In this document: positions 1 through 64,000 of the stretch, in pieces
Position numbering within the stretch: position 1 is the first letter of the stretch
How the letters are laid out: each line of letters begins with the position of its first letter
Origin: Octopus vulgaris
Taxonomy: Eukaryota
DNA length: 64,000 bases
Direction: 5' to 3'
Assembly (NCBI GenBank): GCA_951406725.2
Contig: OX597819.1
Coordinates: forward strand, 76,756,001 to 76,820,000
The notes under the pieces: model-generated
What the model was told of the DNA's origin: nothing
The model's database searches: none
What the model saw: the letters and a program-made list of their open reading frames with translations, nothing else
Position numbers and translations under genes: made by a program

Positions 1-246
1 AAAATATAATTTACCAATAAACAAAAAAAAAAACAGAAAAAAAAAGAAAAGAAATATTCCAGAAGAATATTCAAACGATCACAGTGAAGAAAACATATCT
101 CATATTTCACTAGGTTTATTTTCTGAATCAAGAAATCAAGAAACAAGGAAACTGTCTGCTTTTGAAATCAATTCTAAATATGGTTATTAGAAACAATAAG
201 CGTGATTTTGAATCACTGCATACGGAAATAATAATTTCCTCATTCA

Positions 247-316
247 ACTTACGCGTTTCTATATATCTCATTTTTCCCTTCGTCAGCCGTCTAAATGTTT
301 TAAACATCATCAGAGT
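247..316 (-). ncRNA. Type I hammerhead-like motif with long stem II
   Basis: Minus strand: ACU-CUGAUGA-(47 nt imperfect stem, CAUUU/AAAUG)-GAAA-CGCG-UA-AGU. Palindromic stem III ACGCGU; stem I only 3 bp. Confidence 0.5.
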
Positions 317-429
317 ACTTAATTCTATTGGCAAAATGTTATCCTTTAATCTCAGTATGATTGTGTCTTTTCAATTTTTATCAATTTGTCAATCAATTTT
401 TAGTTTTATTATTACTGACACCGTTATAT

Positions 430-446
430 ATTATTATTATTATTAT

Positions 447-496
<50 letters not shown>

Positions 497-498
497 TC

Positions 499-529
<31 letters not shown>

Positions 530-559
530 ACATTATTATTATTATTATTATTATCCTCA

Positions 560-612
<53 letters not shown>
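430..612. repeat. Compound (TTA)n/(TAG)n microsatellite
   Basis: Directly visible; explains the poly-I/S/N/T ORFs. Confidence 0.97.
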
Positions 613-622
613 TTCTTCGTCA

Positions 623-1045
623 AGGCAGCCAACAGGCACAATAGTTAGTGCGTTGAGCAAAAATGGTTAGCCTCATTTCTTCCGGTTTTACGTTCTGAGT
701 TCAAATTTCACCGAGATCGACTTTGCTTTTTTACCTGTTTGGTATCGATAATGTTAGTATCAAACAAGCTCTGGAGTCGGTATTGTCGAATAGCACTCTC
801 TACCAAATTTTCGAACCTTGTGCCTATAGCAGACTATTATTATTAACTGGCAGAATTGTTAGCATGCCGGGCAAAATGCTTAGCGGCATTTCGTCTGCTG
901 CTACGTTTTGAGTTCAAATTCCACCGAAGTTGACTTGGCCTTTAATCCTTTCGGAGTCGATTAACTAAGTACCAGTTACGTACTGGGGTCGATGAAATAG
1001 AATAGTTCCTTCTCCTACAATTTCAGGCATAGTGCCTTTAATAGA
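623..1045 (+). mobile_element. Two diverged copies of tRNA-derived SINE family A
   Basis: Both carry the B-box-like gagttcaaatt followed by gtcgac/gttgac...cctttc...aagtaccag, as in better copies at 4142-4374 and 62920-63081. Confidence 0.8.
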
Positions 1046-1048
1046 AAG

Positions 1049-1149
<101 letters not shown>

Positions 1150-1169
1150 CAGCAGCAGCAGCAGCAGCA

Positions 1170-1690
1170 GTTAGCAAACCAGAAAAGGCTATTAGTAAAG
1201 GCATCGCGACCGACGTGACAATGGCCCTTGACCATTTCTTTGAGGCGAAACGCGAAGGGTACTATGTCAGAAACAAGAAAATATAAAGTCCCGCTGCTGC
1301 CAACATTACCAACACTACAAATGATTTGGATGTGGCCGTCATTAGTCGATTTAGATGGGGCCCGTAGACAGGGATCCGGTTACTGGAAGTTGAATACATC
1401 CTTACCGACTTGCAAATACTTCAGGGACTTGATTAGCGAACTAGTTAAGCGGCAGTTGGTGGATCGCTCTGAAGAGAACAATTAGAGCTGAATTGATAGC
1501 GTTTAGCAAAGATTTAACAATAGAAAGAAATAGATTAGAGGGAGAACTAGTTAGCAAACTAGAAAAGGTTATTACTAAAGGCATTGCGACCGGCGTGAGA
1601 ATGGCCCTTGACCATTTCTTTGAGGCGAAACACGAAGGGTGCATTGTCAGAGCCCGTGCGCTTAAATACGAAGGAACTAAAGCCGTCCTA
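1170..1690 (+). mobile_element. Degenerate Tx1/L1-group LINE ORF2 fragment with internal ~100 bp duplication
   Basis: GSGYWKLNTSL motif (post-endonuclease linker of Tx1/L1-type ORF2). 1170-1270 is repeated at 1550-1650. Confidence 0.6.
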
Positions 1691-2100
1691 TTCTCTATAT
1701 AATGGTAGCACTGAATCATAAAATTCCACAGGATCTTTGCATTATCATTTTCGATGAAGCCTTCAGGTTTGTGGTCGTACCAATTTTTTGCTATGTTAAG
1801 TTGCAAAGTTTCCAATAGATAATCCTTGCTATATTGTCGTGGCGTCTCTTATATTCCTTCTGGGTTAGTGGCGTACATTAGCTGGTAATATGCCAAACGG
1901 TTTCACCGTTTTGTCCACAGATTCTGCACTTAACACTTTCTGATGTATTGTCAATTCTATATTTTATGTAGTTTGTTCTTTGTGCTTGCTCTTGGGCAGC
2001 ACAGATTAGAGCCTCCGTTTCCGTTTTAAATCACTTTTAGTCATCCACAGTCATCTTTTTTCTCTGTTTGTCTTGTCTTCAACATCCCATGCATTCTTTT
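1690..2100 (-). mobile_element. R4/Dong-clade (RLE) non-LTR retrotransposon fragment
   Basis: Translates across frameshifts as LKTETEALICAAQEQA..CRICGQNGETVWHITS.C..EYKRRHDNIAR..WYDHKPE..ENDNAKILWNF: a CCHC knuckle plus RHD motif. Confidence 0.85.
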
Positions 2101-2259
2101 CTTTACTCACCTATTTTCAGTTTCATTCATTTTCAATTGTTTGTACAGTGCTTTATCTTTGCAATCTTTCAGCCTACACAAGCTTAACCTTCTTACTTCT
2201 AATAATAGCGGTTCTGTGGCATTTTTTACACACCATGCTATGTTGTTTTCTTATGCTCT

Positions 2260-2377
2260 ATTATTATTATTATTATTATTATTATTATCATTATTATTAT
2301 TATTATTGTTGTTGTTGTTGTTGTTGTTGTTATTATTATTATTATTGTTGTTGTTGTTGTTGTTATTATTATTATTA

Positions 2378-2423
<46 letters not shown>

Positions 2424-2443
2424 CATTATTATTATTATTATTA

Positions 2444-2530
<87 letters not shown>
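2260..2530. repeat. (TTA)n/(TTG)n microsatellite
   Basis: Directly visible. Confidence 0.97.
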
Positions 2531-2815
2531 GGGGACGCCCTGCTAGAATAGATAGCGCGCCGGACGAAAAGCTTAGCGGTATTTCGCCCGTCTCTACGTT
2601 CTGAGTTCAAATTCCGCCGGGGTCGACTTTATCTTTCATCCCTTCAGGGTGATAAAATAAGTACCAGCGTAACACTGGTGTCAATGTAATCGACTCATCC
2701 CCTCCCCCAAAATTGCTGCCCTTATGGATAAATTAAGTACCAGTGTAACACTGGGATCAATGTGATCGTCTATCCTCCTCCCCAACAAATTCCAGATTTT
2801 GGGCCTATATCAGAA
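2531..2815 (+). mobile_element. SINE family A
   Basis: gagttcaaattccgccggggtcgac core; partial duplication of the 3' part. Confidence 0.8.
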
Positions 2816-3479
2816 AGGAATATTGTCATTGAGAAGTAAAAAGGTTATGAGAGGTTATATGTAGTACGTAACGCAGATTTCCGTCCGTCTTTATATCTTA
2901 TTCCAAAGAGGTCAATGACAGAAGTCATTATTATAATTCGGGTTGCTGTTGTTCTTGTCGTTGTTCTTGTTGTTCTGTATGTCATTACGAATAAAAGCAA
3001 ACGTATGAAAGGCATAGATCTAGACAATAATTGCTCCTTACAAAGTACGTGTACAAGAAATCCGTGCAAACGATACAAATGAATTAATTAGCAAAGACAT
3101 ATTTAGTGTGTTTATATAATGCATACATCAAAATGAGTATGTATCTGTTAAATACTTCAGTTGTATGTATATGTATATGTATACATATGTATATGTATGT
3201 ATATGTATATGTATACATATCCATGTATGTGTGTCTGTGTGTGTGTGTGCTTGTTTGTATACATGTGTGTGTTTAGGTCAGTATGTATGGCTATGAAAGT
3301 TCAAATATACAAACTGCTACGTAAATACGCTGCTAATAATTGTATGCCTATACATACGGATTTGGGGTCCTAAGTACTTGTGATATGCGAGAGTGTGTGT
3401 GTGCGTACGCGTCGTGCGTGCGTGTGTGTGTACACGTGATTATGTGTGCGAACGTTTGTGTCTGCATGAGAGAGAGAGC

Positions 3480-3561
<82 letters not shown>

Positions 3562-4002
3562 ATTTGAATGTAGGTCATTGGCTAGGTGACGTTGCTGAAT
3601 TCTTTTCGAAAATATATAGTTTTCAAAGTGACACACAGACACTGATCTAATAAATAGCCAAACAGCTACTCTGTGCTGATAAAGGGCAATAACCCAGAAA
3701 TCGGCCCACAGATGTTGCATTGTGCTGGATGGGAGTATGGGCTGGACTCCCTGTTATAACGACACAGATACCGTATCGTATAGCCAGCGGGAAACGATAT
3801 TTCCTACGGCTAAACAGCAGTAACAATCGTCCCTTCCAGGACAACCACGTCATGTTGGTAAATAGACTTTACTATAATAAAATCAATTTTGCATTAATGT
3901 GAAGAATTACACCCTACTTTTGAAGAGCACAATTTTTTTTATTCTTTAAGAAAAATGGTATTGACAGTGACTTCGAAGTTTGAACCAGCTAAGCCCATTG
4001 TC

Positions 4003-4042
<40 letters not shown>

Positions 4043-4141
4043 CGTGAGTGTGTATGAGGGAGAGAAAGAGAGGGAGAGAAAGGCGTGAAAGAGAAAGAGA
4101 AAGAGAGAGAGGGAGAGTAGGGCGCACCAAATGAAATAATA

Positions 4142-4374
4142 CCTATTTCTTTACTACCCACAAGGGGCTAAACACAGAGGCGACAAGCAAGGACAGACAA
4201 ACGGATTAAGTCGATTATATCGACCCCAGTACGTAACTGGTACTTATTTAATCGACCCCGAAAGGATGAAAGGCTAAGTCGACCTCGGCAGAATTTGAAC
4301 TCAGAACGTAGCGGCAGACGAAATACTGCTAAGCATTTCGCCCGGCATGCTAACGTTTCTGCCAGCTCGCTGCC
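4142..4374 (-). mobile_element. Full-length SINE family A with TSD
   Basis: Head ggcagcgagctggcagaaacgttagc (A box), B box gagttcaaattc, tail aaagaaatagg. TSD aaatgaaataata at 4129-4141 and 4375-4387. Confidence 0.92.
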
Positions 4375-5051
4375 AAATGAAATAATACCATTTAGTTATT
4401 CCCGGAACTGAAGAGTAATTTGAGACACAACAAATGTTTGAGGAATAAAACAAAAAAAAAAGATATACGGAAACTTTGATACAGTTATATTAACGACAAA
4501 CAATCAACAAAGCGGAATCTGCTGATGTTGTTTTAAAGCTATTACTTAACGTCTAAATCTCTACTGTGATGACAGAATAATTGTCTAGGTAAGGATTACG
4601 AACTTCGAGGTGGTCTCTTTATCTGTTCTTAGTCCGGATACTTAATTATTATCTATCTAATCGCATAAACTTTCCAAATGAAACCGTTTGCAGCAATCAT
4701 TAAGGAGTTATCCACCGGCGATTCAGGCACTACATTAAACTGTCAGGGCTATGCGTTGGTAGGTATAGTCAGTCTCGTAGTAAACGGCGTATTCTATTTA
4801 ATATCGAACCTCGACATACTGGGTTCAGTTTCATGTAGGTTGAATTTGAATTTTAGCCACCCAGGGTTGATACAATAAATATCATTATATAATCGTTTCT
4901 AACATCGATACAAAACTAGGAATGTGTTGTTGGGGCGAGTTAGTCGATCATATCGATCTCAGAACGCCTATTGCTACATTAATTTATCGGTCCCGGAAGG
5001 AGCAAAGGTTGACCACTAACAGCAAAAATAAAAAGTTTTCTAGACATCATA

Positions 5052-5330
5052 CGCAAGCATGGCTATGGAGTTAAGAAGTTCACGTGATAACTATGCGGTC
5101 CTGGGTTCATTTCCATTGACTAGCACCTTGGGCAAATGTCTTCTACGGTAACTCTAGGCCGATGAAGACCTTTTACATATACGGAAAGTGTGTAGAAGCC
5201 CATCATATATGCGTACACCTGCGTTTTTATGTTTGTCCCTCACAGCTTGACAACTGGTGTCGGTCGGTTTACATCCTCGTAACTTACCACTTTGGGAAAA
5301 GAGATCGACAGATTAAGTACTAAATTTTAA
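5052..5330 (+). mobile_element. SINE family B (diverged)
   Basis: tggctatggagttaag A box, gggttcat B box, accttgggcaaatgtcttc core. Confidence 0.7.
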
Positions 5331-6547
5331 ATTGTTGCTGGAGGTACAGACGCGATAACGGTTAGATTAGTGTTGCCTTAACTGGGAGTGACGTGCTATG
5401 TTAACATGGGGCTGTGTCAGACGAGTGCACGAAATATAATTTACGTGCAAGGCCAGAATTTTCGATTTGAAGGGGTGAGTTGATGCACATATTTGATTAA
5501 TGCTTCATTTTATTGACCCCCCCCCGAGGTAAATTGTTCAGTTGACCCCGACGAAAATTAAAATCTGAACTTAAAAACCTGCAATACATATAGAAAAGCA
5601 TTTTGTCCAACCTTTTAATGATTCTGACAACCCAGCGCATTCTATTACTGCAATACAAAATAATAAATACAAATTATTGACAATCACAATGGATACTGGT
5701 GTCATCAGACGAAGGATCGCACAGAACATTATGACAAAATAAAATTGTGAATGCAGTATAAAAATATTTTCAGTGTAGGTAAAATAGGAGAAATGGAACG
5801 AGGAGAGTAAGAGGCTGGCAGTTGGACAACGTGAGAGGTTACAACAAGTAGATAAAAAAAATAAAAAGGTAGAGGACTAAATGTAAGTGCACAAGAACAT
5901 TCAAAGTAAAATGTTGTGCATAGTAAATTATACGGCGAAGAAAGGATAAAGAAAAGTAAATTGACAGTTCGGATAAACACTTCATCAAAGTAGAGTAAGA
6001 AAGAAATAAGCAAGAGAAAGAAAAAAAGAAAAAAAACGACACCTGTTTATACCACGTGTGTAACTTTCAACAACGGGAAAAATTCACATTTAAATCGCTA
6101 ATACAGAATTCCCAGTACTCGGATAATGTCAGATGAACTACAAATATTTAAATAGGCTAACATTGAAGTAATTCTTTAGCAATTATATTTCGTCTACTTT
6201 TGATTTGTAATTATTTCTCACATTCATTTTGTTTTTATTGTCTTTCTTGGAGTCGGAATTTAAATTTCAGAACTGATGGCACGATGGCGATCGAAACACC
6301 ATCGTTCTTGATTATCAAATTTGAAAAAACACCTCTCTTATTTTAAAACGGTGGGATTACTTTCATACAGACTAATGTTTGATAAATTGGTAGATAAATT
6401 TTGATCCCTTGCTGACTTGAGCGTGCTCAAAGAACAAGGTGTTTTTTCTATTATTTATATATTGGCAATCTTATTATGGAGAAATTTTCGTTCCAAAGAT
6501 ATTTTTGTTTATACTCTGTCAATATCATTATTACGGAATATCATCAT

Positions 6548-6606
<59 letters not shown>

Positions 6607-7059
6607 GTGAATTTCAGTTAATTCGCTAGACACGATAAATTTCAGAGTTCTTTAATATACTGTAATTGAAAGTCTCTAAATTACTAGCATGAGGAGGTTT
6701 GTGAATCCGAACCTGCTTTCCCTTCAGTTATCTAGTGTTTGATTATATTGTGAAACTTTATGCAAAAATAATCGAAAGATAATTGAAAAGAAAACGGTTA
6801 TTTTTTTCATATATAAAGATCTCATGGCTATGCGTAAAAACGTCTCAAACGGTTTTCTTAAATTAGTGCGTTTTCTTACTTTAGTGTATAAGTTTAAAAC
6901 CTTATACAAGAGAGATTACGAACCGCCCGCTTATGGAACTGTTTAAACGATATGTTTAAAAAAGCCTTGAAACGAAGTCTATTTCTCTGATCCAAGTCAA
7001 AGACAAAGGAGTCAATCACATGCACAAAAGCCAATTCCATACACACAAGGTGTTGTTCA

Positions 7060-9330
7060 TAATGTTGCTTATGTGAGACAAAATTTTTTCATTTTTTTTT
7101 TCTTGAGGCAGAGGTCACATCACATATTTTATTGGAAGCTACTGTTGCTTTATTATTTAACGCTATGAACTAACCTCACTTGAAAATTTTTGACAAAACC
7201 GTAGCACATTTTCTCCAGGGCTGACAAATGAATGTTTTTACTTATAAAATCGTTTTTTGAATGTCAATTTTATTGCTTAAATTTATATTTTAAGTTCGAC
7301 TCTGTTGTTTGTTTCTTTGCTCTGTGTGTTTTTGGATTTGCCAAATATTTACCATCTAGTGGGCAATTCTTATGAATTCTGATATTCCATGATTGATATT
7401 GGACAGCTGTTTACTTATCCGTTTCATTGAACCGAAATTATTACTAACTGAACAACTAACCTTTTCACAGCTCCTTTTTAATATCTTATTACAGTTATGC
7501 TCGAACGAAAAATATTAATCTATCAAATTAAGGAATTCCCTGACTATATTAGTTCTCACCGCTAAATTAAATATTGGGTTATACCATAAACTATTCCTTT
7601 TCCTTATTTCTTTCCCATTGTTCTGTGCTTTCAGTGATTCTGTGTATCTTATCTTTTGGCAGAACCCACTATTTCTGAGTGCTTCATTACAATACACAGC
7701 TACTTACATAAAAGCATCTTCATCGAGAGATAAAGACGATATACGTTTACGAACGTTGTCGATCAAGTTCCTCGAGATAATGGGCGAGTGGTTTGATTGC
7801 CTGTGCATATACACTAATTCTTCATTCGGTGCGTGATATAATCTGAAGCTATTACTATACAGCGTCAAGGTCGTATTTAGCAAATCATTGGCAATAAGGT
7901 TAGCATCAACTGTAACACTAATTTCTATTTTCTGAATACATTAATCAGATTCTTTTTACGTGTATCTAACTTATGATCGTTACGATTACTCAATGGATCA
8001 AGCCAACATACCAATATAAACACAATCTATTTCAGGAAATTTCTTTCTCAATAAATCTAGAGTATATAGTCCTATATTTTCTCTCTCTTGAGCACCATTA
8101 TCTGCTACCACAGACACACCGAATAATTCTAACCAATGAATCGTCACCCGAAGTGTCTGAGATTTATTTCTATTAATAATCGCATCCCTCTCCGGCTCAC
8201 TAGTATCTGATTGTTTTCGCAAAATCAAGGACTTTCACTAACAAAAGTGTGGTTATTAAACTATAAAAGTCTGATATGTCAAACTGTGTGAATCCACAGT
8301 TTTTCTTCGTTTTTATCCTTCGAAAACATTACAGTACTTCTAAACTGTAATGAACAAACAACTTTTACTCAGATAGTGACTTTTTCGGATCTTTTCGGTT
8401 TGAACGGCAGTTTTTCTAGCGGTGTCATATGAAATTGTCACCCATAATTATGACCCTAGTATCGATCTATTGCATTTCAATCTGTTTTAGAGTTAGGGTT
8501 AGTTAGGGTTAGGGGTGGGGGGAAGGGTATCTTTTTTTCTTCAGAAATGTAAATAAACCTAATCAGTTTCTGAAACGAGGGACATATTCATACGGCACAA
8601 AATGATTTTACCTCAATGGACGTAATTGATTGGTTGAAATTGCAGAAATTGAAGAAAAAAAAACAACAAATATCTTACAAACTATAGAATTTTCGCAATA
8701 AAACCAAGAGAAAAAGATGTTTTATAAACACATTCTACCAATATACGAAGTTTAAATTTTTTTAGTTACCTAGAAATTATGTTAAAAACAGCAGTTCAAA
8801 CCGAAAAGATCCACTTTTTCTAATATTTCTTTGCTAATTATATCAAACACTGGCTTTCCTAGATTAATTAATCTACGGTTAGCGTTACTCTCGAAGTTTA
8901 TTTTATGATCTTTAATTGTTATAAAAGGGAACTGGAGTGCCAGGCATTGCACTTTACCAACAAATGAACTATCTTTTTGATGCTAAATCTTTGGCTTTTA
9001 GACTAATAAACCTATAAGTTTCGTTTCTAGATTATTTTCATAAATGTTTCTTATACTATTTAGTAAAAGCCTTTTATATGTGCTAGCGTGTATTCTATAC
9101 ACATCCCTTGTTATATGTGAGAGGCCGAGGCAACTTTCAGCTAACCTGATTCGCATAGAAACATCGAATTCAACTAATTCCTTATGGAATTTGATTCTTA
9201 ATAAGTTGATTAAAATATTCTCATCAAATTTTGGCAAAACTTTAGTGTAAAGGTGGACGTTAAGTGTTCTGAGGCCAAATTTAATCTCTTTATCATGTCT
9301 AAGCTTGCCATTTTTCGAAGAGATTAAAAT
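7060..9330 (-). mobile_element. Decayed near-full-length Penelope-like retroelement (RT + GIY-YIG)
   Basis: Minus-strand motifs in the expected order: FDENILINLLRIKF, KNCGFTQFDISDFY (RT), WYNPIFNLAVRTNIVREFLNLID, CPLDGK, CDLCL. Many stops; interrupted by a MITE. Confidence 0.85.
8387..8812. mobile_element. MITE (426 bp) with ~29 bp TIRs, 8 bp TSD and internal TTAGGG-like repeats
   Basis: TIRs ggatcttttcggtttgaacggcagttttt / aaaaacagcagttcaaaccgaaaagatcc. TSD actttttc at 8379-8386 and 8813-8820. Confidence 0.93.
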
Positions 9331-9556
9331 TCAACAGCAAGCGGCTTATAAACACGCCCATTTTCTCCATCATTGATTTCATAAGATACTTCGTATGCCT
9401 CAAATTCACACTCGTGCTTATCCATAGACAGCTACAAGTACTTGTCTTCGTAAAGGGGTTCTACAGATTTAAGAGATAATACATAAATACATACGTGTAT
9501 ATATGTATGTATGCGTTTGTGTGTATAGGTTTATATATGTATGTATGTATGTATTT

Positions 9557-9597
<41 letters not shown>

Positions 9598-9599
9598 TT

Positions 9600-10032
9600 T
9601 TTGTCTTTTCCTTTGTTCAGTCATTGGACTGCTACCATCCTGAGACATCGCCTTGAAAGGTGTAGTCGAAAACAAATTGCCCACGCAACTTTTTTTAAGC
9701 TCAGCACCTATTCTATCAGTTTCTTTTGCCGAACCTCTAAGTCACAAGGACATAAACAAACCAACGCTGGTTGCCAAGCAGTAGTGGGGGACAAAAGCAA
9801 ATACGAAGGCACACACTCATGCAACCCCACACACATATATATATAGATGTGTGTATATGTATGTGTGTGCGCGTGTATATATATATAAACATGCGACGTA
9901 CTTCTTTGAGTTTCCGTCTACCAAGTCTTCTCACAAGATATATAGCAGCAGGTACATATCAAAGGTGCCATGCAGTGGGACTAAACCCAGAACCATGTGG
10001 CTGAAGAGCAAACTTCTTCTCCCAACCATGCC
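9600..10032 (-). mobile_element. SINE family B with internal microsatellite
   Basis: Reverse complement matches the 15235-15590 copy (gagtttccgtctacc, cagtcattggactgc). Confidence 0.8.
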
Positions 10033-10121
<89 letters not shown>

Positions 10122-11767
10122 TTACGCGTGTGTGTGTGTTTAAATGTTTTTCCTTGAAATAATTAGTTGTTTGTGCATGACCTCTTTTGAGAAACAAAAC
10201 GTTTAGTTAACTCACACTACACAAACTAGCACTCTGTTGAATCACCGAACACAGCACACAAGCTCTCCTTCCCTATGTATATCTCACTACATAACACTTT
10301 TCACACCAAACACCTCTTTCTTCCCCCCTCTCTCTCTCTCTCTCTCACTGTTTCTCTCTCTCCCTCTTTTTCTCAGGCCTTTTTTCTCTCGCAAGCCATA
10401 AATCATTCTCTAATTCTAGAAAGTAAAGCAATATATCAGAGAGAGAAAATATATGAGTTTTTGCATATGTAGGTAACAGAAATGAAGATAAGGAATGTGT
10501 AGGAAGACGGTTATGTCAGAGACAAGGAAATGTAAAAATAAGATAGTAATAAAAGAATATATGCAAGATGGGAGGAGAAAGAAAGTAAGAAAGTTAGAAA
10601 GAGAGAAGGGAGTGAAAGAAAAGTGTTTAGGCTGTAGAGAAATGAGAAAGTATAAGAGTTAAAGATGGAGAGGGAGAAAGAAAGACTGACAGACAGGCCA
10701 ACAGATAGTTAGGTAGACTGAATTATTACTGGTAGACGATATTGCCTGCACGAAGTATATCGAGATACTTACTTACATACTTTATCAGCCATGACGACGA
10801 CTACTATGATGCTTGTACAATGTATATATATATTTACTAGCTTAAAGCCGTCCAATAAGCTTTTAAGCTAGCTCCTGTGGAGGGCCCTTCATTAGGCATT
10901 GAGCCCAAGAATGACATTTCATGCATTGAGTACATATTAAATTTTATTAAACTTAAACAATATTTTTGCAAGCGATGAACAATTTTCATCAGAACAATGA
11001 TATAATTTATCGACTTGGACTCATTGCAAAGCTGCACGATAAACAACAGTAGCACTACAATATCTGCCATAGAAACACCATTCAGACTTCTGACACCACC
11101 ACTTTCAATACCTTTGACTTCGCCGCCTTCCCCTCCACCATCATCACCACTGTCTTTCACATCACTTACTCACACCGTCATCCCTGACCTCCTCGGCTAC
11201 CACCACCATCATCACCAATGCCTCTGCCTCTATCTCAACTACATCTCATACTAATACTCTCACCCCATTATCATCGTTCAGTATGGTGGTTCAGTGTTCA
11301 GTCCCTATTTCTCTCACATACTCACTCTTTCTCTCTCTTTATTATTACTCCCACTACAACCATCAACACTACTATTTTTTATAAAAACAACATCAACACT
11401 CCCTAAATTTCTTTGTCTCTCTTTCTCTCCCTCTCTTTTTCTTTCTCTCTTTCTTTCTTTGACTGTCTTCGCCACCACCCTCACCATCTCTGTACCTACT
11501 ATTACTCTCACCCCAGCATGAGCAATAGTAAAAGTGTCAATGAATAGTGAGATAGGGGGCGAAGTGTGACACACTGACACACAGAAATTAGTTTTCGCAT
11601 TTATTATATTTATATGCGCTCGTTCAATATAGATGTATGTCATTATTCAGTTTCATTTCAAAAATTTTTACCCATAGAGAAAGAGCTGGTTCCTAACCTA
11701 GATCCAGAGCTCTTTCATTGGAATTTCAACATCGACAGGGTATTTTTGTGTGTATGTATATGTATAC

Positions 11768-11800
<33 letters not shown>

Positions 11801-13624
11801 TGTATGTATGTATGCATGCATGTATGCATGTATGCATGTATGTATGTATGTATGGATGGATGGATGCATGCATGCATGCATGTATGTATGTATGTATGTA
11901 TGTATGTATGTATCTATGTATGTATGTATGTATGTATGTATGTGTTTCTTCTGTTTTAATCATATGCATTCTTCCTCTGAAGGAGCTAGTTTCTAACAAA
12001 GATACAAAGCCCCATCTTTGGAATATATACAACGAAAACAGTGTCACATTTTAAATCTGAGAAAAGTCGTGCATAGTTTTACTGTTCCGTTTACAGATTG
12101 TATTTGTAATGTGCGAATCAGTTGGTTGATTTCTTTTTCTGAAAATCCAAGCTTGTCCAGACTGACAGTTAGGCATTTACTTACAAAACCAAGTGCTTCA
12201 GTTACTATTGGTATGCATGTATGTATTATGTATGCATGAAGACAAACAGGGACTGGCAGACAGAGCCTTCGCACAAAAGTGAGTATCCTACGGTAGGATG
12301 CATCATACTTTCGTTAATTGCTTTAGGCACCTTTGTAGTCGTAAGTAGATGTAGACACTCTTTCAGGTTTCCTGGTCTTAACTCACAGGATCATTGAGAG
12401 TATAAAAGGCTGCACGGAGGAGAGAAAGAGAGGGGGGGCTCGCTTGAACCAGTATTTGGCTGGTTTTCATTTTAGCTGAGTATACTGGAGAAACGTGAAT
12501 GCAATGCCTTGCACAAGAGCACCATGCTTTGCCTGGTTCAGTCCGGTGTGAAGTTATAGTTTGGATGAATATATATGATTGCTTCAAAGAAGAATTGCTT
12601 GCAATATGTGCTATCTTTAATATAGCCTGTTAGCACAATCTTATGAGAGCGACATTTGTTGTAGTTGCTTTCTCTGAAGTATTTAAGCAAACTATTTAAA
12701 AGGGGATTATTATGACGTTTTATGTTTGTTTATTTTTTTTTTTTGTCTTTTTTTTTCGAACAGACTACAGAAACTAAAGAAGGCACCTTTTCAAGTTCGT
12801 CTGTGGGCTAAGTATTTTATTTGACATTTGAAATATTTGGAAATTGGATTAAGTCCTACTAATTTCTTAGATAAATATTTATTCGCTTTCTTTTTTTTTT
12901 AACACGATGACATTACCTTAGTGGACCGCAGTCAAGATCGAATAAGTAGAAACAAGTACAAAGACAAAAGAATTAACACATATAAAAAAAATACTGTAGT
13001 CTTCAATTTATAAAGACATTTGATGAGGAAGTCATCAAGGAAAATTAAGCACGTAATTCCTGTCAAATCAAAATTGATATTACTAAATCGGATCTAGGTC
13101 TCTTGAAAGGTCTGTGTGAGTGTCTGGCAGGTGCTTGTGAAAGAGATAGAGATAGATAGAGGGAGAGAGAGGGATTTAGTGAGTGTATGTGTGTTTCCTC
13201 ATTAGCGAAAGGCAAGGTAGAGCATGTTCTCTCGCGATGCAGGTTTCGTTCTTATTTAAATGCTCCTTTTGACAATATAATAATGAGTGATTGCCATAAA
13301 GACTAACAAATGATGTAGTGAAAGAAAGCTTCTGTGCGTGTGTGTGTGCGTGCATGTTGCCTTTTTGAGTGTGTGAGTGTGTATGTGTGCATATTTGTGT
13401 GTATCTGCCTGTGCGTTGGAATTAAAATGACGTGGAAAAATTACGCAATATTTGAGTAGAGTGTATGTATGTATATATGTATGTATATATGTATGTATAA
13501 ATATATGTATATATATATATATATATACATACATATGTATATACATACACACACGCAAACGCACGCACACAAACTCTCTCACAGACGTGCATACATTCAT
13601 ACATGCATACACGCATAGAATAGT

Positions 13625-13840
13625 ACAAGAGAAAGGGGACATCTATGGATCATTCGCAAGGAGTTTAGAAATCCAGTACCGAAGATACACTTCCCCCTCC
13701 ATGCCTATTATTATAGGAGCATCGGGAAACGTTTTCATGGGGAGAGGAGGCAACTCCTTAATTCATGCACCTCAAATGTTTGTGATATTTGGGACTATAA
13801 AGATCTGCAAAAAACCTTCTTAAGATTTTAAAGGGATGAA
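13625..13840 (+). mobile_element. 3' end of an RLE-type LINE (fragment)
   Basis: PIIIGASG followed by GTIKICKK, resembling the IIIGALG...GT.KI C-terminus of RLE LINEs. Confidence 0.45.
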
Positions 13841-14398
13841 TTTCCATCAAGCCAGGTGGCTGGTCAGAATGAATAGTAAATTAAATAGAGTAAGAAAATA
13901 TACTTCATTTGACAACCGGTGTTGGTTTGTTTACTTCCCCGTAACTGAGCGGTTCGAAAAAGAGATGAATAGAAAAATACCAGGCTTGAAAAATAAGTAC
14001 TGGCTTCGAAATGTTCGGCTACATACTTCAAGGAGGTGCTTCAGAAGGGCCAAAGAGCTAAGTCTAGTGTAGAGTCACTTTCATTTTCAGTGTTACGTTT
14101 ACAACTCTAGACGTGTGCTGGATTCGTTTAGGACCTATTCAGCAATGTACTCTGGCTAATTGATTCACCACATACCGAATTTATAAAACAATGAATCAAC
14201 ATGACCAGGATTAACTACATCGTTAATTCATTGTTTTTCTCTTTGCCTACGTAAAAAAGTGTTACTGTCATGGAGATTCTTACAATAGTAGAAAAGGAAT
14301 TTTTAACTCCTATTTTTATAAATTAGGTATGTGGTGAAGCAATTGGCTGAACCCTAATTATAATTATGTTTATAATTATAATATATATATATCAGAGA

Positions 14399-14517
14399 GG
14401 CTTCTTTCAGTTTTCGTCCACCAAATCACAAGGCTTTGGTAGGCCCCAGGCTATAGCAGAAGACACTTTCCCAAGGTGTGGTTGGCAAGCAAGTTTCTTA
14501 CTACACAGCCACGCCTA
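14399..14517 (-). mobile_element. SINE family B 5' half
   Basis: ggcttctttcagttttcg...ctacacagccacgcc. Confidence 0.75.
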
Positions 14518-14689
14518 GGCCTAGCATTGTCTTTCAGTCCAAAGCATATTGGAAAGGGTACTTTAACAGAAATAAAGAAACTTAGCGACATTAAAAGTCT
14601 TAGGTCAAAGTGTAAATCAACCACTTCAACTATCATCAGAAACATACATTGAGAGTGGTTAGCTCATTTGTGCAGATTCAGGTTGTAAG

Positions 14690-14808
14690 TCCAACAGCTG
14701 TTTCTGGGGGGCTTGCATATCCATATTGTTAGTAGGTGGGATTCATCACAATATGTGGCTGTAATGGATACAATCAATATTGGATAAGACGAGCCTCGGT
14801 CATCAAGG
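14690..14808 (-). ncRNA. Hammerhead-like motif with ~95 nt stem II (core C3U)
   Basis: CC-UUGAUGA-CCGAGGCUCG...CAAGCCCCCCA-GAAA-CAGCUG-UU-GG; inverted homologue of 15749-15878. Confidence 0.5.
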
Positions 14809-14839
14809 TAGAGATGATCTTACATTACAGGTCTTAATA

Positions 14840-15036
14840 TGTTTCTCTCAAATTGTCTTCTCTCGTTGTCAATTGTTTTCCATTCTTTCTCTTCTTACAC
14901 GCCTCTAGCTACACCATATATTTTTATTACTGTTTCCTTCCATACATTTCTTTCCTATCACGCCCCGAGTGATTTTTTGCTACAATCTCGCAAATACACG
15001 CATCCAATTCTATCTGTTTGTCAATCTATCTTCACA

Positions 15037-15092
<56 letters not shown>

Positions 15093-15170
15093 TGTACACA
15101 TAAATTTTGTAAACAGCAAGATTAGTCGCTCTTCTGTGATTGTGAGTGAAATACAAGTGATCAATAAACA
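14840..15170 (+). repeat. Dispersed repeat with an inverted copy at 18530-18880
   Basis: cctatcacgccccgagtg and gatgtacacataaattttgtaaacag match the reverse complement of 18530-18880, including the internal (CA)n. Confidence 0.85.
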
Positions 15171-15234
15171 CAGTGTAAAGATATGTGCATGAGTGTGTAT
15201 GTATATATATACATATATATGTATATAAATGTAT

Positions 15235-15590
15235 GGCGCAGGAGTGGCTGTGTGGTAAGTAGCTTGCTTACCAGCCACATGGTTCCGAGTTCAGTCCCAC
15301 TTGGGCAAGTGTCTTCTCCTATAGCCTCGGGCTGACCAAAGCTTTGTGAGTGGGTCCGGTAGATGGAAACTGAAAGAAACCCGTCGTATATAAATATATA
15401 TGTATTTATATGTTTGTGCGTCTGTCTTTGTCCTCCCTCCATCGCTTGACAATTGATGTTGGTGTGTTTATGATAGAATATCAATAGAATTAGTACTTGG
15501 CTTACAAAGACCAAGTCCTGGTTTCGATTCGTTCGACTAAAGACGGTGCTCCAGCACGGCCGCAGTCTAATGATTGAAAGAATAAAAGAA
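15235..15590 (+). mobile_element. Full-length SINE family B
   Basis: ggcgcaggagtggctgtgtggtaag A box, gagttcagtccc B box, cttgggcaagtgtcttc core, internal TA/TG tract, tail gcacggccgcagtc..gaataaaag. Confidence 0.9.
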
Positions 15591-15748
15591 TATAATAATA
15601 TATATATATATATATATAGTGCCTACCTGTAGTTAATTTCGTACTATACTTTTACGCTCCTATTCAAGCACTTCGATACAACGATTGTTAGCGGGCATTT
15701 TGTCATTGCCCTTCTCTACATTAAAATCTGAAATGTAAGATCTTCTCT

Positions 15749-15878
15749 ATCCTGATGAATGAGGCTCGTCTTATCCAATGTTGTTTGTATCCATTACGGC
15801 TACTAACTGCGATGAACCACATCTACCAATATTATCATGGATCTATGGATCTCCGAGCCCCCAGAAATAGCTGTTGGA
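15749..15878 (+). ncRNA. Hammerhead-like motif with ~105 nt stem II
   Basis: CUGAUGA (15752-58), GGCUCG...CGAGCC stem base, GAAA (15864-67), UAGCUG-UU-GGA. Confidence 0.55.
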
Positions 15879-16039
15879 CTTATAACAGCTTTCTTCTAAC
15901 CCTTTAATTTTTTTTGTCGTTTGTACTTTGTGTAAGTTAGATCTATTAATACACATCTCTATATATTTATACTTTAAAATTCATCATCTGGAAGTCTACA
16001 CCTTCTGCTTTCTATAGTTTTGCGTTGGAGACCAACATT

Positions 16040-16190
16040 CCGAGTTCTTTTACAGGGCTTAGAGGAATTGAAGGACCACTGCAATAAGTGTGTGAATCTG
16101 AGAGGGGAATATGTTGAATAAAATCATAATTAATTTATCCTCCTGTATTTTCTTCTACCCAAACCCAGGAACTTTTCACAACCCACTTGT
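16040..16190 (+). mobile_element. Mariner transposase 3' end and right TIR remnant
   Basis: Ends NKCVNLRGEYVE*, then a short 3' region terminating in TA. Confidence 0.65.
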
Positions 16191-16199
16191 ATATATGTG

Positions 16200-16390
16200 T
16201 GTGTATGTATGTCTTTGAGTCTATGTTTGTCCCCTCAAAACCTTGAGAAGTGGTGTTGGTGTGTTTACGTCCTTGTGACTAGGCTTCAAATGAAAATAAG
16301 TCTTGGGGTCGATTTGTTCAGTTAAAACCCTTCAAGGTGGTGCCCCAGCATGGCCGCAGTTAAATGACTGAAAGAAGAAAAGATAACAGA
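16200..16390 (+). mobile_element. SINE family B 3' half
   Basis: ggtgccccagcatggccgcagttaaatgactgaaa. Confidence 0.75.
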
Positions 16391-16940
16391 TAAAAGATAA
16401 CAGGGTATTGGTCAATCCAGCGGGACTATACTAGAATATATTTGCCCAATGTACCGTATATCGCGCAGTAGGTTTGATCTCGAAACCACACGAGTCCAAA
16501 GCGAGATTTTTGAACGATTTCCAAATTGAACGTTTACAATTTATCGATTAATAATTATATTTTTATCTCCGAAAATTTTTTTAAATGAAAAAAATATGAA
16601 AATAAATGGGAAGCACGTAATTAATTTGGATTTTTTTTTTTACGATAATAATAAAATCATACTTATAATTAGAACAAAACAAAGAATATTTTGCGTGATG
16701 AAAATTTATGATTCACGCATTATATATTTATTTCCTTGAAAAACTAAATATTATCGGATTGTTTTGTTCGTTTCCCTATTGCTATATTTCAATATAATTT
16801 TTGCACCTTTTTTCTTTCTTTTTTGCACTTATTTCACCTTTCTCCTTTCCTCTTTTGTTCTCCTTTGGAAGAAGTTTGAATTCTTTTATGTAGTTGTCCA
16901 CATATTCACCTACGATCACACGCTCGTGCTCGCACGCACT

Positions 16941-16990
<50 letters not shown>

Positions 16991-17105
16991 TATATACACA
17001 TAAACACACGCACACACATGCGTATGCACACAAATACGCACATACTCGCGCGCACACCTGCACGCACGTACACAAGTACATACACATTTATATGATATCG
17101 GTATG

Positions 17106-17149
<44 letters not shown>

Positions 17150-17315
17150 TGTATGCAAATATATGCATATATATGTGTATGGTTGTGTGGGTGCACGCGC
17201 GCGTGTGTGTGTATATATGTGCGTATGTATGTGTGTGTGCATGTATATATATATATATATATACGAGTAAATATTGACAGCTTGTTTCTCTGGAATTGTT
17301 CAAATTGATGTAGAC

Positions 17316-17358
17316 GCCTCTGATGAGAATATAATAAAATTCGAAAATCGATTAAGGT
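17316..17358 (+). ncRNA. Minimal type I hammerhead with canonical core
   Basis: GCCU-CUGAUGA-GAAU(AUAAUAAA)AUUC-GAAA-AUCGAU-UA-AGGU; palindromic stem III AAUCGAUU. Confidence 0.75.
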
Positions 17359-17794
17359 TGTTCATCATTTTTTGAGTCTGTGGAGAAACAGCTAAGTTAA
17401 CCCTGTTTATAGATGCACCATATAGACTACATACATCATACGTTGATAGTGTGCAGACTGAGATCCCCGTTGATCGGCCCCTGCCATTAAACAGAGTGTT
17501 AACGGTTACGGTATCCAAATTAGTAGCACCATGTTTTCTATAGCTACTTGGCTGCTGTCTTCTCGAAGAGATTCGGCGTAGCACAGAATGAGACAGAACT
17601 GTCCATTTGAATTGTAAGTACAACTCATTTTTGCCTGCTGAGCAACGTGAAATAAGGTATCTTGCACGAAGACACAACGGGCTGCCAGAAATCGAACTCA
17701 CGACTTTAGAACAGAATATCTTACCACTAAGTCAGGCGCATTCATGTATGCCTATATTGTCTTCCAATTTTGGTACTAGGCTAACAATTTCGGG

Positions 17795-17970
17795 GGAGCG
17801 GGTAAATCGATTACATCGACCCCAATGTCCAACTGTACTTATTTTATCGGCCCGAAAAGGATGAAAAGCATAGTCAGCTTCGGTGAAATTCGAACTCAGA
17901 ACATGCAGACGGACGAAATGCCGCTAAGCATTTTGTCCGGCGTGTTAACGACTCTGCCAGCTCGCCGCCT
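17795..17970 (-). mobile_element. SINE family A
   Basis: gaaattcgaactcagaac...ctgccagctcgccgcc. Confidence 0.85.
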
Positions 17971-18402
17971 TAATATGTACATATACTAGAATTAAAAATG
18001 TATTGCATGTGACTGCCTCCGTTTCATAGTTCCACGCTAATATTCAGTAATTTGGACATAACGATCTTCATCGGAATTTTGTTGTAGATATTGAAGTGAT
18101 TAAACAAAATGGTGGCGAGAGGTCGGCACAAAGCGTTCTCATTTATGTTTCATTGAGAAATAAAATATATCACAAAGAAATCAAAACTAATAATGAACGA
18201 AATGAGAAGGCTACTAACAACTTACAAATGCAGTTTAAAATTCTTGTTATCTCTTTTCAGGTCGAGTGACAAATCACCGGTGACGTCATACGTCGTGTGT
18301 TACGATGACATCTTGATTTTTGCTTCAGGAGCAACGATCGGTGTATCCAAGTGCTTGTATAGGAATGTAAGATTATAGTACGGAATTAAATACAGGCAGA
18401 CA

Positions 18403-18465
<63 letters not shown>

Positions 18466-18529
18466 TACATATATATATATGTATATATGTATATATATAT
18501 ACATGTATATATCTTGGCATATCTGTACA

Positions 18530-18610
18530 TATTGATCGCCTGTATTTTACTCACAATCACAGAACAGCGACTAATCATCCTGTTTACAAAATTTATGCGT
18601 ACATCTGTGT

Positions 18611-18664
<54 letters not shown>

Positions 18665-18880
18665 GTGTGTGTGCGTGTGTGTGTAGATCGAAAAGCAAGT
18701 AGATTCGGATGTGTGAATTTGCGAGTTGGTAGCAAAAGAGTCACTACACTCGGGGCGTGATAGGAAAGAAATTCATGAAAGGAAACAGTAATAAAAAATA
18801 TATGGTATGGCTGGAGGTGTGTAAGAAGAGAAAGAATGGATGACAATTGACAAAGAGAGAAGACAATTAGAAAGAAATAT
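18530..18880 (-). repeat. Inverted copy of 14840-15170
   Basis: See 14840-15170. Confidence 0.85.
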
Positions 18881-19225
18881 ATAAACACAGAGAGAGAAGG
18901 AGGAGGAAGAAGAAGTGAGGTGGGTGGAAAAATTGAAGAACACAAATGTATTTGACGAACAACAGGAAAAGTGTAAAAGAATACTAGATGAGTAGTGTTG
19001 TATAGGTAGATATATAGGTAAATACATAAATAGGTATACACATGCACAGGCACAAGCATACACACAAACACACACACACACACGCACACCACACACACTC
19101 ACACAGAGAGACACACATATATTCACATGTAGGCAGATAGATTAAATACGCGCATATAAATATACGTGTCTGTACTTATATGTGTGTGTATACACACACA
19201 TACATACACACACACACAGGCGCAT

Positions 19226-19323
<98 letters not shown>

Positions 19324-19770
19324 CTAGAAAATGAAATGGAAAGAGCAGCTGACAAATCACGCGACACTCGTACAAGAGAATTAAACTAATTTCCTATGGT
19401 ACATGATTTTTTGCATTTCCTATTTGTAATTTGATTTTTAACAAAATACGAATCATACTGAGTCGGTTGTTACTAGAAAATTGGGTTGGATATCTGATTT
19501 ATTTGTTGCCATCTCTCTTTGATCGAAGTTCAAATCCCTTTGCTTTGGACAACATTGTTTCTGAACACTGAAATATGTGTCTGGTGGAACATGCGCACTG
19601 CATTAATCTTCACCCTTTACGAATCTCCCGCATTTTTAATTTACTGCATACTACCTACACTATTGCCCTTTGTATACAAGCATCATAAAATTGGATGCAG
19701 AATACATTTGGTATCAACACAGATAAAAACGCTTGGATGTTTTTCACTTCGTCCTTGCTGTGGTGATTCT

Positions 19771-19850
19771 GGACAGCCACTTCCACTTTTAATAGGGAAC
19801 GTGGGTAACAGGACAGCCACTTCCACTTTTAATAGGGAACGTGGGTAACA
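19771..19850. repeat. Perfect 40 bp tandem duplication
   Basis: ggacagccacttccacttttaatagggaacgtgggtaaca x2. Confidence 0.97.
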
Positions 19851-21021
19851 AAACTGTTAATTTCTCCTGCTTCTGTTCACCTGGTATATGGTCATTTTAT
19901 GATAGTCTGCTTCCAAACACATAACACCTATTGTGCACCTACTACAGATTGTTTGGCTACGTTGTGTAGGATTTCAACCAGACACGTTTCTGAATTTCGA
20001 GCACGGCCTTTTGTCTCATTTCAGTAGGATTCTGTATTCTATTCTGTTAACTAAAACTTTAGGCGTTGCTAAGTTTCCTTCGATACTTCTTGGTTCGAAG
20101 TATTGCCTCCAAAATCTATTATGTGTGACATTCGACTGTAAATATGATTCAGCTTTTTGTGTTTCACTAAAGACTTTGAGCAGCAAGGTATTTTTAAGGC
20201 CTCTCCAACGGCCGACAGCAATAAGTTCAACCACTAACCAACAAGAACGAACATAAATGAAGATTATTTGATAATATTTTATGCCAAGCTTTTTTTTATT
20301 TCTTCTCCTTTTCCATAAACCAACTTTCAGAATCTACTGTAAGCTTACATGCTTTACAATCAAACTCTCTGTTAATAACATGATCAGCATTAAACTTATT
20401 CTGAGCAAACATGGTTGGTGAAGCAATATTTAGACTCTTTGCAAACTCATGTCATGTTATTCCATGCCTCACTACCATAAAGTGAAGTGGACAAGGTTTT
20501 GTATGAAGAGGCTGATAATTTTTCTTTCCTTATTTTTGTCGATATTCAACGCATTTCTGCGAATACTGTAATCGATTGACTAATTCTAAAAGTTAGTTAC
20601 AACACAGCTGATGTATATGAAACGTCGTATCAAATAAGCCTTCCATAATCTATGCTATTATTTATCGTTATTTTATGCGTAAGTTTTAGGAATATAAGTA
20701 TCAGAAAAAAGTTGTTATTCAAATGTTTCAGACTGTGAACTATATTACATACAGCTTTAGTATACTGCATAACGTATCATCAGTTATGGTAACTCGCTGA
20801 CTGAAACATGATCTGACCAGCTATTAATAACATATTGACAAGTTAGCAGGTTCTGCTTAATTATATTATGGGAAGCGGGTTGTCGATGTGAAGTTGATAT
20901 TGTAAACTTACTGATGTATAGTTGATTACATTTTGTTTAAATAGTTGCTATTTTCAGATTAGTATTCTCGCTTTCTCCTAGCTTACGACTTGCAATATTT
21001 TCTTTCGCTCACTGTATCATA

Positions 21022-21104
<83 letters not shown>

Positions 21105-21700
21105 TTCTTACACTTTTATTCTCTTTTTTTTTTTATTGTGTACACCTGATACGGATCTAATTATAGCAAAGTGAAAGATGGACGGTGTCAACAAAATAAG
21201 TCTTAGTCTCACAAAGACAGTGATTTCACAGGTAGAGAGTATATCCAATCCTTTTTCGTCTTCGTATAAGTATATATATCTAAGTACATGCACACGCACA
21301 TACATATACACATATATCTATACGTGTATGTGTGTGTGTGTGTATATATATATATATTATTAAGCAAGAAATGGAGAGATTTAATAGATAAAATCAATTA
21401 ATTAATTAACATCGCCTACAATTGTTTCAATTCACACTCAATACAAATTACAAAACATTTATAATAAAATATGTTTGCATTTTGCAGATTTTGAGTGGAA
21501 TATAATCAGGGCGAAATGTTGACTGGTTGAGACATTCTAACAGACAAAGTAAATGAAAGTATGTTTAGTTACTTGCTTAATAATATTTGATATTTATAAC
21601 ATATTTATTAAAGAGATATCGCTTCACAGTATAATATATTAAACCAGTGTAACTTGGCTGGAACCATCCCTATAAGAGGTTTATATCCTCAAATTGACTC

Positions 21701-21847
<147 letters not shown>

Positions 21848-22001
21848 TCACACAAACAAACAAGCTGTCAGAACCACACATAGACACAGAGGTAAAACAC
21901 AAGAGATCTACTCATCAAGTAGCTAGCTGCGAATTATATATATATGCATATATGATAGGGGTACAAGCATAGACTCAAAGGCACACACATAGATATGTAT
22001 G

Positions 22002-23091
<1,090 letters not shown>

Positions 23092-23120
23092 CGGAAACTG
23101 AAAGAAGCTTATCGTATATA

Positions 23121-23192
<72 letters not shown>

Positions 23193-23196
<4 letters not shown>

Positions 23197-23335
23197 CTTC
23201 TTTCAGTTTCCGTCTACTAAATCCACTCATAAGGCTTTGGTCAGCCCCATGCTATAGTAGAAGACATTTACCCAAGGTATCACGTAGTGGGACTGGACCC
23301 TGAAACCATGTGACTTCTTACCACACAGGCACACC
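23193..23335 (-). mobile_element. SINE family B 5' half
   Basis: aagcttctttcagtttccgtctac...cttaccacacaggcacacctg. Confidence 0.85.
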
Positions 23336-24015
23336 TGTGTGCGTGACACTGGAGCCACAAATTCGTGAAAGAATACTTAATAGACGTAGCAAAGTTTATT
23401 TATTCATAAGAACTATTTTATGGTTGCCCATGTAACGGAAAACGATAGTGCTAACGTGCAAAAGAGAAGAACTAAAACATAAAAGTATTACGAAGTAACA
23501 AGTAAGTTCAAAGTTAGGTAGGATTCGCAACGTACAAAAAGGAATGGAGCATTTTTTTATCGCATTTGCGGCCTAACAAAAATAAATTATAAATTTAAAT
23601 AAAAAGAAGTCGACAATAATACGTAAACTATTCCCGCGACATACTTCTTTGCTACGCTGAGTTTTCATTTTGTGATATACTTTTTGAATGTTTCACAGCT
23701 TAAGTTAGAGACTCTACGTCTGTATAGGAACGTTAATTTTGAATGTTATGAAACAGTCGTTATTTTTTATTGCTTTTAATTTTTTTTTTTTTTTGTGAGT
23801 TGTTGTTGATTATAAATAAAGATTTCGGAAGATTTCTCTGGAAATGATCATCCTATGGAAAATGAAAAGCAGATACGTACTGTGTACTTGAAATAGGTTT
23901 GTGCTTGGTATATCTGTTTGTGTGTAAAGATTAGAGGATATCAACCATATAATCTGCTAATTTTGGATTCCAGAGCATGCAGGTAAGCTGTCATTGCATG
24001 TCGCTATATCGTATA

Positions 24016-24101
<86 letters not shown>

Positions 24102-24686
24102 TGTCTGTGCGTGCATATATGTATGTATGTGTTTTCAGCACTGCCTGGCTGGATGATGGATGGATGGATGGATTGAAGAGAGTGGTTTTAAAGACAAAAT
24201 ACATTACATGCAAAACATATATATATATATATATACATATATATTATTTTTTTATTTCATCTAGTTTCAGCTCACGAGCTGTGGCCATGCTGGGGCACCG
24301 CCATATATAGATATATACACACACACATATACATACATAAATAGATACACATGTACGTATGTGTGTGTATGAGAGAGAGCGTGTGTGTGTGTGTGTGCGT
24401 GTGTGTGCGTGTACAGCGTATGGCTTTCCTTTTTATTTATTTTTTATTTATTTATTTTTTTTTGTATTAAAAGCAGAACTGTGCAGTATTTTCTTAGGGA
24501 TTTTTGCATTGTTCCTTATTAGTCTTTTATATTTTGTTTGGAACAATAAAGTTCTTAGCTTCATTCATGCTTCTGAAAACTCCTCGTTTTATCTTCTGCA
24601 AGAAGTGGTTGTTAGTGTTGTTCTATTATTACCATTTTCATTGCAGACCAAAAGGCACAACAACGATAATGTTGCGTCTGTTTCAG

Positions 24687-24980
24687 ATTCATCGTCGCTG
24701 AATTTGAATTTTCTTTGTCTATCAACGTCAAGTACCTTTCAACCATCAGAGAATAGTTCACCCATACTGACTGGTCAGAATTTGTTGCTAAGTTGCACTA
24801 TATCTGTGTTAAGTTTGGATTTTGCTATTAATATGGTTTCCACAAACCAGTCTTTTACGTTTTATGCGAATTCTAAATAAGAAAATCGTTCTATCAACTG
24901 TATGTGTGTTGTTGAAGTAAGGTTTCTTGTTTCAAATGCGTGGCCAACCGGTATGTTAGCGTGATACTTGAACATCCAAT
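24687..24980 (+). pseudogene. Possible decayed immunoglobulin-domain exon
   Basis: After a tttcag acceptor, one frame reads PILTGQNLLLSCTIS...SFTFYANSK*ENRSINC...*YLNIQ. 294 bp, phase 1-1; two stops; donor position reads AT. Confidence 0.3.
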
Positions 24981-25176
24981 ATAGCTTCAGGGTGAAGATG
25001 GATTTTACAACCTTTTCTGATTATACATACATTAGTTTATCCGGTGGCTTGCTGATCTATAGTCTGTTTGTTTATGAGATATTAAAAGAAAAACATAAAT
25101 ACTTTGTCGGTAATAAACATTAGTTTTTAATTTGTGTATGTGAGTGTGTGTGTATGTGTGTGTGAGTGAATGAGTG

Positions 25177-25218
<42 letters not shown>

Positions 25219-25334
25219 GGTGTGATTTTCGGGGATTAGTGGTTAATTAGTGTATTGAGTAAAGCACATTCACAGTTTGGGCTACCTGATGTCATCCACA
25301 GTTGGGATATATTTCCACTGGATCTACGACAGAC

Positions 25335-25428
<94 letters not shown>

Positions 25429-26386
25429 ACTTCCACGCACAGATGCTTGCGCGCACACAGACACACTGTTGGAAGCCTTGTCTATTTCGTTCTTTATCTC
25501 AGACCATCCTTAATCCTCGAAAGCTGTTACATGGACACTCAATGTTCATTACCCTTCATTTATGCATATCAGAAACTATGGGTGGAGGTGGGGAAGAGAC
25601 CATAGTCTTAATTTAGACAGAGTCTAAGACACACTGACCGAAACCGAGCTAAGTTTCTATCATATAATGTATCCTTTATTACTTATTCAGTGCTTTATTT
25701 TTTTCAGTTGTTTACACGTAATTCCCTGTGACCTACACATACCCTAGACATATGTTTAACCTTCTACTAACGTTAAAAATTATTAGTATTGCTCAATAAT
25801 AAAGTAAATTTTCTCGTGTCCGTACCACTGGGACTGGAGGGTTGCCGGATTAATGAGTTATTCGGATATCTGATTATCACGTCTTAAATTATCATTTCAT
25901 CATACGAAGCTCATTAAAACTCTCTCTATATATATATATACATCAGTAATAACACTGCAATTCTGAATATAGTCGAAATGAGAGAAATAAGAAAAAATAA
26001 AGATATAATTTAAATAGAGAAATTTTATTCATCTAATACAATTCAAGAACTGTAAATGCAGTAAATTATAATGTACTGTATTTTGAGAAGCAATGATCCA
26101 TTTTTAGATATAATAGAAATTTTCTTTTCTTTAGTGATAGAGGGAGTTTACTACATGTAGTTACATAGAACACTGCTTGAATCAGAATAACGGAAATGTG
26201 TTCAAAATAGATAAATCTACAGGTATTTATTCAAATGTCTTAGTTGCAGTGGTTGTAAATGATTTGAAAACATGTTATCGCTCTGTTGAATAAATATAAA
26301 CGTAACTGAGAATTCTCCTACAGAATTCTCTTACAAATCTCGTTAAAAAGGTTGCATCCTTATTTTACATTTGCCTAAATCAGTAT

Positions 26387-26945
26387 TTTTTCTCGCCCTT
26401 TTCAAGCTTAGCCAAACTCATGGGCCCGGTTTCCTGGTTTCTGTGGCGTATGTGCCCCTCCCCCAGCTGGGTGGGACGCCAGTCCATCGCAGCGTTACTC
26501 AAGAAACAGGAAGAGTGAGAGAAAGTTGTGGCGAAAGAATACAACAGGTGTCGCCACCAACCCCTGCTGGAGCTTTGTGGAACTTTTAGGTGTTTCTGCT
26601 CAATAAACACATACAACGCCCGCTCTGGAGATCGAAATCGCGATCCTCCGACTGCGAGTCCGCTGCCCTAACCACTGGGCCATTGCGCCTCCACAAATGC
26701 GCCCTTTTAAAGCTTAGCCAGGCTCATGGGCCCGGTTTCCCGGTTTAAATGGCGTATGTGTTCCTAAGCTGGATGGGACGCCAGTCCATCGCAGCGTTAC
26801 TCATTTTTGCCAGCTGAGTGGACTGGAGCAACGTGAATTGAAGTGTTTTGCTCATGAACACAACGCGTCGCCCGGTCCAGGAATCGAAACCACAATCTTA
26901 CGATCATGATGCTGACACCCTAATCACTAAGCCACGCGCCTCCAC
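26387..26945 (-). mobile_element. Tandem pair of SINE family C elements within one TSD
   Basis: Two heads (gtggaggcgc...gtggttagggcag and gtggaggcgcgtggcttag) sharing a 3' tail; aaatcagtat at 26377-26386 and 26946-26955. Confidence 0.85.
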
Positions 26946-27752
26946 AAATCAGTATAGTTTAAATAATTTTAAATATTAGTGAATTATAAGATATAACGCT
27001 CACTGTCTTCATGATTTACATATAATCAGTTAAATCTATATGTACTTAATTGAATAGTATGTATTCATATTAAAAACATAAATCAGAGGAATGTTACAGG
27101 CATTCTGATTTACGCTATGTTGTTCTATATAAAAGTATATTGTATGATTAACTCCGTGGCCGACTAACCCACTATATGCAGATCAGGAAGACTAGTAACA
27201 CTATCTACTGATAAGCAACTGATATTTATAGCAATTTAAATTACTAGTACATGGGAGAGCCGATGAATAGTAGTACATTTTCCCTCATGAGAGAATAATC
27301 ATCTTCAGTAGAAGTTTGTAACAAGATTTTCACTCACATTTTTGTTTGAGTAACATTTTGCTTACCTAGAAAGTCATCGGTGAATCCGCACGCTAAATGC
27401 TTAATATTCCAGGGTGGTCACCGGCGAATCTTAATGGTGATATTTTTATGGTGCTTCACATTGCTGTGGTTCAAACTACATCGTTTTCATTTTTGGTAAT
27501 GTACAGAACAAATGTTTCTTTGTATTTCTCGGATGCTTTTGAACTTGAATCAAATAGACGCTGAAATAAAACCTAAGAAGTGTGCAAGCTACCCTCCGTG
27601 AAAATGTTATTGTGAAAAGAAGCCATTAAAGCTTATATTACTATATACATTGAAATAATCTGTAGAAAAAAAAATCACAAATAAATGAAAAAAATTCATA
27701 AACTGAGATATAATCGATATATTTTGGCAATTTGTAATACGTAGTGTTACAA

Positions 27753-27962
27753 GACGGTGAGCTGGCAGAATCGTTAGCATGCCGGGCAAAGTACTTAGCA
27801 GCATTTTGTCCGTCCTTAGGTTTTGAGTTCAAATTCCGCCAAGGTCGACTTAGCTTTTCATCCTTTCGAAGTCAATAAAATAAAGAGCAATTGAGCTCTG
27901 GGGTCGATGTAACTGACTTAGCCCCTCTCCCTATATTACTGTCCTTGTGCCAAAATTTGAAA
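27753..27962 (+). mobile_element. SINE family A
   Basis: gagctggcagaatcgttagc...gagttcaaattccgcc. Confidence 0.88.
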
Positions 27963-28109
27963 CCATTAAGTAGTATTACCGGTATCTCCCGCTGTATAGA
28001 ATGAATATGATATTCGTTCTGTATCGCAAGTACCGGGAGTGTCACCGGTGATAGTCATGCTGTAAAACGATGTGATTGGTTTTATGTAGTGAACTGCAAC
28101 ATAACTTTT

Positions 28110-28530
28110 ACCTTTTACTTGCTTCAGTCATTAGACGACGGCTATGCAGGGGCACCACATTGAAGGATTTAGTCGAATAGATCTAACTGCTTATTTTTCA
28201 ACCTGACACTTATTCTATCGATCTTTCGCCGAACTGCTAAGTTATGCGGACGCAAACAAACCAGTACCGGTCACCTAGAGGTTGTAGCGGACAAACACAA
28301 TCACACACGCGCACTCACATACACACTCACACGTATATACAGACATACATACACGCGTGCACACACACACATATACATATTTCTTTCAGTTTCCATCTAC
28401 GACATCCACCCACAAGGCTTTTATTGAGCTGGTGATTTAGTAGAAGACTAGAAGTTGCCCAAGATGTCAAACATCGGGAATGGACCCGAAAGAATATGGT
28501 TGGAAAGCAAGCTTCTTACCACACATCTAG
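28110..28530 (-). mobile_element. SINE family B
   Basis: cagtcattagac...ttctttcagtttccatctac...cttaccacac. Confidence 0.78.
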
Positions 28531-29099
28531 GCCAAAAAAAAAATCATGATTCATATCAAAATTATACCATTGGTGCAAGAAAACATATGGCAAAATGGGC
28601 TGTTTACTTAAGAGGAAGATAGGATGTTTTCACATTGTCTGCAATCTTCACTACAAAAGCTTTCAAATAAAGAATTGAAGGGTTACCTAGAGCATACGTG
28701 CTTCAGGTAATTCTAATTTACGCAGTGTTCTACATAGATATATAGTATTTAAGAACGCTACGCTGCATTAATTCATACAAAAATATAATATATACTTCAG
28801 GTCGTTTGAAGATCTAGCAGTAACAGAATATGTTTCGCTGATGACGTCTACTAATATTGAAGCAATGTCGGAATTGTTACTTTGCTATTAAGGCAAGACT
28901 CACTCCCCTTAGATTCTATGTTTAATTAATTTAAACTAATTAGAAGCTGGAGCTTGGACACCTTGGCTTATTTACATAATATGATTTCGATCGATTCCAG
29001 TAGAATAGAGATATAGTTGTTTGGTGCTAAACATAACGAATGAAAAATTACATTTCCTTGGATTGACTTGATTTCATTTCAATTTATATCTGTATAGTA

Positions 29100-29611
29100 G
29101 TTGTTTTATTTGTTGTTGTTGTTGCTGTTGTTGTTGTTGATCTTTCTTCTTCTTCTTCTTCTTCTTCTTCTTCTTCTTCTTCTTCTTCTTCTTCTTCTTC
29201 TTCTTCTTCTTCTTCTGTTTTTCGTTTCTTCTTCCGCCCCATTCTTCTCTTCCTCCACCTTCTCATTTTTTCTGCTAATTCTTCTTCTCCTTTCCCTTCA
29301 TTATCATCGTCATCATTATCTTCTTCTTCTTCTTCTTCTTCTTCTTCTTCTTCTTCTTCTTCTTCTTCTTCTTCTTCTGCTTTTTGTTTCTTCCTCCGCC
29401 CCATTCCTCCACCTTCTCATTTCCCCTTCATTATCATCGTCATCATTATCTTCTTCTTCTTCTTCTTCTTCTTCTTCTTCTTCTTCTTCTTCTTCTTCTT
29501 CTTCTCCTCCTCCTTCTTTTTCTTCTTCTTCTTCTCCTTCCTCTTCTTCTTCTTCTTCTTCTTTTTCTTTTTCTTCTTATTATTCTTCCTCTTTTTCTTC
29601 TTATTCTTCCT

Positions 29612-29699
<88 letters not shown>

Positions 29700-29720
29700 T
29701 ACCACCACCACCACCACCAA
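29100..29720. repeat. Compound (TTG)/(TTC)/(TTA)/(ACC) microsatellite with internal duplication
   Basis: ccgccccattc...cattatcatcgtcatcattatc(ttc)n occurs twice. Confidence 0.92.
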
Positions 29721-30116
29721 TATCGCTACTTCTTTTCCTTCTTGTTATCACCGTTATTGTTATTTTTTCCTCTTTGCTTTACATTTCCGTTTACTCCCTG
29801 TCTTACTAACTAACTCAGCTTCTTTCCCTTTTCGTCTTTCATCAAACAAATATACTTTTGTCTTTAACGATGATTATCGATTCAACGAAAGTTGGCAATA
29901 AGTCTAGTAAACACTGCGTTTTGACTGATTAATCGTGACCTCGGGAATACTTAATACAAATAACCGTAATCTCTAAGTAAGTTTGCGTTTTGTTTACCGA
30001 AGATGGTTCGGCGGAAGTGAAATGTTCTATGTATCTGTCTATGTAGCCAAATTGAGCGCAAATATTCCCTATTACAGTCATCAGCATACATAACCCACCC
30101 AAACACACATATACGC

Positions 30117-30188
<72 letters not shown>

Positions 30189-30435
30189 AACACAGATGCA
30201 TACACATACAAACAGCGAGCATATATGCATGTACTCTTACAATAGAAAGATAAATAGAGAGTGACAGAGAAATAGATAAACACAAATATATATATATATA
30301 TATATATATATTTATGTATGTATGTATATATGTATGTGTATATATGTAATATAGGTTTTTATATGTATACAAATGTGTGTATGTGTATATATATATGTTT
30401 TCATATATATGCGCATTTATAATATATATTTATAC

Positions 30436-30502
<67 letters not shown>

Positions 30503-30599
30503 TATACATACATATCAATATATATGTGTGTGTGTGTGTGTAAAGCCGGTGTTCCAGCATGGCCGCAGTCAAATGACTGAAACAAGTAAAAGAATGAAA

Positions 30600-30660
<61 letters not shown>

Positions 30661-31181
30661 TGCGTACACACACACTCACACTCACACACAGATATTTGTA
30701 TATACGTATGCAGGTACGTATAAGAGAGTGAGAAAAAGACAAAGAGAGCTGGGTAAATGGATTTTTAAAAAATCATGATCCATTTCCATGCTTCATATTT
30801 GTTTAGAACAATAAATAATTTTATTGATAAACCAATGAGCAAAGGAGAATATAAGGTAAAAAAATATGTGACAGAAAGCAATTTAAGGAATAAATGAAGT
30901 ACGTAACATAGATGTGGAACAAAGCTTAAATTCCATACTTTGCTCAGTAATCTGCGGTGAGATGGAGCTTATATTTCGCACTTGCATTACTTTCATATAA
31001 TTATAGTTATCGTAAAATGGAAACGTGGTTATATAAAAACAATAAGAGTGGAATCGATCTGTCTTCACATCGAAATAGTTCTATATGTCTATAAATATAG
31101 ATACATGGATATATCATATATATATACGTTTAAATATTTGTTGTGCAAGATTATTTTTATGTGAAGTCGTGTGTTGAAACA

Positions 31182-31486
31182 GATATTGTTGTATTTAGGA
31201 ATGGTCATTTTGCCAGTTTAGCCAATAAAAACACACGCACTATATATTTGGTGTTACTTTGCTTCAGTGTTATTTATTTTTTACATTAATCTTAATCTTA
31301 TTTCGGCCAGAGTTCTTTCGTCACACTCCTGTGACCGCATCCTGTGACGAAAGAACTCTGGCCGAAATAAGATTAAGATTAATGTAAAAAATAAATAACA
31401 CTGAAGCAAAGTAACACCAAATATATAGTGCGTGTGTTTTTATTGGCTAAACTGGCAAAATGACCATTCCTAAATACAACAATATC
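31182..31486. repeat. Perfect palindrome, 144 bp arms, 17 nt spacer
   Basis: 31182-31325 is the exact reverse complement of 31343-31486. Confidence 0.97.
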
Positions 31487-31494
31487 ATATATAT

Positions 31495-31565
<71 letters not shown>

Positions 31566-31625
31566 ATATGTATATATGTATGTATACACACACACATATA
31601 TATACATATATATAATATGTATATT

Positions 31626-31657
<32 letters not shown>

Positions 31658-31819
31658 TGTATGTATGTATGTACGTATGTATATTTTGTTTCGAATTTAT
31701 GTGAATGTGAATAGAAAAATATATCAGTTGAATAAAATTAGAACATGGTCTGGTTTTCACGTTTTTTATTATGGTATTTTAGCATCAAAAAAATTTTTTG
31801 TAATGCTCGTAAAGTTATA

Positions 31820-31854
31820 TTACCGCTTTCATACTTAGTGTAATCATCAGAGTT
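31820..31854 (-). ncRNA. Hammerhead core remnant 3' of a PLE endonuclease
   Basis: CUGAUGA-UUAC(ACUAA)GUAU-GAAA-GCGG-UA; stems I and III poorly paired. Confidence 0.4.
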
Positions 31855-32012
31855 CAAATTTACTTAACTGACAATTGAGTTCTTGACAATTTTAGTTCCT
31901 CTTAGAACGCTCCAACAAGTTGGGTTTTTTTAGAATATATGCATCTCAAGCATCATGGTTTGCTAGGCGTACCGACATTCTGTAATTTGGGATATTTTTT
32001 TGATCCACATCA

Positions 32013-32276
32013 TTAACTGGGTGTTATACTATTGCAGTCATTTCCGTTCAGAACAGGACTGAACGTTTTAATAAACTGTTTTTCTTTTATCTTTCTTCCA
32101 ACCTCACTTGTGTCATGTAATTTGTGGAAAGGAAAAATTAGTAACATTTTCTGACCACAAGTCTCTATATGTTCGCCCAATGAAATTTGGCGAACATTGA
32201 TGTTCTGGATTTGGGGTCTGTGAACTCGCGAGCGTTTCGATACTCGCCTATAAATAATTCTTCGCAATTTGGGCAT
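32013..32276 (-). mobile_element. Penelope-like GIY-YIG endonuclease C-terminal fragment
   Basis: RSRVHRPQIQNINVRQISLGEHIETC..IFPFHK..RKIKEKQFIKTFSPVLN fits the R..H...H...R..KE..FI..F.P.LN pattern. Confidence 0.75.
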
Positions 32277-32584
32277 TTAATACGGTAGATCAAATACCGA
32301 GGGATATCAAGTTAACATCCTGAAGAGATTGCACCGTTTTATAATAGGGTAGCAATTGCAACAATTACAAATCGGTGGAACATGTGTTGGTCTTAAAAGG
32401 TAGAATATGATTATAGAATTAAAGGCGATGCTATTGCTACTTCTGAGTAATCTATGTTTTTTTAATATTGTCAATATATATATATATATATGTGTGTGTG
32501 TATGTATATATTTATGTATGTATGTATGTATGTATGTATGTATGTATGTATGTATGTATGCATGCATGTATGTATGTATGTATG

Positions 32585-32625
<41 letters not shown>

Positions 32626-32691
32626 ATGTGTGTGTGTGTGTATATATATGTGTGTGTGTATATATATATATTTATGTATATATATATATAT

Positions 32692-32722
32692 AACGTTTCG
32701 AGCCTACGCTCTTCCACAGAAA
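32692..32722 (-). ncRNA. Variant hammerhead (CUGUGGA core) truncated at the cleavage site
   Basis: UUU-CUGUGGA-A-GAGC(GUAG)GCUC-GAAA-CG-UU, then directly (AT)n. Confidence 0.55.
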
Positions 32723-32796
32723 GAAACCAGGAGACAGAGAAAAGAATGTGTAGTAGCTAGCGATCTATCATGGCGATCTATCATGGCGATCTATCA

Positions 32797-32838
<42 letters not shown>

Positions 32839-32859
32839 CATACATAAATATATATATAT

Positions 32860-32954
<95 letters not shown>

Positions 32955-33149
32955 AACAAACTGAGGAAAAGAAATCATTCAAAGGAAAGCATATAAATAT
33001 TGGTATAATTGAATAATAAAGATAAATTAAATATAGAAATATTCTACTGACATTCAAAAACCTATTTTTATTACAATATTAAATTAAATACTATGAATAT
33101 AATATATAACATAACATAATATTATAGAAATAATTATAAAAACCGTAAA

Positions 33150-33233
33150 GTCCAACAAATTGTTTCGACTTATATATATTTCTTTCTGATATATATAATC
33201 ACAGTTCAATTTTATATAAATCACTTCAGGGTC
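33150..33233 (-). ncRNA. Hammerhead-like motif (A9U) with long stem II
   Basis: GACC-CUGAAGU-GAUUUAUAUA...UAUAUAAGUC-GAAA-CAAUUUG-UU-GGAC; 10 bp stem II base. Confidence 0.6.
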
Positions 33234-33319
33234 AATCGGTTCAGAAAGACGAAATCCTGTTTGGAAAGGACGACTGGCGTATTAACGACTCTGCCAGCTC
33301 GCCGCCTTAATAATAATTC

Positions 33320-34079
33320 TTTCTAATATAGGCACAAGGCCGGAAATCCGTGCGAAGGAGACTAGTCGATTATGTTGACTCCAGTGTTACACTGGTTCTT
33401 AATTTATCCACCTCGAAATAATGAAATGCAACGTAGACCTCGGCGGAGTTTGAACTCAGAACATGAAGACGGACAAAATACCTATTTCTTTATTAACCAC
33501 AAGGGGCTAAGCATAGAGGGGACAAATAAGGACAGACGCACGGATTAAGTCGATTACATCGATCCCAGTGCGTAACTGGTACTTATTTAATCGACCCCGA
33601 AAGGATGAAAGGCAAAGTCGACCACGGCGGAGTTTGAACTCAGAACGTAGCGGCAGACGAAATACCTATTTCTTTACTACCCACAAGGGGCTAAACATAG
33701 AGGGGACAAACAAGAACAGACAAACGGATTAAGACGATTACATCGACCCCAGTGCGTAACTGGTACTTAATTTATCGACCCCGAAAGGATGAAAGGCAAA
33801 GTCGACCTCGGCAGAATTTGAACTCAGAACGTAGCGGCAGACGAAATACCTATTTCTTTACTACCCACAAGGGGCTAAACACAGAGGGGACAAACAAGAA
33901 CAGACAAACGGATTAAGACGATTACATCGACCCCAGTGCGTAACTGGTACTTAATTTATCGACCCCGAAAGGATGAAAGGCAAAGTCGACCTCGGCGAAA
34001 TTTGAACTCACAACGTAACGGCAGACGAAATATCGCAAAGCATTTCGCCCGGCGTGCTAACGATTGCCAGCTTGCCGCC

Positions 34080-34080
<1 letters not shown>
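33320..34080 (-). mobile_element. Head-to-tail array of SINE family A, ~184 bp period
   Basis: Units restart at about 33475, 33659 and 33843 (gaaatacctatttcttt); only the last has the full head. Confidence 0.92.
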
Positions 34081-34174
<94 letters not shown>

Positions 34175-35564
34175 AATAATAATAATGAATACTGAATGAT
34201 CATGACTAGTCTCTCTTTCGGTCATTGGTCCGCTTCATTAGATGTGACTTGGAGTTAAACAGAAATAATAACCTTACTCTTAATACGTTTGTCTTAATAT
34301 TTTGCGGACTTTCTAATCTAATTTCACTTCTCTCGTAAAGTTGCTAATCAATATTTCGCTCTTAAAGGAATATGAAGTGTTGCTCTATAAACGAATGTGA
34401 CCCCAATTTTAAATTATATATTTGCTCCAGCATTAAAACGAAGAAAAAAATATTTTACATGTTTTACGATTCAGAAATCGGAATTTTTGTTTTATTTTTA
34501 ACATAATTTTGTAATCTAAAATCATTCACAATTCTACAAAAATTCCACTGAATTGATTTTTCTAAATATCAAAATAATTTTAGAAACAGCAACAACAAAT
34601 ACACAAGCCAGTAAGAATATTATAAACAAGCCTTTATCACAAATTACAAAATGGCAGCCATGTTCGTTTCTTCGTAATATTTATTTATTTATTTTCCTTT
34701 TGAGGAAAGTGACAAAAATCAACAAGAACAAGGTATACGTTAACTGAAGTAAACAAATTTCACATCTTAAAAATCAAGTGTTCTGTTAGTTAAGATAAGA
34801 AGTTTTCCGCGCAAATATTTAATTGAAATTTAAAAGAAAAAAAAAGAAAAGATATTTGAAAGAACAGAAGAAGAAGAAGAAGAAGAAGAAGAAGAAGAAG
34901 AAGAAGAAGAAGAAGAAGAAGAAGAAGGAGCAGGAGGAGGAGGGGGAGAAGAAGAAGAAGAAGAAGAAGAAGAAGAAGAAGAAGAAGAAGAAGAAGAAGC
35001 TAAGATAAGTGAAGATAGTTGCTCCACCCACAACTTGGATAATATGAAACAAAACAGAAACTAAGCCGAGCTTACAAGAATCTAAAATAACTCTTAGAAT
35101 TCTGAATAAAATTCAATAACAAAAGAAAAGTGCTAATTTATAAACATTACTTATAAAGGAGACTTTCCTTAAAATGCTTCCAATTATCTATAAAAATTAA
35201 GTCACGCACAATACTCAGATACACACATACATAAATGCAAACACACACAAACGCACACACATGCACATACGTATACATAAACAGACGCAAATACACACAC
35301 GTACAAATACTCCGTATTATACAAACGTATTTGTGTAAGCACGTGCGTGTATTTATATGTGAACATATTTGTACTTTTGCACTAGACACATGTTCAGGTG
35401 TGTATGCATGCCTATAAACATACGCATGCATACGTTCATGCTTTCAAGCATACATGCAAGCATACCTCCCTCCCTCCCTCCCTACCTACCTACCTACATA
35501 CATACATACATACATAATACATGTATGTATGCACGCATACAAGCATACATACATGCACAAGTTC

Positions 35565-35647
<83 letters not shown>

Positions 35648-35701
35648 TGTATATATATATGTATGTATATATATATGTATGTATATATATATATATGTAT
35701 G

Positions 35702-35762
<61 letters not shown>

Positions 35763-35831
35763 TTAGAGATAAAACCACTATTAGGCAAATCAAACATATA
35801 TATACATATATTCACACGCACACACTTAAAG

Positions 35832-35907
<76 letters not shown>

Positions 35908-36119
35908 GGATAGATGGATACATATATACTTGCAAAACAACGGAAATAATTAAGAATTACATGCCTTGCAAAATTCAACATGTGACTGAAACAGTACAAA
36001 AATGAACTATTTTTTTCTAAAGTTCAGCATGTAACTCTTGGTTGTTGTTGTTGTTGTTGTTGTGTAAACTACAACGATTGAGCTTCTAATCTTTATTTCC
36101 TGGTTAGGACCCAGCATCG

Positions 36120-36204
<85 letters not shown>

Positions 36205-38875
36205 TGGGAGACTCAAGTAATTGAGTGAGAAAGACAACGAACAGACTATCATGTAAATTTTAAAAGCTTAAATTTCTCAGTAAAAACAGAAAGAACCTGT
36301 CTAGCACATATTCTGCAATTTTAATTAAGTGGAGCGATGAAAATATGGAAAACGTTTCTAAAATTCTTATAATTAGTTATTGTTATCGTTTCTTAATTGG
36401 AAATCAGTCCCTACTTATGCAGAAAGTTCGTAAAATTTAAGCACAAAGAAATATATACACACAAAATTCAACTTGTCTGAAAGGAATGTATATATTATGC
36501 ATAGAGATAAAACACCAGCTGAATATACGCACATGCCTTGAGGTATCTGATAAGGAAGAACATGAAAAGCGAGTACATTGATCTGCAACGAAAGTAAACA
36601 GGCTGGTGATTGTTATTAACGAACAATGTTAAACATAACTGAGGGAGTAAAAGAAAGTTTCTTTAATTCACTAAACGCGAGATAATACAAATATTGGGCA
36701 AAAAAATATGTTTCAAAATCCTGCTTCTATGAAGATAAAGAAAATTGCAAAGCATCCCAGTGGCCTATACAATCATTTGAGGTTTGTTCTCTCAGAGATA
36801 ACGTGTGACGTACAATTTATAATGTAATTTTAATTTTAATTATCAACGCAAAACGACCATTTCAAATAATTTTCTGTAGCAGTGCGGTGGAGAAATAGAA
36901 GTTAGAGAACACCAGAAAAAAATCCCTTGTAGTATTCAATTATCTCGTTATATTCTTAGTTCAAGTATTAAAATGTCTGCACAGCTTTTACTCTCCCTAG
37001 TATAGATAAATAACGTACCACTATAATGAGATTTCTTAATTTCGTGATCTTTATCCTAAAATAAGAAATCATTTCATTTTTATGTTTCCGATCAATATAA
37101 GTGCATTCCACTAGAAGCTGCTGACGACTTGGTATAGTGAATATCAGCATCACAATATACTGCTCCCAAGCCCTTTCCTCACTATAGTTCTTTTAGATCA
37201 AGCAACGACCTTTGACATGAGTACAAAACCACAAACACATATAAGTTGATTAGATAGGTGCCTGTATTTGTCTGATTTAGCTTGTCAACCCGTTCAAGGA
37301 TGAAAAACAGAGTCAATCGTTGCAGAATTTTAACTCAGACGCAAATGTGCATATCTAAACACCACAACACATTTGATACAGAGTTCTACCGTTTCAGCAA
37401 TTCATTTTCTACCTCCAGTTATTGGTGGTTTAGCAAATGGCTAAATGTATTTAGCGCAGTCGTTCCGCCATCTTTATTTAAATCATGCCTGGTGTAGACT
37501 TTATATTTCATCCTTTCACAACGATTGAATATGAATTTGTTGTAAGCAGGTACATGCATACAATATCTTAAAGGTAGATGAGAATAACATACCTGCTATA
37601 ACTTAGTATAAAGACAAGTAGTAGACATGACCTTTGGAGGCTCTCTGAGACTGATGCTGTCAGAGATCGATATGATTAATATTAAGCCTGGGTGTGTATA
37701 ATTCAACTTCTGCAGGGAAAATTGGGGTAGGGGGGAGAACCAGGGGCTTTGCGTTTTGAAAAGAAGGTGAAGTAGTTTGTCTGGGAATTTAGTAGGTGAA
37801 ACCGCGATGGCCATGTCTTCCCAGGGAAGAGGAGATGCAACAATTTGTGAATTTGTTGCATTTGAGAAATACAACTAAGTCTTCTCTAGAAGTTTATATC
37901 TTCCTTGGCAGCACTTTTTCTCCACGAGTCGATAAATTAGATTCTATTGCTGTAAATATGATGTTCGCATCATGTTTATTGCTAATAGTATTCAAACTTA
38001 AGAACAATTACCTCATTTAAATCTCATTCAATTTCGTTATTGATTTTCTGAAAGCTTTGAGTGCTTTCAATCGGAAATTGTGTCTAACTTTGTTTAGAGG
38101 CTAGAGTACGCATGTTTGTTGCTCTAAAATTAGAACGTTATCTACTGAGATTCTGTAAGTATTAGACAGACCAACTAAACTACGTAGATATCAGGTAAAA
38201 TGTCATAGTGACATGTAAATGTGAAGACCATGTTAATAACCTTTTCACATAATATTTAAACTCATAAACTTATGTTTTGCTTATGCTTCATACACTGTGT
38301 ATAAGAATTTCGGAGATGTAATTGTTTGGTAATGGATTTGGTTGGACATCTCACATTCGGCCACCTATGAGACTGTTGAAGCAGCGATATAATACGAACC
38401 TTGAGAAGACAAAGCGCATATACGCCAATGATTGTAATGTGTTAGAAAGTGAGATTTTACCAAACAGTTAGATAATAATATTTTGGCTGAAGTTTAGGAT
38501 ATCTGTGTGTAGTAGAAGCACTTTCTAGACGTTCGAACAATAATCGATTGTAGGTCTTAACTGACGGTTGAATTTATGTCACGTTGTTAGCTTATTGCGA
38601 ACTTTAGATTGTTACCCCTATGTTCATACAAATCTCTGTTGTTAAGAGACCCCAAATGTCTAAGGAGAAATGTTTCCCAATGGACAATCCATGTTGAAAT
38701 CAACATCAATTTGTTAAATTAAAAATATGAAGAATTAATTTGAGTAACAAAGAGAAATCAGAAAAATATTTACGAAGTAAAGTGATGATGGTGATGATGA
38801 TGATGATGATGATGATAATTTGCTTACTCCATCTACGCCATGTAGAATGAGAACCCCGATTCGAAATTTCCCCAT

Positions 38876-38921
38876 GACACCTGATGAAGGCTGGAGGGTA
38901 TATCAGCCGAAACGCTGGGTT
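38876..38921 (+). ncRNA. Minimal hammerhead, probably inactivated
   Basis: GACAC-CUGAUGA-A-GGCUG(10 nt)CAGCC-GAAA-CG-CU-GGGUU; U16.1 reads C. Confidence 0.6.
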
Positions 38922-39292
38922 AATAGCAAACAAGATGGGGACAAATATCCGTCAAATGTAAATAATGTACATAATTCCTCATCTCTTAAATATAGAACTG
39001 AATGTACTTTGTATTGGTAATAAATAACCAGACTGTTGAAATGCGTATACTGATATTTTGCTCAATCCCTTCGTTCAGCATATGTACCCTTTACACTTTT
39101 GAAATATACATGGATTTGCTGAACACCTTGGACCAGAAGACAACTGTTTAACTTTGTATCTACTGGTTTACTGGCCAGTTCAGTGATATGGAATACTTTA
39201 TTTCAGGGTGATCTGTTAGCCATAGATACGTGGAGGTGCTTTCTAGTTGATTTGCCAAGATCTGTTTGATCCTTTTTGCAGTGTATGTGTGT

Positions 39293-39360
<68 letters not shown>

Positions 39361-39585
39361 CTGTGTCTCTATGTGTGTCTGTGTCTGTGTCTGTGTGTAA
39401 TTCCATTGCAGCTGCACTTTGTTAATGATTAGAAACTTCCTGGCACTTTGTAATATTAGAATAGAAATTAAAGCGAATGGAATGTAACAATTTATGAGTG
39501 CTTTTAAAGTGCTAAATAAACTGTTATACGCTACAATTGTGTCAATTGCAACACACGGTCTTAGATTGAAACAAATGCAACACTG

Positions 39586-39706
<121 letters not shown>

Positions 39707-40205
39707 CTGTAGTAAACATGTGAAAGCGGTGTTGTCAATTAGATAAGCGTTTAGATTTGTTCAAATATGTTTGGGACATGGTTGATCTTTAATAAAGTGC
39801 TGTTTTCACTGCAATTTGCCATGGAGAAAATTCTCGCTTTAGGCAGTAGGTGTCATAACACCGACAAATATCTCACACCGCACTCTGATGGAGCAATGAA
39901 TGCATTCCAAGCTGTTTGGCATCAGTATCGTGACACGCTAGAAAGACAACTCTGAACTGATTCTGGAAGTCGAGATTTCCTTATAGAAAATCAGTATAAA
40001 TTGTAAAGAAATAACGTGAGATACCGGCAAGGCTAGAATTGAATATCTTGCACGCACGTAAAAGCAGTGCTGTGAATTAAACAAGCATTTGATGAACTCA
40101 AATAAGTTTGGGACATATTTGCCTGCAAAAATGCCGCTTTCGATGCAATTTACTCATTTATACGCATATGCTCAAGCACATATAGCATAACATAACGGAC
40201 AATTT

Positions 40206-40518
40206 GTAGAGGCACATGGCCTAGTGGTTAGAGCAGTGGACTCGCGGTCCAGGGATCGCAGGTTCGAATTTCAGACCGGGCAATGTGCGTGTTTATGAGC
40301 GAAACACCTAAGCTCCTCGCGGCTCCGGCAGAAGGTAATGGCGAACCTCTGCTGACTCTTTCTCCACTGCTTTATCTCACTCTTTCCTCCTGCATCTTGC
40401 AGCTCACCTGCGACGGACCGGCGTCCCGTCCAGGTGGGGAACCTATACGCCAAGGAAACAAGGAAACTGGCACTATGAGCCAGGCGTGGCTCGAGATGGA
40501 ACAAACAACAACAACAAC
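40206..40518 (+). mobile_element. Full-length SINE family C with TSD
   Basis: tggcctagtggttagagc A box, ggttcgaatt B box, (ACA)n tail. TSD aacggacaattt at 40194-40205 and 40519-40530. Confidence 0.92.
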
Positions 40519-41644
40519 AACGGACAATTTATGAACAACAGAGAAGGGACTGACTGTTGCTATTGTAATTAACCTGTAACAGTCTTCTTGTTACTGTTCA
40601 ATTCATTGATAGTACTATCTTTCTATTAGTACTACTTTTCCATTAGTTCTGTCTTTACACTTGCTATTAGTACCAACATTCTATTTAAATTTTAAGTACG
40701 ATTTCAAAGTCGGTGAGTCACTAAAATTCTAAGAAATAAGAATTGCAGTCTTCATTAAGAATATTTCACTTGCCCACCTCTATACAAACGGTAGTGGAAG
40801 AATACGAGTGAATATGGGTATTGTGCTGTTGATGTTAATTTAGTCGTGTTATCCACACTATTTCTCAAAAATCGAACAAAAAATTATCGATCGATGTTTT
40901 GGTAAGATATAGTCTGGAAAAAACGATACAAAGAGGAGAATTGCCAAATTTGCATTCTGGGAAGAAATTTCATACACTTACATTTAAACATGTGTATGTG
41001 TGGTCGTATATATTAGATATTTATTAGATATTTATATTAGATATTTATTATATATTAGATATTTATTTACCTTGCTTTATTTATATATTTTGTTGTAATT
41101 GATGTAGCAGTTACTTTAGTGTAATTTCAAAACAATGATAAAGGAAATAATCTAGAGACTGTCAAACGTATTCGGATAATGCTTGTCTTCTCGGGTGAAT
41201 TGTGGGTGGAAATACACAATCACTTAATTAAAAGTCAATTCAGTTTTTTGTGTTTTTGTTTTTGTTTGTTTTTAGCCGCAGGTTCAAATCGGTTTGAATA
41301 AAATTTTGGTCAAGTTTTCCTACCGTGATCATCTCATCGTATGTTTTCATGTTTAGACAATGTCTCTAGGTTTACATTACCCGACGTGCATTTCCTTTTA
41401 TTAAATTCGGTACAGTGTGATTGCGAATGAGATTAAGTTACTATTTCTAGTAGATAAATCGATCGCATATATAGTCGCTCTCGTAGGTTTGATCATCATC
41501 TTCTTCAACATCATCCATCATTGTCATCTTAAAAGTTGTTATCTTTACAAAACACATGCACATCTTAAAATCAATCAACCAATCAATGTGTGTGTGTGCG
41601 TGTGTGTGTGTGTGTGTGCATATGTGTGTGTATTTATGCCATAC

Positions 41645-42480
41645 ACTGATTTGTCGAGACTACACAAGGATTTCGCTGGTCCTTTAAATGGTTCTTATTA
41701 CTTAAAGGTAGTTGATAGTTTCTCGAAGTGGCCAGAGATTTGTAAGTGTAAAAAACCAACCTCCTCAAATGTGATAACTTTTTTTACACGAATTGTTTAC
41801 GAGATTTGGTATCCCAAACGTGATAGTCTGACAACTGAATGCAATTTGTGTCTGTTGAATTTTAAAAGTTTTGTGAAGTGTTCGCGGTAGAACATGTTAC
41901 AACTGCGCCGTAACATCTTACATCTAACAGACTGGCAGAAGGCATTGACGATACTTTCAAGAGTGCCATAAGAAAGTCAAATAAGGAAGTCACGGATGAG
42001 GTAGCTCTACAATTCTTGAGAGTGTACCGCGAGACACCAAATCTGAATGCACTAGCAAGTAGATAACCTGCGGAGCAGATGTTTGCGAGGAAAGTAAGTC
42101 TTTGATAAATTGCTACTAAGCAGGACGAGAAAAAGTGACAGGGAAAACATAGCAAGATTATTTAAAACTGATGAAAAGGTGTTTATGAGGGCATATAAGA
42201 ATGAAAGACAGAGTTGGGAAGATGGCGTAATTACCAAATGAATAGGGTAAATGCTGCACTGGGTAAAAATTAGAAAGGCGTATATGAGAGACACCTGAAC
42301 CAACAGAAAAAAAGATTCGTGGAGAGCGAACCCAAGAGATTGAAGGAACCGATAGAATCGCTATACAATACATTCCAAGTACCAATACCACTGCAGGTGA
42401 TTGAACCCAGGTGTACAAGTGAAAGGAAAAGAAAACGTACAGAATTCTTGAAAGTAGATGCCAAGCAGAAAAATGTCAAA
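41645..42480 (+). mobile_element. Degenerate Ty3/Gypsy integrase region
   Basis: RLHKDFAGPLNGSYYLKVVDSFSKWPEI...RFGIP...HVTTAP...FLRVYRETPN..PAEQMF; frameshifted. Confidence 0.9.
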
Positions 42481-42584
42481 TGTGTAACAAATAAATGAAA
42501 AAAAAATTCTCAAAAAGGAGGTGTTGTGATGGAAAAATTATTGTCTTTATACGACATTTCCTCAGAAAAACTTAAAAGGCGAGA

Positions 42585-42927
42585 TGTTATAGAGATGGTA
42601 GGAACAATGGTACATCCTTCTCACGTGACAAGTGGTATGAATTAGTTACTATAAATATGAGACAGTACATAGTAGGCGGTCAGAGATAGCTGTCTTTACT
42701 GTTTTCCAAAATAAATATGACCTTCATTCTAGAAGTTCTGAAGAAAGTATAAAGTGATTCACATGCAGTCATTTCTGGGTGCAATGCATCTTGTGTCAGA
42801 AACAGCTGTAAGTTACTGAAGTTCATTGCGTAACTTCCTGTTATTTTTGTCATTTATTTAATTTTATACTAATCTCTGTATTCAACGAATACTTTATTTT
42901 GAAACATATTGATAATGAGTTCCAACA
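42585..42927 (+). mobile_element. Putative 3' LTR of the Gypsy element
   Basis: Purine tract aaaaggcgaga, then TGTT...AACA ends; tataaat at about 42650. Confidence 0.55.
42734..42814 (+). ncRNA. Hammerhead motif inside the putative LTR
   Basis: AGUU-CUGAAGA-AAGUAUAAAGUG...CAUCUUGUGUCA-GAAA-CAGCUG-UA-AGUU. Confidence 0.6.
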
Positions 42928-43049
42928 CCAAGTTAGTAATATCGCTATGCCTAAGCGAAATTAAAATAACGACGAGTGTGTATGTGTGAGAGAGAGAGAG
43001 AGAGAGAGTGTGTGTGTGAGTGTGTGTATGTGAGAGAGAGAGAGAGTGT

Positions 43050-43084
<35 letters not shown>

Positions 43085-43090
43085 TATAAT

Positions 43091-43912
43091 AGATACAAAT
43101 CAGGCAGACTATGATTAACACATACTATACGGGTTTAATTAGGATAAAATAAGAATTGTCCAAACTGAAACATATTGATATATTAGAAATATCAAAATAC
43201 AGAAATATAAAAATATATGAATACTAAAAATATACATGGACATATAGATATGTATATATAATAATAATAGAATATAGATAAAAATAATAATGGAATATAG
43301 AAAAAAGACGTTTTTAAAAATTCGAAACATAATAAAGTAATTGACATTAAAAAGAGTTTGGGGTAACCTGTTACAGGAGTACATTTGGGATCTCTTCGGT
43401 TTGAACGGCAGTTTTTTCTAGCGGTGTCATATGGACGTCACTGATTGGTTGAAATTGCAGAAATTGAGGAAAAAAACAACAAATATCTTACAAACTATAG
43501 TATTTTCTCAATAAAGCCAAGAGAAAAAGATGTTTTATAAACACATTCTACCAGTATACGAAGTTTAAAATTTTTTAATTACCTAGAAATTATGTTAAAA
43601 ACTGCCGTTCAAACCGAAAAGGTCCTACATTTGCCCAGATTACATATGAATCTTAAGATTCATTTCCCTAGAATGTCCCCATCATCAGGGGGGAAATAGT
43701 GCTTCCGCTAGATATGCATTTAGTTCCTTATCAGGTATGAGATAATTTGATGCTTTATAGAACCACGTGAATTTTTATTATTCATAGATTTTTATCTTTC
43801 TATATTTTTATATTGCTAATATATCAATATATGTTTCAGATTGGACAATCCTTATTTTATCCTATTTAAACCTGTATATGTACGTGTTAATTGTAATCTA
43901 CCTGATTTGAAC
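43091..43912. repeat. Diverged inverted repeat (about 43091-43240 vs 43762-43912)
   Basis: aggataaaataagaattgtccaaactgaaacatattgatatattag vs ctaatatatcaatatatgtttcagattggacaatccttattttatcct. Confidence 0.85.
43388..43625. mobile_element. Internally deleted copy of the 8-bp-TSD MITE
   Basis: Same TIRs as 8387-8812. TSD tacatttg at 43380-43387 and 43626-43633. Confidence 0.93.
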
Positions 43913-43975
43913 CTTTTTTTATTGTATTTATTATACTTGCCTAACGCTTCGGGTTCGATTTGAGCACTTCTATGC

Positions 43976-44081
43976 TGTTTTTCGAAAGAAAATTATAATT
44001 ATATATATGTATGTATATGTGTGTGTTTGTATGTATATATATATATATATATACACACACATATATACATGTATACATATA

Positions 44082-44157
<76 letters not shown>

Positions 44158-44437
44158 AAGAGATACAGTTAGAGGTATATGCATAAATATGTACGTGTAT
44201 ATATGTAGGTTTATATATATGTGGGTATATATGTTTGTGTATATATATATTTGAGTGTGTATGTATGTGTTTATATATATATATATATATATACACAAAC
44301 ATATATACCCACATATATATAAACCTACATATATACACGTACATATTTATGCATATACATATAACTGTATCTTTTTTTCTATATATATATATATAAACAT
44401 ATATATATATATATATGTATATATGCGTATACATGTA

Positions 44438-44491
<54 letters not shown>

Positions 44492-44494
44492 CAA

Positions 44495-44539
<45 letters not shown>

Positions 44540-44568
44540 AATATAATTATAATTTTCTTTCGAAAAAC
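43976..44568. repeat. Inverted duplication of microsatellite-rich DNA
   Basis: gtttttcgaaagaaaattataatt...agatacagtta...gtgggtatatatgtttgtg is mirrored on the right; centre near 44265. Confidence 0.9.
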
Positions 44569-44573
44569 ATAGC

Positions 44574-44607
<34 letters not shown>

Positions 44608-44685
44608 CGTGACAGTGATATATGTTTCTAGTAGTGGTGAAACAGATATATCCGACCTACAATATTTTAGACGTGTTTGTGTGTC

Positions 44686-44749
<64 letters not shown>

Positions 44750-45569
44750 CGTGCTTGCGTATTTGCAGAGAGGCGATTAAATGGGCTATATGCTATCCTA
44801 TCTCAGCGTATACTTTCTTACTTATGTAAGAAATCATAATCATTTTACTCCTCTCTTCAATTTCTCGTTCTTCTGTATCCCTCTCTCCCTCTTTTTCTGT
44901 CGCCATCTCTATCTCTCCCTCTTTATCATGTCTTATCTATGTCTTATACTCTCATTATATCTCCCGATCTCTTTATCGCTGAATCCATTCTCTCCTGTTC
45001 TCCTTTGTTAGCAAATCGCCTTCGTCTTTCCTTTCCTCAATTTCGTCTTACAATAACAGCAATGCAGCATCTATTTATTAAATTTAGATTTATTTCCAGA
45101 GAAATGACACTAAAACCTCCAGCACATTGAATAATATTGCAGCAAAAGCCTAAAGCTTGCTGTTATCACAAGTGATGCAGAAAAGAGAAAGAACTTTCAA
45201 TGAGCAATGCATCAACACACTCCTACCTACAGAGCACAAAAGAAGTCTATTTATACATGCATTCATATATACATATTCATACATGCATACATATATACAT
45301 ATTTATACATGCTCACATATATACATACATGCAAGTCTTAATACATACGTAGACGTATGCAAATACTTGCATTTATCACACTTATAGATACTCTAATGCA
45401 TACATATACTAATATCATAATAATGTAATCATAATAGTACCAGTAAAACGTAGTTATCAATAAATTTGTTTAGGAAGACTTATATATACAAGTTAATGCA
45501 TTCTTAGTCTTGTTACAAATATACTCAGTGGATAAATAACAGTAATTTTGGCAGTTTGAAATAGTGATA

Positions 45570-45612
45570 CAACAGACCTGTTTCGACATTATTTAAAGCC
45601 TCGTCAGTGTTG
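45570..45612 (-). ncRNA. Minimal type I hammerhead with canonical core and GUC site
   Basis: CAACA-CUGACGA-GGC(UUUAAAUAAU)GUC-GAAA-CAGG-UC-UGUUG. Confidence 0.78.
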
Positions 45613-45824
45613 CTTAGCTTGCCTTAAAAGCTGCAGTAGTTAAAAAGAATAAAACTTCTTACAGAGAAAGCTTTATGTCAGCCAGGTCATTCTCGAGCGT
45701 TACTGGTTACATGTAACCCACGGCGACTAAACCAGCCCACCGAAATTTATTGGACATCCTTCGGGACGAAAAACAAAAGGGTGAGAGAACTCAAGAGAGT
45801 CAACGGCCACCCAATAATGTATGA

Positions 45825-45962
45825 ATGCGTGTAGCTCAGTGGTTAAGCTGTTACACTTACAACTGTGAGATCGTGGTTTCGATTCCCATATTGGCTGTGC
45901 ATTGTGTTCTTGAGCAAAACACTTTATTTCACGTTGATCCAGTCAACTCAGCTGTAAATGGG
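45825..45962 (+). mobile_element. SINE family C-like 5' part
   Basis: tagctcagtggttaag A box, gtttcgattccc B box, cttgagcaaaacact core. Confidence 0.75.
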
Positions 45963-46632
45963 TAATTTTGTTACGATTGATGCACAAGGGTGGGAGGGTG
46001 AACATCACTCGAACGGAGATCGCGTGAGCCACGTTTTGCATTCATTGATCGAAGGAATGGATAGTACAACCCATATTGTGAATCCCGACTGGTTGGGATT
46101 GGTTGTTGAACCATGTCGAAGGATGACTGATAGAAAAAATACACAAATTTATAAGTAAAATTTTTTTATTAGTTATATCATATATAACTTCTGCATACAT
46201 ATTTATTCATAACCACATTGTATTAGAGCTAGTCATTAATGCCCTGCTGTCAAACTTCAACTTGTGGTATTATCTAAATTTTGCAATATTTGTCGCACGT
46301 TTACATTTCTTCAGAAATTCCATGCTTCAGAACTTTAGTAACTTGAAAAGCAGTAATAAGAACTGATTCTTGTTTCAATTTGCCAAAGACACTGTAATTT
46401 ATCCTTATCCGCGTGTCTATTGTCACAGTAGGATTATACTTGTTCACTATATATATATATATTAACACTAAGGACAACAAAGCATAACATCACACCTCAT
46501 CTCAAAATACTACTGTTTATATCAACACACAGCCCTAGAAACAGTGAGGCATCCAACACTATTATGCACTGTTAAGATATTAACATATTTTATTAACATG
46601 AAATCAATAGTAGTCCTAATACACAGATAAAG

Positions 46633-46704
<72 letters not shown>

Positions 46705-46709
<5 letters not shown>

Positions 46710-47104
46710 TATGTTCCTGTCGTAAGGCTTCACTTTCACACACACCAGCTTAATTTAATTCGTCCTTAGTCGAAAGGCACCTGTTGTTAATGTCCTGTTG
46801 TTTGTATTTGTAATTATGTGCCATTTCTCCGTTTTTTTCCGTCCTTGTCTTCGGATACATTCGCTTGCTTTCTTCCAAAGAATCCAGTGCTCTTAGCTTA
46901 AATTTTCTTGGGGCCGGCTAGATTGGAGCAGTCTCGACTGTAACCGACCTAAACTACAACGACGATCTGGAATTCGACTGATAATAGAAAGCTCCGAATC
47001 ACCGGTCCTTGTTTTATCCTGTTTTTTTTTTTTTTTTGTATCGTCTAACTGTCCGGATGCTTTGTTGTCGCTTGTTACGTTCTTGTTTCATTTTTTGTTT
47101 TGTT

Positions 47105-47105
<1 letters not shown>
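46705..47105 (+). mobile_element. ~400 bp non-coding insert in (TA)n, PLE pseudo-LTR-like
   Basis: Sharp (TA)n boundaries on both sides; degenerate ctgataa...gaatc-accggt-c motif. Confidence 0.4.
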
Positions 47106-47160
<55 letters not shown>

Positions 47161-47163
<3 letters not shown>

Positions 47164-47361
47164 TGATGACGAGCAAAGACTCAAAAACTAGTCTCTGGGT
47201 GCAGGCTTAGCTGGGTGGGGCTGCTTATCTCCCCCTTGTAAACATAAGGACACAGGAAATGTATCAAAGCCAACATGAAGCGTTGATGCTTCCTGGGGCT
47301 AAATAGCAGTGGTGTGATTCCCTTCATGGGACGGTCACATTAAGTTGACAGTATACAACTA

Positions 47362-47362
<1 letters not shown>
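47161..47362 (+). mobile_element. Diverged relative of the 363 bp HHR unit
   Basis: GA-CUGAUGA-C-GAG(CAAAGA)CUC-AAAAA-CUAG-UC-UCUGGGUGCAG; the downstream ataaggacac...ttgacagtatacaac is colinear with 47999-48170. Confidence 0.75.
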
Positions 47363-47424
<62 letters not shown>

Positions 47425-47428
<4 letters not shown>

Positions 47429-47769
47429 AAATATTGAAATTCTAAATCTCTCGTAGAGACATGTACGGTGGTGGGGCGATAGAATGGTTGTATACTGTCA
47501 ATCTAACAAGAACGTGACAGTAGGGGGTACACCACCGTTGTATAGCCGTAGGAGGCATCGAACGCCTCCTGACAGCTTCGACACATTTTTTTCCCTGTGT
47601 CCTTATATACATATACGAAGGGGAGACAAACACCCCCAACCGCCGAAACTGCATCTAGGGACACCGTGTTTCAGGATCATTGTCCTTCATCGGCCTAGAG
47701 TAGCAGACACCGGTCGGCTGGTGATATTTGCCTGGACTCTGTATCTGTATATATGTAAACTCAGTGAAG
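47425..47769 (-). mobile_element. 363 bp HHR unit, inverted permuted copy (345 bp)
   Basis: Reverse complement of 47890-48176 continued by 47814-47867. Confidence 0.85.
47649..47706 (-). ncRNA. Extended type I hammerhead
   Basis: Exact reverse complement of 47952-48009. Confidence 0.85.
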
Positions 47770-47770
47770 A

Positions 47771-48173
47771 ACTGTCACGTTCTTGTTATATTGACAGCAT
47801 ACAACCATTCTATCGCCCCACCACCGTACATGTCTCTACGAGAGATTTAGAAATTCAATATTTCTTATTTTGATAATCAGTGAATAGACTTCACTGAGTT
47901 TACATATATACAGATACGAAGTCCAGGCAAATATCACCAGCCGACCGGTGTCTGCTACTCTAGGCCGATGAAGGACAATGATCCTGAAACACGGTGTCCC
48001 TAGATGCAGTTTCGGCGGTTGGGGGTGTTTGTCTCCCCTTCGTATATGTATATAAGGACACGGAAAAAATGTGTCGAAGCTGTCAGGAGGCGTTCGATGC
48101 CTCCTACGGCTATACAACGGTGGTGTACCCCCTACTGTCACGTTCTTGTTAAATTGACAGTATACAACCATTC

Positions 48174-48176
<3 letters not shown>
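47771..48176 (+). mobile_element. 363 bp HHR unit plus 43 bp terminal redundancy (retrozyme-like)
   Basis: 47771-47813 recurs at 48134-48176 with 2 mismatches. Confidence 0.85.
47952..48009 (+). ncRNA. Extended type I hammerhead ribozyme (U4C variant)
   Basis: CUGC-UAC-UCUAGG-CCGAUGA-AGGA(CAAUGA)UCCU-GAAA-CACGGUG-UC-CCUAGA-U-GCAG; predicted cleavage after C47998. Confidence 0.85.
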
Positions 48177-48234
<58 letters not shown>

Positions 48235-48379
48235 GCACACACATAGTACATAACTTTCAAATACTTATTTAAATCTGCAATCGTGTTCAATACCGACGAG
48301 AATAAGTCCCTTTAAAAGTTTTTTCTTCTCCAATTATGTCAACTCATCTGTCTATCCGGTTCGGTGATTTACTCAAGCA

Positions 48380-48930
48380 AATCTAACTCTTCCATGTTAA
48401 GCGTCCCGATCCTCCACAGCAGTCTTCGTAGCTTTAACTTGATATCCACTCTTCTACAAGTTGCTCGATATATGCTCTTCTTCTGTATGTCCATGTGTTG
48501 GTTTCCAGAGTAGGAGATCGATGGATATTACATCCGTGCTTCTCCAAAAATGCCTTGCATAATGTGGGCTTCTTTTTCTGATTACTGAAGTGATAGTGAG
48601 AAGACTGCCGTTCAGTTGCTGCTATGTGGGGTGTTGCTGCCAAGAAAGATTGAGAAATGCACGAAGCATTCTCATGTATGTATCATCAATTTTCTCTTCA
48701 AGTCTCTTGTCCAGTGTGCATGCTGAAGTGCTATAGAGAAGCATTGATTCAACGATTGCTTGAAGAAATCCTTCTTCATTTCAGGAAAGGAAAACTTACT
48801 CATAATTCCGAGTCTATTCAAGGTATTCTATGCTTTTTGCAATCCTAACCCGGACATTTTCTTCTGTAAAAGCAATGTCACCCTCCAGGTAGGTAAAGCT
48901 ATTAACCATTTACAGACTAGTGCCATTCAG
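48380..48930 (-). mobile_element. RTE-clade LINE 3' fragment
   Basis: AIVESMLLYS..TLDKRLEEKIDDTYMRMLRAFLNLSWQQHPT..YARHFWRS..LLLWKP; several stops. Confidence 0.8.
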
Positions 48931-49104
48931 AGCACCTCTATAACCTATCACGTTATAACCTATATATTCATCCTTACAAGCATTGACAAATAGTTCTGTT
49001 TGTGCAGCTGCAGTCTCGATTGCATGTAACATTTTCTCTACTAATTCTATAAACTAGATTATTTCTGATGTCAAAAACGGGAAAAAAACATCATTTACTT
49101 AGCT

Positions 49105-49445
49105 TAGCGTGTGGTTTAAATGGTTAGGGTATTTGACTCACAATTGTAAGGTCGTGCGCTCGATTCCTGACTGAACATTGTGTCCTTGAGAAAACCCTTT
49201 ATTTTACGTTGCACCAGTTCACTCAGCTGGCGAAAATGAATAGTACCTGTTGTTCAAAGGGCCAGCTTTGTCACATTCTGTGTCACATTGGATCTCCTTG
49301 AAAACTAAGCAAAGAGTACGCGTGGCTATGGAGTGCTCAGCCACTTGCACGTTAATATCACAAGCAGGTTGTTCCGTTGATCAAATCGACTGGAACCCTT
49401 GCTATCAAATCGTTGATCAAACCGACTGGAACCGATAGAGTGCCA
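49105..49445 (+). mobile_element. SINE family C
   Basis: tggttagggt A box, ctcgattcc B box, gagtgctcagccacttgcacgttaat tail region. Confidence 0.82.
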
Positions 49446-50113
49446 ATATTTAACTTAGTGTTATAGAGACCGGATTATAAAGAAATACCTTTCAACACGT
49501 TGGCTTTTGCTTGTACTGTTGTAACTGACACAGTTAACAAAAAGACAATACCAATAACTGCAATGCTACCATTAACGTTTCTTAAACGACATAAATACGC
49601 AGTATCTTCCTAACATTCAAAACATGATACTTCAATGCTGTTATCTAAATTTCTTGCTGAGTCGGCAAGAAAACAGCCCCGGGTTTTATATAATTCAAAA
49701 CATGTACACACACACTTACACACATACACACACACGTTAAGTGAAGTGCAGTGATTGTGTGTTTTGGAATATGTTGTAAATTCAGATACGCACATTTAAT
49801 ATGCAAATAGACTCTTTGATTAAACCACAATTCTCTCTCAGCAGAGCTGACGGTGTTTCATCAAGACTGAAGAGTGTTTACACATGTAAACACGCGCGCG
49901 CGACAGATACACAGGCACACTCTCGCATACGCCTGAAGGGGTTTCGCGTTGAAGTGTTTAATCGGAAAAATCGATCCCAGTACTTATTTTCCTTTTTAGT
50001 CTGGCTATTTTATCGGTCTCTTTGCAGAACTACTAAGTTATGCAGACGTAAAGAAACCAAAACTGATTATCAAATGGTTGGGCGACATACAAATCACACG
50101 CACCCAAAACCGT

Positions 50114-50195
<82 letters not shown>

Positions 50196-51707
50196 TAAAA
50201 GCAATTAAGATTCAAGTCAATTCTATTGAATTCACTTGAATGCGGTACTTAACTTAGATGCACCAGAAAACCTATATGGTATTAACCATACAATAATGTT
50301 GGGTGATTATAAACGAGAAAAAAGCAACAAGAATGGATTAGTTTTTCAGTACAATTGTTTCATACAAAGACAAGATTTATTAAAAGCTGCAAATATTGCA
50401 GCATATACAAGTGTCCCGTACTCATCAGCCAAAACACATATGAGTTCTCCAAGCATCCTAGTGGGTGAGACTACACTCATGAAGTATCGGAGATAGTTCT
50501 ATAAAAAGCAAAATTTAGGTTGTAGGTGGACTTCCAAAGTTCTTTAATGATGATGCACAGTCTTATAACAGGTTTTAAAAAAGCTTAGTAGGTGCAAATT
50601 TCCAGAGATATGAGGAGATATTTCATACACACAGACGATGAATTTATCCATGATTAATCCACAGTAAGGTGGGTATAATTTCCTGCTATATGATAAGATA
50701 CTTGTCACACCTCTGTTCATTTCACAAAACTGCTATGTTAGAATTATAAAGTCTGAAGGAATTTCGTGGAGCAAAGAAAAGAAAAAAAGAAAAAGAAGAA
50801 GAAGAAAAAAAAGAAAAACTGCCCACATAGAGCATACTGGGATAACTGAGAGGGAAGGGGTCGCAGGTACCCACCTACACAGAAAGGTCTCTTCCTGTAG
50901 AGACAGACAGTCTGGCTTAGAATTTGCAGGAATCTAAGAATTATAAAGGAGAACATTATTTTTGACCAGTATACAGCTATTAATTGCCAATCCTACGGAG
51001 CTAAAGCAGATATAAGAATCTAAAGAGAACAAGGGAAGGGATAGAGGAGTCAAAGGCTATCATTAGAGGAAAATACATTAAGAGAAATAAGTGCAATACT
51101 AGAAGGAGGTCATTTAATTAATTTATTTATTATTGTTACTGTTTATATTATTGTTACTGTTTATACAATGAACAGACTGTAGGTCTATACCTAGAGGTCA
51201 TTTACAAGGTGTGAGAGAATTGCTTATCATATTGAAATTTCTTATACTACTTTTAAGGGAGTAGCATTACTTATTTAACTTTATAATAGAATTATGAAGT
51301 ATTAGTAACTTATTTGATTTAAGTTGTGTTACCTAAATTAGATTAAAATTAGATTAAATTAAATTAACTATATAGTCAATTAAATTTTTTTAGGCAACGT
51401 ACAAATACTATTTATTTCTTTATGTTCAAAATCAGGTGCAGTTAGAAAGAAAGAAATAACCACAGTGTAAGAGCTCGCAGTTATCTATTTAAAAAAATAT
51501 TAAAGGTTTTGTTTTACTAGTAGAAGCAAGATAGATCTATCTCCATACGATTATTCTATACGGTTTTTATTTAAAATATTTTAGAGTCTTCATTTTAGCG
51601 TGAATACAAAATTGACCCAGTTCTATATGGTTGATTGATTGATTGATTCTAGTTTCAGCTCATGAGCTGTGGCCATGCTGGGGCACCGCCATTTAAAAAA
51701 TTATCTG

Positions 51708-52958
51708 TCAGAAGTTATTTAGCAAATTCCTATTTTTTCTATGCATTAGAATTTCATACGTCTCCATGGAGCAGAGTTGGCAACCAACTCTGTTATTTTT
51801 ATAAGGCATTGCTCTTCTAACTATTTCCCAATTAAGGTTATATTTAATATTATTATTTTTGAGTTCCCAGATCTTACTTGAATGTGTGGTAGTACCAGCT
51901 TTATGACGTAACTTAAAAGAGGAGATATGATTGCTAATTCTTTTCCTAAAATTTATAGTACAACCTAAATAAAAACATTTGCTATTCTCAGTAGTTATAG
52001 TACATTTATAGATTACGTTACTTACCCCACACAGACCAGGTGCCGGGCATTTTGACCTAATTCTACAATTACACGTAGGGGGATCATCTTCAGATGTTGG
52101 ATTATTTATGGATAGATGTCTCATGTTCTTGCTATTCTGATTATCATGAGTATATTTATCGTTATTATTATTATTATTATTATTATTATAGTTAATGTTG
52201 TTATCTAAAGCAGTGTTATCATTTATCGATCCTTTTACATCATCATTTAGTTGTAAAGTCTTACCATGATTACCTACATTATTGGTATTGTTACTATTAT
52301 TGCTAGTATTTGTATCCGAATGTATATTGTTGTTATAGATATCAATGATGTCCTCATTCCCTGTATTTTCTCTATTAGCATTACTCCTATTATTAACATT
52401 ATTACTCCTATTAATATTAATATTATTATTAGTTATTCCATGGTTATTGATTCTACCCATGTTTTGATAGTTACTATTGTTGCGTTTATTGCTTTTATTT
52501 TTGATAGTATTATTACAATTGTTATTGGTATTCATGTTGATATTATTTTTATCTTTCCTGGCTAGCTTAATGTTATTATTATTAATCTTAGCTATTAAAG
52601 TGGACATATTTGGGAGGGTTGAATAAGAAATCCTAACTGTTTTTTTAGAAATAATTCTATGATATCTATGAGAGGCTGGGAAATTTTTTTCTAGAATTAC
52701 TTTGAATTTGCTTTGTATATCCGATAGAATCGCACAGTTGAAAGGAATATTCAGCCGGATTATATCTTTCTTATTAAATTTCCTTGAATTAGAATTAGGG
52801 TTAGTTGAATTATTACTAATCTCACCAGAGTCATTGTATTTATTACTATTATTTATATGCTTCTTTGATTTATCTAATTTGATTTTATCCGAGTTACCTA
52901 TGCTTTGGTCTATGTTTTTATTTTTATGATTAGGCTTGTACGTTAGATTTGCAGTTAA
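51708..52958 (-). mobile_element. Penelope-like element 3' half: stop-free linker plus GIY-YIG endonuclease frame
   Basis: CNCRIRSKCP..C..NVIYKC..FYLG..FRKRISNH..WEI..CQLCSME..LLN. The frame stays open upstream of the listed ATG (IIRLNIPF..NFPASHRYHRII..ISYSTLPNM). Confidence 0.9.
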
Positions 52959-53066
52959 CTATATATAGTTAATCCAAACATGAAAACACAAAGAGAAGAC
53001 AACAACGCGAGGACGTGGAACAAATATAGTATTATTGGACTCTCAGGAAGGAAAGGAAGAAGGAGG

Positions 53067-53101
53067 GTTTAACGTTTCGAGCGGAGCTCTTCGTCGGAAA
53101 C
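53067..53101 (-). ncRNA. Minimal hammerhead (U4C) in a pseudo-LTR-like segment upstream of the PLE frame
   Basis: GUUU-CCGACGA-A-GAGC(UCC)GCUC-GAAA-CG-UU-AAAC. Confidence 0.72.
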
Positions 53102-53134
53102 ATAGGAGAAGGGAAGACAGAGGAAAAGAAATCG

Positions 53135-54392
53135 CAGGGTGTTTCAAAAAATGTAATATCATTTGAGATGCAAATATCACAGAAACTACACAGTCAAAGC
53201 AAATGGGACTAAACAGGTTAAATGTTGACCAACATAAGATGTATTCCTCCAAATTTGAATGAGAATTTAAAAGGTATGTCGATTCCATGAACGATTTCAC
53301 AAATGTTCAACATGCGCATCGCCTGAGACACACTTCAAGTCAGTAGTCCAGCTCCTTCGAAACACGCTGTAGTATACCTTGGGTAACAGTCTCCAGTGCG
53401 GTAGGGATTCCCTGCTCGAGTTCCTCTAGGTTTGCAGGAATGGGGAGACATAGACCAGGCCCTTCACATAGCCCCAGAGAAAAAAATCATAAGTTGTCAG
53501 GTCAGGTGAACGTGGCGGCCATTTCAACAGCACATTGTCTTCATCACCAGCACGCCCGATCCATCTCCCTCGCAGATTGTCACTGAGATAAACCCGCATA
53601 GTGAGCTTCTAGTGAGGTGGAGCCTGATGAAAACTGAAGGCTTCATGTTCATTTGCAAATGAACTCATCCATTAGCCAGTTCTGAAGCATTTGCAGATAA
53701 ACATTGCCATTTACATTTCCCTGAAAGAAAAACGGGCCATGAAGATGTTTCATGGAGATGGTACAGAACACATTCACTTTTGGTGAGTCCTTCTCATGCT
53801 CAACTGTGGCATGAGGATTTTCTTCGCCCCAAATGCGAACACTTTTCTTATTGACTTTACCATTCGTATGAAATGTGGCCTCGTCACTAAAAACAAGACG
53901 TTCCTTGGACTCGACTTCTTCAAGTTTCTCTTGCATATCAACACAGAATTGCTTGCGCTTTCGCTTGTCATCTGCCGTTATGGCCCTAACGAGCTGCAGC
54001 TTGTAGGGTTTCATTAGCAAGCGTTTCCTCGGGATGCACGAAAATGTCGTTGGAGGGATCTGAGTTTCCAGACTTCGTCTTATGAATTTCTTGGGACTTC
54101 ACAAGAGATTTTGGCGAACCCATTCGACCGTTTCTTCGGATGTTAGTGATCATCCAGATCCCTTTGCCTTGCACAGACAGCCTTCCTCTTTGATATTTTT
54201 GTGCCATGTTCAAATCTGCATTGCCGTTCGTAACTTTTTAGAGAAGTCTGTCAGAAATGCACGCAGCACAGTCTTGTTCGACCGTATTCGAGTATACTCC
54301 AACACACAAAATACCTTTTCTCTTCCAGTGAATACCATTTATATACCTGAAAAGGTAAATGTATCAAATATTAAACATATAATTTTGACCTG
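53135..54392 (-). mobile_element. Degenerate Tc1/mariner-superfamily transposon (rosa/DD41D-like)
   Basis: KPYKLQLV..LVFSDEATFH.NGKVN..RIWG..GPFFF..YLQML and WPPRSPDLTTYDFFLWGYVK. One TIR begins cagggtgtttc; the other end is eroded. Confidence 0.88.
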
Positions 54393-54394
54393 TT

Positions 54395-54486
<92 letters not shown>

Positions 54487-54520
54487 AAGTAAATAAGTAA
54501 CAAGGATGTCCAGGTATTAG

Positions 54521-54607
54521 TGCATTACGGCCGTTTCAAGCGGCTCCATTTAATCGATCAATACAAGCATTACCTCAATTTGAAATAAACCGCTCTCCTC
54601 GGTTGCA
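54521..54607 (-). ncRNA. Hammerhead (U4C) with long stem II
   Basis: UGCAA-CCGAGGA-GAGCGGUUU...GAGCCGCUU-GAAA-CGGCCG-UA-AUGCA. Confidence 0.7.
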
Positions 54608-54942
54608 TAAGACCATATAGGTTTTCAACATACAGGATACTCTATTATAATTTTTTAGCAAATTTTTCATCAGAACTAGAGAATAAAAGAATTACAATGT
54701 TTACTGCTACTATTGTAGCGGACTGAACTTAAAATACTTAAAGAGTGGCAGAAGAAAATACCAATGGGTGCCAAGAAAGAGTAATGGTGATATAGCTACA
54801 TTCATCTTTATCCTTATCACAATCAAAAGATCCAATGCACCAAGTATTCTACATCCATTAAAAACCATTGAGAATTGACAGTTAAGCTCTTGCTGCTAGT
54901 GATAAATTAATTCTTGTCAGACACTCTTCTCTGCCCTTATTT

Positions 54943-54973
<31 letters not shown>

Positions 54974-55036
54974 CTGTAAAATATATATATCTACACGCAC
55001 ACACACACATACATACATACATAAATACCTACATAC

Positions 55037-55110
<74 letters not shown>

Positions 55111-55286
55111 GGAGAGAAGTATAGACGTCACTAAAGTGACTAAGGGTACTACTTAGCACCAGTATTGCTAGAAATAAGAATCAAAGCAACTCTTAGCCAT
55201 GAGCAAAGCATTTATCTTATGACTGCCTTTCGGTTGTAAATTGCGAATAAGCCACCTTTGTTATTTAGATGTGTGTGTGAGTGAGT

Positions 55287-55337
<51 letters not shown>

Positions 55338-56045
55338 AAACAATTATTGGAAGCACAACAAACAGAACAAACGGAAAATACATAAAGGACTGTCGCTAAA
55401 TCCTCGTCTACGATGGGCTTCCACATAGTTTCCATCTACCGAATTTACTCACATGGCATTGGGCAATCCGAAGCTATAGTAGATGACATTAGCCTAAGGT
55501 ATCACGCAGTGGACTTGAAACCACTTAGTTTCACAACGAACTGTATAAGCACATTGTTCGTCGAAGCATCGCTGCACTTTATGTTCGATTGCTTTATTAC
55601 GTTTTGTGGCGATGTGAAAATGTTCACAAGTGTATGAGATTTGTGTTTGTGACAGAATAAGAGGTATTGACAGATATATGGAGAAACTAATAACCGAAAG
55701 TGGATGATACTGTAGACAGTCAATTATCTTTTCTTCACCAAAGGATTAGTAAATAAACTGTTACATTAGTTAGACGTGTGTAACAATTGACCAGCGGGTT
55801 TTCAGAACAGCTATCACTACCACATGAAGAAGGAAACGGACAAGGAATTGAGTGTTTGTTTCCTTCCGTGAAAGAATTTTTAGTCCAAGGCATTTCATTT
55901 TTTTAAATATTTTTTGCCTTTCAATTCTGTGGTCTTTTCCGGTAAATTTTTACAGGTACTTTTCTCTGAGTTAGTGGTAGCTATTCCGAAAGCCCGTCGA
56001 TTATCTATTACAATAGTCTCTCGAGAGAAATAGTTGTCTTATTAG

Positions 56046-56314
56046 TCTCTCTATATATAAAGCTGAAGTTGTCTGCGTATGGCAGTTTTGGTAGCCTTCA
56101 ACTAACACTATCTCCTCCGAGACCCTGCGGCGCAAGTTGACCAACTTTTTTACGAATTTTTTACTGCTGTGTCGACATTTTTCGATGTATTTCAACTCGA
56201 AAAATGTTCACTTAAAGAGAATAACAAGCTACATAATGCAAAATGTTTACTTTTCAAAAATTCCAATTCTAAAGAGTCGAAACAAAGCCGAGCTACGCCG
56301 GGCGATACTGCTAG
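56046..56314 (+). mobile_element. Short non-autonomous Helitron-like element
   Basis: 5' TC start; 3' GC hairpin ccgagctacgccgg followed by CTAG. Confidence 0.7.
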
Positions 56315-57334
56315 ACTTTTAGTAAATAGAAAGAAACTGGCTGTCGATAGTAGGAAAGCGTTCTTCAATAATTTCTTTGGGAAAGCCATGAACGTCCTAA
56401 TTTTTTTTTTTTTTATGCCTAGGAATATAAAATCAATATTCTCCTGTGAAACTGTAATCAATGTTTACCATTCTCAACACTGATTTAAAATATTAAGAAA
56501 AAAAAGCAGCACACAAAACATATTACACCTGCGAAATTTATATTAGTTTTTCATTGATGTTTATTTATATTGAAATCAAATTATTCGTGGTATGCAGATT
56601 GTATTTAAAATAGAATATATGTTTATCCGTAACGAATTTTTTTTTCATATATAATCAATGCTTGCAGCATGATTATCTGATGATTTCTAGATCGTTTTAA
56701 TTATATTGTCAGCAGGTTCCTTTTTCAATAATATAGATGGAATTTCATTCGTATTATTCTTCTTGACTTGCTATAAATAAAATTTCGTTATTTTTAAAGT
56801 TACTTAAATTCAGTTCTTTTTATTTATGTTTTTGTTACAAATGATCTGTTGTGTATTTGTTCAAAAGGCCTTAAATCTAAGATCCATCATTTCTATCACA
56901 ACCTCGGCGGAATTTGAACTCAGAACATAAAGACAGACAAAATGCTGAAGCAATTGAATATATTTATGTGCACTATGAATAATAATGTATTAATAATAAT
57001 TGTTTGAAACTATGGCACATGGCAAGCAATTTTAGAGGTAGTGGAGTTTAGTCAACTATCTAAACATCCAGTGCTTGGCTACTATTTTATTCAATCAGCC
57101 TCGAAAGGAAGAAAGACAAATATATGACATTTGAACTCTGAATGTAAAGAACCGGAATAAATAATGCAAGGCATTTTCAAATGCTCTAAAGACACTGCCA
57201 GCTCACTTTGAAAATACAACGGTTTCATATTTAGTGGAAGGTGTTAGTCAATTACATCGACCCCAGTGTTCAACTGGTACTAACTTCCCCAACACACACA
57301 CACACACAACACAAACACACACACATATATATAC

Positions 57335-57389
<55 letters not shown>

Positions 57390-57870
57390 CATTCATACAC
57401 ACACATATATGTATGTATAGATGCATACATATACATACACGCATGCATACATACATACATACATTGTATGCATTGCTAAGAGCATTGGCTGCTTTGCACA
57501 TGTTGTTGTTGTTTAGTCGTATATCAGCGCTGCTTGAGCAAGCTTGTGATTATACGTCATCCAAATACGACCAACACGTCCTACTGTATATCCAGAACTA
57601 CTTTGTCTAATGCGTCCGTCTTCTATAAGAGGGCATTGCATGATTTGAGAGATTACGGCTTCTATTTCTAGGAGACTAAACGATCCCGTAGAGGTTCCCG
57701 CATCGTTTCGTCATATTCCATTTATTTTTTCGTCTACTGTTGATATTTCTAGATTTTTTCCATGACAATTCTATGAACAAGTGTTGATGCATTGCTGCAG
57801 TGTCTAATTTTATCGTGTTCTGCTTTTAATTTTTTCAGGATCTATCACGTTTACTTTTCCCTTGAGAAGG

Positions 57871-57941
<71 letters not shown>

Positions 57942-58434
57942 CAACAACAACATTGTGCTATCTAATTACAAGTGATCTTGCACAAGCTAATTACATACGT
58001 AAAATTCTAAAAAATATAATAATGAACCTCAATAAGAAAGAAAATGTTCATATAGATTTTATTTATATATTAATTTCTGCTCTAGAAAATGCAATGAAGG
58101 AGCAAAGTTAAGGAGGAGAAGAAATAAAAATGAAAAATATAAGAATGGAAATACAAAATTTTCTAATTTTACAAAATAAAAGTTACATGGTAATAGTAAT
58201 TAAATTATAACAAGAAACCTTAATTTCTACTGGGACATTATTATATTTTCCTGAACAAATCAAAACTAATTTGCTAGAAAATAAAATCCACTTACTCTAT
58301 TTTTGTATACAATAATTTAGTAGTTTGTAATATTTTGTTTGGGATTTGTTGCTAAACAAAATAAATGATTGCTATATTCAACCACATTATTTTCTAATCT
58401 ACTCTCAGAAATTACAACATATATTCTGTCATAT

Positions 58435-58715
58435 ACTGGCACTCCTTCAGTTAAGAGGACGAGTATTCCAGTTTATCCGATCAACAGAACAGACTGTGGA
58501 GTGACTGAGCACTCCATAGACAAATGTATACTCTTAATGTAGTTCTCAAGAATATTCAGCGTGGCACAGAAAATGACAAGGCTGGCCTTTTGAAACACCA
58601 GTACTAATCATTTTTGCCAGTTGAGTGGACACAACTTGCTCAAGGACACAAAGCGTTACTCATGACCTTATAATCGTGAGCTGAATACACGAATCACTTA
58701 GCCACATGCCTTCCC
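58435..58715 (-). mobile_element. SINE family C
   Basis: Reverse complement similar to 49105-49445 (ctgagcactccatagac, tttttgccagttgagtggac). Confidence 0.78.
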
Positions 58716-58819
58716 TGTTCTGTCATGTAAGACTAACTATATTCATGTAAGTCAACTAAGAATGTCTAAAGATCGTATTAAAATATTCAGGGAAGGTGAT
58801 TAGTTGTATTATACTGGTT

Positions 58820-59012
58820 TCAAATTTTGGCACAAGAACAGGGTGTAAATCGATTGTATCCGTCCATGTTCAACTGGTGCTTATTTTATCGACCCCGAAA
58901 GGATGAAAGGCAAAGTCCACCTCGGCAGAATGTGAACTCAGAGCGTAAAGACAAACGAAATGCCAATAAACATTTTGTCCGGTGTGCTAACAATTCTGCC
59001 ACCTCACCGCCT
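58820..59012 (-). mobile_element. SINE family A
   Basis: atcgaccccgaaaggatgaaaggcaaagtc core. Confidence 0.85.
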
Positions 59013-59259
59013 TTGGGTGAATTGTATCATATCACCTTCAATTCAAAATGCCGTTTCAATACAACAAACTCTGTCTCTCTCTATATATCTATCTATCTAT
59101 CTATCTATCTATAAAGATAGTTCAATTAGAGGTTAAATAAGCCTCATTAAGAGATAATAATATCTAATGAATTTACTGGTTTATTACCTACTATTTATTT
59201 TGTATATAATTTTAATATTCATAAATAGGTAATTAGATAAACCAAGGTTTATGTTGACT

Positions 59260-59584
59260 TAAGAAAAATAAGAAAATAGAGATAAATCAATAATTATATT
59301 TATTAATTATAAAAATAGACATAATCCCTGACAGCCGTTTCGATTCAGACTTTAAAGATTTTAATTACAACAATTAAATAATTATAAAGTAGAATCTCTT
59401 CGTAGAAAACACATAAAAATGTAATGATATATCTTTCTTTCTGCCTCCGACGAGATTCTACTATATAATGATTTAATTATTTTAACTAAAGTCTGTTCGA
59501 AATGGCTGTCAGGGATTATGTCTATTTTTATAATTAATAAATATAATTATTAATTGATTTAGCTCTATTTTCTTATTTTTCTTA
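59260..59584. repeat. Imperfect inverted repeat with an HHR-like motif in each arm
   Basis: Plus arm 59444-59513: CCU-CCGACGA-GAUUC...GAAA-UGGCUG-UC-AGG. Minus arm 59327-59405: GAUUC..GAAUC-GAAA-CGGCUG-UC-AGG. Confidence 0.8.
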
Positions 59585-59591
59585 TCTATAA

Positions 59592-59655
<64 letters not shown>

Positions 59656-59767
59656 CACGCACACAAACATATATACACCATGCTATGTACCATTTAATGA
59701 ACTATATCTTATGGTGCGGTGATATTCCGTTCTCTCTATTTCACATATATTTATATATGTGTGCACG

Positions 59768-59853
<86 letters not shown>

Positions 59854-60099
59854 CATGCGCGCATACACATTTTTCCTAAGTTCATGGTGAGTGAGGAAAA
59901 CATTTAAAATTCCACACTTAATCAATTTTTAAATGTCTCTTTGCGGAAAGGAATATAGCTCATTTTCATGTGCTTTTAACTTTTGGGTCTTTGCAGTACC
60001 ATAGAATACTTCATCAAAATCTAATTCAAACGAATATACAATCGAATTGATGCATGTTACTACTTTGTTCATGCCTACAGGAAACTATTTCACTAAATT

Positions 60100-61375
60100 G
60101 ATTGGATCGTCTCGTAAATGCAGTTTTTTTTATTGCATGAACTAAAAGTCGGAGGGTGGGGGGCGAGATAAACTACCTGCATCAACTGCTATAAAAGCAG
60201 ATAATGATTTAACCTATTCTTACTGCAAGTGTTAAAGAGTGCAGTTCGATTTTAACAGTTATTTTTTCAAAGCTATAATGGAAGTGACAAAAGAGCATAT
60301 TCAGTATATTTTGCTTTATGAGTTCAAGAAATGCAACAACGCAACGGAAAGTGCGAGGAATATTAATGCAGTATATGGGAATCGGACAATAAGCGTAAGC
60401 CAATGTCAAGTTTGGTTCCAGAAATTCTGAGCCGGAAACTACAGCCTAGAAGACGAGCCTCATCCCGGAAGATCTGTAGAGCTTGACGAAGACGTCTTGC
60501 AAACCCTGGTGGAACAAACTTCCATTGTAACTGTTGAGGAACTAGCAGAGAAGCTTGGATTTGGTCATTCAACCATTCATCGACATCTACGTGCCATCGG
60601 AAAAGTCAGCAAATTGGATCGATGGGTTTCTCGCAAACTTTCCGAATCTAATTGTGCGCAAAGCGTGAATGTGTGCTCTTCTTTGCGGTCACGTCTCACG
60701 AATTAACCTTTTTGGGACTGAATAATGACTGGTGACAAGTAATGGGTCCTCTATAAAAAGAGTCAAGCGCCAAAGACAGTAGGTAGGGAAAAAAGAAAGA
60801 CAGTACCCCAGGCTAAAAAAGGACTTCACTCATATAGGGTGTTGTTATCTATTTGGTGGGATATGAAAGGGTTAGTCCACTTTGAACTTTTAAACCCAAT
60901 CCAAACGATAACAAAGGAGATCTACTGCGAGCAGTTTTAGCGGCTTAAGTCAACGCTAGAGGCGACCATCTTTGGTTTCAAGACGAAAGGTGTCCTTCCA
61001 TCAGAATAATGCTCGGCCACATACAGCGAGGATGACATTCCAAAGGTTGGAGCAGTTTGAATGGGAAATGATGCTCACCCACTATATTCGCCGGACATTG
61101 CCCCATCTGATTATCATTTATGCTACAGTCTTCAAAATCATTTGAACGGGAAATATGAATTCTGTAGACGAGGTCAGAACAATACTGGAGGAGTATTTTT
61201 CGCCACGGACAAATGAATTTTGGAAGAAGGACCTTGCAAATCTACCAGATAGACGGAAGAGCATTGTAGAAAATGATGGAGAGTATATTTTAGATTTAAA
61301 AAATGTTTTGTTTATTTTAGTTTTGAAAAATAAAAGAAGTATTAAAAATTGCATTATTTATGGAATGACCCAATA
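60100..61375 (+). mobile_element. Degenerate full-length mariner (DD34D-type)
   Basis: ATG at 60278: MEVTKEHIQYILLYEF..WFQKF..SLEDEP..WVSRKL..TGDK.W..HQNNARPH..YSPDIAPSDYHL. TIRs attggatcgtc / tgacccaat. Confidence 0.93.
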
Positions 61376-62919
61376 TATAACCTATTCATGAGTAGTCTAG
61401 TATTATGGAAAATGTTTTATTGTTTACGTCACGAAACAGTACCATTCTGTGGTAATATATATACCGCTACATTGAGAATGATTGTTCAATAATAAATATT
61501 TCTAACATGAGCACGTTGACATCGTTCAAACAGCCTACTCTTTAATTTTCATCCGAAGGCAGAGAGTTAATACTTTGAGGTTTCGGTTAGCTTTGAATTT
61601 CATAAATGTATTTGATACCTGTTAAAATATTATCGTTTGTAGCTACAGGTTATCAAATATTTCTAGATGTTTGGCTCCAAAGTTATCTCTGATCGAAGAA
61701 GCCTATGATTAAAGACATTCTAATAATGACCGTCTCATCTTTATTTATTTATTGCAATATAGAATATCACAGGTCACTTTATCTAATGTGTCCTTCTTTA
61801 AGAATGGAGGGCGTGATTTGAAAGAGATTTTCAGCCAGGCAAAGGTTCCCAGCTTAATTGATGGCTGTAGAAGAATCTAATTATTAAGTTATTTTCATTC
61901 GCTTCTAATTAGCCAGTTGACTAATTAAGATAGTGTCTACTGGTTGCAGATTCTTCATATAAAATATTTTAATGATCTTTCATTTGCTTGTTTATAAGGA
62001 AGTGGGAATACTTTAATGTAATATTAAAGTGTTTAATATCCATCGAGCACACATACCAATGAGTGTTAATAGAAGTGTTGTTGTTGTTGCTGCTGCTGCT
62101 GTCGCCGCTGCTGTTGTTGCTTAACTCCTTGCTCAACCTTCATGCAGCAGTGTTGCTTTGTATATCTGAGTATTCTAGATGTGGCCATCTTTTGTGAGTT
62201 TATCTAGAACGTATTCCATTGTATTCTTTGTTCTTAATACAGGACAGTGCATTCTGATGGATACTACTTAAGTGTTTCTTCAAGATCAAGTACTAGGTGT
62301 CTTGAAAGAGACTTGGCTGTTATTTCCAGCATATCGAATGACCACATAGAGATCACCTTATCGGCTCTTTAACAGGACTATATTTTCAGGTTGTGCTGCA
62401 AAAGAAGCCATTATACTGACATTATTTCTCTTTCTTTGCAACATTATGTATGATTTATTAGCACATAAACATTTGGTATATAATTTACGACAACGTATTC
62501 AAGAGGGTTTTAATCAAGGAATATATGATGCGTTAAAAATTACTTATCTAAATTCATGTTTTTTAGATTCAATCGCAGTTTCAGATTTCTTAGATGAACT
62601 GTTTATATAATCTATAATCTTAAGTTTCCAACCTTTTTGGCTGATGTTTCTTTGCATTTAGAATACCATGTGATTCATATGACTATTAGCGTTTCAATTA
62701 TAAAGTATTTGAAATACTGCCTTACTAAACCCTTCTGTTTAGTCTACTCTTTGTTTCTTTCGCTGCGCGATTATCATTTACGTTGCAAAGAATATTTTGA
62801 TTTCAAATTTTGGCACAAAACCAACACTTAGCGGAATTTGAACTCAGAATGTGAAGACAGACGTGCTAACGATTCAGCCATATGACCGCCTTAAGTTGTT
62901 CAGAATATATTGATTTCAA

Positions 62920-63081
62920 GGCGGCGAGCTGGCAGAAACGTTAGCACACCAGGCGAAATGCTTAGCAGTGTTTCATCTGTCTTTACGTTCTGAGTTCAAA
63001 TTCCGCCAAGATCGGCGTTACCTTTCATCCCTTCGGGGGTCGATAAATTAAGTACCAGTTGCTTTGTGCCTAGAGTAGAAA
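62920..63081 (+). mobile_element. SINE family A with 18 bp TSD
   Basis: TSD agaatatattgatttcaa at 62902-62919 and 63082-63099. Confidence 0.92.
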
Positions 63082-63119
63082 AGAATATATTGATTTCAAT
63101 AAATAAATAAATGTTTCCA

Positions 63120-63750
63120 ATTCAATAATAAGTCCAGCAGTTTTTGATGGTTAAGGGATGGTCAGTTCCCTCAACTACAGTATGTGATAAGTAATTCTTC
63201 TTTATCGATCCAGAAAAGATAAACGGCAAAGTTGACTTCGACACGAATTGAACCCAGAGCGTAAAATGTCGAAAGATTCTGTCAATTTACCCTTCAATAA
63301 ATAATAGTTTCAAATTTTGCACAATGCCAACAATTTTAGGGAAGGTTTAAAGCCTGATATATCGACCCCTGTACTCAACATATTTTATAAGCTCCGAAGG
63401 AATGAAATCCATAGTCGACCGTGCCAGAATTTGAACTCAGGACCTAGTGAACCAAAAGAAATGCTGCTGCTAATTCCGTCCAGCTCGCTAATGATTCTGC
63501 AAACTTGCCGCCTTCCTTCAATAAATAAATAATCCTTTCTACTATAGGCACAAAGCCTGGAATTTTGGAGGTGGAGTGCTAGTTGATTACATGGACCCCA
63601 GTACACAGCTGGTACTTATTTCATCGACTCCGAGAGGATGAAAGGGAAAGTCGGCCTTGATGACATTTCAACTTGGAACACAAGAGACGGACGAAATGCT
63701 GCCAAACACATTGCTCGGCGCGCTAACGATTCAGCTAGATCGCCCTTTCC
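63120..63750 (-). mobile_element. Cluster of three older SINE family A copies
   Basis: Repeated gaattgaacccag / gaatttgaactcag / aggatgaaagggaaagtcg motifs. Confidence 0.75.
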
Positions 63751-63930
63751 CGTCAATAAATGAATAATAAAATAACATTTGTATTATTTTTTTTAGTTTT
63801 CCAAATACTTGCGTGATTGATTATCTCCCTTAGAAAGAAAGCCATCATGTTCCGTTTTACTAAAAGATTGTGTATAAAAGACAATCAGCCGAATCTGCTA
63901 AACAACGAATATACAACATTATATGATAGA

Positions 63931-64000
63931 CTAGCAGTATCGCCCGGCGTTGCTCGGGTTTGTAAGGGAAATAACTATATAAGCATTTTTAGAGAGTTAC
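63931..64000 (-). mobile_element. Helitron-like 3' end (runs off window)
   Basis: Minus strand cccgagcaacgccgggcgatactgctag; same terminus as 56288-56314. Confidence 0.7.

Follow-up and report, generated by a model that had tools for sequence, protein, structure and literature searches.

As depicted in Fig. 2 of Craig 2021, PLE insertions contain partial tandems, an inverted 5′-truncated copy and, at one end, a tail of 30-40 bp, and they show a bias toward microsatellites. In Frangieh 2024 (PMC11167929), a PLE protein was shown to nick AT-rich DNA on both strands, PLE RT began cDNA at two sites within the RNA that mark the limits of the tail, and hammerhead mutants still inserted in vitro. 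Metazoan non-LTR retrozymes (Cervera & de la Pena 2020, PMC7229834), among them a mussel family of 350-390 bp, are described in the accessible text of that paper as ORF-less units of 170-400 nt with a type I hammerhead, a GC content below 50%, strong self-pairing, long TSDs where these are visible, and co-existence with PLEs. The octopus repeat unit that we report here is like them in these respects. The paper makes no mention of cephalopods, octopus, squid or inverted copies.

A preprint on Xenopus retrozymes (bioRxiv 10.64898/2026.07.22.740005) argues, in its main text, that the retrozymes of animals derive from the pLTRs of PLEs as non-autonomous elements. The argument, made for vertebrates and without end analysis, draws on co-occurrence and on homology to pLTRs, and local amplification in tandem is favored; in contrast, our basis is the footprint of the insertions, and homology to a helper plays no part in it. 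The main text of the preprint does not mention a tail, initiation, molluscs or cephalopods, and mollusc families may be listed in its supplement and in that of Cervera 2020. According to the accessible part of a 2020 review (PMC7761336), animal retrozymes show no helper-revealing motif. A 2026 O. vulgaris repeat annotation (PMC13282606) reports 31 recently active PLE families, and ribozymes are unmentioned in its accessible text. Our literature searches turned up no retrozyme described from a cephalopod; Repbase, Dfam and paywalled papers lay outside this search, and the family may therefore already have another label in repeat libraries.

We analyzed a 64,000-nt stretch of the Octopus vulgaris genome (contig OX597819.1, positions 76,756,001 to 76,820,000), referred to as the window. 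Unit position n corresponds to window position 47770+n, and the predicted cut falls after unit position 228. The features used below are as follows.

47159..47367 (about), + strand: older, 5′-truncated copy of the same family in the same microsatellite
47388..47423, unstranded: (TA)n target microsatellite, left
47424..47769, - strand: inverted arm, 3′ end at unit position 98
47424..47478, - strand: 55-nt tail, unit positions 44-98, at the outer left end only (end table; Frangieh 2024)
47649..47706, - strand: the same hammerhead in the inverted arm, core start 47693, predicted cut after 47660
47771..48176, + strand: direct arm, 3′ end at unit position 43
47952..48009, + strand: extended hammerhead of type I, with the U4C core CCGAUGA at 47965-47971 and a cut predicted after C47998
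48177..48231, unstranded: (TA)n target microsatellite, right
50290-52958, - strand: PLE-1, 5′-truncated, with a GIY-YIG endonuclease frame at 51708-52958 and a very-long-stem-II hammerhead near 50428
52962-53135, - strand: short PLE-like stump with a minimal hammerhead, also U4C (CCGACGA)

The direct arm consists of a 363-nt unit (47771-48133) followed by a 43-nt repeat of the unit start that is 95% alike; it thus runs through unit positions 1-363 and then 1-43 (1.12 units) and stops at the short fixed end (position 43). The inverted arm matches unit positions 119-363 and then 1-98 at 337 of 346 nucleotides, being 5′-truncated at position 119 and continuing to the long fixed end (position 98). 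The two arms are 97% identical. The original prediction had described the monomer with its redundancy and an inverted copy in (TA)n, neither beginning nor finishing at the cleavage site, and all of this is present in the sequence. The third, older copy in the same microsatellite was not part of that description; it is 83% identical to subfamily C (see below) over 153 nt, ends near the short fixed end, and carries a degenerate hammerhead with CUGAUGA at 47163 and GAAA read as AAAA. The unit has a GC content of 0.452. The unit is devoid of ORFs (over a dimer, the longest frame with an ATG measured 69 aa in sense and 111 aa in antisense), and a promoter search of the unit returned a single B-box-like 9-mer and no A box.

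To place this insertion we searched the 2.8-Gb assembly (227 contigs), which contained 1935 candidate places for the unit, 40 of them scored. The end table was built from 60 loci (the 30 best DNA matches and the first 30 pattern matches), of which 12 were duplicates and were removed, leaving 48 insertions with 76 arms of at least 80 nt. Arm 3′ ends fell at positions 37-44 in 39 of the 76 arms and at positions 91-103 in 33, with 4 elsewhere, such that 72/76 ended at one of two sites lying 55 nt apart on the unit. Within the pattern-only set, 29/31 arms stopped at a fixed end. The 5′ starts, on the other hand, were scattered over the whole unit. Inverted pairs made up 27/48 insertions, joined head to head and mostly with an overlap of a few bases, while 21/48 were single-armed; 24 of the 27 pairs had one 43-class and one 98-class end, and their centers differed in every copy. 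The window insertion follows this pattern, with the 98-class end on its left arm and the 43-class end on its right. A by-eye reading of subfamilies B and C gave the same two ends. Targets were rich in TA: (TA)4 occurred within 20 nt of 54/72 fixed ends compared to 7% of background 20-mers, TA flanked both sides of 26/48 insertions, and direct repeats of 10-16 bp were present at 5 of the other 22. At a single locus (L133:1420-1550), 13-bp direct repeats enclosed a subfamily A fragment of 67 nt that comprised the hammerhead alone; it was also present in contigs of runs X4 and X5.

Because of this end table, the two pieces in the window are one insertion and not two randomly permuted copies. The original prediction had explained their different starts by different points on a circular map; the starts do differ, but the reason is 5′ truncation. 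Free circular permutation is not supported, given the shared fixed 3′ ends together with the 5′ truncations. The 55-nt segment at the outer left would be a PLE-type tail between two putative RT start sites. It is longer than the 30-40 nt of the literature; the tail of PLE-2, an autonomous family in this genome, is about 71.

Both copies carry a hammerhead with a GUC site, a 6-bp stem I with a CUGC/GCAG extension, and a 4-bp stem II closed by the 6-nt loop CAAUGA; the site, the extension and the loop are as had been predicted. Of the three stems originally called good, stem III proved weak, with just 3 bp and a 3-nt loop, and it is absent from the MFE fold of the isolated motif. It had also been missed that the core, CCGAUGA, is a U4C variant of CUGAUGA. 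U4C reportedly has considerably lower activity in vitro, yet it occurs naturally in a viroid and is sufficient in vivo (Perreault 2011, accessible text). The octopus U4C hammerhead is probably slower than the canonical form, and the window family adds a natural U4C extended hammerhead. A 32-nt hammerhead pattern had 228 exact matches in the genome (reversed control, 0), and U4C was present in 98 of the 100 listed among these. An Rfam search, suggested at the outset as a check, found no hammerhead at gathering score over the window and none among 40 matches at E<=10. In an alignment of 18 rows, hand-picked from 44 distinct hammerhead sequences with truncated and near-duplicate rows omitted, 94.8% of cells pair and 8/17 pairs show a double-sided change, exceeding slid controls. 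Several of these double changes derive from two subfamily C rows, and since the rows are related, we treat the covariation as supportive and not as a probability. Judged from sequence, the hammerhead is likely under selection, and its selected role would probably be the release of unit-length RNA.

The family comprises at least three ORF-less subfamilies (74-85% alike) whose predicted hammerhead fold is kept with compensatory changes. Identity to the window copy was 81-85% for subfamily B and 74-75% for subfamily C, the latter with 2340 candidate places in the genome. The U4C core is found in subfamily A and most of B, and the canonical CUGAUGA in C. The unit fold reached -138 kcal/mol (z, -8.67), with 0/100 shuffles as good; the whole-unit consensus had double changes in 13/94 pairs and did not recover stems I and III. 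A far more diverged relative of the unit, a partial tandem with the core CUGAUAA, was seen at L179:846-1370 and suggests an old lineage.

We then considered the PLEs of this genome. In 30/30 loci of PLE-2 (autonomous, 727 aa, L134-L163), the end fell at either of two sites separated by about 71 nt, and both of its fetched inverted pairs carried one end of each class. It is very young, with a minimal hammerhead and many inverted pairs, and is a good candidate for in vitro work. PLE-1, which lies in the window, has many intact ORFs of ~950-980 aa elsewhere in the genome and short and long ends in TA. Its ORF had no Pfam or PDB match; we assign it putatively to the PLEs by its motifs and by the presence of PF26215 in relatives, and the Cys-rich linker described by Craig 2021 (accessible text) suggests that it may be Neptune-type. 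Named relatives of this neighboring PLE protein come from Argonauta and Octopus. Comparison of the unit with these two autonomous families, among 18,000-23,600 candidate matches, gave no significant similarity to PLE-1 (46/300 and 64/300 shuffles equally good) or to PLE-2 (211-980/1000 shuffles equally good). A C-rich look-alike motif past the ends was considered as a unit-PLE link and rejected, as it was not significant against shuffles. The unit likewise had no significant sequence in common with the short U4C stump family (52962-53135), which has 1251 candidate places and no PLE protein match of its own in 16 loci.

Several other features were noted in the window. Hammerhead-like motifs at about 45490-45615 (-) and about 38870-39000 (+) look like the ends of other PLE families. 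A DDE transposase remnant (53649-54098, -) and an integrase fragment (41405-41890, +) were both below the Pfam cut-off. Within an element that we take to be a SINE, a 17-nt match to hammerhead stem I and core (5147-5176, +), with no stem II or III, is probably due to chance.

Taken together, we put at roughly 80% the probability that the window holds a single insertion of an ORF-less, hammerhead-bearing family of ~360 nt with two fixed ends, likely copied in trans by a PLE RT/endonuclease, and our verdict is a new family that fits both the non-LTR retrozymes and the non-autonomous PLEs. PLE mobilization is inferred from the close footprint match and the in-genome PLE-2 control. The unit has every sequence-level property of non-LTR retrozymes (size, no ORF, GC below 50%, type I hammerhead, tandem copies, and self-pairing) and those of PLE-mobilized elements (two fixed 3′ ends with a tail, variable 5′ truncation, an inverted arm, and an AT-rich or microsatellite target); it does not have the RT plus GIY-YIG ORF of an autonomous PLE. 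The retrozyme reading of the original prediction thus stands as far as an ORF-less, self-paired, type I hammerhead unit of 170-400 nt with many dispersed copies fits the published description. Unlike metazoan non-LTR retrozymes, however, the unit occurs mostly as dispersed, 5′-truncated inverted pairs of 1-2 units and not as tandem arrays, and has a U4C core. With PLE insertions it shares two fixed 3′ ends plus a tail, an inverted 5′-truncated arm, partial tandems, a (TA)n target, and ends downstream of the hammerhead. It differs from PLEs in that it has no ORF, its hammerhead is of the extended and not the minimal kind, its ends lie 178/233 nt beyond the cut, and it resembles neither of the two autonomous families tested.

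An identical footprint would also be expected if the units were pseudo-LTR stumps, that is, terminal repeats of an unsampled autonomous PLE left by heavily 5′-truncated insertions, and the Xenopus retrozymes are, in the preprint's main text, pLTR relatives. But arms longer than one unit run into a further unit and not into ORF sequence (49 complete units of 341-366 nt were recovered), and the extended hammerhead contrasts with the minimal one of PLE-2. Moreover, tblastn with 69 PLE-type proteins against 1.5-kb flanks found no PLE protein match at 72/75 loci and weak remnants at 3/75. At one locus, L031, a decayed, stop-ridden PLE remnant lies just upstream on the same strand; we read it as a chance host site yet count it in favor of the stump reading, as we do the 1.5-kb extent of the flanks. 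Copies with fixed ends that adjoin a PLE ORF had been named in advance as evidence against a retrozyme. Half of this is what we find, because the copies have common fixed 3′ ends and their starts vary by 5′ truncation; the copies are without an adjoining intact PLE ORF. Overall, we regard pseudo-LTR stumps as improbable. A palindromic MITE-like DNA element or a fold-back duplication of local DNA, with the hammerhead arising by chance, would account for insertions that resemble inverted repeats in TA, and there is one case of local duplication. Yet the 55-nt difference between the outer ends is constant, the center varies in every copy, nearly half of the insertions have a single arm, and the hammerhead covaries. 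The end table of the 48 insertions largely refutes this reading, and we give it very little credence.

A third reading, compatible with the PLE-copied insertion that we prefer, concerns the template alone and corresponds to the stronger form of the original prediction: a genuine circRNA retrozyme for which rolling-circle reverse transcription is obligatory. Divergence between arms was 2.2-2.5% within an insertion versus 5.8% between insertions, and arms of one insertion were concordant at 619/638 diagnostic sites, where random draws would give about 236 discordant; therefore, each insertion had one template sequence, and such a single haplotype favors a circle. The cleavage site was crossed by 63/76 arms, and twice (two hammerheads) in 6, a count that is inflated because the searches selected arms with intact hammerheads. 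There were 3 starts at the cut compared to 3.1 expected, with no pile-up. With crossing arms and no pile-up, a cut linear monomer copied once is an unlikely template. Also in favor of a circle, partial tandems were common but no array exceeded 3 units among 100 listed matches, and coral, mussel, and axolotl relatives form circles (PMC7229834, accessible text). However, an uncut multimer accounts for the same data, the core is U4C, and PLE insertion in vitro does not require cleavage (Frangieh 2024). The longest arm (3.4 units, locus L019) also speaks against the circle, as two of its units share private changes and part of the arm is therefore a later local DNA duplication. In contigs of four runs that were only guessed to be RNA, the unit was covered in pieces, none spanning, with no circle or ends, and we did not use them as evidence. 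These data are consistent with a circular template, with an uncut multimer and with re-priming of a single RNA. Thus, the reverse-transcript origin proposed originally holds insofar as the copies look derived from a more-than-unit template, but a circle is not required, and we place obligatory rolling-circle copying just short of even odds.

For the preferred reading, a single insertion copied by PLE proteins, the template would be a transcript longer than one unit, either an uncut read-through multimer or a circle formed by hammerhead cleavage and ligation, which would fold into a conserved branched rod. The folded RNA would be bound by a PLE protein, which would nick both strands of AT-rich DNA. 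cDNA would then begin at two internal sites, one per strand, at positions 43 and 98, with the cleavage site 178 and 233 nt upstream of them. Each cDNA would halt at a variable point, and the two would join head to head, giving an inverted pair with the tail at one end. A broader version, in which the family is an independent, long-lived ribozyme-circle lineage (at least 3 subfamilies and older relatives) written by PLE proteins through two-site initiation and rolling-circle RT, with no helper homology, is one that we hold tentatively, with the odds somewhat against it.

The link between retrozymes and PLEs has so far rested on co-occurrence and pLTR homology, and the octopus family adds footprint evidence. 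The insertion ends match the signature of PLE RT in vitro, and the question of the helper is therefore directly testable. If true, a circle lineage written by PLE proteins would prove, at the level of footprints, how retrozymes move in animals, and this genome would have intact ORFs of candidate helpers ready for reconstitution.
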